NCBI GenBank assembly: GCA_023150835.1
Contig: JAKLKB010000049.1
Location: forward strand, 1 to 42,945
Length of the DNA: 42,945 nucleotides
Reading direction: 5' to 3'
Source of the DNA: Myxococcota bacterium
GTDB taxonomy: Bacteria > Myxococcota_C > UBA6777
Positions within the stretch are counted from its first letter, which is position 1; each line of letters starts with the position of its first letter. The notes beneath the pieces were generated by a model that made no database searches, had not been told where the DNA came from, and saw nothing but the letters and a program-made list of their open reading frames with translations. Positions 1 through 42,945 of this stretch are shown here, in pieces. The position numbers and the translations under genes are program-made.

Positions 1-140
1 CCCTCCCCCGTGAACAGGGGAGGGAGCGAAAGTCGGAAGCAGCGGGGATTTTGTTTTTTCATGACGCACGCTGTTTGCACGAGACGCAGACGCTGCCCGT
101 TCCAACTTCCCCCCGTTCACGGGGGGATTGAGGGGGGGGG
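1..140. repeat. REP-like inverted repeat (cccccgtgaac ... gttcacggggg) with G-rich tail, probably truncated by the window edge
   Basis: cccccgtgaac at 5-15 is complementary to gttcacggggg at 115-125; followed by attgagggggggg. Confidence 0.45.
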
Positions 141-301
141 AGAGAGAAAAAAAAGGCGATCAAGACCGACGCTACGAGGTTTCCACCTTAACAAGGCGCG
201 TATGGGGCAGCGCCCCACAAAAAGAACACAACACAAATCAAATCAACACAACCCCACACAACCCCACAAGGATATCACCCCCAAGACGTTGAGGATAAAA
301 C

Positions 302-1729
302 ATGACAGATTTTTTTCTTGAGTTAAGCAAAACGCCGCAGTTGCGCGAGTTAATTAAGACGTTGGGTCTTCCGTTGCCGATGCCTGAGCCGTTGTCTCGG
401 TTGAAGGGACCTTGGCAAGCGCAGCCCTTGCAGGATCAGCGGATCGCGGTGGCAGGGGACAACAAAAGTCTTTATACGGCGATGATCGCGGAAACATTGG
501 CGTTGGCGGGGGCCAATCCTTACCTGATGGAGGATTCTTTGCAGATGGCCTTCCGCGTGGCGGGAGAAGCTTACGGGCGTCCTGCGCGGATGTTAGAGAG
601 CTTGGATACCGAAAAAAACCTTCATGCGATCGTGTTGGATGCTTCGGGCTTGGAAGAGATCGATGCGCTCGAAACCTTGCACGCGGTATTTCAGCCGTTG
701 GTCGGTCGTTTGCGACGAAGCGGTCGCGTGGTGGTGATCGGCCAAGCGCTGCACGATCTCGGAGAAAGTGAACTCGTGGCAACCCAAGCAGCACTCGAAG
801 GTTTCACACGCAGCCTTGCCAAAGAGATCGGTCGCAAGGGCGCGACAGCGAATCTATTGCGAATTGCCGAAGGGGCGGGGGTTCGTGCAGCACCTGTGTT
901 GCGTTTCCTGCTGTCGGCGCAATCGGCCTTCGTCACAGCTCAACCGATCGAAGTGGATATCCACACCCAAGACACGGCATCGCCGATCGCTTGGGAGCAT
1001 GTGTTGGACCGCAAGATCGCCTTGGTCACAGGTGCTGCGCGAGGCATCGGCAAAGAAACAGCCCTGCATCTCGCTCAAGAAGGCGCACACGTGGTCTGTT
1101 TGGATCGCCCCGAAGAAGAAGGGCCGCTCAGCCACTTGGCACGAGAGATCGGCGGAACTCCCCTGCCCATCGATCTGATCGCGACACATGCCCCCGAAAC
1201 CATTGCAGACACGCTGCGCAAAAAAGGCGGCGTTGATATCGTCGTTCACAACGCAGGCATCACACGCGACAAGACGATATCGCGGATGAAAGCCGAGTTA
1301 TGGAAGATGGTGTTGGATGTTAATCTTGCAGCAGTAGTGCGACTGCATCGTCACCTGCGCGAAGACGTCTTGCGTGACGGGGGTCGTGTGATCTGCCTGT
1401 CTTCGATCGCAGGGATCGCAGGAAACATCGGACAAACTGCCTATGCAGCGTCCAAAGCGGGTATCATCGGTTTTGTCGAACGCGAAGCCGATCACCTCGC
1501 CCACCGAGGAATCACCGTAAACGCCGTTGCGCCCGGGTTTATCGAAACGCGCCTGACGGCTGCGATCCCCTTGATGATCCGCGAAGCAGGCCGACGCCTG
1601 AGCGCCCTCGGTCAAGGCGGACTCCCCGAGGATATCGCCCAAACCATCACGTTCCTCGCAAGTGTCGGAGCGCAGGGCATCACAGGCCGCACTCTTCGCG
1701 TTTGTGGTGGCGCTTTGATCGGCGCTTGA
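302..1729 (+). CDS. fabG: High-molecular-weight 3-oxoacyl-ACP/CoA reductase (FabG4-like SDR)
   Basis: C-terminal SDR with TGAARGIG, HNAGITRD, YAASK and NAVAPGFIET motifs; degenerate N-terminal SDR-like domain; RBS gagga upstream. Confidence 0.9.
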   Translation: MTDFFLELSKTPQLRELIKTLGLPLPMPEPLSRLKGPWQAQPLQDQRIAVAGDNKSLYTAMIAETLALAGANPYLMEDSLQMAFRVAGEAYGRPARMLESLDTEKNLHAIVLDASGLEEIDALETLHAVFQPLVGRLRRSGRVVVIGQALHDLGESELVATQAALEGFTRSLAKEIGRKGATANLLRIAEGAGVRAAPVLRFLLSAQSAFVTAQPIEVDIHTQDTASPIAWEHVLDRKIALVTGAARGIGKETALHLAQEGAHVVCLDRPEEEGPLSHLAREIGGTPLPIDLIATHAPETIADTLRKKGGVDIVVHNAGITRDKTISRMKAELWKMVLDVNLAAVVRLHRHLREDVLRDGGRVICLSSIAGIAGNIGQTAYAASKAGIIGFVEREADHLAHRGITVNAVAPGFIETRLTAAIPLMIREAGRRLSALGQGGLPEDIAQTITFLASVGAQGITGRTLRVCGGALIGA

Positions 1730-1788
1730 TTCGCTCGCAAGCAACCTATTCGCTTGTTTTTTGGCTTATGGGCAGTAGGACTTGCTGG

Positions 1789-1904
1789 ATACCAAGAGAT
1801 GTGTGCTCGAAACGTCAGAACGATTTGCTGTAGACGCCCTGTGGTTGGGCAGCCACGGGGGGCTGCCCCTACATATTGGCGCACACGACGGGCGGATTTC
1901 GTAT
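1789..1904. repeat. Family A REP/MITE-like repeat copy (left end degenerate)
   Basis: gggcagccacggggggctgccc-ctaca hairpin and terminal gggcggatttcgtat shared with copies at 11741, 14412, 19979-20393 and 38917. Confidence 0.75.
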
Positions 1905-1908
1905 AAGT

Positions 1909-2004
1909 GCCTGTCCACCGAGCAGAACTGCAAGCGCCTGTCCACCGAGCAGAACTGTAAGCGCCTGCCCACCGAGCAGGACTGTCAACACCTACCCACC
2001 GAAA
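1909..2004 (+). repeat. 27-bp tandem repeat, about 3.5 copies, immediately upstream of the thiolase RBS
   Basis: gcctgtccaccgagcagaactgcaagc units start at 1909, 1936 and 1963, with a degenerate copy at 1990. Confidence 0.9.
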
Positions 2005-2016
2005 GGATAGAAGAAG

Positions 2017-3318
2017 ATGTCTGAAAGCAAACCCAAAGCCCGACGGGCAGTAATCGTCGCCGGCCAACGAACCCCTTTTGCAAAGGCTTTTTCGACGTTG
2101 CTCAAGCTCGACACCATCGCGCTGAGCGTCAAAGCCGTGGAATCTCTGCTGAAAAAGACAGGAATCGGTCATCAAGTCGTTGACGCGATCTACTGGGGAA
2201 GCGTGATCTTGCCGAGTGCAGCACCCAACGTCGCTCGCGAGATCGCTTTGGATCTGCGGATCAATCCAAGCAGCGATGCTTTTACAGTCAGCCGCGCTTG
2301 CACATCGGGCCTTCAAGCGATCACGCTTGCTGCGGCAGCGATCGAACGCGGCGAGGCCGATATCATCATCGCAGGCGGTAGCGACTCCACCAGCAACGCC
2401 GAAGTGACGCTGCCCCCCAAAGTCGTCCATGCCCTCGCTCCGATCGCCCTTGGAAAACCAAAGGCCAGCGATTACCTCGGTGTCCTCGCCCAATTGATGC
2501 CCTTCCACGATATCTTTCCCAAGATGCCAAAGATCGCAGAACGCACAACAGGCGAAAAGATGGGCGAATCTGCAGAAAAGATGGCGCAGCGTTGGGAGAT
2601 CTCCCGCGAAGATCAAGACGCCTTTGCCGTGCGCTCGCATCAACGCGCTGCTGCGGCCATCGCCTCAGGCCGTTTCGATGAAGAAGTCGTACCTGTGGAA
2701 ACCCCCGATGGTTCGTGGCTTCACACCGATGCACTGGTCCGAGCCGAAACCAGTCTCGAAAAACTTTCGCGGCTTCGCCCTGTGTTTGCCAAAAATGGAA
2801 CGCTTACGGCAGCCAACTCTACACCGCTCACAGACGGAGCAGCCGCTGTGTTGTTGATGAGCGAAGAAAAAGCCCGTGAGATGGGACTCAAACCTTTGGC
2901 CGCATTTCGTTCGTGGTCTTATGTGGGCGTCGATCCTCGCGACCAACTCTTGATCGGCCCCGCGCTTGCCATGCCCCAAGCCCTCCAACGCGCAGGGCTT
3001 TCCATCGCAGATATCGATGTGGTCGATATCCACGAAGCCTTTGCCGCGCAAGTCCTCTGTGTCCTCAAAGCCCTCGAAAGCGAACACTTCTGCCGCCTCC
3101 GCCTCGGTCTTGAACAACCCATCGGCCCGATCGAACCCGAAAAACTCAACGTACACGGTGGATCCGTCGCCATCGGCCATCCCTTCGGCGCAACAGGCGC
3201 ACGCATGATCACCACGATGGCCCACGAACTCGCCTACACCGGCAAACGCACCGCACTCCTTGGCATCTGTGCCGCCGGTGGCCTCGCTGCTGCCGCCGTA
3301 TTGGAACGCGTCGAGTAA
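2017..3318 (+). CDS. fadI: Acetyl-CoA C-acyltransferase (3-ketoacyl-CoA thiolase), FadI-type
   Basis: RTPFAKA, SRACTSG (catalytic Cys), HEAFAAQ, GHPFGATG, and the CAAGG C-terminal motif typical of FadI. Confidence 0.88.
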   Translation: MSESKPKARRAVIVAGQRTPFAKAFSTLLKLDTIALSVKAVESLLKKTGIGHQVVDAIYWGSVILPSAAPNVAREIALDLRINPSSDAFTVSRACTSGLQAITLAAAAIERGEADIIIAGGSDSTSNAEVTLPPKVVHALAPIALGKPKASDYLGVLAQLMPFHDIFPKMPKIAERTTGEKMGESAEKMAQRWEISREDQDAFAVRSHQRAAAAIASGRFDEEVVPVETPDGSWLHTDALVRAETSLEKLSRLRPVFAKNGTLTAANSTPLTDGAAAVLLMSEEKAREMGLKPLAAFRSWSYVGVDPRDQLLIGPALAMPQALQRAGLSIADIDVVDIHEAFAAQVLCVLKALESEHFCRLRLGLEQPIGPIEPEKLNVHGGSVAIGHPFGATGARMITTMAHELAYTGKRTALLGICAAGGLAAAAVLERVE

Positions 3319-3509
3319 CCTCTTCGCTCGAACACGGGGGGTTTTTGCCCACAAAGCAAGTTCCATACGATCGAGAGGCGCAACAGACCGCATCTTTCGC
3401 AGAAGATGTGTCAAAAAATAGCTCTGAACAAAAGAGGAGATTTAGTATACGGGCGCACGGCAAACTATCTGCCGCCTAGATCCAAACGGATTGTCAAGGA
3501 GCGCCCGTC

Positions 3510-6500
3510 ATGGAAGAGATGCAGTCCTACGAACAGCTTTCAAAGACCCCCACGCAAGCCAACCGTATGCGCGAGATCTTTGGGCTGATCGCGCTAACAT
3601 TTGGCGCATTATTGTTTCTGAGCTTACTCACCTACCACCCCGAAGATCCGTGTTGGAATCTCGCAGGACACGGCGTCACACGCAACGCCGCTGGCCCTGT
3701 CGGCGCTTACGTTTCGGATATCTTTTTGCAGATGTTTGGTATCGGCGCGTATTTTATCGTTTTTTTGGCCTTTTTGTGTGCCTTGATGATGATCTTGCAG
3801 CGGCGAATCGCCTTTCGCTGGATCTCACTGGTGGGTTACGCTTGCATCGGCCTGTTGATATCGTCGTTTTTTCATCTGTGGTGGGGACATTGGGGTCCAC
3901 ATGGCTACTCGACGGGCGGCGCAGCAGGACAATGGCTTGCGACGTTGTTGGTCAGCCAGACGGGACGAGGCGGAAGCTACTTGCTTTTGACCATGATGCT
4001 CGCTCTTTCGGTCGTATGGACAACGCAGTTCTCGTTTGTGGAGACGGGTTCGCGGATCGCCGAACGGATGTCTCCGCATACAAGGCGATGGGCGCTTGGT
4101 TTTCACGAAAGGTTTTTGGATTGGCGTGACGCTTGGTATCGTTGGCGCTCTGCCAAACACGCCAACCAACGAAGAGAACGTAAGCCCGTATTTGCCGCAG
4201 CAGGTGGCGATCTGCCTGCATTGGAACTCGACCACTCTTGGCTAGATGCCGACCCTTCTTGGGCCACAAGCGATCTTGCCGCTCGTGACCGCGAAAAAGT
4301 CCTCCCCGAACTCACCCCCCCCGCTGGTGTAGACGCCTATCGCGCCGAGATATCCGCCGTCAAGATCAGTCATCCTGACTGGTCCTCTCAGGCTGCGGGT
4401 TCACCTGCCCTCGATCAAGAAAGCCCCACCAACGAAGGCACTCTCCGCCGCTTTGCCTCCACAAGCGAAAGCCCCGAAGCCACCGAGCATATCCCTCATA
4501 TCGCTATCTCGCAGCTTTCTCGTGGAAAAAGTCTTCCACAACTTAACCTCGGAACACTCGCACTGTCTGTTCCCTCCGAACGTATGGACGCCATCCTGCG
4601 CGGCTTACAAGACCACACCAATGCAGACGATCCGCCCTACGCTCTCCCTCACAACGCCCACCAAGACCACAACGCTCACCATGACTACAACTTCTATCAC
4701 GACCACCACGCCGACCGCGTCGATCGACGCACACAACCTCCCCCAAGCCACGACAAGCGGATCACCTCTCTCGAAGATCTCATCCCCATCTCTCACGCCG
4801 ACATCGAAAGCGAAGCTGATCTATCCGATGAATCCGACGAGATCCACACTCTTGATGTCGACGACCCCCGCCACCAACAAGCCCTCGCTTGGTCAAACCT
4901 CGAACCATCCCTCCCTACCAACACCTTGATCGAACAAGCCCACCCCACATCCAACGAGCAAACCTGCACCGACTGGCCCCATCGACCACTCCACGAAGAC
5001 GACCCAGAAACCACACTTCTCCACGAACCCACCCATCCGCACCCCACTTGGAACGGCACGATCCCCACGCTTGAACAACCCACAACGAACTTTTCTCTCT
5101 CTGCCCCCCAAGCGACACAACACACCATCCAAGCGACACAACACACCATCCAAGCCCCACAACCCATCGATCCTTTCGGCCTGCTGGAAGCTCAAATAAT
5201 CCTCCCTGCCGCTGCGAACGAAGCACAGCGGCCCTTCGGTACTTTGGAATCCCACCACCTCCCCTCCATCGAAAACGCCGCTCCGCTCGAAATACCCACC
5301 GCGATATCTCCCATCAGACCGATGACGATCGATCCAAGACATCAAGCCTTTTATGCCCACTCTCAAGCCTACAGCGCGGTTCCCGCCCCTCAAGCTGCGA
5401 TGACCGCTGACTTGTCTCTCGCTCCTCAATTCGAGAGTGCTGCGAATTTTTCCCGCATCCCTCAAGCGGCGATGACCGCTGACTTTTCCCCGACTTTCGA
5501 TAGAACGAGCGTACTTACTCCCTCCGTCCCCCCTCAAACCGAGACGACAGATAACGTTTCTTCTGCCGCTCTCACAGAGAGTACTTCTGACTTTTCTCCT
5601 ACGCCTCAAGCTGAACGTACCGCTGATTTTTCTCCTGCCGCTCTCACAGAGAGTACTTCTGACTTTTCTCCTGCGCCTCAAGCTGAGCGTACCGCAGACT
5701 TGACTCCTCACTCGTTTGCTTCTTCGTCTTCTTTTGCGGATGCTCCGACGCCCTCCAAACCACCCGCCTCACAAACAGCCGAATTTTCGGCCAAAGAAGT
5801 GCTTTCCCCAGACTTGGCCCAAACCAGCCAGACACCCTCCAGCCGACCCTTTGTGTTGCAACGTCAGAAACACCCGTCGCTTTCGCCGATCACGAACACC
5901 CAGACACCCTCCAGCCAACCCTCTGCGTTGCCTCCATCCACCATCCCAATCGCCCGCTCCACCGAGTCCTTGGTGAAGAAACCCACCCCATCCTTATTTG
6001 AAGAAGACGAGGATGAGATCGAAGACAGCCAAGAAGCTTATCTTTCGGAGGATTCCGAAGACATGGAAAACAGCCTCGATCTCCACCACGCAGAGAACGC
6101 AGAAAGCGTAGAAGAGAATCAAGAGGTCGATCTTTCCGATGGCTTCGATGACATGGAAGATAGCCTCGAAACGGACATCCCGAAGCGCCCTGAGTCGATC
6201 GGGCTCGCGCCCTCCTCCGCCCCGAAGGACGGACGTCCGATCGAGAATGCACCGAAACATCCTGAACCGAGGGTGATCACGCCTGTGCGTTCGGGCCTGA
6301 CGATTCTTCCCGCGCTGCGTGCAGACGCACCGTCATTTGACCCAAGTCACGGCAAATACAACATCGCCGAAGAGGCCGATGCTTCGGAGCATGATCGCGG
6401 TGCAGCCGAAGAGGCGAAAGTTTCGGCGCATACTCGTCCTGCTACACAAAGCCCCACGACTTCGATACACAACCGATTTGCGACCGAAGATGCCGAGGCT

Positions 6501-8564
6501 TCGGTGTATGATCGGGCTGCTGCGCAAGTCGCCGCTGCTGAAAAAGCCAACGCTCTCGAAAAAGCAGAGCAATTGTCGCTACAGCAGATGTTGCCTTCGT
6601 TGCCCAAAGCCCTCGACTATCCGATGGAAGAAGAAGCTCCGAAACTCCGAGGTGTTGCGCAAAGCGAACAAGCTATCGCTGCTGCCCCGATGCTCCGAGG
6701 GATCGCACAAAGTGAACAAGCCATCGCTGCTGTCCCAATGCTCCGAGGGATCGCACAAAGCGAACAAGCTATCGCTGCTGCCCCGATGCTCCGAGGGATC
6801 GCACAAAGTGAGCCGCCCATCGCTGCCGCCCAAGAGTCCGCCGCGATGCTCCGAGGCATGGCGCAAAACGAACAACCGCCCGGGATCGCCCAAGCCACCG
6901 CAGCGATGAATGGGCCGCTTGTTCAAGCCAAAGCGCGTGCGAAAAGCGGTGATGAGCTTCAACAGCAAACCAAACCTGCTTGGCGCTTGCATGGCTACCA
7001 ACATCCCTCGCTCGATCTGCTCGATTACGTCGAGCAAACGCCCGATGAAGATGACGATCTGCTGCCAGAGATCCTTGTCGAAAACGCCCGTGTACTGGAA
7101 AAAACCCTTGAGACTTTTGGGATCAAAGGCGAAGTGCAACAGATCCTGCCCGGACCTGTGATCACCATGTACGAATACCTCCCTGCCCCCGGGATCAAAG
7201 TCAGTCGCATCGCAAGCCTCGCCGACAACCTCGCGATGTCCCTCGCCGCCGTCCAAGTGCGCGTGCTTGCCCCCATCCCGGGCAAAAACTGCGTTGGCAT
7301 CGAGCTTCCCAATCGAAAACGTGAAGTCGTTTACATCAAAGAACTACTCGCAGACGAACGTTTCCAAAAGACCCAAGCCAAACTCCCCATGGCGATGGGC
7401 AAAGACACCACAGGAACCCCCTACATCGCAAACCTCGCCAAGATGCCTCACTTGTTGATCGCAGGAACCACGGGAAGCGGAAAAAGCGTCGGTGTCAACA
7501 GCATGATCGTCTCGTTGCTGTACCACGCTTCGCCCGAAGACGTGCGCTTTATCATGATCGACCCCAAGATGCTCGAACTCTCGATCTATGACGGGATCCC
7601 GCACTTGCTTTTGCCCGTCGTGACGGATGCGAAAAAAGCTGCAACCGCCCTTGCATGGGCCGTCAACGAGATGGAACGCCGTTACTCTCTGATGGCCGAG
7701 GCAGGTGTACGCAATATCAACAACTACAACGCACTCGTCGAGCAACGCAAAAAAGCCCGCGAATTTATCGAGCAACGCGAAGCAAGACTTGATGCCGCCC
7801 GTCGTGAAGCGTTGCGCGAGGACGATATCGCCGAAGAACCCGCCGAGATGGACTGGGAAAGCTCCACAGAGTACTCTCCTGATGAACTCTACCAAAGCAA
7901 CGCCCCCAAAAGTTATTACGAAAAAATGCCTTACATCGTCGTGATCATCGACGAACTGGCGGACTTGATGATGGTTGCGGCCAAAGAAGTGGAATTCAGC
8001 ATCGCACGCCTCGCACAGATGGCCCGTGCTGCGGGGATCCACTTGATGCTCGCCACACAACGCCCTTCCGTGGACGTTCTTACGGGCGTGATCAAAGCCA
8101 ACTTCCCAAGCCGCTGCGCTTTCCAACTCAAAAGCAAGATCGACTCTCGCACCATCCTTGATCAGCCCGGTGCCGAGCGGCTTCTCGGCCAAGGTGATAT
8201 GCTTCTTACTCCACCAAGCAGCAGCGCTCCCGTCCGTATCCACGGATGCTACGTCTCCGAAGAAGAAGTTCACCGCGTCGTCAACCATCTCAAAAAACAA
8301 GGAGACCCCGAATACAACGCCGAGATCCTCCCAAGCAGCGAAGGCCAAGAAGAAGGCGAAGAGTTCTCAGATGATATGTACGACAAAGCCATTGAGATCG
8401 TCGTAAAAACTCGCAATGCCTCGATATCCGCGCTCCAACGCAAGCTCCGCATCGGCTACAACCGCGCTGCCCGCATGATCGAACAAATGGCCCGTGAAGG
8501 CATCGTCGGCGAACAGATCGGCAGCAAACCCCGCGAGATCCTCGCTCCTGAAGGTGAATCTTGA
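3510..8564 (+). CDS. ftsK: DNA translocase FtsK with a very long low-complexity linker
   Basis: N-terminal 4TM domain (NAAGPVGAYVSD), motor with AGTTGSGKS, IDPKMLEL, IDELADLMM, ATQRPSVDV, and gamma domain SISALQRKLRIGYNRAARMIE; RBS aggag. Confidence 0.97.
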   Translation: MEEMQSYEQLSKTPTQANRMREIFGLIALTFGALLFLSLLTYHPEDPCWNLAGHGVTRNAAGPVGAYVSDIFLQMFGIGAYFIVFLAFLCALMMILQRRIAFRWISLVGYACIGLLISSFFHLWWGHWGPHGYSTGGAAGQWLATLLVSQTGRGGSYLLLTMMLALSVVWTTQFSFVETGSRIAERMSPHTRRWALGFHERFLDWRDAWYRWRSAKHANQRRERKPVFAAAGGDLPALELDHSWLDADPSWATSDLAARDREKVLPELTPPAGVDAYRAEISAVKISHPDWSSQAAGSPALDQESPTNEGTLRRFASTSESPEATEHIPHIAISQLSRGKSLPQLNLGTLALSVPSERMDAILRGLQDHTNADDPPYALPHNAHQDHNAHHDYNFYHDHHADRVDRRTQPPPSHDKRITSLEDLIPISHADIESEADLSDESDEIHTLDVDDPRHQQALAWSNLEPSLPTNTLIEQAHPTSNEQTCTDWPHRPLHEDDPETTLLHEPTHPHPTWNGTIPTLEQPTTNFSLSAPQATQHTIQATQHTIQAPQPIDPFGLLEAQIILPAAANEAQRPFGTLESHHLPSIENAAPLEIPTAISPIRPMTIDPRHQAFYAHSQAYSAVPAPQAAMTADLSLAPQFESAANFSRIPQAAMTADFSPTFDRTSVLTPSVPPQTETTDNVSSAALTESTSDFSPTPQAERTADFSPAALTESTSDFSPAPQAERTADLTPHSFASSSSFADAPTPSKPPASQTAEFSAKEVLSPDLAQTSQTPSSRPFVLQRQKHPSLSPITNTQTPSSQPSALPPSTIPIARSTESLVKKPTPSLFEEDEDEIEDSQEAYLSEDSEDMENSLDLHHAENAESVEENQEVDLSDGFDDMEDSLETDIPKRPESIGLAPSSAPKDGRPIENAPKHPEPRVITPVRSGLTILPALRADAPSFDPSHGKYNIAEEADASEHDRGAAEEAKVSAHTRPATQSPTTSIHNRFATEDAEASVYDRAAAQVAAAEKANALEKAEQLSLQQMLPSLPKALDYPMEEEAPKLRGVAQSEQAIAAAPMLRGIAQSEQAIAAVPMLRGIAQSEQAIAAAPMLRGIAQSEPPIAAAQESAAMLRGMAQNEQPPGIAQATAAMNGPLVQAKARAKSGDELQQQTKPAWRLHGYQHPSLDLLDYVEQTPDEDDDLLPEILVENARVLEKTLETFGIKGEVQQILPGPVITMYEYLPAPGIKVSRIASLADNLAMSLAAVQVRVLAPIPGKNCVGIELPNRKREVVYIKELLADERFQKTQAKLPMAMGKDTTGTPYIANLAKMPHLLIAGTTGSGKSVGVNSMIVSLLYHASPEDVRFIMIDPKMLELSIYDGIPHLLLPVVTDAKKAATALAWAVNEMERRYSLMAEAGVRNINNYNALVEQRKKAREFIEQREARLDAARREALREDDIAEEPAEMDWESSTEYSPDELYQSNAPKSYYEKMPYIVVIIDELADLMMVAAKEVEFSIARLAQMARAAGIHLMLATQRPSVDVLTGVIKANFPSRCAFQLKSKIDSRTILDQPGAERLLGQGDMLLTPPSSSAPVRIHGCYVSEEEVHRVVNHLKKQGDPEYNAEILPSSEGQEEGEEFSDDMYDKAIEIVVKTRNASISALQRKLRIGYNRAARMIEQMAREGIVGEQIGSKPREILAPEGES
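6636..6875 (+). repeat. 48-bp coding tandem repeat (APMLRGIAQSEQAIAA) in the FtsK linker, 4 copies plus a diverged fifth
   Basis: ctccgagg recurs at 6645, 6693, 6741, 6789 and 6849. Confidence 0.92.
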
Positions 8565-8775
8565 TTCGAGTGACGCAGTTGGAGAGATATTGTTGGCTCC
8601 CGCCTCGCCTCAGACCATCGCCCCTTCCATCCGTATTTGCCCTGCCTACTTGACCTCCTCCCGACACAACAAACCAGCCCTCATCCAAGACAAACCAAGC
8701 ACGACCGAGAAGGCATCTCCTCTTGCAAATCTCCGCTGTGCTAGATAGATATACAACGACAAAAGGAGGGTATCC

Positions 8776-10563
8776 ATGCAATGGAAGAAAGCCATCCATC
8801 TCTTGTACGTTCCAACCATGTTTTGCAATATGAGCTGCAAATACTGTTATCTTGGGGATTTGACCGAAGAGCGCGTCGATACCGAAAAAGTTAAAGAGAC
8901 GCTGCATCGGACCCTAGAGCAATTGTTAAGCAAAGGCTACCTGCCCTTCAATCTGTCTTTTCATGGCGGCGAAGTGACCACGTTGCCCACAGCAACGTTG
9001 GATGCGCTGTTTCGGATAGCAGCACAACATTACGCTACATACGAACAAGACATCCGCGCCATGGGATATCCCGTCCATCCGCTACACATCAAAACAAATC
9101 TACTCAATCTTGAGAAACACTATGATGTGCTCCAGCAACACGGCGTGTCGATCAGCGGCAGCGTCGACTTGCCACTCAGCTTACACGAGCGATTTCGGCG
9201 AGATAAACGCGACCAGAGCACCCTAGACCGTATCCGCAACAACCTCAAGCTGTTGGCGCGCTACCCTCACAACAAAAAGATATCTTGCGTCGTCACAGCA
9301 GCACACCTGCAACATCTCGACGAGTTCATCGCTGATTTGAAGATGTTGCATGACGATATCGGCCTCGATATGAGCCGATTTAACGTGATGTTCGGCTTTG
9401 ACTCCAAGCAAAACAACGACAAATTCGTCGAACGTACCGCAGGCACAGAGATGTTGTCCGACAGTCAACAACTGGCCTTCTACCGCAAAGTCAAAGCCGC
9501 CGTCGTAGGAACACCGCTGTACAACGCCTTTAAGATGGACTGGTTTAAGGAGTTCACACCAGAGTACTGCTGTTCTGCCCCCAACTGCGGCAACAAGTTC
9601 TTTTTGCTGCAAGCCAACGGCGATGTGTATTCGTGCCCTCGCGGGCAATCCTCACCGAATTACCGCTACGGCAATATTTATCAAGACGATATCGAAGCGA
9701 TTATTGCGCGAGGTTGGCAGGTGATCGAACGCAACGAAAACAGCTTAGAGATCGATGACAAGTGCCTACGTTGTGCGTACCTGCCTTATTGCAATGTGGG
9801 ATGCACCTTTGTCCGTCAAGAAGTCGGTCTCTCCAAGAGCTACACCTGCGCGCTACAGCTTGAGATATACCGCGACAACCCTGATCGCTATCGCCCCCTG
9901 CGCACCGAAGAGATCGAAGCATACAGCCGCCGCTTGCTTCTCCGAAACAATATCAAACGGCTCCAAACACCGCACCCCAAAAAGCAATCCTTTGTGACCA
10001 ACGAGTTGTTTCAAGAAGAAAATTCCCTCGCAAGCCTGATCCGCCGAGACGAAACGCTCCAACATCTCTACGCCGATGATCTGTTTTTTCTGCGGATCGG
10101 AGGTATCCAATACCCTCTGCGCTCAGCGATTTTGAAAAATGAGCGCGACATCGAGATCCTGACTCCCCGAAAAGAAGTCGTCTTGGGGATGCGAGAAGAT
10201 CTGTTTCACCTCGCTTGCGACGATGCTGTGACGAATTTCCTGATGTTGATGCTTTTGCGCGATACGACCGTGATCTACGGCGATGAGCAGCGGCGCAAAC
10301 AGGAACACGTCTTTGAACACACCATCTACTCCAACACAGTACTCGCTTCGGCGCAGCGCGAAGATCATTATGTGCTACTCGATATCGCCCCGATCCTCGG
10401 CCTCCATCGCCACGCTTATCTCGAAGGCGTGACGAACAATCTCTTTTTTACAACACGCACCTTGCGTGAATATCATTACGCAAAACACAAAAAGAATGCT
10501 TTTTACCACCTACAGGCCATCAACTTGCCTTTCCAGAATATCGAATTTGTTTGGCAACCCTAA
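8776..10563 (+). CDS. Radical SAM/SPASM-domain protein with an uncharacterised C-terminal extension
   Basis: CNMSCKYC (CxxxCxxC, 8824-8847), FHGGE, SPASM-like CCSAPNCG...GDVYSC and CLRCAYLPYCNVGC...YTC; strong RBS aggagg at 8764-8769. Confidence 0.93.
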   Translation: MQWKKAIHLLYVPTMFCNMSCKYCYLGDLTEERVDTEKVKETLHRTLEQLLSKGYLPFNLSFHGGEVTTLPTATLDALFRIAAQHYATYEQDIRAMGYPVHPLHIKTNLLNLEKHYDVLQQHGVSISGSVDLPLSLHERFRRDKRDQSTLDRIRNNLKLLARYPHNKKISCVVTAAHLQHLDEFIADLKMLHDDIGLDMSRFNVMFGFDSKQNNDKFVERTAGTEMLSDSQQLAFYRKVKAAVVGTPLYNAFKMDWFKEFTPEYCCSAPNCGNKFFLLQANGDVYSCPRGQSSPNYRYGNIYQDDIEAIIARGWQVIERNENSLEIDDKCLRCAYLPYCNVGCTFVRQEVGLSKSYTCALQLEIYRDNPDRYRPLRTEEIEAYSRRLLLRNNIKRLQTPHPKKQSFVTNELFQEENSLASLIRRDETLQHLYADDLFFLRIGGIQYPLRSAILKNERDIEILTPRKEVVLGMREDLFHLACDDAVTNFLMLMLLRDTTVIYGDEQRRKQEHVFEHTIYSNTVLASAQREDHYVLLDIAPILGLHRHAYLEGVTNNLFFTTRTLREYHYAKHKKNAFYHLQAINLPFQNIEFVWQP

Positions 10564-10575
10564 CGGAGGCTTACG

Positions 10576-11004
10576 ATGCAACAACGCTCCCGCCCCCAAA
10601 CCCAACCTGCGGATGCTCTTCAAGAGAAGTTGGGACTCTTTCTGCATCAGGCGAAAATTGATCAAGATGCAGATTTGAGCGACCAAATTCTCAGGCATCT
10701 TATGGCAAACAACCGCAACTATGTCTTGTTTCGCCACTCCTTGCTGTATTTCTTTAGCGGCGAAGAGATCAGAAACATCGAACAGACCTACGATCAATAC
10801 AAAGATCCAAACTACTGGCGTTTTGATGGAAAAAAAGTGACGAAGATCGATCCTGAATATTATTTAGGACCGACGCAATCTCGCGGATTTTGGGAGACCG
10901 AGAGCCAACAAACGGGGTGGTATGGAGCCGCCGATATCGAATACAGCAACAATAACAACAACAATAACAACAACAACGGCAACAACAACGGCAACAACGG
11001 TTAA
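10576..11004 (+). CDS. 142-aa hypothetical protein with aromatic-rich C-half and poly-Asn/Gly tail; candidate substrate or partner of the radical SAM enzyme
   Basis: RBS ggagg at 10565-10569; 12 bp after the rSAM stop and 5 bp before the next gene; ends YS-N10-G-N3-G-N2-G-stop. Confidence 0.85.
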   Translation: MQQRSRPQTQPADALQEKLGLFLHQAKIDQDADLSDQILRHLMANNRNYVLFRHSLLYFFSGEEIRNIEQTYDQYKDPNYWRFDGKKVTKIDPEYYLGPTQSRGFWETESQQTGWYGAADIEYSNNNNNNNNNNGNNNGNNG

Positions 11005-11009
11005 CTATC

Positions 11010-11732
11010 ATGACTCTTTCCATCAGAATCCTCGTGATGATCGTGCTGTCTTTTATTCTGTTGCATATCTGGATGAAGTCTCGTAAATTACGCAAAGAGA
11101 TCCGTCGTCTGCAAGAGTTGCCCCCCTTTGCAACCGATCTGCTCGACTGTTATGTTCATTTTCAGGGATACATCGCCACCCCAAACCAACACACCACCCC
11201 GATCTATCAAAAAGCTTGCGCCTTTTACATGAGCAGAATTCAGGCGAAGTGGGAAACCAAGGTCAAAAAGCCGGGCAAAGGCATGCAAACCAACACCAAG
11301 ACGCTCCACAACGAAAGCTCGCCGTCGAGCGTCATCGAACTGAGGGACGCTCAGGGACAAGAGGTTTCTGTCGATCTCAAAGAATTTGCCCCCCCGCTGC
11401 GCACCAAATCCGAGATGATGGATGTTTGTCCCGCGATTTGTGCAGAGAAAGTCGACCCCAAATACAAAAAGTACGATGTTTCGGAAAGGTGGTGCGCTCA
11501 TCAAGACAAGGTCAGCGTCTACGGCAAATTGATCCGAGACGACCAAGGGCAGTTGTGGTTAAAGCACACGGGCTACGAAAGTTATCCCGCGCTCTTTTTG
11601 ATCAGCGGACAGCAAGGACAACATCCCAAAAACCAGATATCGCTCCGACAAAAAGAAATGCCCGGAAGGTTTGGGTTTGTTTTGGTCGGTCTGATACTGT
11701 TCCTCTGTGCTGCTTCTTTCTTTATAGAGTAA
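11010..11732 (+). CDS. Membrane protein with a GIDE-like soluble domain between N- and C-terminal TM helices
   Basis: Hydrophobic termini; motifs YVHFQG, TPIYQKACAFY, IELRDAQGQEVSVD and ERWCAHQDKVSVYG resemble bacterial GIDE-domain proteins. Confidence 0.65.
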   Translation: MTLSIRILVMIVLSFILLHIWMKSRKLRKEIRRLQELPPFATDLLDCYVHFQGYIATPNQHTTPIYQKACAFYMSRIQAKWETKVKKPGKGMQTNTKTLHNESSPSSVIELRDAQGQEVSVDLKEFAPPLRTKSEMMDVCPAICAEKVDPKYKKYDVSERWCAHQDKVSVYGKLIRDDQGQLWLKHTGYESYPALFLISGQQGQHPKNQISLRQKEMPGRFGFVLVGLILFLCAASFFIE

Positions 11733-11740
11733 TCGGACTT

Positions 11741-11855
11741 AGACGATATCCGAGAGATCTGTGATCGTAGGAGAGTGCGTAAGCACACGATTCTTGGGCA
11801 GCCACGGAGGGCTGCCCCGACACCTTTGCGATAACGCAACGGGCGGATTTCGTAT
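11741..11855. repeat. Family A REP/MITE-like repeat copy
   Basis: acgatatccg ... gggcagccacggagggctgccc ... gggcggatttcgtat. Confidence 0.8.
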
Positions 11856-11891
11856 GATGCGATAGAAGTGTGCTTGAGGTGTCGGTGCATT

Positions 11892-12335
11892 TTACCCGTC
11901 ACTCCTTCGAGAAAAAGACTTTTTCCATTCCTTCTCTTGGATCAAAACAACGAAGAGAACTCCCAGCAAACAAAGGCAAAAGAGAGAGGTGTTGCGCACA
12001 AAGGAAACCGAATGCCTCAACCACAAGAGTTGGTTCACCAGAAGCAGAAGGAACACCAGCCGCACAGCAAAACGACGCACCAAACAATACAGCAGCAACA
12101 AGTAGCCCAAAGCCGTTAACAGCAGAAAAGCAGCTTGTGCGGTCGTGTGAGCGCTTTGACTGGCGAGAGATTCTGCTTGCTCTATCGTTTCCTTCGAGAC
12201 TGGTTTTTTTCCATGGGGTGTCTGCAAAGCGAAGCTTCCGGCGCGCAAAAACCCTGCCGCCCCAAAGAAGAACACAGCGGAAGAAAGGTGAACGAAAAAC
12301 AACAACACAACGATAGAGAATCCTAGAGTTTTCAT
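11892..12335 (-). CDS. Hypothetical membrane protein (about 4 hydrophobic segments)
   Basis: ATG-started 147-aa ORF with alternating hydrophobic helices; fills the gap between flanking elements; no family motif recognised. Confidence 0.5.
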   Translation of the reverse strand: MKTLGFSIVVLLFFVHLSSAVFFFGAAGFLRAGSFALQTPHGKKPVSKETIEQAESLASQSAHTTAQAAFLLLTALGYLLLLYCLVRRFAVRLVFLLLLVNQLLWLRHSVSFVRNTSLFCLCLLGVLFVVLIQEKEWKKSFSRRSDG

Positions 12336-12506
12336 CGGCTCTTCGGCGTTTTCCCCTTTCGGAAAGAGGGAGGAACAAGTGCCGTCCTTTCTTGATGTGA
12401 AGTCGGGAAAGAAAAAGATTGTGCTCGATTGTTTTTTCTAAAAAGAGAACTGGCGCAGAGGAGGACAAGACGCACAGTTCGAGGCGTTTCGAGAGGCTGC
12501 CCGAAC

Positions 12507-13040
12507 TCAACGTTTTCTAGCCTTTTCTCCAAAGAACGCATCGAATAGATCTTGGATATCCGCACCGCAACCATATCCCGCCACGCTCGCTTTCCACACG
12601 ATCTCTCGAAAGCGATCTTTCCAGACTTTCTGCGCTTCGTTGATCTCGACAAGTTGACAAGCATCCCGAAACGCAGCAACCATCGCACCGTAAAAATTGT
12701 CCTTGATGCCACCATACTGACCAACACACTCGGAGCCTTGTTCCACAAAATGCAACAACAGTTCAACAAGCCCTTCAAACGAAACGGCAACCCTTTTGTA
12801 TTGATTCACCGCCTTGCGGATGGTCGGCAGATCCAGTTTTCCAAATCCTTGGGGCGGTAAGATCTGGTTTTGAATGATCTTTTTGTACTTCGACAAAAGC
12901 TTAGCCTCATCCTCTGGGGAAGTTCTCGCTTGGTAGAACTCCTTGACATCTGGGAAGATCTTGATCAGATCGATGATCTCTTCGATCAACTGTTTTTCTG
13001 TCTTCTGGCTTAGATAGCTTCGAACGTCTCTGATTCCCAT
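12507..13040 (-). CDS. DUF6155-like helical protein
   Basis: Start re-assigned to MGIRDV (purine-rich RBS upstream); pattern KQLIEEIIDL...VKEFY...LLSKYKKII...FVEQGSE...YGGI..NFY resembles DUF6155. Confidence 0.75.
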   Translation of the reverse strand: MGIRDVRSYLSQKTEKQLIEEIIDLIKIFPDVKEFYQARTSPEDEAKLLSKYKKIIQNQILPPQGFGKLDLPTIRKAVNQYKRVAVSFEGLVELLLHFVEQGSECVGQYGGIKDNFYGAMVAAFRDACQLVEINEAQKVWKDRFREIVWKASVAGYGCGADIQDLFDAFFGEKARKR

Positions 13041-13093
13041 CTTTTGTGCCCTTCCTTTCTGCGCCCTCTGAAACCCGAGTCCAAGGATCGAGT

Positions 13094-13819
13094 ATGTCGC
13101 GTAGAGATGCCGTGTTGGTGGTCTTTTTGATCGCATTGGTGAGCTTTCTTGGTTTGCAGCGGCTGGTGGAGCGGTGCTTTTGGTACAAAGCACCTTCACA
13201 AGTGCGAGCCAAACGCGCAGCCATCGCCATTCGGGATCACGTCATCCCCTTCCAAAAATGGGGGACACGACAATTCACCCTGCCCTATCTCACGGCCTAC
13301 TACGACAAAGCATGGTACTTCACACAATCCAAGAAACACAACCACGCTTCAGCCTTTCTCGAACGACTCGACAAAGCCTTGGAGCGCTACGAAGCTGTGG
13401 ATCTCTTTCTCTTGGCGCATGGCAACCATTATTACCGATGGGTGAGCAAGATCCCTTGGCAGAAGCGCCAACGCCTGCGCTTGGTTTACAACACAGGCTG
13501 CAAAGACCTATGGCAGCGGCGTATGTGGATTGGGCTTGGAGCCAAAGCCTACATCAGCCATCCGGGAGTGAGCGCATCTCCGATCTTTTATGTTTATTTC
13601 TTGCGGCGTTGGACGTTGGGATTGCAGATCCCCGAAGCGATGGGTATCTCGAACCGTTCGATGGAAACGATCCTCCACATCGCAAGACCGATCCTGCCTG
13701 CACCGTACACTCCCGAACGTGTGTACCGCGAATCCAAGGCTTTTTGTTATGGACAATGCAACCTACACATCGATCAGCTCGACGCTTCAAGCCTCTCCCC
13801 CCCGCAGGATCGACCATGA
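13094..13819 (+). CDS. Membrane-anchored/secreted hypothetical protein with a possible clan CD (caspase-hemoglobinase fold) His-Cys dyad
   Basis: N-terminal hydrophobic helix after MSRRD; DLFLLAHG and LRLVYNTGC motifs; ATGA overlap with the next gene. Confidence 0.7.
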   Translation: MSRRDAVLVVFLIALVSFLGLQRLVERCFWYKAPSQVRAKRAAIAIRDHVIPFQKWGTRQFTLPYLTAYYDKAWYFTQSKKHNHASAFLERLDKALERYEAVDLFLLAHGNHYYRWVSKIPWQKRQRLRLVYNTGCKDLWQRRMWIGLGAKAYISHPGVSASPIFYVYFLRRWTLGLQIPEAMGISNRSMETILHIARPILPAPYTPERVYRESKAFCYGQCNLHIDQLDASSLSPPQDRP

Positions 13820-14190
13820 CCGACCCCATCCTCCCAAATCCACAAGCTCTGAGAAAAGAAAGCTCAAACTCCCTCAAACGTGCGCATCGATGGTGCTTGG
13901 GTGCCTTTTTGGTGCAAGGGTTACCGCCTTGGTTGTTGTTGGGACTGGCGCACCTTGCTTACGCGGAACCTTCGTTGTTTTCGGCGCGTTGGGAGGATAT
14001 CTGCACCTCTGCGTTGTTGGGGACGAGCGCCGTCTGCGGCTTGGGGATGGGTGGAGGCGGATTGTACTTGCTTTTGCGCAACAGGCCATGGCGACGCACA
14101 ACGTGGCTGTTTGGATTCCTCGGATGGATCAGCCTTTTCGCAGGGATCGTGTATGCACAAGCGCTGTTGATCTTTTGGGTGTGGTGGTGA
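13816..14190 (+). CDS. Small hypothetical membrane protein (about 3 TM)
   Basis: Start re-assigned to MTDPIL at the ATGA overlap with the upstream stop; three hydrophobic segments. Confidence 0.65.
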   Translation: MTDPILPNPQALRKESSNSLKRAHRWCLGAFLVQGLPPWLLLGLAHLAYAEPSLFSARWEDICTSALLGTSAVCGLGMGGGGLYLLLRNRPWRRTTWLFGFLGWISLFAGIVYAQALLIFWVWW

Positions 14191-14223
14191 CAAAGTGACA
14201 GCCCCCACAAGCGCTCAAATCCG

Positions 14224-14394
14224 ATAGGACTTAGGCATTTGGGCTGATGTTGTGGGGTGTGACGCCATGCCCCGCCATAGACTGTCGCCCCTTTCGGGGT
14301 CAAGGGGCGAACAGGTCACGGTTTTTCAAAACAACGGCGCTGTCGCTTGAGCGTTCGCGAACATGGCTTTTTTTGGCAACTGCGCAACTCCGAT
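14224..14394. repeat. Family B MITE-like repeat copy
   Basis: ataggacttaggca ... aactgcgcaactccgat imperfect terminal inverted repeats; internal gtggggtgtgac, ggggtcaagggg and gtcgcttga...gcgaaca motifs shared with other copies. Confidence 0.75.
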
Positions 14395-14411
14395 CCGATC
14401 TGAGCCAGATC

Positions 14412-14624
14412 ATACGAAATCCGAACGATGTGTACACAAAGGAGAGTACGTAGACGCCCTATGATTGGGCAGACACAGGGGTCTGCCCCTACATCTTTAC
14501 GATCACATAACACGATACCCGAGCGATCTGAGATCGTACGAGAGTGCGTAGACGCCCTATGATTGGGCAGACACAGGGGTCTGCCCCTACATCCTTACGA
14601 TCATACAACGGGCGGATTTCGTAT
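14412..14624. repeat. Family A element with an internally duplicated core
   Basis: Perfect TIR atacgaaatccg / cggatttcgtat; two identical cgtagacgccctatgattgggcagacacaggggtctgcccctacatc cores. Confidence 0.9.
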
Positions 14625-15553
14625 CACTCGCTATGAGGGCGAGAAGAAGGGTACAAAAAAGCCTCTTCCATGATCCGATAATAGGAGCGCTTCATACCCA
14701 GCCGATGATAGGCCGCGAGCGCAGGGGCGTTGTCTTCCTCGACGTACAGGCGCAGACCACAACATTGTGGATCGGCGATGGCCTGTTGGCGGATATGCTC
14801 GTGAAGCGCCCGATATACGCCGCGTTGACGATATGCTGCGTCCACATACACGCTCTGAATCCACCAAAAGTTTCCGTTGCGCCAATCGCTCCATTCGTAG
14901 GTGATCGCCAACTGCCCGACAAGCCGCTCTCCCTCCAAAGCCAACAGATAAAACCCCCGCGAAGGTTCCGCGATCATCGCAGTGACGCCTGCCAAGATGC
15001 GCGGCCATTCGAGCTTGATCTTCTCGGTTTCCCATGCAATGCCTTGATTGAAACGTGCGATGTGTTCGGCATCTTCGCGGCTCGCTTGGCGCAAGGCCAA
15101 ACGAAGCACCGTTGCATTTTTGGGCAAGGAGAGGTGATCTTGGGCAGTTTGTAGAGATACTTCTTCTTGAAGCCGCCGAACAGCCGAGATATCCGCAGGA
15201 GACCACGCAAGTTCATGTAGCTGCTCTCGTACCACCCATCGCACCGCAGCATGTTCGTGTGGAGTCGGTTCACCCGAACAGATGCGGGCTTCAAAAAGTC
15301 GCAGATCGACAAGGATCTGTTCATAAGCGTGTGCTGTCCGCTCAAAAGGCCCCAACACCTCGATCTCGCATCCAAGCTCCTCTCGGATCTCCCGTACCAA
15401 CGTCACTTCGGGGCTTTCGCCTGCCTCGATCTTCCCACCGGGAAACTCCCATAAATCGGGCATCGACATCGTCTTACCACGTAAAGCACACAATATCCGC
15501 CCCGCTCCATCGCGGATCACGGCTCCCACGACCTCGACACGTCGCTTCTCCAT
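14624..15553 (-). CDS. MutT/NudG-type NUDIX hydrolase fused to a GNAT acetyltransferase
   Basis: WEFPGGKIEAGESPEVTLVREIREELG Nudix box; C-terminal EWSDWRNG..WWIQSVYV..YRQRGVY..LRLYVEEDN..A..AYHRLGM GNAT; start re-assigned to MEKRRV. Confidence 0.88.
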   Translation of the reverse strand: MEKRRVEVVGAVIRDGAGRILCALRGKTMSMPDLWEFPGGKIEAGESPEVTLVREIREELGCEIEVLGPFERTAHAYEQILVDLRLFEARICSGEPTPHEHAAVRWVVREQLHELAWSPADISAVRRLQEEVSLQTAQDHLSLPKNATVLRLALRQASREDAEHIARFNQGIAWETEKIKLEWPRILAGVTAMIAEPSRGFYLLALEGERLVGQLAITYEWSDWRNGNFWWIQSVYVDAAYRQRGVYRALHEHIRQQAIADPQCCGLRLYVEEDNAPALAAYHRLGMKRSYYRIMEEAFLYPSSRPHSE

Positions 15554-15660
15554 CGCGTTCTCCCAACATCTCACAAAAGCGCAGAGGCTCGGCTTTACAG
15601 ACGGCCTATTCACGCCGCTTGTCCGTCGCGCTCTCCCTTCGCTGTGTGTTCAAAAAATCC

Positions 15661-15692
15661 TTGACAGCCTTGTCGCGTTTGTGGCTACATCC
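15661..15692 (+). promoter_or_regulatory. Candidate sigma70-type promoter for the his leader
   Basis: Perfect TTGACA at 15661-15666; the -10 is only weakly matched (ctacat/tacatc). Confidence 0.35.
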
Positions 15693-15749
15693 TGCGCAAC
15701 AAACACGCAAGCCCCTGTCTTGCCACCCACCCAACTACGGAAGAATCCA

Positions 15750-15812
15750 ATGCAACGCACACAACACCATCCGCATCCTCATCTCCAAGGAGTTTCCCCC
15801 TCCAAGATGTGA
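15750..15812 (+). CDS. hisL: His operon leader peptide MQRTQHHPHPHLQGVSPSKM
   Basis: 20-aa ORF with 4 His codons within 6 codons, ggaag RBS at 15739-15743, directly upstream of a terminator and hisG. Confidence 0.85.
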   Translation: MQRTQHHPHPHLQGVSPSKM

Positions 15813-15864
15813 CGGTGTGCAACACAACACCCAGCGTTTCAAGCAACGCCGCATCTTTGGAGGG
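15798..15864 (+). promoter_or_regulatory. Antiterminator helix of the his attenuator
   Basis: ccctccaagatgtgacg (15798-15814) pairs with cgccgcatctttggaggg (15847-15864) with one bulge, one mismatch and one GU; mutually exclusive with the terminator. Confidence 0.8.
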
Positions 15865-15880
15865 TGCGGCGTTTTTTTTT
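15845..15880 (+). terminator. Intrinsic terminator (attenuator) upstream of hisG
   Basis: aacgccgcatct / gggtgcggcgtt GC-rich stem ending in a run of 9 T. Confidence 0.9.
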
Positions 15881-15933
15881 ATATCGTATTCGTCGGCTGT
15901 ATCGTACTTTCACTTGCATGCATAGGAGTTTTG

Positions 15934-16797
15934 ATGAGCGATCCGATCTTGCACTTGGCGTTACCCAAAGGACGGATGCAAGACAACGTCTTTCGATTGT
16001 TGGCTGATGCCGGAATCCACGTCAAAATGGGTTCGCGCAACTACCGCCCCGCCATCTCGTTTGCAGGTGTCGAGGCCAAGATCCTCAAGCCCCAAAATAT
16101 CATTGAGATGCTGCACGCAGGTTCGCGAGATCTGGGCTTTGCAGGAGCCGACTGGGTCGCAGAAAAGCATGTTGAACTGGTCGAGCTGCTCGATACTGGG
16201 CTTGATCCTGTTCGCTTGGTTGCGGCAGCCCCGATCGATCTGCTCGAATCGGGTGTGCTCCCCAAACGCCATCTGGTGATCGCTTCGGAGTACGAACAGT
16301 TGGCCCTCCGCTGGATCCGCAAGAATGGCCTCAATGCCACATTTGTCCGCACCTACGGAGCCACCGAAGTATTCCCCCCCGAAGATGCAGACTGCATCGT
16401 CGACAACACCGCAACAGGCGCAACGCTGCGCAGCAACGGACTCCAGATCGTCGATCAACTGATGACTTCTTCGACGCGCCTATACGCCAGCCCTGAAGCG
16501 ATGGACAAGCCCCAAAAACGCGATGTGATCGAGCATATCGCTTTGTTGATCAAGGGCGTTCTCGAAGCACGCAAGCGCGTGATGGTCGAGATCAACATCT
16601 CAGGCGAGCAACTCGAACGATTGGTTGCGATCTTACCGTGTATGCGCGAACCCACCATCGCCCCCTTGCATGGATCAGCAGGATATGCGGTCAAAGTCGC
16701 CGTCCCACGGGCGGATCTGCCACACCTTATTCCACAGATTCGCGCTGCGGGCGGAACCGATATCGTCGTCACCACGCCCAATCAGATCATCCCGTGA
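15934..16797 (+). CDS. hisG: ATP phosphoribosyltransferase, long form
   Basis: LALPKGRM, DLGFAGADW, GATEVFPPEDADCIVDNTATGATLRSNGL and C-terminal regulatory domain; RBS aggag at 15924-15928; true start far downstream of the listed ORF start. Confidence 0.96.
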   Translation: MSDPILHLALPKGRMQDNVFRLLADAGIHVKMGSRNYRPAISFAGVEAKILKPQNIIEMLHAGSRDLGFAGADWVAEKHVELVELLDTGLDPVRLVAAAPIDLLESGVLPKRHLVIASEYEQLALRWIRKNGLNATFVRTYGATEVFPPEDADCIVDNTATGATLRSNGLQIVDQLMTSSTRLYASPEAMDKPQKRDVIEHIALLIKGVLEARKRVMVEINISGEQLERLVAILPCMREPTIAPLHGSAGYAVKVAVPRADLPHLIPQIRAAGGTDIVVTTPNQIIP

Positions 16798-16812
16798 ACC
16801 ACAGAGGACGCC

Positions 16813-18612
16813 ATGTCACAAAGCCCCACACTTCGGGTCGAACCAGCCTCACTCTTACAAGGTCGACAAGCCTATCGCGTCCCACGTCACGGCGCTCCGA
16901 TGGATCTGATCCTTGATGGTAGCGCATCTTATCCGCCCCCCGCTGCTTTGTTGGACGCGATGGCATCGCTGCGTGCGGATGATCTGGCTCGTTATCCCGA
17001 CACAACGCCGCTGGTGGATGCCCTTGCTGCACGCTGGTCTCTCGCTGCGCAACGCATCCTTGTTACCGCTGGCGTGGACGATGCGATCGATCGTTTGTCC
17101 AGAGCCATCTTGTCCGATGGTGCAGCGTTTTTGCTTCCGACTCCAACCTTCGAGATGCTCACGCATTACGCGACGATGGCCGGCGGCGTCCCCAAACGCT
17201 TGCCTTGGCCTGTCGGTGAACCCTACCCCACTCAAGCCGTGTTGGAAGCGATCACGCCCGAGGTCAAACTGATCGTCGCGATCAGTCCGAACAATCCGAC
17301 GGGATCGATCATCTCCCCCGAAGATATCGCCACGATCGCCCAAGCCGCTCCCCACGCCATCTTGTTGCTCGATCTCGCTTACGTCGAGTTCGCAGACCAC
17401 GACCCCACCTTGTTTGCGCTTCAATGGCCCAACGTCGTGGTCACGCGCACCTTTTCAAAAGCATGGGGAATCCCGGGATTACGTGTCGGCTACGCTCTCG
17501 GCGATCCCGATGTCATCGGATGGATGCGCACCGCTGGTGAACCTTATGCGGTCTCGACCCCCTCGATCCACCTCGCCCGCACACAACTCTCCCAACACAA
17601 AGCCCATCTCGACGCACACACCGCCCAAGTTCGCCTCGAACGCGCCTCGATCGAGCGCTTGTTTGCCGAATCCCACCTACCTGTCGCACGCTCACAAGCC
17701 AACTTCGTCTTTGCGCAAGCTCCCGATGCCTTCTGGGTGCGCGATGCTCTCGCAGGGATGGGCATCTCCATTCGAGCCTTCCCCGGCCAAGAGGCCCTTG
17801 CGGGCTGGTTGCGCATCACCTGCCCAAGCGATCCGACTGCACACCAACGCCTTGAACACGCCCTTCGTACGGTGTTTTCCCCACAAGTCATGCTCTTTGA
17901 TATGGATGGCGTCTTGGTCGATGTGTCGGGTTCGTATCGCCAATCGATCATCCAAACGGCTGCATCTTACGGTGTCACCGTGACAGGCGAAGATATCCGC
18001 CTCGCCAAAGCCGCTGGCGATGCCAACAACGATTGGAAACTCACGCAGCGACTTCTCGCCCAAGCAGGTATCACGGCCCCTCTCGACGATGTCACCGCAC
18101 GTTTCGAGGATCTTTACCAAGGAAGCCCCACACACGAAGGACTGCGCAGACGCGAGACCTTGCGCCTTGATGCGGCTTGGTTGGCCGCGCTACGCGAAGA
18201 GATGCCACTTGGGATAGTCACAGGACGCCCACGCCGCGATGCTTTGCGTCTACTCGAAGAACATCATCTGTCGCATCTCTTTGATGCAGTCGTGTGTATG
18301 GAAGATGCCCCTGCCAAGCCACGCCCTGATCCCGTCCACTTGGCCCTGCAAAAACTGGGGGCTTCGCGTGCGTGGCTGCTGGGTGATACGCCCGACGATC
18401 TGTGGGCCAGTCGCCACGCTTCTGTCCTTCCCATCGGCATTATCGCCCCGGGCGAAGATCCCTCCAAAGCCACAGCAACCCTCACTTCGGCGGGTGCAGC
18501 GCGTGTCCTTCATGACCCAGCAACCTTGATGGCTCTGCTGATGCTTCGCCCCAAATCCACCAACGCCCGCCATCTTTCGCCTTCTCTCGCTCCCACAAAG
18601 GCCACCCCATGA
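16813..18612 (+). CDS. hisC: Histidinol-phosphate aminotransferase fused to a C-terminal HAD-IA phosphatase (probable histidinol-phosphatase)
   Basis: [30 protein letters not shown] (PLP Lys); then [16 protein letters not shown] and GDTPDD HAD motifs. Confidence 0.9.
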
Positions 18613-18668
18613 CTTCACACAAGCTCTACTCCCATCGCCACCTCCTAGAAACGCGGGCCACCCGATGA
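18609..18668 (+). CDS. 19-aa bridging mini-[22 protein letters not shown]
   Basis: ATGA overlap with the hisC stop and ATGA overlap with the hisB start; open throughout; 3 His codons. Confidence 0.5.
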
Positions 18669-19258
18669 CTTCACGCAGCGCCCACAAAGAACGCCAAACC
18701 CAAGAAACCGATATCTCCCTGACACTCGACCTTGACGGCAGCGGAAAGGCCGATATCCAAACAGGTATCGGCTTTCTCGATCACATGATGCACGCGCTGG
18801 CCAAACACGCTCGCCTCGATCTTTCTCTTCGATGCCAAGGAGATCTCCATGTGGATGATCACCATACCGCCGAAGATTGCGCGATCTTGCTCGGTCAAGC
18901 CTTCGACCAAGCTCTCGGTCAAAAGCGTGGCATCCGTCGCTTTGGATATGCCTACGCTCCGCTCGATGAAGCCCTTGTACGCGCCGTTGTCGATCTTTCA
19001 GGTCGGCCTTGGGCTGAGATCCATCTCGATCTCAAACGCCCGCAAATCGGCGATATCGCCTGTGAGAATCTGATCCATTGGCTACAATCCTTCGCTATCA
19101 ACGCTCGCATCACCCTTCACATCGACCTCTTGCGCGGTGCCAACGACCATCACAAGATCGAGGCCGCCTTCAAAGCCCTTGCCTTGGCCCTTCGACAAGC
19201 CATCACCCCCGATCAACATCACGATATCCCTAGCACCAAAGGGAGTCTCGCAGGATAA
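18665..19258 (+). CDS. hisB: Imidazoleglycerol-phosphate dehydratase (monofunctional)
   Basis: [41 protein letters not shown]; no N-terminal phosphatase domain. Confidence 0.97.
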
Positions 19259-19283
19259 GCCCCCAACCTCAGGAGTCCTCGCC

Positions 19284-19895
19284 GTGTCTGATACGCTCCC
19301 AGTCGTCCACACAGGAACCGCCAATCTTGCTTCTGTCTTTGCAGCCCTCCGACGTGCAGGCGTGACGCCCCAAGACACCCTTGATGCGGTCGTGATCGAA
19401 CACGCACCGCGTCTTGTATTGCCGGGTGTTGGGGCCTTTGGAGCCGCCATGCAAAATCTCCATGAGGCCGATCTGATCGAGCCGCTGCGCCGCCGCTTGC
19501 GTGCAGGTCGGGCGACCTTTGCGATCTGTTTGGGGATGCAGATCCTCTGCGCAAGCAGCGAAGAAACCCCCGGCATCGAAGGATTGGGTCTATTTGACCT
19601 CCCCGTCACACGCTTTCGCAACACACCACGCATCCCTCAATTTGGTTGGGCCCCCGTCGAAGTCTCGCCCACAACTCAAGGTATCCTTTGTGATGGCTAT
19701 GCCTACTTTGCCCACTCCTACAGGCTGATCGAACAACCCCAAGGCTGGCGTTGTGCGATCTCCGAATACGGCGGTCCCTTTGTGGCGGCCCTTGAAAAAG
19801 ACGGCATCGTGGCTTGTCAATTTCATCCCGAACTTTCGGGCGAATGGGGCCATGAATTGATCTGCCGCTGGTTGGAACACACCCATAACGATTGA
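19284..19895 (+). CDS. hisH: Imidazole glycerol phosphate synthase glutaminase subunit
   Basis: LPGVGAFG, ICLGMQ, YFAHSY, QFHPELSG; GTG start after RBS aggag at 19271-19275. Confidence 0.95.
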   Translation: MSDTLPVVHTGTANLASVFAALRRAGVTPQDTLDAVVIEHAPRLVLPGVGAFGAAMQNLHEADLIEPLRRRLRAGRATFAICLGMQILCASSEETPGIEGLGLFDLPVTRFRNTPRIPQFGWAPVEVSPTTQGILCDGYAYFAHSYRLIEQPQGWRCAISEYGGPFVAALEKDGIVACQFHPELSGEWGHELICRWLEHTHND

Positions 19896-19978
19896 AGAGT
19901 CCACGGAAAGCACGAACGACGACCAACGGGAGTCTCACGCTTCGTAAAGCACGGAAAGAGGGCAGGAAAAGAAGAGTA

Positions 19979-20393
19979 ATACGAGATCCGCCCGTTGTAT
20001 GATCGTAAAGAGGTAGGGGCAGACAGGTGTGGCTGCCCAAGAATCGGGCGTCTACGCACTCTCCTTTGTGTACACATCGTTCGGATTTCGTATGATACGA
20101 AATCCGCCCCTTGTGTGATCGTAAAACGTAGGGGCAGACAGGTGTGGCTGCCCAAGAATAGGGCGGTTCGCGAACCGCCCCTACATCATGCGATCATACA
20201 TTACGCGGAGATCGTATAAATACGAGTTGACAGAGAGTCCATGACAGACAACCGAAGGAAGTCTCGCTCTTCGTGTGATACGAGATCCGCCCGTTGTGTG
20301 ATCGTAAGGATGTAGGGGCAGACCCCTGTGTCTGCCCGATCATAGGGCGTCTACGTACTCTCCTTTGCTGTGTACATCACTCGGATATCGTGT
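19979..20393. repeat. Cluster of three family A elements (19979-20093, 20095-20217, 20278-20393) in reverse orientation
   Basis: Each starts atacga(g/a)atccgccc and ends cgga..tcgt; each carries a gtaggggcagac...ctgccc hairpin. Confidence 0.9.
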
Positions 20394-20427
20394 GACCACC
20401 GAAGGGGAACCTCGCGCTTCGCAAAAA

Positions 20428-21780
20428 TTAAGGGATTGTGCGAACGACGCGAAAGCCACGATTTGGGCTGCGTGTGGAAGCAGAACCGCCATAACGTGCC
20501 GCAGCGCGCAAGCTTCGTGCAACCATATCGTATGCCCCACCCCGATACGTTCGCGAAGCCGCTTCCACCGCCCCCACAGGATCGACGACCGCTTGCGTCG
20601 GATACGGACCATGTAGATCATAAACCCATTCGAGCGCGTTTCCAGCCATATCATAAAGCCCCCATGCGTTCGGTTGCTTTCCAGCAACAGGACGGATCTT
20701 GCTTGCTGCGTTACAATCGTACCATGCGATCGCATCGGCGTTTGGGTCGAGCGGAGAGCAGAGATGATTCACAAGATCGCCGTTATAAAGAGCCGTCGCT
20801 GTCCCCGCACGGTAGGCATATTCCCACTCTGCTTCCGTCGGTAAGCGATAACCAAGACATTGATAATATTTTCCTTGTTGATAAGCCGGTGCAACGGAGC
20901 AGATCGTACTGGCCTGCGATCCAGTACAAGTGAAGCACTCTGCAAGCCCCATCTTTCGGGAAGCCGCGTTACAAAAAGCAGCGGCTTCATGCCAATTGAC
21001 CCGCTCCACAGGACAACTCCCACACCCCACGGACTGCGAGGGATCATAGCCCATCTGCGTGACGAATGTGCTTTGTGTGATCTCGTGCTTGCTGATCAAA
21101 AAAGACCGTGTCAGCGTCACTTGGTGTTGTGTCTCGTCGGATTTTCGCTCGGCTTCGGTGGTCGGGCTTCCCATCGTAAACGTCCCTGCGGGGATCAACA
21201 CTTCATCGATGCGAAAAGGAACAGCTCCTTCGTTTTCTGACGGAGCCTGTTCTTTTGAGACTTCAGGATCGCTTTCTACGGAACCTTCTTGGATGCTTTC
21301 GGGCTTGCTTTCTGCGGAACCTTCTTGGATGCTTTCGGGTTCGTTTTCTGGCGAGGGTTCGGAGAACTGGTCTACACGAAAACGCTCGCCTTCGGTTGTC
21401 GTCTCGGAGGGTGAAGCATCCGATCGTAGAGGTTCTTGTGGTGGCAAACAAGAGCAGTACACCTTGGCCGTCTCGGCGGTGTCTTCTGGCTGCGTTTGAG
21501 TCCTCAGTCCACGCAAACATTGCTCTGCTTGAGGGCCGTCGTTGGCCGACAAACAACTGCTCAGTTCTGGTGGAGCGGATTTTTTTTGCGCGCAGATCTC
21601 TTTCGCGTACGAGTCCTTCAACACGCTACAGTCGAGTTCTTTTCGACAAGAAGACACCGCGTTCGCAAGGATCGCGCAAGCATCGTCACAACCGCTGCTG
21701 ATCATCACATACACCCAAAAAAACGACCCAATCAAAACCAAAACAGCCAACGGTGTAGGCTTTTGATGGACGCGCAACAT
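20428..21780 (-). CDS. Exported FGE-sulfatase (SUMF1/EgtB/PvdO-like) domain protein with a Cys-rich N-terminus and acidic linker
   Basis: IPAGTFTMGS, HEITQ, PVERVNWHEAAAFCN, YRLPTEAEWEYA, NAWGLYDMAGN, RGGAY, GFRVVR; RBS aggagga; N-terminal hydrophobic segment ending SSGC (possible lipobox). Confidence 0.9.
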   Translation of the reverse strand: MLRVHQKPTPLAVLVLIGSFFWVYVMISSGCDDACAILANAVSSCRKELDCSVLKDSYAKEICAQKKSAPPELSSCLSANDGPQAEQCLRGLRTQTQPEDTAETAKVYCSCLPPQEPLRSDASPSETTTEGERFRVDQFSEPSPENEPESIQEGSAESKPESIQEGSVESDPEVSKEQAPSENEGAVPFRIDEVLIPAGTFTMGSPTTEAERKSDETQHQVTLTRSFLISKHEITQSTFVTQMGYDPSQSVGCGSCPVERVNWHEAAAFCNAASRKMGLAECFTCTGSQASTICSVAPAYQQGKYYQCLGYRLPTEAEWEYAYRAGTATALYNGDLVNHLCSPLDPNADAIAWYDCNAASKIRPVAGKQPNAWGLYDMAGNALEWVYDLHGPYPTQAVVDPVGAVEAASRTYRGGAYDMVARSLRAAARYGGSASTRSPNRGFRVVRTIP

Positions 21781-21883
21781 CCCAATCCTCCTGTTCCTTG
21801 TGTCATCGGCCTCAAAACGACAGAGACGGCAAAGCAAAAAAGCTGCAAAACTCTCCCTGAGGCAAGGCTCTCTTCGCTTCTGA

Positions 21884-22050
21884 CGAGTTTGACGCGATCA
21901 AAAAAACCGTGTTCGTATCGCTTTAAGCGGCAGGGCTATTGGTTTGAAAAACCTCTGTGTACCCCATCGATACGAAGTTAAGGGAGCCGCGCTAAGGAGG
22001 CGGGGCTTGGGACAGCGCCCCAAAAACACCATCCAATAAGCCGCTCCTAT
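21884..22050. repeat. Diverged family B repeat copy (reverse orientation)
   Basis: aaaaaccgtgttcg...ttaagcggca...ggtttgaaa...ggggcttgggacagcgcccc...ctcctat. Confidence 0.6.
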
Positions 22051-22076
22051 CCGTCATTCGCGGGGCTCACCTCCGC

Positions 22077-24413
22077 TCAAAAGTCGTAGGGCGTCTCATA
22101 ACATCTATCGCAAAAGCGCTCCCATGACAGGGGGGCGAGGGCTTTTCCGCAGCTTTTGCATGTTTTCTTTTGTTGGAGCTTGGCGCGACAAAGCAAGGCG
22201 TCCATCCGCTGACTGAGTGTGTGCTTTTGTTCGGTCATCTCGTCGATATCAGCGGAAGTGACGGCGTGAGCAAACAAGGGACGATGGGCCAACCACAAGA
22301 AGAGTTCTCTCTCACCCACCGCTCGTTCAAGGGCGAGCAATTCACGGCTTGGCTCGGATGATCTTTTGGGAAGAGATATCTCGTCAGGGAGGGGGAATTC
22401 GTCATGATGGAGGAAAGAATGGACACATTGCCCCCAATAGGACAGGGTTTCGCGACTGACGGGGGCTTGCACAAAAGCCAAACAGCGTTCGAGGCCCAGC
22501 GCTCGCTGCATATCGAGGGGGATCATCGCGGCAAGTTCGATCAAAGGCCGCGTATCACAGGGCGAAAGCAGCGATTGAAAAGAGGACGGTATCGCCCGCA
22601 GTTCGGCCCAATAAGCAAGTCGATCTTGCAGCGAACCCGCAAGCATCTCAAGCTCCTGCAAGGTCGGTGTAATGCGAAGTGTGGTGGGTTTTTGGACGGT
22701 TGCAGAAAACAGGTGCTGGAGGTCGTGTTGAACGTCAGGCGAACAAGCCCCGACAGCACCGAATTCATGCCACCCAAAACGGCCTGCACGTCCCGCGATC
22801 TGTTGAACTTCGGCGGGTGTGAGCAGGCGCCGCTGTTTACCATCGAACTTGTGCAGCGTCGTAAAGGCGATATAACGGGCAGGAAGGTTCATCCCCATGC
22901 CAAGGGCATCGGTGGCGACACAGATCCGGGTCTCTCCACGCAAGAAGCGTTCGGCCTGTGCGCGCCGAACATCGGGAGGAAGCGCACCATACAAAACGGA
23001 GGTGGGGATGTTCTTTTGTTCCTCGAAGTAGCTTTTGAGGACCAGTGCGTCGATGCGTGAAAAGACGATGTAGATGCAGCTTTCTGTGGGCTTTTCGATC
23101 GGAAACAAGGCATCGTGAAGTTGTAGTGGACAAAGTCGTTGGTGGTGTTGGACGGTGGGCGGCGGATAACCAAGCACCGAGACAAAACGCTGCAACAGCG
23201 GCAACGCTTCGGGCGCGCAACATAGGTAGAGGGTTTTGGCTTGGGCGTGGGTAAGGACACGAGTCCATGCCCCGCCACGTTGGGGGTCTGCGGCCATCTG
23301 CGCTTCGTCAAGGACGATGATCTGTTCTTCGGTGGGACGGAACATCTCGACGGTTGCGGCTTGATGGCGGGCGTTGGGGGTGCGGATCACCTCTTCACCC
23401 GTCACCAGATCGCAGGGAACACCTTGCGCATTCAGGCGTTCGTAGATCTCCCACGCCAACAAGCGCAACGGAGCGAGATACACACCGCTCGGGGCGGCAG
23501 CAAGGGCTTCGATGGCGGTGTGCGTCTTGCCGGAGTTGGTCGCTCCAACAGAGACGATCGGTTGGGGCCACGTTGCGCGTGCGACGATCGGAAACATCGC
23601 CATCAGTTGTTGTCGATCGCGTTCTTGCTTCTCGATAAGTGCTTGACGTTTCTTGGCTTCTTTGGCTTCTTTGGCCTCTTTGGCCGCCTGTTTTTTCTCT
23701 TCGAACTCCGCTTCAAGAACCGAAAGCTCCGGGATCGGCTCAGGAAACAAAACACGCACATCCCTCCACAGATACAAGCTGCTGCGATGTATACCTCCTT
23801 GGCTCCAAGGCCGGATATCGAGAGTTTGCAAGCGTCGCCGCACCGTCTGGGGCGTCACTCCCAAACAGGTCGCCAAAAAAGTCGTCTTCACCGTAGAAAA
23901 AGACAGCAGTTGTTCACGATGGGCTTTGGCTTCGTGCAGATCGTACCATGTCCCCCCTTTGGCATCGACGCATGAAGCGATCGGCAAGACCGCCAAGCCG
24001 CGCTCCAGCATCGACTTACGGATGCCCAAAGCCTTGACCAGACCAGATATCGTTGCGATAGATTCTCGCTGCTCACGAAACGCCTGAAATGCCCGATTCA
24101 TCGCGTCCGCGATCCGCTTTCGTTCGGCCTCTCTTTCCGCAGCAAGGCGGGCAGCTTCCGCTCGTGCTCGTTCGGCCTCGATACGTTCGGCCTCTTGGCG
24201 CGCCAAGATCGCTTGGCGACGCGCTTCGAGTCCCTCCAACAGCGCGCCTTCCGCCCTGTACATCCCACCCACAAGCACCAACGCGCCGCTCGCCAAAAAC
24301 TCCGACATCAGCTTCTTTTTGTGAAAAAGGCCCTTCAGATCGCCTTCTTTGAGCGTCCCTTCCGCCACCGCCAACCGATCCAACAACACAGACTTTGCCG
24401 CTTCGTAATCCAT
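22077..24413 (-). CDS. Suv3-like SF2 helicase with N-terminal helical/HTH-like extension and C-terminal CxxC..CxxC zinc ribbon
   Basis: GATNSGKT, APLRLLAWE, DEAQM, LYGALPP, VATDALGMGMNL, KFDG, QIAGRAGRFG; CKSC...CDRC at the C-terminus. Confidence 0.9.
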   Translation of the reverse strand: MDYEAAKSVLLDRLAVAEGTLKEGDLKGLFHKKKLMSEFLASGALVLVGGMYRAEGALLEGLEARRQAILARQEAERIEAERARAEAARLAAEREAERKRIADAMNRAFQAFREQRESIATISGLVKALGIRKSMLERGLAVLPIASCVDAKGGTWYDLHEAKAHREQLLSFSTVKTTFLATCLGVTPQTVRRRLQTLDIRPWSQGGIHRSSLYLWRDVRVLFPEPIPELSVLEAEFEEKKQAAKEAKEAKEAKKRQALIEKQERDRQQLMAMFPIVARATWPQPIVSVGATNSGKTHTAIEALAAAPSGVYLAPLRLLAWEIYERLNAQGVPCDLVTGEEVIRTPNARHQAATVEMFRPTEEQIIVLDEAQMAADPQRGGAWTRVLTHAQAKTLYLCCAPEALPLLQRFVSVLGYPPPTVQHHQRLCPLQLHDALFPIEKPTESCIYIVFSRIDALVLKSYFEEQKNIPTSVLYGALPPDVRRAQAERFLRGETRICVATDALGMGMNLPARYIAFTTLHKFDGKQRRLLTPAEVQQIAGRAGRFGWHEFGAVGACSPDVQHDLQHLFSATVQKPTTLRITPTLQELEMLAGSLQDRLAYWAELRAIPSSFQSLLSPCDTRPLIELAAMIPLDMQRALGLERCLAFVQAPVSRETLSYWGQCVHSFLHHDEFPLPDEISLPKRSSEPSRELLALERAVGERELFLWLAHRPLFAHAVTSADIDEMTEQKHTLSQRMDALLCRAKLQQKKTCKSCGKALAPLSWERFCDRCYETPYDF

Positions 24414-24450
24414 CGCTCACCTCCACCCAAAAAAACAACAGAACAACCGC

Positions 24451-25305
24451 TCAAGCGGTGGCTAGGGATTTTCGGGCGGGTGGGAAGCGACCCCAAAACC
24501 ATGCAACCAAATAGGCGAGAGCCATCATCAAGAAGCTGTAGGCGAGAGCAGACGCATCGATTAGAGGATCCGTAAAATAGAAGGTCGCGATCAACAAGGC
24601 AAACGGGATGTTGCGGATCCCCGCGACCATCGAGTAACTCCGCCGCAAGGAAGCATCCGTCGACGTCAAAGCCCCCACCCCAAGATTCAACAGGATCAAC
24701 AAAACACAGCACCCCAACCCCAACCATCCAACGAGCAAAAATACACTGAATTTCAGCATGAGTAGCCCCATCACCACCAACAACAACAACACATTTGCAG
24801 CTTGGCTCATGGGCTTGCTATAGCGGGCCGCAAACAGCGGGCGATAATGTTGAATCATCAACCCGACCACGAGAGGGAACAAAAGGTAAAGTACCAGCGT
24901 GGAAAGCATCGAACCAAACAACCCAACCGAGCGCGCCAGCGTCATCTTCGCCCCCAAGATCACCACCAAAGCCAACGGGGCGATCACCACGCTCAACAAC
25001 GAAAGCAAGATCATCGTCACCGTAGCCGCAGCAGCATCGCCCTTGGCTTTGAGCGTGAGCAACGGCCCTGCAACCCCGCCCGGACTGACCATACACAACA
25101 AGATCCCCAAAACAACCGGCTGCTCCAAAGGCAACACCGACAAAAACCACCAAGCAAACGCCGGAACCGCGATCAAATTCAAAAGACCCGCGAACAACAA
25201 AGAGCCCTTGTGTTGGCGCAATGCCGCAAATTCTGCGATCTTCGTCCCCATCCCGATCGCAAGCATCGTGACGATCAACAAAACGGTCAGCGCAATCTGT
25301 TGCAT
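24451..25305 (-). CDS. Bile acid:sodium symporter (BASS/ACR3-like) family transporter
   Basis: MLAIGMG, NLIAVPA, CMVSPGG, KGD and GIRNIPFAL motifs with multiple TM helices; start re-assigned to MQQIAL. Confidence 0.85.
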   Translation of the reverse strand: MQQIALTVLLIVTMLAIGMGTKIAEFAALRQHKGSLLFAGLLNLIAVPAFAWWFLSVLPLEQPVVLGILLCMVSPGGVAGPLLTLKAKGDAAAATVTMILLSLLSVVIAPLALVVILGAKMTLARSVGLFGSMLSTLVLYLLFPLVVGLMIQHYRPLFAARYSKPMSQAANVLLLLVVMGLLMLKFSVFLLVGWLGLGCCVLLILLNLGVGALTSTDASLRRSYSMVAGIRNIPFALLIATFYFTDPLIDASALAYSFLMMALAYLVAWFWGRFPPARKSLATA

Positions 25306-25580
25306 AAAGACTCCATCCCCTACGCTTTCATCCTTGAGGCGCGCAGGATCATATCGAGGTGCTATCCAAATCATTGGGGTGCGTAGAGCCTGTCTGGTGC
25401 GGTACAGCCGACTCTTGCATTTGTGGGGGGCTACAGGTATAGATGCCTCGCCTTTTGGTGTCAACACCAACGCCCTGTTTTTCTCTTTGCCTTGTGCCGG
25501 AGAAAAGAATCCTCTTGCCTGCGTTTTTTGAGCAAAGAACCGCCGTAGCCGGAGTCACCCACATTTTGGGGGAGTTTTTG

Positions 25581-26765
25581 ATGAATCCTTTTCTTCTCAA
25601 GCAGCTCGAAGCCTCGGCATGGCTGCGTCAGATCTTTCAGCGGTTTGATGGAACCCAAGAAGACGCACCTGTGAGCCTCGCGATCGGCAACCCGCACATG
25701 ATCCCTCCCGCTGCTTTTTATTCCGCCCTAGAGCGGCAACTTCGCCAGCCCACCGAGACGCTGCATCACTACACTCCCCAAGAAGGTCTGACGGGTTCGC
25801 GAGAGAAGATCGCGGCGCATCTTCGGGCATCTTGTCAAACCCGATTTCGCGCTGAAGATATCTTCCTCACGATGGGCGCTTCGGGGGCCTTGGCGCTCCT
25901 GCTCAAGACGCTGTTTGCGCCTAGCGACGAAGTGCTTTTGCTGGCTCCTTATTTTTTGGAATATCCCACCTCTCTTGCGCTGTATTCGCTGCGCCCCAAG
26001 ATCGTCCAAACAGACGCGCATTTTCACCTTGATCTCGACGCCATCGAACAAGCCATCACCCCCCAAACGCGGGGATTGATCCTCAATTCGCCAAATAACC
26101 CCACAGGCGTGATCTACACGCGCCAAGAACTCACCGCTTTGGGAGCGTTGCTTTCGGCGAAAAGTCGCGCCTTTTCTCATCCGATCTACCTGCTCTCCGA
26201 TGAACCTTACCGCTACATCAACCTCACCCAACAAGATATCCCTTTTCTCTCCGATCTGTACGATCAATCCGTCTTGATCACCTCCTTTAGCAAACAACTC
26301 GCGATCCCGGGAGAGCGTATCGGCTATCTCGCCCTCTCGCCTTCTTTCCACGAACACGAACAAGTGCGACAAGGTCTTAACCTCGCTCAACGTCTGCTCG
26401 GCTTTATCAACGCACCGAGCCTGATGCAGACCGTTGTTTGCGAGCTTTTGGACGTGACCATTGACTTGTCGATGATCTTGGAAAACAAAGCGCTGCTTGA
26501 GGACACGCTTCGGCGCAATCGTCTCGATTTTGTCGAACCCGAAGGGGCTTTTTACACCTTCGTTCGTTCGCCACTTGCTGATGATGTGGCTTTTTGCGCC
26601 TTAGCCCGCGAATCGGGCGTGTTGCTGATGCCGGGAAGCGCCTTTGGTGCTCATGGGTGGTTTCGTGCGTGCTTGTGTACTTCCACCCCGATCATGCACG
26701 CTGCTCTCCCACGCCTCCAAAAAGCCATCACCCTCGCCCACGCTGCGGAAAACAAGCCGCAATAG
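25581..26765 (+). CDS. PLP-dependent class I/II aminotransferase (aspartate aminotransferase-like)
   Basis: LAIGNP, LNSPNNPTGVIY, SDEPY, SFSKQLAIPGERIGY; RBS ggggag. Confidence 0.92.
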   Translation: MNPFLLKQLEASAWLRQIFQRFDGTQEDAPVSLAIGNPHMIPPAAFYSALERQLRQPTETLHHYTPQEGLTGSREKIAAHLRASCQTRFRAEDIFLTMGASGALALLLKTLFAPSDEVLLLAPYFLEYPTSLALYSLRPKIVQTDAHFHLDLDAIEQAITPQTRGLILNSPNNPTGVIYTRQELTALGALLSAKSRAFSHPIYLLSDEPYRYINLTQQDIPFLSDLYDQSVLITSFSKQLAIPGERIGYLALSPSFHEHEQVRQGLNLAQRLLGFINAPSLMQTVVCELLDVTIDLSMILENKALLEDTLRRNRLDFVEPEGAFYTFVRSPLADDVAFCALARESGVLLMPGSAFGAHGWFRACLCTSTPIMHAALPRLQKAITLAHAAENKPQ

Positions 26766-26782
26766 CCCATCTCTTCAGGCGG

Positions 26783-26950
26783 ATAGGAGTGACCTGTGGA
26801 CAACAACCCCCGTGTTCGCGCCCGTTCAAGCGACAGAGCCGTTCGTGGAAAAACATCTGCTCTGTTCGCCGATACGGGGTCAAGGGGCGACAGTCCCTTG
26901 TGGGGCGTGGGGCAAAGCCCCACCACTCTGTCCAAATGCTTCACTCTTAA
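26783..26950. repeat. Family B MITE-like repeat copy (reverse orientation), just upstream of hisF
   Basis: TIR taggagtga / tcactctta; internal cccgtgttcgcg...ttcaagcgaca...ggggtcaagggg...cccttgtggggcgtgggg. Confidence 0.85.
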
Positions 26951-27012
26951 GACAAAACGACCTACCAAAACAGCAGCCTCTCCCACACACAGAGAGGCAA
27001 CGGAGCGGATCG

Positions 27013-27852
27013 ATGGCAACTCGGCGGATCATCCCTTGTTTGGACGTAAGCCACGGGCGCGTCGTCAAGGGTGTCAAGTTTCAAGGTTTGCGGGATGCAG
27101 GTTGTCCCGTCGAACTCTCTGCGCGTTATCAAGAACAAGGCGCGGATGAGATCGTGATCTTGGATGTCTCTGCAACTCCCGAAGGACGGGGAAATCAGCT
27201 TGACACGGTGCGCAAAGTCCGCGAGGTGCTGAGCATCCCGCTGACGGTGGGCGGTGGCATCCGCAAGATCGAAGATGCAAGCGCGTTGTTGCAAGCAGGC
27301 GCAGACAAAGTCTCCATGAACACAGCGGCGGTCTTCGATCCTGCGCTATTGTCGGCGATCGCAGAGCGTTTTGGCCGTCAATGTACGGTGCTTGCGATCG
27401 ATGCTGCGGCCAAGATCGGCATGGAGGGGTGGGAAGTGGTGGTACGTTCTGGAACGCAGCGCGTCGGGCGTGACGCGATCGAATGGGGCAAAGAAGGCGA
27501 AGAACGCGGTGCAGGGGAGATCTTGTTGACGAGCTTTGATCGAGATGGAACGCGGTCAGGTTATGATCTTTCGCAGTTGCGGGCTTTTTCGCAAGCCGTC
27601 AAGCTTCCGATCATCGCATCAGGCGGAGCGCACAGCCCCGAGCATCTGCTCGAAGCCTTGGATGCAGGGGCCGATGCGGTGCTTGCGGCCTCGATCTTCC
27701 ACGACGGGGATTGGACGGTCGATGCGCTCAAGGTGTTCTTGTTGTCGCGTGGTGTCGAGGTGCGCCCTCCGCACACAACCCAAGCCAGACTCTCTACCAC
27801 AACAAAAAATACCGATTCATCGACCCATACGACAGAAGGTAGCCAAGCATGA
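27013..27852 (+). CDS. hisF: Imidazole glycerol phosphate synthase cyclase subunit
   Basis: RIIPCLDV, GRVVKGVKF, PLTVGGGIR, GADKVSMNTAA, GEILLTSFDRDGT, IASGGA, LAASIFH. Confidence 0.97.
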   Translation: MATRRIIPCLDVSHGRVVKGVKFQGLRDAGCPVELSARYQEQGADEIVILDVSATPEGRGNQLDTVRKVREVLSIPLTVGGGIRKIEDASALLQAGADKVSMNTAAVFDPALLSAIAERFGRQCTVLAIDAAAKIGMEGWEVVVRSGTQRVGRDAIEWGKEGEERGAGEILLTSFDRDGTRSGYDLSQLRAFSQAVKLPIIASGGAHSPEHLLEALDAGADAVLAASIFHDGDWTVDALKVFLLSRGVEVRPPHTTQARLSTTTKNTDSSTHTTEGSQA

Positions 27853-29156
27853 TCATCCCATCGATCGATCTTCAAGACGGGCAAACAGTACAGCTCATCG
27901 GTGGAAAGCAAAAAGCCTTGGACGCGGGAGATCCGCATCCGATCGCGGAACGCTTTGGCCGAGTGGGTGAGATCGCGGTGATCGACTTGGATGCAGCGAT
28001 GGGAAAAGGCCGACAATCGGCATTGATCGAGCCGTTGTTGCGGGTGGCGCGCTGTCGGGTCGGTGGAGGCATCCGCGATGTGGATAGTGCGCTGCGCTGG
28101 TTGGATGCAGGAGCCGTCAAAGTGATCCTTGGGACGGCTGCACGACCTGATATCTTGCAGCACCTACCAAAAGAGCGGGTGATCGCGGCGTTGGATGCGG
28201 TGCATGGCGATATCGTGGTCGAGGGATGGCAGACCAAGACGGGCAAGCGCGTGGAAGAACAGATGGCCGCGTTATCGCCCTATGTGGGGGGATTTTTGGT
28301 GACATTTGTGGAGCGCGAAGGCCGCATGGTCGGGATCGATCTGGAAGAGATCGCCCGATTGAAAGCTGCCGCAGGAGACGCACAACTGACGATCGCAGGG
28401 GGCGTTGCAACGGTCGAAGAGATCGCTGCGTTGGATGCGATGGGCATTGATGCACAAGTTGGGATGGCCCTCTACACAGGAGCCTTTGATCTAGCCGATG
28501 CCATCGGGGCTTGTTTGAAAAGCGATCGCTCTGATGGAAAGTGGCCGACCGTGATCACCGATCCCGATGGGATGGCGTTGGGTCTGGCCTACTCCGATCG
28601 CGAAAGCCTACGGGCCGCTCTGGATCGCGGCGTGGGAGCGTATGCTTCACGCAAACGTGGGCTGTGGATCAAAGGTGAAACATCGGGCGCAACGCAGCGC
28701 TTGTTGCGGGTGGATCTTGATTGTGATCGCGACACCTTGCGCTTTATGGTGGAGCAGCAAACACCGGGCTTTTGCCACCTCGATACATGGACTTGTTGGG
28801 GCGAAACGGAAGGGATGCACGCCTTGATGCGAACGCTTGCAAAACGCTTGCATCATGCCCCGACAGGCTCTTACGCTCGTCGTCTCTTCGATGACCCCGC
28901 CCTCTTGGCCGCCAAACTCCGCGAAGAAGCTCATGAACTCAGCGAAGCCACCGACCCCTCGCACGTCCGCGAAGAGGCTGCTGATCTGCTGTATTTTGCG
29001 CTGGTTGCGGCCACACGCGCTGGTGTCTCGCTATCGGATCTTCATCGCACCTTTTCGATGCGCGCTTGCAAAGTCTCGCGGCGCCCCGGGGATGCGAAAC
29101 CTCCGTTCCTTGCATCGGCTTCTGCCGAAGAAACCTTGCCCCCATCCAACGACTGA
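27849..29156 (+). CDS. hisA: Trifunctional HisA-HisI-HisE fusion
   Basis: MIIPSIDL..G.TVQL, VGGGIRD and IAGGV barrel motifs; LWIKGETSG, DCDRDTL, FCHLDTWTCW (HisI); GSYARRL..KLREEA..EAADLLY (HisE). Confidence 0.92.
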   Translation: MIIPSIDLQDGQTVQLIGGKQKALDAGDPHPIAERFGRVGEIAVIDLDAAMGKGRQSALIEPLLRVARCRVGGGIRDVDSALRWLDAGAVKVILGTAARPDILQHLPKERVIAALDAVHGDIVVEGWQTKTGKRVEEQMAALSPYVGGFLVTFVEREGRMVGIDLEEIARLKAAAGDAQLTIAGGVATVEEIAALDAMGIDAQVGMALYTGAFDLADAIGACLKSDRSDGKWPTVITDPDGMALGLAYSDRESLRAALDRGVGAYASRKRGLWIKGETSGATQRLLRVDLDCDRDTLRFMVEQQTPGFCHLDTWTCWGETEGMHALMRTLAKRLHHAPTGSYARRLFDDPALLAAKLREEAHELSEATDPSHVREEAADLLYFALVAATRAGVSLSDLHRTFSMRACKVSRRPGDAKPPFLASASAEETLPPSND

Positions 29157-29230
29157 TCCACCACAAAGACTGCTCTGCTGACTCCTTACCATGATCGCTT
29201 TGACAAGCGCCGAAGAACAAAGGAAGATCC

Positions 29231-31609
29231 ATGTCGAAAAATGCACGGTTGTTTTACGGGGGAGTGGGTGTGCTAACCGCCGCGACCTTGTTGCTTGAAC
29301 TCTCGCTGACGCGGATCTTTTCCGTGATCATGTTTTATCACTTCGCCTTTCTGGCGATCTCTCTTGCGTTGTTTGGCATCGGACTCTCGGGGATCTACGT
29401 TTACTTGCAGCCGCGTCTTCTCGAAGAACAAAGACGAAACCGCGTCCTTGCGTTGTATGGCATCCTCGCGGGCGTATCGGCCTTTGCGTGTTTGCCGCCG
29501 ATCTTCCAGCAGTCTGCCCATCTTGGGTTTCGCACGCCGACCTTTTCGGCGCTGGGTGTGATTTATCTGTTTGCCTCGGCTCCCTTTTTCTTTTCAGGGG
29601 TTTGTTTGACGATCCTGATCGAACACTTCCGAAAAGATATGGGGCGGTTGTATTTTTACGATCTGGTCGGGGCAGGGATCGGATGTTTGCTGTTAACGCC
29701 GATACTCGGGGGATTCGGAGGCATCCATAGCGTCTTGTTTGCAGGTTTGTTGTTTTTCGTCAGCACATGGATGTTTTTGTGGGCGGGTGGGGCATCGCGC
29801 AAGACATGGGCGGTCTTTTCGTGCTTTGGGATCGCAGCGCTCGGCTTTTTTGTTTATAGCCTACGCACACCGATCCTCAAGATCCCTTCGGTCAAAGAGA
29901 TCGTCGAGCAGCGCGTGATCTTCCACCAATGGAACTCATTTTCCCGCGTGACTCTCGAAGATGTCCCTCACAAATACTATATGTGGATACGCATGGATTC
30001 ATCCGCAGCGACCGCGATGAATCGCAAGCACGCTATCGACCAGCCTGAAAAATACCTGTTTTCCGACGCAAGCACAAAACTCGGAAACCTGTTGTACTAC
30101 CTCGATATCCCGGGTGAAGCCGTCATTATTGGCCCGGGCGGTGGAACCGAAGTGGCGGCTGCCGTTGCACGTGGCCGCCAACAAGTGATCGGCGTCGAAC
30201 TCAATCCGATCATCATCGATATCGTCAAGCGCCGATATCGCCATCTCAACGGAGATATCTACAACCATCCAAACGTCACGATCCATAACGCCGAAGGGCG
30301 CAACTTTATCCGCTCTTCCAAGCGGCGGTTTGGCTCGATCCAAGCCACACTCGTCGATACTTGGGCCGCAACGGCTGCCGGCGCATTCTCACTTTCTGAA
30401 AACTCCCTCTACACCCGCGAAGCCTTTTACGAATACCTCGATCATCTCTTGCCCCAAGGCATCCTTGCGATGCAGCGGTGGAAACAACCGCAGCATGAGT
30501 TCTTGCGTCTGTTGGTTCTTGGGCGTGCAGGTCTCCAAGATCACGGCATATCGGGCGAAACGCATTACAAACACTTTTTTGCCGCATCCAAGGGCATCTA
30601 CACCTCGATGTTCTTGAAAAAAACCCCCTTTACCGCCGCAGAGATCGCCCTGCTTGAGCGCGAATGCAACAACGCCAAACTGGTGATCGAACACACCCCT
30701 TCACGCCCGCTAAAAAATCCCTTCGCCGAATTCTTGCGCAAGCCACGTTGGGAAGAAACCGTCCAAAAACATCCTTTTGATATCTCTCCTCCCCCCGATG
30801 ATCGGCCTTTTTTCTTTTATATGCACCGCCCAACAGACTCGCTCCAACTGTTTTCTTTGCGCGGCTTGCCGAGCCACAACCACGGCTTACTGATCATTCT
30901 TCTTGCGCTGGTGGTTGTAAGTATCTTGTTACTGCTGTTTTTCTTGTTGCCGTTGTTCTTGTTTCGACGCGAAGCGCTGCGCGAAAACAAGCTTCAAAAG
31001 CTCCGCTATCTGCTTTACTTTTTCTCCCTTGGGATCGCGTTTATCGTGATCGAGATCGGGATGATGCAACGCTTCTCGTTGTTTTTGGGTCACCCGATGT
31101 ATGCGTTGATCGTGATCTTGTTTACGGTGTTGGTGGCGAGTGGCATCGGTAGCTTGGCGATCCGCTCGACCCTCGAAGCCGAAAGCCTCGGGAAGATCAA
31201 ACGCCACATCTTCTTGCTGTGTGTGTTGATCGCGGCGTACCACATCGCGCTGCCGACGATCTTTCATGCGTTTGCGGCAGCACCGCTGTTTTTGCGGATC
31301 TTGTTGACCGTCGGACTCCTTACACCGATGGGCTTTTGGATGGGTTCGCTGCTTCCGCTTGGCATCCAAGGCGCCTCCCCAGCCTTTCAATCCTTGATCC
31401 CTTGGGCGTGGGGGATCAACGGTGCGGCCTCGGTGTTGGGTTCGATCCTTGCGATGCTGCTTGCGCTTCACATCGGCTTTTCGTATGCCATCTTTGTGGG
31501 TATCGCTGTGTATCTATTCGGCGTGCTGATGCTGCGCGGTACACAGATGCCTCCAACCGCGCAAGAGGCCGTCCCTTCGCCGCAAACCACATCCTCGACG
31601 CAAGCCTGA
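29231..31609 (+). CDS. Polytopic membrane protein with a central spermidine-synthase-like SAM-binding domain
   Basis: About 7 N-terminal TM with YFYDLVGAGIG; IIGPGGGTEV, VELNP, AEGRNFIR, ENSLYTREAF, DDRPFF; about 7 C-terminal TM with WAWGINGAASVLGS. Confidence 0.85.
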   Translation: MSKNARLFYGGVGVLTAATLLLELSLTRIFSVIMFYHFAFLAISLALFGIGLSGIYVYLQPRLLEEQRRNRVLALYGILAGVSAFACLPPIFQQSAHLGFRTPTFSALGVIYLFASAPFFFSGVCLTILIEHFRKDMGRLYFYDLVGAGIGCLLLTPILGGFGGIHSVLFAGLLFFVSTWMFLWAGGASRKTWAVFSCFGIAALGFFVYSLRTPILKIPSVKEIVEQRVIFHQWNSFSRVTLEDVPHKYYMWIRMDSSAATAMNRKHAIDQPEKYLFSDASTKLGNLLYYLDIPGEAVIIGPGGGTEVAAAVARGRQQVIGVELNPIIIDIVKRRYRHLNGDIYNHPNVTIHNAEGRNFIRSSKRRFGSIQATLVDTWAATAAGAFSLSENSLYTREAFYEYLDHLLPQGILAMQRWKQPQHEFLRLLVLGRAGLQDHGISGETHYKHFFAASKGIYTSMFLKKTPFTAAEIALLERECNNAKLVIEHTPSRPLKNPFAEFLRKPRWEETVQKHPFDISPPPDDRPFFFYMHRPTDSLQLFSLRGLPSHNHGLLIILLALVVVSILLLLFFLLPLFLFRREALRENKLQKLRYLLYFFSLGIAFIVIEIGMMQRFSLFLGHPMYALIVILFTVLVASGIGSLAIRSTLEAESLGKIKRHIFLLCVLIAAYHIALPTIFHAFAAAPLFLRILLTVGLLTPMGFWMGSLLPLGIQGASPAFQSLIPWAWGINGAASVLGSILAMLLALHIGFSYAIFVGIAVYLFGVLMLRGTQMPPTAQEAVPSPQTTSSTQA

Positions 31610-31626
31610 TTTCCACGAGGTCATTG

Positions 31627-32904
31627 ATGCTTCCCCTTCGCCAGATCTCCGCACAATCCATCCCTACCCTTCGGCGTCATGCGATCGACGCACAAACCCT
31701 CAGCCAAGCCGCAGTGATCGTCGAACAAGTCCGAACGGGCGGCATCTCCGCTCTTCGTGATATCGCTCTGCGCTTTGGCGATATCAACGAAACGCAGCCG
31801 ATGCTCTACGATCGAGCAGCACTTGGGGAGATCCTACTAACCATTCCCCCGAAAGATCAGGCGTTGTTGCAGCGAAGCATCGCACGTGTTCGCCATTTTG
31901 CCGAAGCCCAACGCGCTTCCCTTCAACCCACCCGCACCGCGATCCCGGGGGGATGGGCCGGTCAAGAGATCGCACCTGTCGAACGTGCGGGTTGTTATGC
32001 ACCCGGTGGACGCTACCCTCTGCCATCTTCGGTGATCATGACGGTCGTCACGGCTCGCGCTGCGGGTGTTTCCGAAGTCTGGGTGGCTTCTCCCAAACCC
32101 ACACCGATCACACTCGCAGCAGCGGCCCTCTCAGGAGCCGATGCGCTTCTGGCGGTCGGCGGCGCCCAAGCCATCGCCGCGCTTGCGTACGGCGCAGGAG
32201 AGATCCCGCCTTGTGATGCCATCGTTGGCCCGGGCAATCGTTGGGTGACTGCCGCAAAGCAACTGGTATCGGGGCATGTTGCGATCGATATGTTGGCGGG
32301 TCCATCTGAACTGGTGGTGATCGCCGATGCGTCGGCAGATCCAGCCACTCTTGCCGCCGATCTTCTTGGACAAGCCGAACACGACACCGACGCGATCCCG
32401 ATCTTGATCGCACTCGAACAAACCATCCTCGACGCCACGCAACGCGAAATCGCCGCGCAACTCGAAGACCTCCCCACCGCCACCATCGCCCGCGAAGCCC
32501 TCAAAAATGGCTTTGCAACACTCGCAACTGATCGCGCCCACGCCTTCCAGATCGCCGATCAACTGGCCCCCGAACACCTTGAACTCTCGATCGCCGACGC
32601 CCCCGCTGCAATGCCTTTTCTGCATCATTACGGCGCACTATTTGTCGGCCACGCCAGCGCCGAAGTTCTCGGCGATTATTGTGCAGGCCCCAATCACACC
32701 CTCCCCACAGGCGGCACAGCACGCTCGGCAGGTGGCTTGTCCGTTCACCACTTCCTGCGCATCCGCACTTGGATGCAGATCGACGATCTCAGCGCGGCCC
32801 AAGAACTCATCCAAGATGCTATCGATCTCGCCCGCCACGAGGGGCTCGAAGCCCACGCACGCTCCGCACAACACCGCCAGCAGCCCACAGGGTCGAACGT
32901 ATGA
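31627..32904 (+). CDS. hisD: Histidinol dehydrogenase
   Basis: GCYAPGGRYPLPSSVIM, GGAQAIAALAYG, VGPGNRWV, IDMLAGPSE, QAEHD, APEHLEL, GDYCAGPNHTLPT, EGLEAHA. Confidence 0.97.
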   Translation: MLPLRQISAQSIPTLRRHAIDAQTLSQAAVIVEQVRTGGISALRDIALRFGDINETQPMLYDRAALGEILLTIPPKDQALLQRSIARVRHFAEAQRASLQPTRTAIPGGWAGQEIAPVERAGCYAPGGRYPLPSSVIMTVVTARAAGVSEVWVASPKPTPITLAAAALSGADALLAVGGAQAIAALAYGAGEIPPCDAIVGPGNRWVTAAKQLVSGHVAIDMLAGPSELVVIADASADPATLAADLLGQAEHDTDAIPILIALEQTILDATQREIAAQLEDLPTATIAREALKNGFATLATDRAHAFQIADQLAPEHLELSIADAPAAMPFLHHYGALFVGHASAEVLGDYCAGPNHTLPTGGTARSAGGLSVHHFLRIRTWMQIDDLSAAQELIQDAIDLARHEGLEAHARSAQHRQQPTGSNV

Positions 32905-33488
32905 TGGAGTATTTGTTAGCCCATCCTTGGTTGTTGGCTTTGGCGATCTTTGGTGCGCGGATCTTGGATGTTTCCTTGGGCACGATCCGCACGATCACGG
33001 TGGTGCGGGGTTATCGCTACACCTCCGCCATCATCGGATTTTGCGAAGTGATCTTGTGGGTGACTGCTGCAGGGCAAGTCCTCAAACACACCGATCGCTG
33101 GTATCTCTTGTTTGCCTATGCAGGCGGGTTTGCGACGGGTACGCTTTGTGGCATCTGGCTTGAAAATCTGCTGGCTTTGGGAAACGTCATGGTGCGCGTG
33201 ATATCCGCCAACCCCGAAGTTTCTGTTGCAAATGCCTTGACCGCACAAGGCTACGAAGTTACCGTGATGCAAGGCATGGCGGAACCCCAAGGCCAATTTG
33301 TTGAAGTGTTGCTTGTCATCGAAAAGCGACGCAACGTTCCCGCACTGATGCGTTGTATCGATGCAGCCGACTCCACCGCGCTTTTCACCATCGAAGATGT
33401 TCGCTCCGTCCACAACGTCCGCTTCCCCCCAAGAGGACGTTCTTCTCTCGTCCCCACAGGATGGCGCACCCTCTTCCAAAGAAAATAA
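32901..33488 (+). CDS. DUF2179/DUF5698 (UPF0316) membrane protein
   Basis: IFGARILDVSLGTIRTI, GFCEVILW, AYAGGFATG and a C-terminal PII-like domain; ATGA overlap with hisD. Confidence 0.85.
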   Translation: MMEYLLAHPWLLALAIFGARILDVSLGTIRTITVVRGYRYTSAIIGFCEVILWVTAAGQVLKHTDRWYLLFAYAGGFATGTLCGIWLENLLALGNVMVRVISANPEVSVANALTAQGYEVTVMQGMAEPQGQFVEVLLVIEKRRNVPALMRCIDAADSTALFTIEDVRSVHNVRFPPRGRSSLVPTGWRTLFQRK

Positions 33489-33610
33489 CCCGACGCAGCG
33501 CGAACGCAGCCGAAATATCGGATAAAACGGCGCGCTCTCTTCCAAAGAAAATCATCAAACCGAGCGCGAACACAGCCGAAAAATCGGCCAAAATGGCGCT
33601 CTCTCCCGAA
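33463..33610 (+). repeat. 66-bp tandem duplication of the DUF2179 gene 3' end (2 copies plus start of a third)
   Basis: ggcgc.c.ctcttccaaagaaaat units at 33463 and 33529, with a partial unit at 33595. Confidence 0.85.
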
Positions 33611-33649
33611 CCCAATCACCCCAACAGACTGTCATGGAGACCATCACGA

Positions 33650-34936
33650 ATGGACATCGCCCAAGAACCCCAAGAACCTCCTTTGCCTTCCTCAGCCCCC
33701 ACTTCTTCCGTTTCTGCAACCGACGCTCCTCTCGCCCCAGCCGCTCCTTGGTGGAAACACGAAAGCTACACACTTCACAACGACGACATCCTGCTTGACG
33801 GCCACTCCTTGCGCGATCTCGCCAAAACGCACGGCACTCCGTTGTATGTGTACAGCAAAGCCACGATCATCCGCCAACTCCGACGGATGCAAGCTGCCCT
33901 ACGCGAATCTGCCCAAGAGCACAAGATCTACTACGCCATGAAATCCAACCGTCACCCCGGCATCTTGGCTGCGGTACGCTCTCTTGGCGAAGTCGGCGTA
34001 GACACTTGCTCCCCGCGTGAAGTCCGATGGGCCTTGGCCCAAGGCTTCGCTCCCTCCGAGCTTTCCTTCAACGCAGGTATGCTCTCGGATCGCGATCTTC
34101 GCCAGCTTGTCGACATGGGCGTCCACTGCACTCTCGACACCCAATCCGCCCTCCGTCGCTACGGTGCCATCGCCCCCAAAGGCACCCGTGTTGGCCTTCG
34201 CTTTAACCCCGGTATCCACGCAAGCTACGGCGACAACCCACGCCTCAGCTACGGACAAGCCAAGTTCGGCTTTGAAGCCGAAGACGCCGAACAAGCCCTC
34301 GCCGCCGCCACAAACGCTGGACTGATCGTCGATAGCGTCCACATGCACCTTGGTTGGGGACTTCCGCAAAGCAGCCAAACCCAAGTCTCCCAAGCCTTCG
34401 CTCGCCTCGCTTCTGTCGCCCAAAAGATGCCCGATCTCGAAACGATCAACGTCGGCGGTGGTCTCGGCGGACGTTATATATACTCCGATCATCCGCTGCT
34501 TTTGGAAACATGGGCCGCCATGATCCGCCAACACCTCGCTCCTCTCGGTCGCAAACTGATCTGTGAACCCGGAACCTTTGTAGTCGCTCCTTCCGGCATC
34601 TTGATCCTCGAAACCAACACCATCGAACGCCGCCGAGGCCGCTGCTGGCTTGGTGTCGATGCAGGCTTTGCCGTCAACCTCAACCCCGCACTCTACGGGA
34701 TCCCGCTCACTGCTGTGGCCTTGAACCAGCCTCTCGCTCCTGCCACCGAAGCCTACACCATCGCTGGAAATATCAACGAAGCCGGCGATATCTGGTCTCC
34801 CGAACAGCTCCTCCCTCCCCTCCAAGAAGGCGACCTGATCGGCTTCCTTCCCGCCGGTGGCTACGGCTCCAGCATGTCCAACGACCACTGCCTGCGCGGC
34901 CAACCCACCGAGATCGCACTCGATCCCATCTCCTGA
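33650..34936 (+). CDS. Diaminopimelate decarboxylase-like fold-type III PLP enzyme (atypical active site)
   Basis: GTPLYVY, YAMKSN (PLP Lys), LRFNPG, KFG, INVGGGLG, EPG, AGGYGSSM; RBS ggaga at 33636-33640. Confidence 0.85.
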   Translation: MDIAQEPQEPPLPSSAPTSSVSATDAPLAPAAPWWKHESYTLHNDDILLDGHSLRDLAKTHGTPLYVYSKATIIRQLRRMQAALRESAQEHKIYYAMKSNRHPGILAAVRSLGEVGVDTCSPREVRWALAQGFAPSELSFNAGMLSDRDLRQLVDMGVHCTLDTQSALRRYGAIAPKGTRVGLRFNPGIHASYGDNPRLSYGQAKFGFEAEDAEQALAAATNAGLIVDSVHMHLGWGLPQSSQTQVSQAFARLASVAQKMPDLETINVGGGLGGRYIYSDHPLLLETWAAMIRQHLAPLGRKLICEPGTFVVAPSGILILETNTIERRRGRCWLGVDAGFAVNLNPALYGIPLTAVALNQPLAPATEAYTIAGNINEAGDIWSPEQLLPPLQEGDLIGFLPAGGYGSSMSNDHCLRGQPTEIALDPIS

Positions 34937-34997
34937 TCACGACCTCACGATCGGCTCACGAACCACGAAAATGGCGCACAACACAACCGCGCAGCCG

Positions 34998-35990
34998 CTA
35001 TTCTCCAGCCAAACTCGGATTCTCCGCATAAACCGCCATCATCCGCTCGTGTAAAAACAACAAAAATCCCTCCACTTCCCCAACTGTCCAATCGTTGTCT
35101 TGGAAAAACACATACTCGCCCTTTTGTACCATCGCCCAAAACGCCGATGCTGGCGCACAAGCCACAGGCGCTGACCATCCTCGCGCCAAAGCCTGCTCCC
35201 GTTCCAAGGTCCACCGACCGAGCTTCGGCAAACGCTCCCGCAGCGTGCGCCGACGATACACTTCGATCCGCAAATGCAGATCGTCTTTGTGCGCCACCAA
35301 GTAAGCAAAACACGCTCGCACGAACGCTTCGGGATCTTGCCCTTGCCACAACGCCGACGCAAACGACGCTTTCATCCGCAAACCATCCGCCTCCCAAGCC
35401 TCCGACTCGTCTGTCAAACTTTGCCAAAGCTCCCGATACTTCGCACGTTCCATCCCCATCTCTTCCATCAAGAACTCGCCCACCAGATACGACAACATGA
35501 TCAAGTAGCTCGATAACCCAAACCAAAAAGCAATGATCTCACGATTCGGTGGATACGAACATTGAAACGCCAGACAAGCATACGGGCGTTGCTCGTAGAT
35601 CGTACAACGCCCATCTTGCCCCAACAGCGGACAGGCTGGCACCTTCTTTCGATCTTTGTATCGCTCTTTGTCATAACGCTGCGCCAACAGCGGCGGCGTC
35701 TCCGAAAACATCGGACCCATCCGCCCACCCCGCAGCCAGTCTTGCACCACCCGATCTTGCGCCCCTTCGGACTGCCCACGCTCCACGATCTCACCCATCA
35801 AAAAATTCGGAATGATCGGATAGATCGTGCAACACTTGGCGCGCTCCTCGAAATAACCACACGTCGCCATCCAACAACGATCACACGTCACCCTCGGCAG
35901 CGAGGGAAACTTCAACGACTTGATCGCTGAAGACATCAACAACTTCCAAGAAACCCCCAGATCGATCGGCCCCAAACGAAAACCTTGCAT
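34998..35990 (-). CDS. YkgJ-like cysteine-cluster (putative Zn/Fe-S) protein
   Basis: CDRC...KCC and CPLL...CTIYEQRPYAC..FQC motifs. Confidence 0.75.
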   Translation of the reverse strand: MQGFRLGPIDLGVSWKLLMSSAIKSLKFPSLPRVTCDRCWMATCGYFEERAKCCTIYPIIPNFLMGEIVERGQSEGAQDRVVQDWLRGGRMGPMFSETPPLLAQRYDKERYKDRKKVPACPLLGQDGRCTIYEQRPYACLAFQCSYPPNREIIAFWFGLSSYLIMLSYLVGEFLMEEMGMERAKYRELWQSLTDESEAWEADGLRMKASFASALWQGQDPEAFVRACFAYLVAHKDDLHLRIEVYRRRTLRERLPKLGRWTLEREQALARGWSAPVACAPASAFWAMVQKGEYVFFQDNDWTVGEVEGFLLFLHERMMAVYAENPSLAGE

Positions 35991-36056
35991 CCACCGCTCC
36001 TTTGCTCGACTACCTTTTGATCAAAACCTAACGGCTCAACACGAGCTTCACTCTAC

Positions 36057-36348
36057 ATAGAACTTACGCAGTTCGATACGAAAAAGGCCAATGTTCGGGC
36101 GCGGGCGGTTCGCGAACCGCCCCTACAACGTTCTGATATCTCAGGGTTTCCCTTTTCAACTGCGTCACTCCTATCTACATAGAACTTACGCAGTTCAATG
36201 ATTTTTATGGGGTTTCACCCCACACCCCACAAGGGAGATGGCTCCCTTGACCCCGTATCGGCGAAGAGACCGATGGTTTTCCAGACGGACAACTCTGTCG
36301 CTTCAAGCAACGCGAACACGGGTTTTTTTGGCAACTGCGTAAGCCCTA
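36057..36348. mobile_element. Two tandem MITE-like elements sharing the TIR tag(a/g)acttacgcagtt / aactgcgtaag(t/c)ccta but with different interiors
   Basis: atagaacttacgcagtt at 36057 and 36179; aactgcgtcactcctat at 36158-36174 and aactgcgtaagcccta at 36333-36348; first carries gggcggttcgcgaaccgccc-ctaca, second a family B core. Confidence 0.7.
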
Positions 36349-36474
36349 CCTGCAAAAAACAGCCCTGCTTTGGCTTTCACCGATTCTTTGCGCAAGACCC
36401 TTTGCACAAAACGCCTTGCCTTGGTATGCTCACCCCACGAACCTGCAACGCGCTGACGACAAAGAGGCCGAACG

Positions 36475-37206
36475 ATGAGTACCATCCTCGCACGAATCTT
36501 AGAGAAGATCGAAAGAACCCGTCAACAAGGACGTGATCCGTTGATCGTTTTTGATCTCGACGGAACAATCTACAACAATGCCCCCCGTACCTTGCGCATC
36601 CTTCAAGAATTCGCCCACCAACACGCCTTTGAACAACCCCGTCTACTCAACAAGATCGAACAACTCGCCGCACGCGATATCCTCTACGGCGTCTCCGATA
36701 CCCTCCGTAGCGTCGGCATCGACAACGAATCTCTGTTAAAGCAGATCCAAAACTTCTGGTTCGATCGCTTTTTTACCAACGCCTACCTCCTCCACGATCT
36801 CCCCACCGAAGGGGCTGTCGAATTCGTCCACCGCGTCTACCAAGCCCAAGCCATCCCCGCCTATCTGACGGGACGCGATGCTCCCAATATGCTGCTCGGA
36901 ACCATCCAAACCCTCCAACGCGACGGCTTCCCCGTCGGCACTGTCGATACGCGCACCATCCTCAAACCCAACTTCAAGATCGGCGACAGCGCCTACAAAC
37001 AATCCGTCGTCGATCACCTCCGACAAGCCGGCGATGTCGTCGCAGTCTTTGACAACGAACCCGGTCTCTGCAACCTTTTCTTGCGCGCTTTCCCCGAAGC
37101 TGTCGTCGTTCGTCTCGATATGCCACACGCCCCCAATCCCGAATCTTTGCTCGAAGATATCATCCAAATCCCTCACTTTGCTCACCTTTTGCGCGGACAG
37201 GCTTAA
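36475..37206 (+). CDS. HAD-superfamily hydrolase
   Basis: VFDLDGT motif I, LTGRD motif II, K and FDNE motifs. Confidence 0.85.
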   Translation: MSTILARILEKIERTRQQGRDPLIVFDLDGTIYNNAPRTLRILQEFAHQHAFEQPRLLNKIEQLAARDILYGVSDTLRSVGIDNESLLKQIQNFWFDRFFTNAYLLHDLPTEGAVEFVHRVYQAQAIPAYLTGRDAPNMLLGTIQTLQRDGFPVGTVDTRTILKPNFKIGDSAYKQSVVDHLRQAGDVVAVFDNEPGLCNLFLRAFPEAVVVRLDMPHAPNPESLLEDIIQIPHFAHLLRGQA

Positions 37207-37208
37207 TA

Positions 37209-38174
37209 ATGACAGGTAGTCTTTTCCCTCATATCGAACCTTACCGACAAGAATTCTTGCCCGTCTCTTCCCTTCACACCCTCTACCTCGAAGAATGTGG
37301 AAACCCCAACGGGATCCCTGTCCTCTTCGTTCATGGCGGCCCGGGCGGTGGCACTTCACCGATCTGCCGCCGCTTTTTCGACCCCGAACGCTTCCGTATC
37401 ATCCTCTTCGATCAACGCGGATGCGGTCATAGCCTACCCCACGCCGAATTGCGCGAAAACACCACTTGGCACCTCGTCGAAGATATCGAAACCATCCGAC
37501 GCAAACTCCACATCGAACGCTGGCTGTTGTTTGGCGGAAGCTGGGGCTCCACCCTCTCCCTCGCTTATGCCATCTCTCACCCTGATCGCTGCTTGGGCCT
37601 GATCTTGCGCGGCATCTTTTTGTTGCGACCCCAAGAACTCGATTGGTTCTACGAAGGCGGCGCAAGCACCATCTTTCCCGATTATTGGGAAGACTTCCTC
37701 GCTCCCATCCCGCCCTCCGAACGCACAAGCCTGATCAAAGCCTATTATCGGCGCCTCACCGACGAAGACACCAATGTTCAACTCCATGCCGCCCGAACTT
37801 GGGCGCATTGGGAAGTCCGCACCAGCCGACTCTACATCCCCGCCGATTACCTTGGCCGCTTTGAAAACGCCCCCGAAGCCCTCGCCTTCTCTCGCATCGA
37901 ATGCCACTACTTCGTCAACGGTGGCTTCTTTGAAACCGACAATTGGTTGCTCGAAAACGTACACAAGATCCGCCACCTCCCCGCAGTCATCGTCCAAGGA
38001 CGCTATGATATCGTCTGCCCTGCCATCTCCGCATGGGATCTCCACCGCGCTTGGCCCGAAGCAGACTTCCACATCATCCCTTGCGCTGGGCACTCCATGA
38101 CAGAACCCGCCATTCAAGAAAAACTGCTCGAACAAGCCCATGCCTTCGGTGAAATGCTTTCCCCAGACTTCTAA
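37209..38174 (+). CDS. pip: Proline iminopeptidase
   Basis: HGGPGGG, FDQRGCG, GGSWGSTL, LRGIFL, QGRYDIVCP, AGHS. Confidence 0.96.
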   Translation: MTGSLFPHIEPYRQEFLPVSSLHTLYLEECGNPNGIPVLFVHGGPGGGTSPICRRFFDPERFRIILFDQRGCGHSLPHAELRENTTWHLVEDIETIRRKLHIERWLLFGGSWGSTLSLAYAISHPDRCLGLILRGIFLLRPQELDWFYEGGASTIFPDYWEDFLAPIPPSERTSLIKAYYRRLTDEDTNVQLHAARTWAHWEVRTSRLYIPADYLGRFENAPEALAFSRIECHYFVNGGFFETDNWLLENVHKIRHLPAVIVQGRYDIVCPAISAWDLHRAWPEADFHIIPCAGHSMTEPAIQEKLLEQAHAFGEMLSPDF

Positions 38175-38215
38175 ACCAATGCAGTCGATCTATGCCAAAC
38201 TGGCATCACCTCTTG

Positions 38216-38352
38216 GTTTTGTGGGGTGTCACCCCACACCCCACAAGGGAGCTTAGCCCCCTTGACCCCGTGAGGATACAGATCACAGGGTCTTCAAACC
38301 AGCAGATCTGTCGCTTGAACTTCCGTGAACACGGGAGTTTTCCAACAAGTAG
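38216..38352. repeat. Family B repeat copy
   Basis: gtggggtgtcaccccacaccccacaaggga...cccttgaccccgt...ttcaaac...gtcgcttgaa...gaacacggg. Confidence 0.85.
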
Positions 38353-38378
38353 CACTTCATTGACTCGGTAGCAACGAT

Positions 38379-38756
38379 ATGCCTTCAACAAGACGCGATA
38401 CCCTCACCTTTTCCCTCGCCTCCGCCCTCTTCGGACTTACGCTGCTCTGCAACTCTCCTCTCGCCTCTCCACCCAAACTCTCCAAACCCGCAACCTCTCG
38501 GCCTCTTTCCCCAACCTCTCACCCCACGCCCAAATCCACGCCCAAATCCACGCCCAAACCCACCCCCAAACCCACCCCCAAACCCACCCCCAAACCCGCT
38601 GCCGATTGCATCACAGGCAAAACCACCTCCCCCAACCAACCCCCCGAAGATTGCGACGATCCCGTCATCTTCCCCGAAGAGCCACCTACCTCCAAACCCA
38701 CCTCCAAACCCACGCCCAAACCCACGCCCAAACCCACGCCCAAACCCACCCCATAA
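38379..38756 (+). CDS. Small exported Pro/Thr/Lys-rich protein with (PTPK)n repeats around a two-Cys loop
   Basis: TRRDTL plus hydrophobic signal-like N-terminus; 12-bp repeats with synonymous variation (acg/acc); stop directly after the last repeat. Confidence 0.6.
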   Translation: MPSTRRDTLTFSLASALFGLTLLCNSPLASPPKLSKPATSRPLSPTSHPTPKSTPKSTPKPTPKPTPKPTPKPAADCITGKTTSPNQPPEDCDDPVIFPEEPPTSKPTSKPTPKPTPKPTPKPTP

Positions 38757-38758
38757 CT

Positions 38759-39031
38759 TCGGCGCGATCTCTTCACAAACCCCCGTGTTCGCGCCTGTTC
38801 AAGCGGCGCAGCCGTTGGTTTGAAACACGCTTGTTCGCTCCGCCGACACGGGGTCAAGGGGACGCAGTTCCCTTGTGGGGCGTGGGGTGACACCCCAAAA
38901 CATTGCTCCGACACTCATACGATATCCGAGCGACGTACACACAAAGGAGAGCACGTAGACGCCCGATTGTTGGGCAGCCACACCTGTCTGCCCCTACATC
39001 TTTGCAATAACGCAGCGGGCGGATTTCGTAC
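38759..39031. repeat. Adjacent family B (38759-38911, reverse) and family A (38917-39031) elements
   Basis: Same cores as other copies; atacgatatccg / cggatttcgtac TIR on the A copy. Confidence 0.88.
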
Positions 39032-39079
39032 CAACGCACACACCAGCATCACAGAACCCGTCCCAACAACCAAAAGCCC

Positions 39080-40144
39080 CTACCACGCGAGCCTTGCGGG
39101 GGGGGCGCAATGGATCTCCATCGTTTCGCAGGTGCGGGGATGTTGGAAGACCACCTGACAGGCATGAAGCGCATAACCGCCATCTCCCGGCAATGCGACG
39201 CGCCATTCTTCCGATACATCCGCACCTTTCGAGCCCCGAGACCCGTCGAACGCCCCCGCACCTCCCAGACCGCGCAGTTCTTCAATCATACCCGCAACTT
39301 CCGACCCCCGAGACTCTTCGATCGTACACGAACCTCCCAAACCACCGCTCTTTTCTGAGACGATCACCTTGCCGCCGACGCCGTAGAGCGGATCGCCAAG
39401 CAACGGAAACCCCATCACCGCCAAATGAATGCGGATCTGATGCGGACGCCCCGTTGCGATCGTCATCTCCACCAACGTTTCCCCTGCTCGCCGACCCAAC
39501 ACCCGCCCCTCGCTATAAGCATACGATCCCTGCGGATGTGCCGCGTAGATCTGCCCAAGTAGCGGATGCTCCACTTTGCCGATCGGCGCGTCCACCACAA
39601 ATTGCGCGGGCAGATCGCATTCTCCCACCAACGCCCGATACGACTTGCGCATCCCTTTGTGACCTGCGGTGCTTTGGCGCAACTGTTGGCTCAAACTCGC
39701 ACGCGCTTGCCCTGTACGCGCCAACAACAAGATCCCCGACGTTCCTCGTCCCAAACGATGCACAGGAATCGGCGGATCTTTCGGATAACGCTGTCGCATC
39801 TGCCACCACAAGGTATGCTGCAAAAATCCTCCCGCTGGCATCACGGGCAACCCCGACGGCTTCGCCACCACCAACACTTCCGCGTCTTCGTACAACACCT
39901 CTATATCGAGCGGAACAGCGGGTTCTTCCCACGGAGGCCGCGCATAACACAACGATTCTCCCGCACGCAACGCGTACGTCGGCGAAACAACCCGACCCTC
40001 CACCCGCACCTCCCCCGCAACGACACGCGCCTCCCACACCGACGCCTCCGAGTGCCGATAGCGTTTTGCATAATACGCCAGCACACTCCAACCCGCAAAA
40101 TCCCTCGGAACACGTTCTCGATACAACCAGCCTTGATTCAACAC
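39080..40144 (-). CDS. RluA/RluD-family RNA pseudouridine synthase
   Basis: KPSGLPVMP, VHRLGRGTSG, TGRPHQIRIHLA, PLLGDPLYG, YALHA; GTG start after ggagg; canonical HRLD appears as HRLG. Confidence 0.88.
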   Translation of the reverse strand: MLNQGWLYRERVPRDFAGWSVLAYYAKRYRHSEASVWEARVVAGEVRVEGRVVSPTYALRAGESLCYARPPWEEPAVPLDIEVLYEDAEVLVVAKPSGLPVMPAGGFLQHTLWWQMRQRYPKDPPIPVHRLGRGTSGILLLARTGQARASLSQQLRQSTAGHKGMRKSYRALVGECDLPAQFVVDAPIGKVEHPLLGQIYAAHPQGSYAYSEGRVLGRRAGETLVEMTIATGRPHQIRIHLAVMGFPLLGDPLYGVGGKVIVSEKSGGLGGSCTIEESRGSEVAGMIEELRGLGGAGAFDGSRGSKGADVSEEWRVALPGDGGYALHACQVVFQHPRTCETMEIHCAPPARLAW

Positions 40145-40360
40145 CTCGCGCCTCCGCAACCCATGCCCACACGCTCGAAAAAAACCTTCCACACAAAGCG
40201 ACTTCTCACCACAAAACAGCGAGGTTGTGCAACCCCCCACGATGGTGATAAAAACAACGCAAGCTCTCTTCGCAACCTGCCCGAACGAGGCCCCTATCTC
40301 GCCGTTCGAGAAGCCATTGCGAAACCAATCACGCCCCCTTAGTCACGGAGACATCGCCCC

Positions 40361-41758
40361 ATGCACACTCACCCCGCCAAGCCTCTCTTGCGCAATCTCT
40401 GGTCCGAAAGAGAGTCAACTCAAGGTGTCAAGCTCGCGACCGCCAAGCCTCTCTTGCGCAATCTCTGGCTCGCCGCAGTGTTGTGCAGCCTTATCGCTTG
40501 CCGCTCCAACGAAGTCAAAGACACGGGCGCACTTGCCCCGGGCGAACTCACCACTGCCGAAAAAGAAAGCAAGATCCCTCCTTGCCCCGAACTTGACCGC
40601 GCCATGTGCCACCTCTGGAGAGAGTGTCACCTCGATGACAAGGTGCGCTGCTTTCAGCTTGGCGCGCTCTACCTCACAGGCAAACGCACCCTACCCAACC
40701 CCCAACGCGCACGCACTTTCCTCAAAAAAGCTTGCGACATGAAAGAACCACGCGGCTGCTACGGCATGGGCGCACTCCTCGCCAAAGAACCCAAAACCTT
40801 CCAAGACGCCATCCAATACCTCACCCAAGCCTGTGAGATGGGAGAAGCCCAAGGATGCGCTGGCGCGGGCAACTTGCTCTTGCGACCCCCGCGCACCCCC
40901 AGTCGCCTCCAACAAGCCCGTGATATCCTCCAACAAGCCTGCACTCGCGGACAACACCTCTCTTGCACACCTCTCGGACACCTTTACGCAGACGCCCTCG
41001 GCGGCCTCCGCGATCTCCAAGCCTCCACCCGCGCCTTTCAACAAGCCTGCACCCAAGCACAACAACCCGATGCTTGTTTTTATCTTGCCGTCCACCATCA
41101 AAAAGGGCGCGGCACTCCACGCGATCCCGCCCAAGCCATCGCCCTTTACAAAACCATCTGCGACAAAGGCCACGCCAACGCTTGTCTCAACCTTGGCGTC
41201 ATGTACGCCCAAGGCGACGGCGCTCCCCAAAACAACGAAAACGCCTTCCTACTTTTCCGCCAAGCCTGTCAAAACAAACTCGTCCAAGGCTGCCTCAACA
41301 CAGGACTCGCCTATATGCGCGGCATCGGAACCCCCGTCCAATGGGAACAAGCCGCCCATCATCTTCGCCTTGGATGCACACAAAAAGACCCCCAAAGCTG
41401 CTTTCACCTCGCCAACGTCTATCTCAAATCCCCCTCCCTGCGCAACGACAACACAGGACACAAACACCTCAAACAAGCCTGCTTCTTGCGACACGTCCCC
41501 GCTTGCGAACAACTCAACCAACTCTACGAATTGCCCACCCTTGACGTCGAGGGCTACGAAGAATCCGCCTTCTTCTTTCGCAAATCCTGCACTCTCGGAC
41601 AACCCCGTAGCTGCTACGGTCTCGGCCTACTCAACAAATACGGGCGCGGCACCGACCCCAACTGCACCGAAGCACTCAAACTCTTTCGCCTCGCTTGTCG
41701 CAACGGCTTCTCCAAAGCCTGCAACGCCCAATGCACCAAGAAAAAAGACGATGAGTGA
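40361..41758 (+). CDS. Sel1-like repeat, cysteine-rich (Hcp-like) exported protein/lipoprotein
   Basis: About 9 repeats of AC..G...(G/A)C..LG..Y..G.G; hydrophobic segment ending LIAC; RBS ggaga. Confidence 0.88.
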   Translation: MHTHPAKPLLRNLWSERESTQGVKLATAKPLLRNLWLAAVLCSLIACRSNEVKDTGALAPGELTTAEKESKIPPCPELDRAMCHLWRECHLDDKVRCFQLGALYLTGKRTLPNPQRARTFLKKACDMKEPRGCYGMGALLAKEPKTFQDAIQYLTQACEMGEAQGCAGAGNLLLRPPRTPSRLQQARDILQQACTRGQHLSCTPLGHLYADALGGLRDLQASTRAFQQACTQAQQPDACFYLAVHHQKGRGTPRDPAQAIALYKTICDKGHANACLNLGVMYAQGDGAPQNNENAFLLFRQACQNKLVQGCLNTGLAYMRGIGTPVQWEQAAHHLRLGCTQKDPQSCFHLANVYLKSPSLRNDNTGHKHLKQACFLRHVPACEQLNQLYELPTLDVEGYEESAFFFRKSCTLGQPRSCYGLGLLNKYGRGTDPNCTEALKLFRLACRNGFSKACNAQCTKKKDDE

Positions 41759-41776
41759 CCCCTACGTTTTTCTTTG

Positions 41777-41895
41777 TTTTTGTGGGGTTCCACCCTGCAT
41801 CTTTTTGTGGGGTTCCACCCTGCATCTTTTTGTGGGGTTCCACCCTGCATCTTTTTGTGGGGTTCCACCCTGCATCTTTTTGTGGGGTTCCACCC
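41777..41895 (+). repeat. 25-bp perfect tandem repeat (tttttgtggggttccaccctgcatc) x4 plus a partial fifth
   Basis: Units start at 41777, 41802, 41827, 41852 and 41877; no spacers. Confidence 0.95.
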
Positions 41896-42020
41896 CAAAC
41901 CCCGCAAGGGACTCTCGCCCCTTGACCCCGTGTTGGCGGGGTGAACAAGCGTGTTTCAAACAAATAACACAGCCGCTTGAAGTGCTGCGAACACGGCTTT
42001 TTTTGGCAACTACGTAACTC
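41877..42020. repeat. Family B repeat copy
   Basis: gtggggttccaccccaaaccccgcaaggga...cccttgaccccgt...ttcaaac...gcgaacacggc...ggcaactacgtaactc. Confidence 0.85.
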
Positions 42021-42137
42021 AAAAGACTTTTTCGCGTGGAATACTTACACGCCGAAGGGCAGGAGGTTTCAGGAGAACATCGCTTTGAATGGTTCGCGGG
42101 ATGCGAAAGCAAAAGGCTTTTCCATCAAAGAACATCT

Positions 42138-42551
42138 TTATTTTTTCGGACTGATCTCGAACGTGTTTTGTGAACCAAAAAAGCAAACATCAAATTGTGT
42201 GAAAAAGTTCGTTTGACCAAGCAATACAGGTACTTGATCGCTAGATGTCCAAGCAAACGCAAGCTTGACAGAAGGAAAAGGAAGAATGATACAATCCAGA
42301 AGAACGCCAAATGCTTGTAAGCCTTTTAAGTTTCCAACAAGCGACGGAAGAGGGAAGGTTTGAGATTGCCAGTCCAAACCAAGTTGGAGACCGATGTGAT
42401 ATGGAAGAACGTTAAGTGTGCTTCCTGAATCAACAAGAGCAGACACATCGATGGAGCGATGTTCGCGAGAAAGAGTAAGAGGGAGATAAGGCATACCGAT
42501 TTGTAGGCCAACAGGAGGAGTGGTGTAATTTACTTTGCGTGAAGATGTCAT
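42138..42551 (-). CDS. Retropepsin-like single-domain aspartyl protease
   Basis: PYLPLTL, ALVDSGSTLNVLP catalytic motif, and VLLGQTNFF. Confidence 0.85.
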   Translation of the reverse strand: MTSSRKVNYTTPPVGLQIGMPYLPLTLSREHRSIDVSALVDSGSTLNVLPYHIGLQLGLDWQSQTFPLPSLVGNLKGLQAFGVLLDCIILPFPSVKLAFAWTSSDQVPVLLGQTNFFTQFDVCFFGSQNTFEISPKK

Positions 42552-42751
42552 ACTTGTTTTCCGAGTAAGTCTTGAAGTGCAAGAGCGGCTTCAAAAGCGT
42601 TTTGTTGGCTCCAATAACCTTGTTCTTTTTGTGAATCGATAGGAGGTGTTGTTTCTTCTTGTGCGAGATCGGCGATCAGTTGTTGAACCAATTGAAATTT
42701 TTCCCAACGAGACAAGTCTTTTACACTTTTATGAATCTCGATCAACGTCAT
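42548..42751 (-). CDS. 67-aa helical protein translationally coupled to the protease
   Basis: LSRWEKFQLVQQLIADLAQEE pattern; ATGA overlap with the protease start. Confidence 0.7.
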   Translation of the reverse strand: MTLIEIHKSVKDLSRWEKFQLVQQLIADLAQEETTPPIDSQKEQGYWSQQNAFEAALALQDLLGKQV

Positions 42752-42807
42752 CTTTTTTCTTCTTTCTGTACTGTTTTGTTTTGTTGGCTGCGTCCTAAAA
42801 CGAAACT

Positions 42808-42945
42808 GACTCTAACGGATTTTGTGTAAGGTGACAAAAGTAGAAAGAGAGGGTACCCTAGACCCTGCATACCCAAACAATGGGAGGTCTAGGATGTACC
42901 CTCAAGTGCAAGGTAAAACAATCGTGCTTCCTTTGGCAAGCCCCG
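42808..42945 (+). mobile_element. Probable left end of an insertion sequence with the start of its ORF (MYPQVQGKTIVLPLASP..., truncated by the window)
   Basis: IR-like gactctaacggattttgtgtaag, then a 16-bp hairpin (42849-42864 / 42886-42903) occluding RBS ggagg and ATG 42894; no transposase catalytic motif visible in the window. Confidence 0.45.

What the first reader, a model, noticed from the sequence alone, without database searches (positions are those of the whole stretch)
8776..11732. Candidate new radical SAM/SPASM post-translational modification system with a poly-Asn-tailed partner
Seen: three co-oriented genes with 12-bp and 5-bp gaps, between ftsK and a family A repeat; the first two have strong RBSs. 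They encode a 595-aa rSAM with CxxxCxxC and a full SPASM cysteine set, a 142-aa protein ending in N10GN3GN2G, and a GIDE-like 2-TM protein. Established: SPASM rSAMs mostly modify peptides or proteins (anSME, PqqE, MftC, ranthi/sactipeptide, triceptide, darobactin and splicease maturases), and the substrate is usually encoded adjacent. No sulfatase, PqqD/RRE gene or recognisable Nif11/NHLP leader is present. Inference: the 142-aa protein is a substrate of a class I cannot match to a described RiPP, and the membrane protein may be an export, immunity or anchoring component.
Basis: partly seen in the sequence, partly recalled or inferred. Interest (0 to 1): 0.85.

Follow-up and report, generated by a model that had tools for sequence, protein, structure and literature searches.

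The report
Radical-SAM cassette targeting poly-asparagine tails
Three adjacent genes form a rare, horizontally spread module in which an iron-sulfur "radical SAM" enzyme most likely chemically modifies the run of asparagines that ends a small partner protein, next to a membrane-anchored protein; no paper I could search describes this protein modification.

Summary
The genes are rSAM/SPASM (8776-10563), a 142-aa protein ending N10-G-N3-G-N2-G (10576-11004) and a 2-TM GIDE/BAM-like protein (11010-11732).

Evidence that the three genes form one unit:
- 25 of 30 metagenome loci holding an rSAM homologue carry a poly-Asn-tailed ORF beside it. Four of the five exceptions are cut by contig ends.
- No fourth gene is conserved.
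- The three proteins co-diverge.

Evidence that the tail matters:
- A tail-less profile of the small protein found 67 representatives, and 54 end in a run of at least 5 Asn.
- Tail codons mix AAC and AAT across hosts of 24-66% GC.
- Distant rSAM homologues sit beside unrelated proteins that also end in Asn runs, so the tail is the common element.
- A complex prediction (0.85, best control 0.00) docks the small protein on the enzyme's unique C-terminal beta-sandwich and puts the tail in the catalytic barrel.

The enzyme meets no named family cut-off. Its nearest relatives are anSME and DynA. The chemistry and the physiological role are unknown.

My verdict is a new variant of rSAM/SPASM protein maturation. 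Earlier notes of this scan describe the same cassette on other DNA (e1-2659419, e1-3136104, e1-4736011). My full-text searches found no paper on it.

The parts
8776..10563 (+). Gene A: radical SAM/SPASM enzyme, 595 aa
   Evidence: ORF. Pfam and NCBIfam hits. More than 120 full-length homologues at 48-94% identity.
8824..8847 (+). CX3CX2C motif (C17, C21, C24) for the SAM-binding 4Fe-4S cluster
   Evidence: Invariant in 39 of 39 homologues.
9568..9849 (+). SPASM region (C265/C266, C271, C287, C330, C333, C339, C343, C358) for two auxiliary clusters
   Evidence: All these Cys are invariant.
9808..10560 (+). Family-specific C-terminal domain of A (residues 345-595): helical linker plus beta-sandwich, the predicted docking site for B
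   Evidence: No Pfam or NCBIfam hit. AF2 model pLDDT 82. Only generic Ig-like matches, Z at most 6.7. Strand 455-461 pairs with B 86-95.
10576..11004 (+). Gene B: 142-aa poly-Asn-tailed protein, the predicted substrate
10621..10872 (+). B N-domain (residues 16-99) with the conserved YVLFRHSSLYFF and RFDGxKxTRIDPEYYLGP motifs; the predicted docking handle
   Evidence: Alignments. Contacts. No Pfam or PDB relative.
10873..10947 (+). Variable linker of B (residues 100-124)
   Evidence: Length and sequence vary among homologues.
10948..11001 (+). Poly-Asn tail N10-G-N3-G-N2-G (residues 125-142), the predicted site of modification
   Evidence: Residues 125-135 contact the barrel of A.
11010..11732 (+). 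Gene C: 240-aa membrane protein with architecture TM helix, OB-like GIDE/BAM domain, TM helix
   Evidence: Present in 21 of 30 metagenome loci. AF2 model pLDDT 89. GIDE support. Weak OB-fold matches.

Best explanation
A self-contained, horizontally mobile three-gene protein-maturation module.

Proposed mechanism:
- The rSAM/SPASM enzyme (A) has no N-terminal RRE. It uses its family-specific C-terminal beta-sandwich domain to dock the folded N-domain of the small protein (B) by strand pairing with B's conserved ...RIDPEYYLGP segment.
- The flexible linker then lets B's C-terminal poly-Asn/Gly tail reach into the catalytic barrel between the SAM cluster and the SPASM clusters.
- There the 5'-deoxyadenosyl radical abstracts hydrogen from Asn residues, probably at several positions along the run.

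What chemistry I expect:
- Most likely (about 0.4) an oxidative, C-beta-centred reaction giving cross-links or dehydro residues within the tail. The full two-cluster SPASM domain fits this, and so do the nearest relatives (anSME, DynA, PapB); that those enzymes act at C-beta is recalled, not tested here.
- L-to-D epimerisation is next (about 0.25).
- Something else is about 0.35.

What happens to the product: it stays in the cell. The third protein (C) holds an OB-like GIDE/BAM domain against the cytoplasmic face of the membrane between two TM helices, and I infer that it receives or anchors matured B.

Shown here: gene linkage, tail conservation, predicted binding.
Inferred: hydrogen abstraction from Asn, the type of product, the role of C, and the physiological function.
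For: 1. Linkage. A poly-Asn-tailed ORF sits beside the rSAM homologue in 25 of 30 metagenome loci, and C in 21 of 30. Apart from ORFs in other frames within the cassette, no other ORF cluster occurs in more than 3 loci. No Pfam family occurs in more than 2 of 102 flanking proteins.

2. Co-divergence. Distance matrices for A, B and C over 17 loci correlate at Spearman 0.84, 0.79 and 0.77. None of 2000 permutations reached these values.

3. The tail is the selected feature.
- It is invariant in 23 homologues at 34-82% identity.
- 54 of 67 hits of a tail-less profile end in at least 5 Asn. The last residue is G in 50, W in 2 and S in 2.
- Codons are mixed, AAC 165 and AAT 193, in hosts of 24-66% GC.
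- The run is unique in its own genome.

4. Unrelated scaffolds carry the same tail beside distant homologues of A.
- L042: A at 41% identity, then a 128-aa protein ending S/G-rich plus N14-R, then a Zn-ribbon membrane protein. hhalign finds no homology of these two to B or C.
- L031 and L033: B-like proteins ending N7-W and N6-W.

5. Complex prediction. ipSAE was 0.34, 0.85 and 0.87 (median 0.85) and the best of 3 controls was 0.00. That mark was reached by 58 of 80 solved complexes and 2 of 110 mismatched pairs. Runs agree in at least 37% of contacts, and the partner's pLDDT is at least 59. B 86-95 pairs with A 455-461, and tail residues 125-135 touch barrel and SPASM residues. Of those 26 residues, 18 are invariant, against 120 of 595 overall.

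6. A is a bona fide rSAM/SPASM enzyme. Its closest solved relative is anSME (E 6e-17).
Against: - No modification has been observed, and the complex score is only a model's confidence. My own unpaired alignments were used, and one of the three runs scored only 0.34.
- Active-site residues are conserved in any enzyme family, so their invariance does not prove tail binding.
- One locus with informative flanks on both sides (L026) has the enzyme without B or C.
- The docking strand of A (455-461) is only moderately conserved: the commonest residue occurs in 10-26 of 39 sequences.
- A pure Asn/Gly tail offers no obvious radical acceptor such as a thiol or an aromatic ring, so the chemistry cannot be read from precedent.
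- Two full-length B relatives (P0164, P0179) lack the tail.
- C's role rests on adjacency and co-divergence alone.
- The RNA-library contigs that cover the cassette come from one study and may contain DNA.
Confidence: 0.6

Rival explanations
1. Classical exported RiPP. B is a precursor with a long leader. The modified Asn-rich core is cut off and exported as a bioactive peptide, and C gives export or immunity.
For: - rSAM/SPASM enzymes next to a small gene with a conserved C-terminal core are the RiPP pattern. The best NCBIfam hits are peptide maturases (DynA, PapB, GrrM and others).
- The variants in L031 and L033 carry signal-peptide-like N-termini.
Against: - No protease, ABC exporter or RRE is conserved. 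No Pfam family occurs in more than 2 of 102 flanking proteins.
- Canonical B has no hydrophobic segment.
- C has only two TM helices, and its K/R run after TM1 places its domain in the cytoplasm (sequence).
- Tail length varies from 6 to 28 Asn.
Confidence: 0.1
2. Peptide-derived cofactor or small molecule, like PQQ (PqqA/PqqE) or mycofactocin (MftA/MftC). Only the conserved end of the tail (...N-G) is turned into a small product.
For: - PqqE and MftC are SPASM enzymes that act on the C-terminal part of a small precursor (established knowledge, recalled).
- The last residue is G in 50 of the 54 tailed relatives.
- No exporter is needed.
Against: - No further tailoring enzyme, peptidase or chaperone co-occurs.
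- A long and variable Asn run would be superfluous.
- The tail also occurs on an unrelated small protein, ending in R, and possibly on a phage fibre, ending in Y.
- The cassette was found in only 2 of 401 sampled genomes, which is unlike a core cofactor.
Confidence: 0.1
3. Conflict or defence module. B is a sensor or pro-effector whose state is set by A, and C is a membrane-damaging effector (GIDE stands for 'growth inhibition and death').
For: - The distribution is patchy across Myxococcota, Desulfobulbia, Gammaproteobacteria and Campylobacterota and the cassette is rare.
- Variants lie on a conjugative element, next to a TraG/TraD-like protein, and in a Campylobacter prophage.
- A toxin-antitoxin-like pair follows A in L032. 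I read this by eye and did not test it.
Against: - PADLOC gives only weak, generic viperin-type hits for A (E 1e-6) and nothing for B or C.
- The flanks are housekeeping genes such as HisG, PGK, TIM, EPSP synthase and DNA ligase.
- Prokaryotic BAM/GIDE proteins lack the RING domain, and their function is open (PMC4457424, passages read).
Confidence: 0.1
4. The Asn run is not a substrate. It is a translational device: a run of Asn codons that senses Asn-tRNA supply and couples translation of C to it. Alternatively it is a self-associating polar zipper, and A acts elsewhere.
For: - The run ends 5 nt before the start of C, which has no Shine-Dalgarno sequence of its own.
- Asn runs are known to drive aggregation (general knowledge, recalled).
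Against: - The G-N(2-4)-G ending and the terminal residue are conserved at the protein level.
- In L029 and L034 the order is B-C-A, and the tail is kept.
- The tail recurs on unrelated proteins next to homologous enzymes.
- The model places it in the active site.
Confidence: 0.05

Closest known systems
Anaerobic sulfatase-maturating enzyme (anSME; TIGR03942; PDB 4K36-4K39)
   Same: - It is the closest solved structure by sequence (E 5.9e-17 with the family profile; alignment).
- There is no N-terminal RRE, and CX3CX2C lies near the N-terminus.
- It has a full SPASM domain.
- It acts on a protein, not a short exported peptide.
   Different: - The score is 93.7 bits against a cut-off of 349.45.
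- No sulfatase is among the flanks scanned.
- A 245-aa extra C-terminal domain is present.
- The residue after the aligned Cys (C287) is Pro, where anSME has Asp. That this Asp is anSME's catalytic base is recalled, not tested.
- The predicted target is an Asn run, not a Cys/Ser-x-Pro-x-Arg motif.
DynA/DarE-type and PapB/NxxcB-type rSAM/SPASM peptide cross-linkers
   Same: - These are the best NCBIfam matches (DynA 95 bits, PapB 74 bits).
- Some of them abstract hydrogen from the C-beta of Asn (DynA Trp-Asn, NxxcB Cys-Asn; recalled, not tested here).
   Different: - All scores are far below the cut-offs of 340-650 bits.
- Those substrates are short peptides that contain an aromatic or thiol partner. 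The canonical tail here has only Asn and Gly.
Repeat-targeting maturases described from comparative genomics (GrrM/OscB with Gly-rich repeats, HxsB/HxsC with His-Xaa-Ser repeats, CefB with Cys-every-fifth)
   Same: A low-complexity or repetitive target is encoded next to a dedicated rSAM/SPASM enzyme. The models give weak hits (GrrM 62.6 bits, HxsB 62 bits, CefB 31.9 bits).
   Different: All hits are below their cut-offs. The target is a homopolymeric Asn tail on a folded 100-aa domain. The partner membrane protein is of the BAM/GIDE type.
CrpC/CrpA of Methanococcus voltae (PMC13692751; outline and abstract read)
   Same: It is a precedent for a SPASM rSAM enzyme modifying a protein-sized substrate encoded in the same cluster.
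   Different: According to the paper's abstract and section headings, CrpC has a predicted RRE and installs thioether (ranthionine) links on a Cys-rich protein. Here there is no RRE, and there is no Cys in the tail.
GIDE/BAM domain proteins (PF12483; MUL1/MAPL)
   Same: C has the architecture TM, beta domain, TM. The Atlas's nearest clusters are GIDE (0.95). 4 of 20 relatives hit PF12483.
   Different: - There is no RING domain.
- The window's own copy gives no PF12483 hit.
- The function of prokaryotic BAM proteins is unknown (PMC4457424, passages read).
- I found no reported link between this family and an rSAM enzyme.

Membership tests
Radical SAM superfamily (PF04055) | CX3CX2C cluster motif and a Pfam score above the gathering cut-off | tested here: met
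   38.9 bits against 29.5. Motif at residues 17-24. Invariant in 39 of 39 homologues.
SPASM subfamily (TIGR04085 / PF13186) | C-terminal seven-to-eight-Cys motif: CX9-15GX4C, a gap, CX2CX5CX3C, a gap, C | tested here: met
   TIGR04085 scores 44.9 bits against 27. Motifs at residues 266 and 330, plus C358. Pfam SPASM scores 17.2 bits, below its cut-off of 21.5.
anSME (TIGR03942) | Equivalog score of at least 349.45 | tested here: not met
   93.7 bits.
anSME (TIGR03942) | A sulfatase substrate gene nearby | tested here: not met
   No sulfatase is among the 25 families shown, of 125 found, for 102 flanking proteins, and no family occurs in more than 2 of them. The window's flanks scanned show none.
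Dynobactin/darobactin maturases (NF041298, NF038005) | Equivalog score of at least 450 (DynA) or 650 (DarE) | tested here: not met
   95 and 55.6 bits.
RRE-dependent RiPP maturases | A PqqD-like RRE domain fused to the enzyme or encoded nearby | tested here: not met
   CX3CX2C starts at residue 17, which leaves no room for an N-terminal domain. No PqqD or RRE family hit for A, B or C. No conserved extra gene. The C-terminal domain is a beta-sandwich, not a winged helix.
GIDE/BAM (PF12483), for protein C | Pfam match above the gathering score | tested here: inconclusive
   The window's copy gives no hit. 4 of 20 relatives hit, best E 4.8e-5. The Atlas gives 0.95 with 210 shared features, and 26 of 30 hits are GIDE clusters.
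GIDE/BAM (PF12483), for protein C | A beta-rich domain flanked by two transmembrane helices | tested here: met
   AF2 model: helix 2-35, strands 48-199, helices 206-239, pLDDT 89. Hydropathy peaks at residues 1-7 and 216-222, as window starts.
PQQ / mycofactocin-type cofactor pathways | Conserved accessory genes (chaperone, peptidase, tailoring oxidoreductases) beside the rSAM and precursor | tested here: not met
   Only A, B and C recur. No Pfam family occurs in more than 2 of 102 flanking proteins.
Known anti-phage defence systems (PADLOC-DB 2.0) | A match of the components to a defence-system model | tested here: not met
   A gives only weak pVip hits (E 1.2e-6, 26 bits). B and C give none.

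The most novel reading that the evidence does not exclude
A dedicated 'poly-asparagine tail' modification system. A clade of rSAM/SPASM enzymes with a private docking domain performs radical chemistry of a kind not described for any protein, for example multiple Asn-Asn or Asn-backbone cross-links, or alternating D/L-Asn. This would turn a C-terminal Asn run into a rigid or protease-proof polyamide appendage. The same tag-plus-enzyme logic would be reused on unrelated proteins: small cytoplasmic proteins that work with membrane partners, secreted proteins on conjugative elements, and possibly a phage tail fibre tip.
Probability: 0.35. Interest if true: 0.9.

Novelty: new variant of a known kind. 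Interest (0 to 1): 0.72.

Why it matters
rSAM/SPASM enzymes are a main source of new peptide and protein chemistry. Each new enzyme-substrate pairing has so far revealed a new bond type.

This substrate is unusually clean: a homopolymeric Asn run with conserved Gly punctuation and no thiol or aromatic partner. Known cross-linking precedents therefore do not predict the product.

The system is small (three genes) and the predicted docking mode does not use an RRE. It can be tested directly by co-expression and mass spectrometry.

It would also give the first functional context for a prokaryotic BAM/GIDE protein, whose role has been an open question (PMC4457424, passages read). If Asn-run tails on unrelated proteins are served by the same enzyme clade, the tail would be a portable modification tag of practical use.

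Tried and rejected
- Fold of the rSAM C-terminal domain. Foldseek against the PDB gave nothing at E of 0.001 or better. VIA-align gave only generic Ig-like sandwiches with Z at most 6.7. No functional lead came from this.
- Fold of C. Foldseek gave weak OB-fold rows at E about 2e-3 (MCM N-domain, RPA, LysRS). The VIA-align list was dominated by helical hairpins. The OB domains of AspRS and AsnRS scored Z 7.2-7.7, which is not above background.
- B N-domain. There was no Pfam family, only Hemopexin at E of 0.0066 or worse in 4 of 23 members. There was no PDB relative; the best E was 0.0017, over 41 residues. The Atlas gave nothing above 0.84.
- Genome-contig scan with the single protein.
- The genome search with the CTD profile over 401 genomes. 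Matches came only in G000 and one genome of the same genus. This gives rarity but no new contexts.
- Promoter and terminator scan of 8400-12300. Counts were not above shuffles (2 against 2.8; 7 against 5.2).
- Repeat search of 11600-13300 within the window found nothing. The repeat only shows up genome-wide.
- Invariant non-cluster Cys171 as a possible H-donor for epimerisation. I dropped this because anSME has a Cys at the aligned position.
- An aromatic residue just upstream of the tail as a universal cyclophane partner. I rejected this because several tails have none nearby (L018, L024, L028, L035).
- hhalign of the B profile against the Campylobacter fibre protein and the L042 small protein, and of the C profile against the L042 membrane protein. 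No homology was found. I use this as evidence that the scaffolds differ.
- RNA evidence. Contigs of four RNA-seq runs of one sample cover the whole cassette; the X1 contig spans 8731-11772 with 0 differences. DNA carry-over cannot be excluded, the downstream contig break coincides with the genomic repeat, and contigs cannot show a transcript. I treat this as a hint only.
- Literature. Four full-text searches found no paper that joins radical SAM or SPASM with poly-Asn terms. The GIDE search gave only the MAPL evolution paper.


Full report
OBSERVATION

- A at 8776-10563, 595 aa
- B at 10576-11004, 142 aa
- C at 11010-11732, 240 aa

The gaps are 12 and 5 nt. A and B are each preceded by a GGAGG-type ribosome-binding site 6 nt before the ATG. 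C has none.

A carries CX3CX2C at residue 17 and the complete SPASM cysteine pattern. It passes the Pfam Radical_SAM and TIGR04085 SPASM-domain cut-offs. B ends N10-G-N3-G-N2-G. C has a hydrophobic helix at each end.

The Asn run is not a compositional accident. Among 86,401 open frames of at least 50 aa in the 7.56-Mb, roughly 55% GC genome, only five have at least 5 consecutive Asn, and only B has at least 7.

Upstream is a 1684-aa FtsK-like gene. Directly downstream (about 11740-11865) is a ~120-bp repeat with about 500 or more matches in the genome. A near-identical contig, with 94% protein identity, is labelled Myxococcota.

THE THREE GENES ARE ONE CONSERVED UNIT

Full-length homologues of A, about 600 aa and 48-67% identical, occur in cable bacteria (Electrothrix, Electronema), Thioflexithrix, Thiothrix, Methylococcales, Psychromonas, Pseudoalteromonas, Aliikangiella, Thalassotalea, Campylobacterota and Myxococcales. 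This is a patchy distribution.

A scan of metagenome contigs with an alignment of A gave 30 loci.
- 25 of the 30 have an ORF ending in an Asn run next to A.
- 21 of the 30 also have a homologue of C.
- Of the five loci without B, L022, L023, L030 and L032 are cut by the contig end on the relevant side.
- Only L026 has the enzyme with unrelated genes on both sides.
- The order is A-B-C, or B-C-A in L029, L034 and (with B cut off) L030.

Clustering of all ORFs in these loci found no other cluster in more than 3 loci, apart from ORFs in other frames within the cassette. A Pfam scan of 102 flanking proteins found no family in more than two of them, and these are mostly housekeeping genes. So no protease, exporter, RRE protein or defence gene travels with the cassette.

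Pairwise distances of A, B and C over 17 non-redundant loci are strongly correlated (Spearman 0.84, 0.79 and 0.77; 0 of 2000 permutations as high). The genes therefore diverge together. Related loci are not independent, so this shows joint inheritance and nothing more.

The cassette is rare. The C-terminal-domain profile matched only the window's genome and one genome of the same genus, out of 401 genomes searched.

THE TAIL IS THE SELECTED FEATURE

In 23 homologues of B at 34-82% identity, the N-run and the following G-N(2-4)-G are invariant, while the linker before them varies in length and sequence.

I built a profile from the N-domain only, with the tail removed, and ran it against 1.84 billion representatives. 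It returned 67 proteins, which divide as follows:
- 54 end in a run of at least 5 Asn. The last residue is G in 50, W in 2 and S in 2.
- 2 more have N3-4 tails.
- 4 stop before the tail position.
- 4 are long repetitive proteins with fragmentary matches.
- 1 (P0155) runs on into C-like sequence.
- 2 have no tail.

The tails are written in interspersed AAC and AAT codons (165 and 193) in contigs of 24-66% GC, with run lengths of 6 to 28. Selection therefore acts on the amino acid and not on a DNA repeat.

Distant homologues of A keep the same private C-terminal domain but sit beside unrelated Asn-tailed proteins.
- In L042, A (41% identity) is followed by a 128-aa protein ending in an S/G-rich stretch, N14 and R. 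Next comes a Zn-ribbon membrane protein. hhalign finds no homology of these two to B or C.
- In L031 and L033, B-like proteins with signal-peptide-like N-termini end in N7-W and N6-W. In L031 they lie near a TraG/TraD-like protein.

The one element common to all these neighbourhoods is a C-terminal Asn run. That is what would be expected if the run is what the enzyme recognises and modifies.

HOW THE ENZYME MAY ENGAGE THE TAIL

A has no room for an N-terminal RRE. Instead it has a 245-aa C-terminal extension that is as conserved as the catalytic core. This extension has no Pfam or NCBIfam family. It folds as a helical linker plus a beta-sandwich (pLDDT 82) and has only generic Ig-like structural neighbours.

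A complex prediction of A with B, each supplied as an alignment, scored ipSAE 0.34, 0.85 and 0.87. The median was 0.85 and the best of three controls was 0.00. In the tool's calibration this mark was reached by 58 of 80 solved complexes and 2 of 110 mismatched pairs. Runs agree in at least 37% of contacts, and the partner's pLDDT is at least 59.

In the best run:
- B residues 86-95 (KVTKIDPEYY, the most conserved motif of B) pair as a strand with A residues 455-461 in the sandwich.
- Tail residues 125-135 touch A residues 8, 10, 59-63, 104-106, 127, 170, 203-205, 259-275 and 287-289. These lie in the barrel and the first SPASM stretch.
- 18 of these 26 residues are invariant in 39 homologues, against 120 of 595 overall.
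- The pocket residues include His8, His63, His104, Lys106, Ser61, Ser127, Ser170, Asn203, Glu259 and Arg289.

This is a model's confidence and not a measurement. It used my own alignments. Active-site residues are conserved whatever the substrate.

WHAT IT IS NOT, AND WHAT IT RESEMBLES

No equivalog model is reached:
- DynA: 95 bits, cut-off 450
- anSME: 93.7 bits, cut-off 349
- PapB: 74 bits, cut-off 340
- GrrM, HxsB, DarE and the others score lower

The closest solved structure is anSME. In the HMMER alignment, the residue after the aligned cluster Cys is Pro in A and Asp in anSME. That this Asp is the catalytic base is my recollection, not a result.

The logic of the system is that of rSAM/SPASM maturases encoded with their substrate. 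This includes repeat-targeting systems and the recently shown protein substrate CrpA (PMC13692751, outline and abstract read). Three things differ here: the homopolymeric Asn target, the non-RRE docking domain, and the BAM/GIDE partner.

C is GIDE-like by the Atlas (0.95) and by 4 of 20 relatives in Pfam. Its model shows a beta, OB-like domain between two helices. The K/R-rich stretch after TM1 (KSRKLRKEIRR) places that domain in the cytoplasm by the positive-inside rule, which is an inference. Prokaryotic BAM/GIDE proteins have no known function (PMC4457424, passages read).

MECHANISM AND RIVALS

My best reading (confidence 0.6) has four steps:
- A docks B through the sandwich-to-strand contact.
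- A threads the tail into the barrel.
- A abstracts hydrogen from several Asn residues.
- Matured B then works with C at the inner face of the membrane.

For the chemistry I put oxidative C-beta chemistry (cross-link or dehydro residue) at about 0.4. The reason is that two auxiliary clusters usually serve to take up an electron. I put epimerisation at about 0.25 and something else at about 0.35.

The rivals are a classical exported RiPP (0.1), a PQQ- or mycofactocin-like cofactor precursor (0.1), a conflict or defence module (0.1), and a purely translational or aggregation role for the Asn run (0.05). Each has specific evidence against it, listed in its field.

EXPRESSION

Contigs from four RNA-seq libraries of one activated-sludge sample cover the whole cassette without differences. 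The X1 contig spans 8731-11772. DNA carry-over is possible, contigs cannot define transcripts, and the 3' break coincides with the genomic repeat. I count this as a hint only.

NOVELTY

Four full-text searches found no paper that links radical SAM or SPASM with poly-Asn targets. Supplements were closed, and family tables in them could list this cluster.

Earlier notes of this scan describe the same cassette on other DNA (e1-2659419, e1-3136104, and e1-4736011 for the gut clade). I re-derived the linkage independently here and partly checked the gut clade through L042.

VERDICT

This is a real, conserved and rare enzyme-substrate-membrane-partner module. It is a new variant of rSAM/SPASM protein maturation, and its chemistry and role are still unknown. 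Interest 0.72.

Noticed in passing
Per-base coverage reaches up to about 580 copies. It sits directly after the cassette and explains the assembly breaks and the depth spike in the laid contigs.
   Followed up: partly
window 3510-8564: An FtsK-like ORF of 1684 aa has a very long low-complexity linker. Near its end are four tandem units of the type (A)PMLRGIAQSEQAIAA. I read this from the translation only.
   Followed up: no
window 12507-13199 (-): A DUF6155 protein (Pfam 41.1 bits, cut-off 27) lies on the opposite strand downstream. It is not conserved next to the cassette in other loci.
   Followed up: no
L031 2942-3280 and L033 3863-4177: A variant small protein has a signal-peptide-like N-terminus, a Cys a few residues before the run, and a tail of N7-W or N6-W. 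Unrelated 250-307-aa proteins replace C. In L031 a TraG/TraD-like coupling protein lies nearby, which suggests carriage on a conjugative element.
   Followed up: partly
L043 (Campylobacter coli plasmid NZ_CP082878.1) 3307-6743; also Campylobacter phage CAM-P21 MW462221.2 28068-29795: A full-length homologue of the enzyme (33% identity over 98% of the query, same C-terminal domain) lies inside a phage tail module. It is two genes after a tail-collar fibre protein whose C-terminus reads ...STNNNNY. This is a single lineage, and a four-residue run could be chance.
   Followed up: partly
L042 4992-8130 (IMG/VR contig): A second cassette type: the enzyme at 41% identity, a 128-aa protein ending in an S/G-rich stretch, N14 and R, and a 333-aa protein with zinc ribbons and two central hydrophobic segments. 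Close relatives of this enzyme are very abundant in public metagenomes, with clusters of 8618, 1867 and 951 member sequences.
   Followed up: partly
L032 2093-2837: Directly after the enzyme gene come two small ORFs that look by eye like a toxin-antitoxin pair with an HTH antitoxin. I did not test this individually.
   Followed up: no
protein P0155: A 170-aa database protein starts like B and continues into C-like sequence (…GLIDCYVKVNG…). It is either a B-C fusion or a frameshift within the Asn-codon run.
   Followed up: no
L026 2564-2998: The only orphan copy of the enzyme (no B or C on either side) is preceded by a thioredoxin gene and followed by a membrane HD-domain protein.
   Followed up: partly
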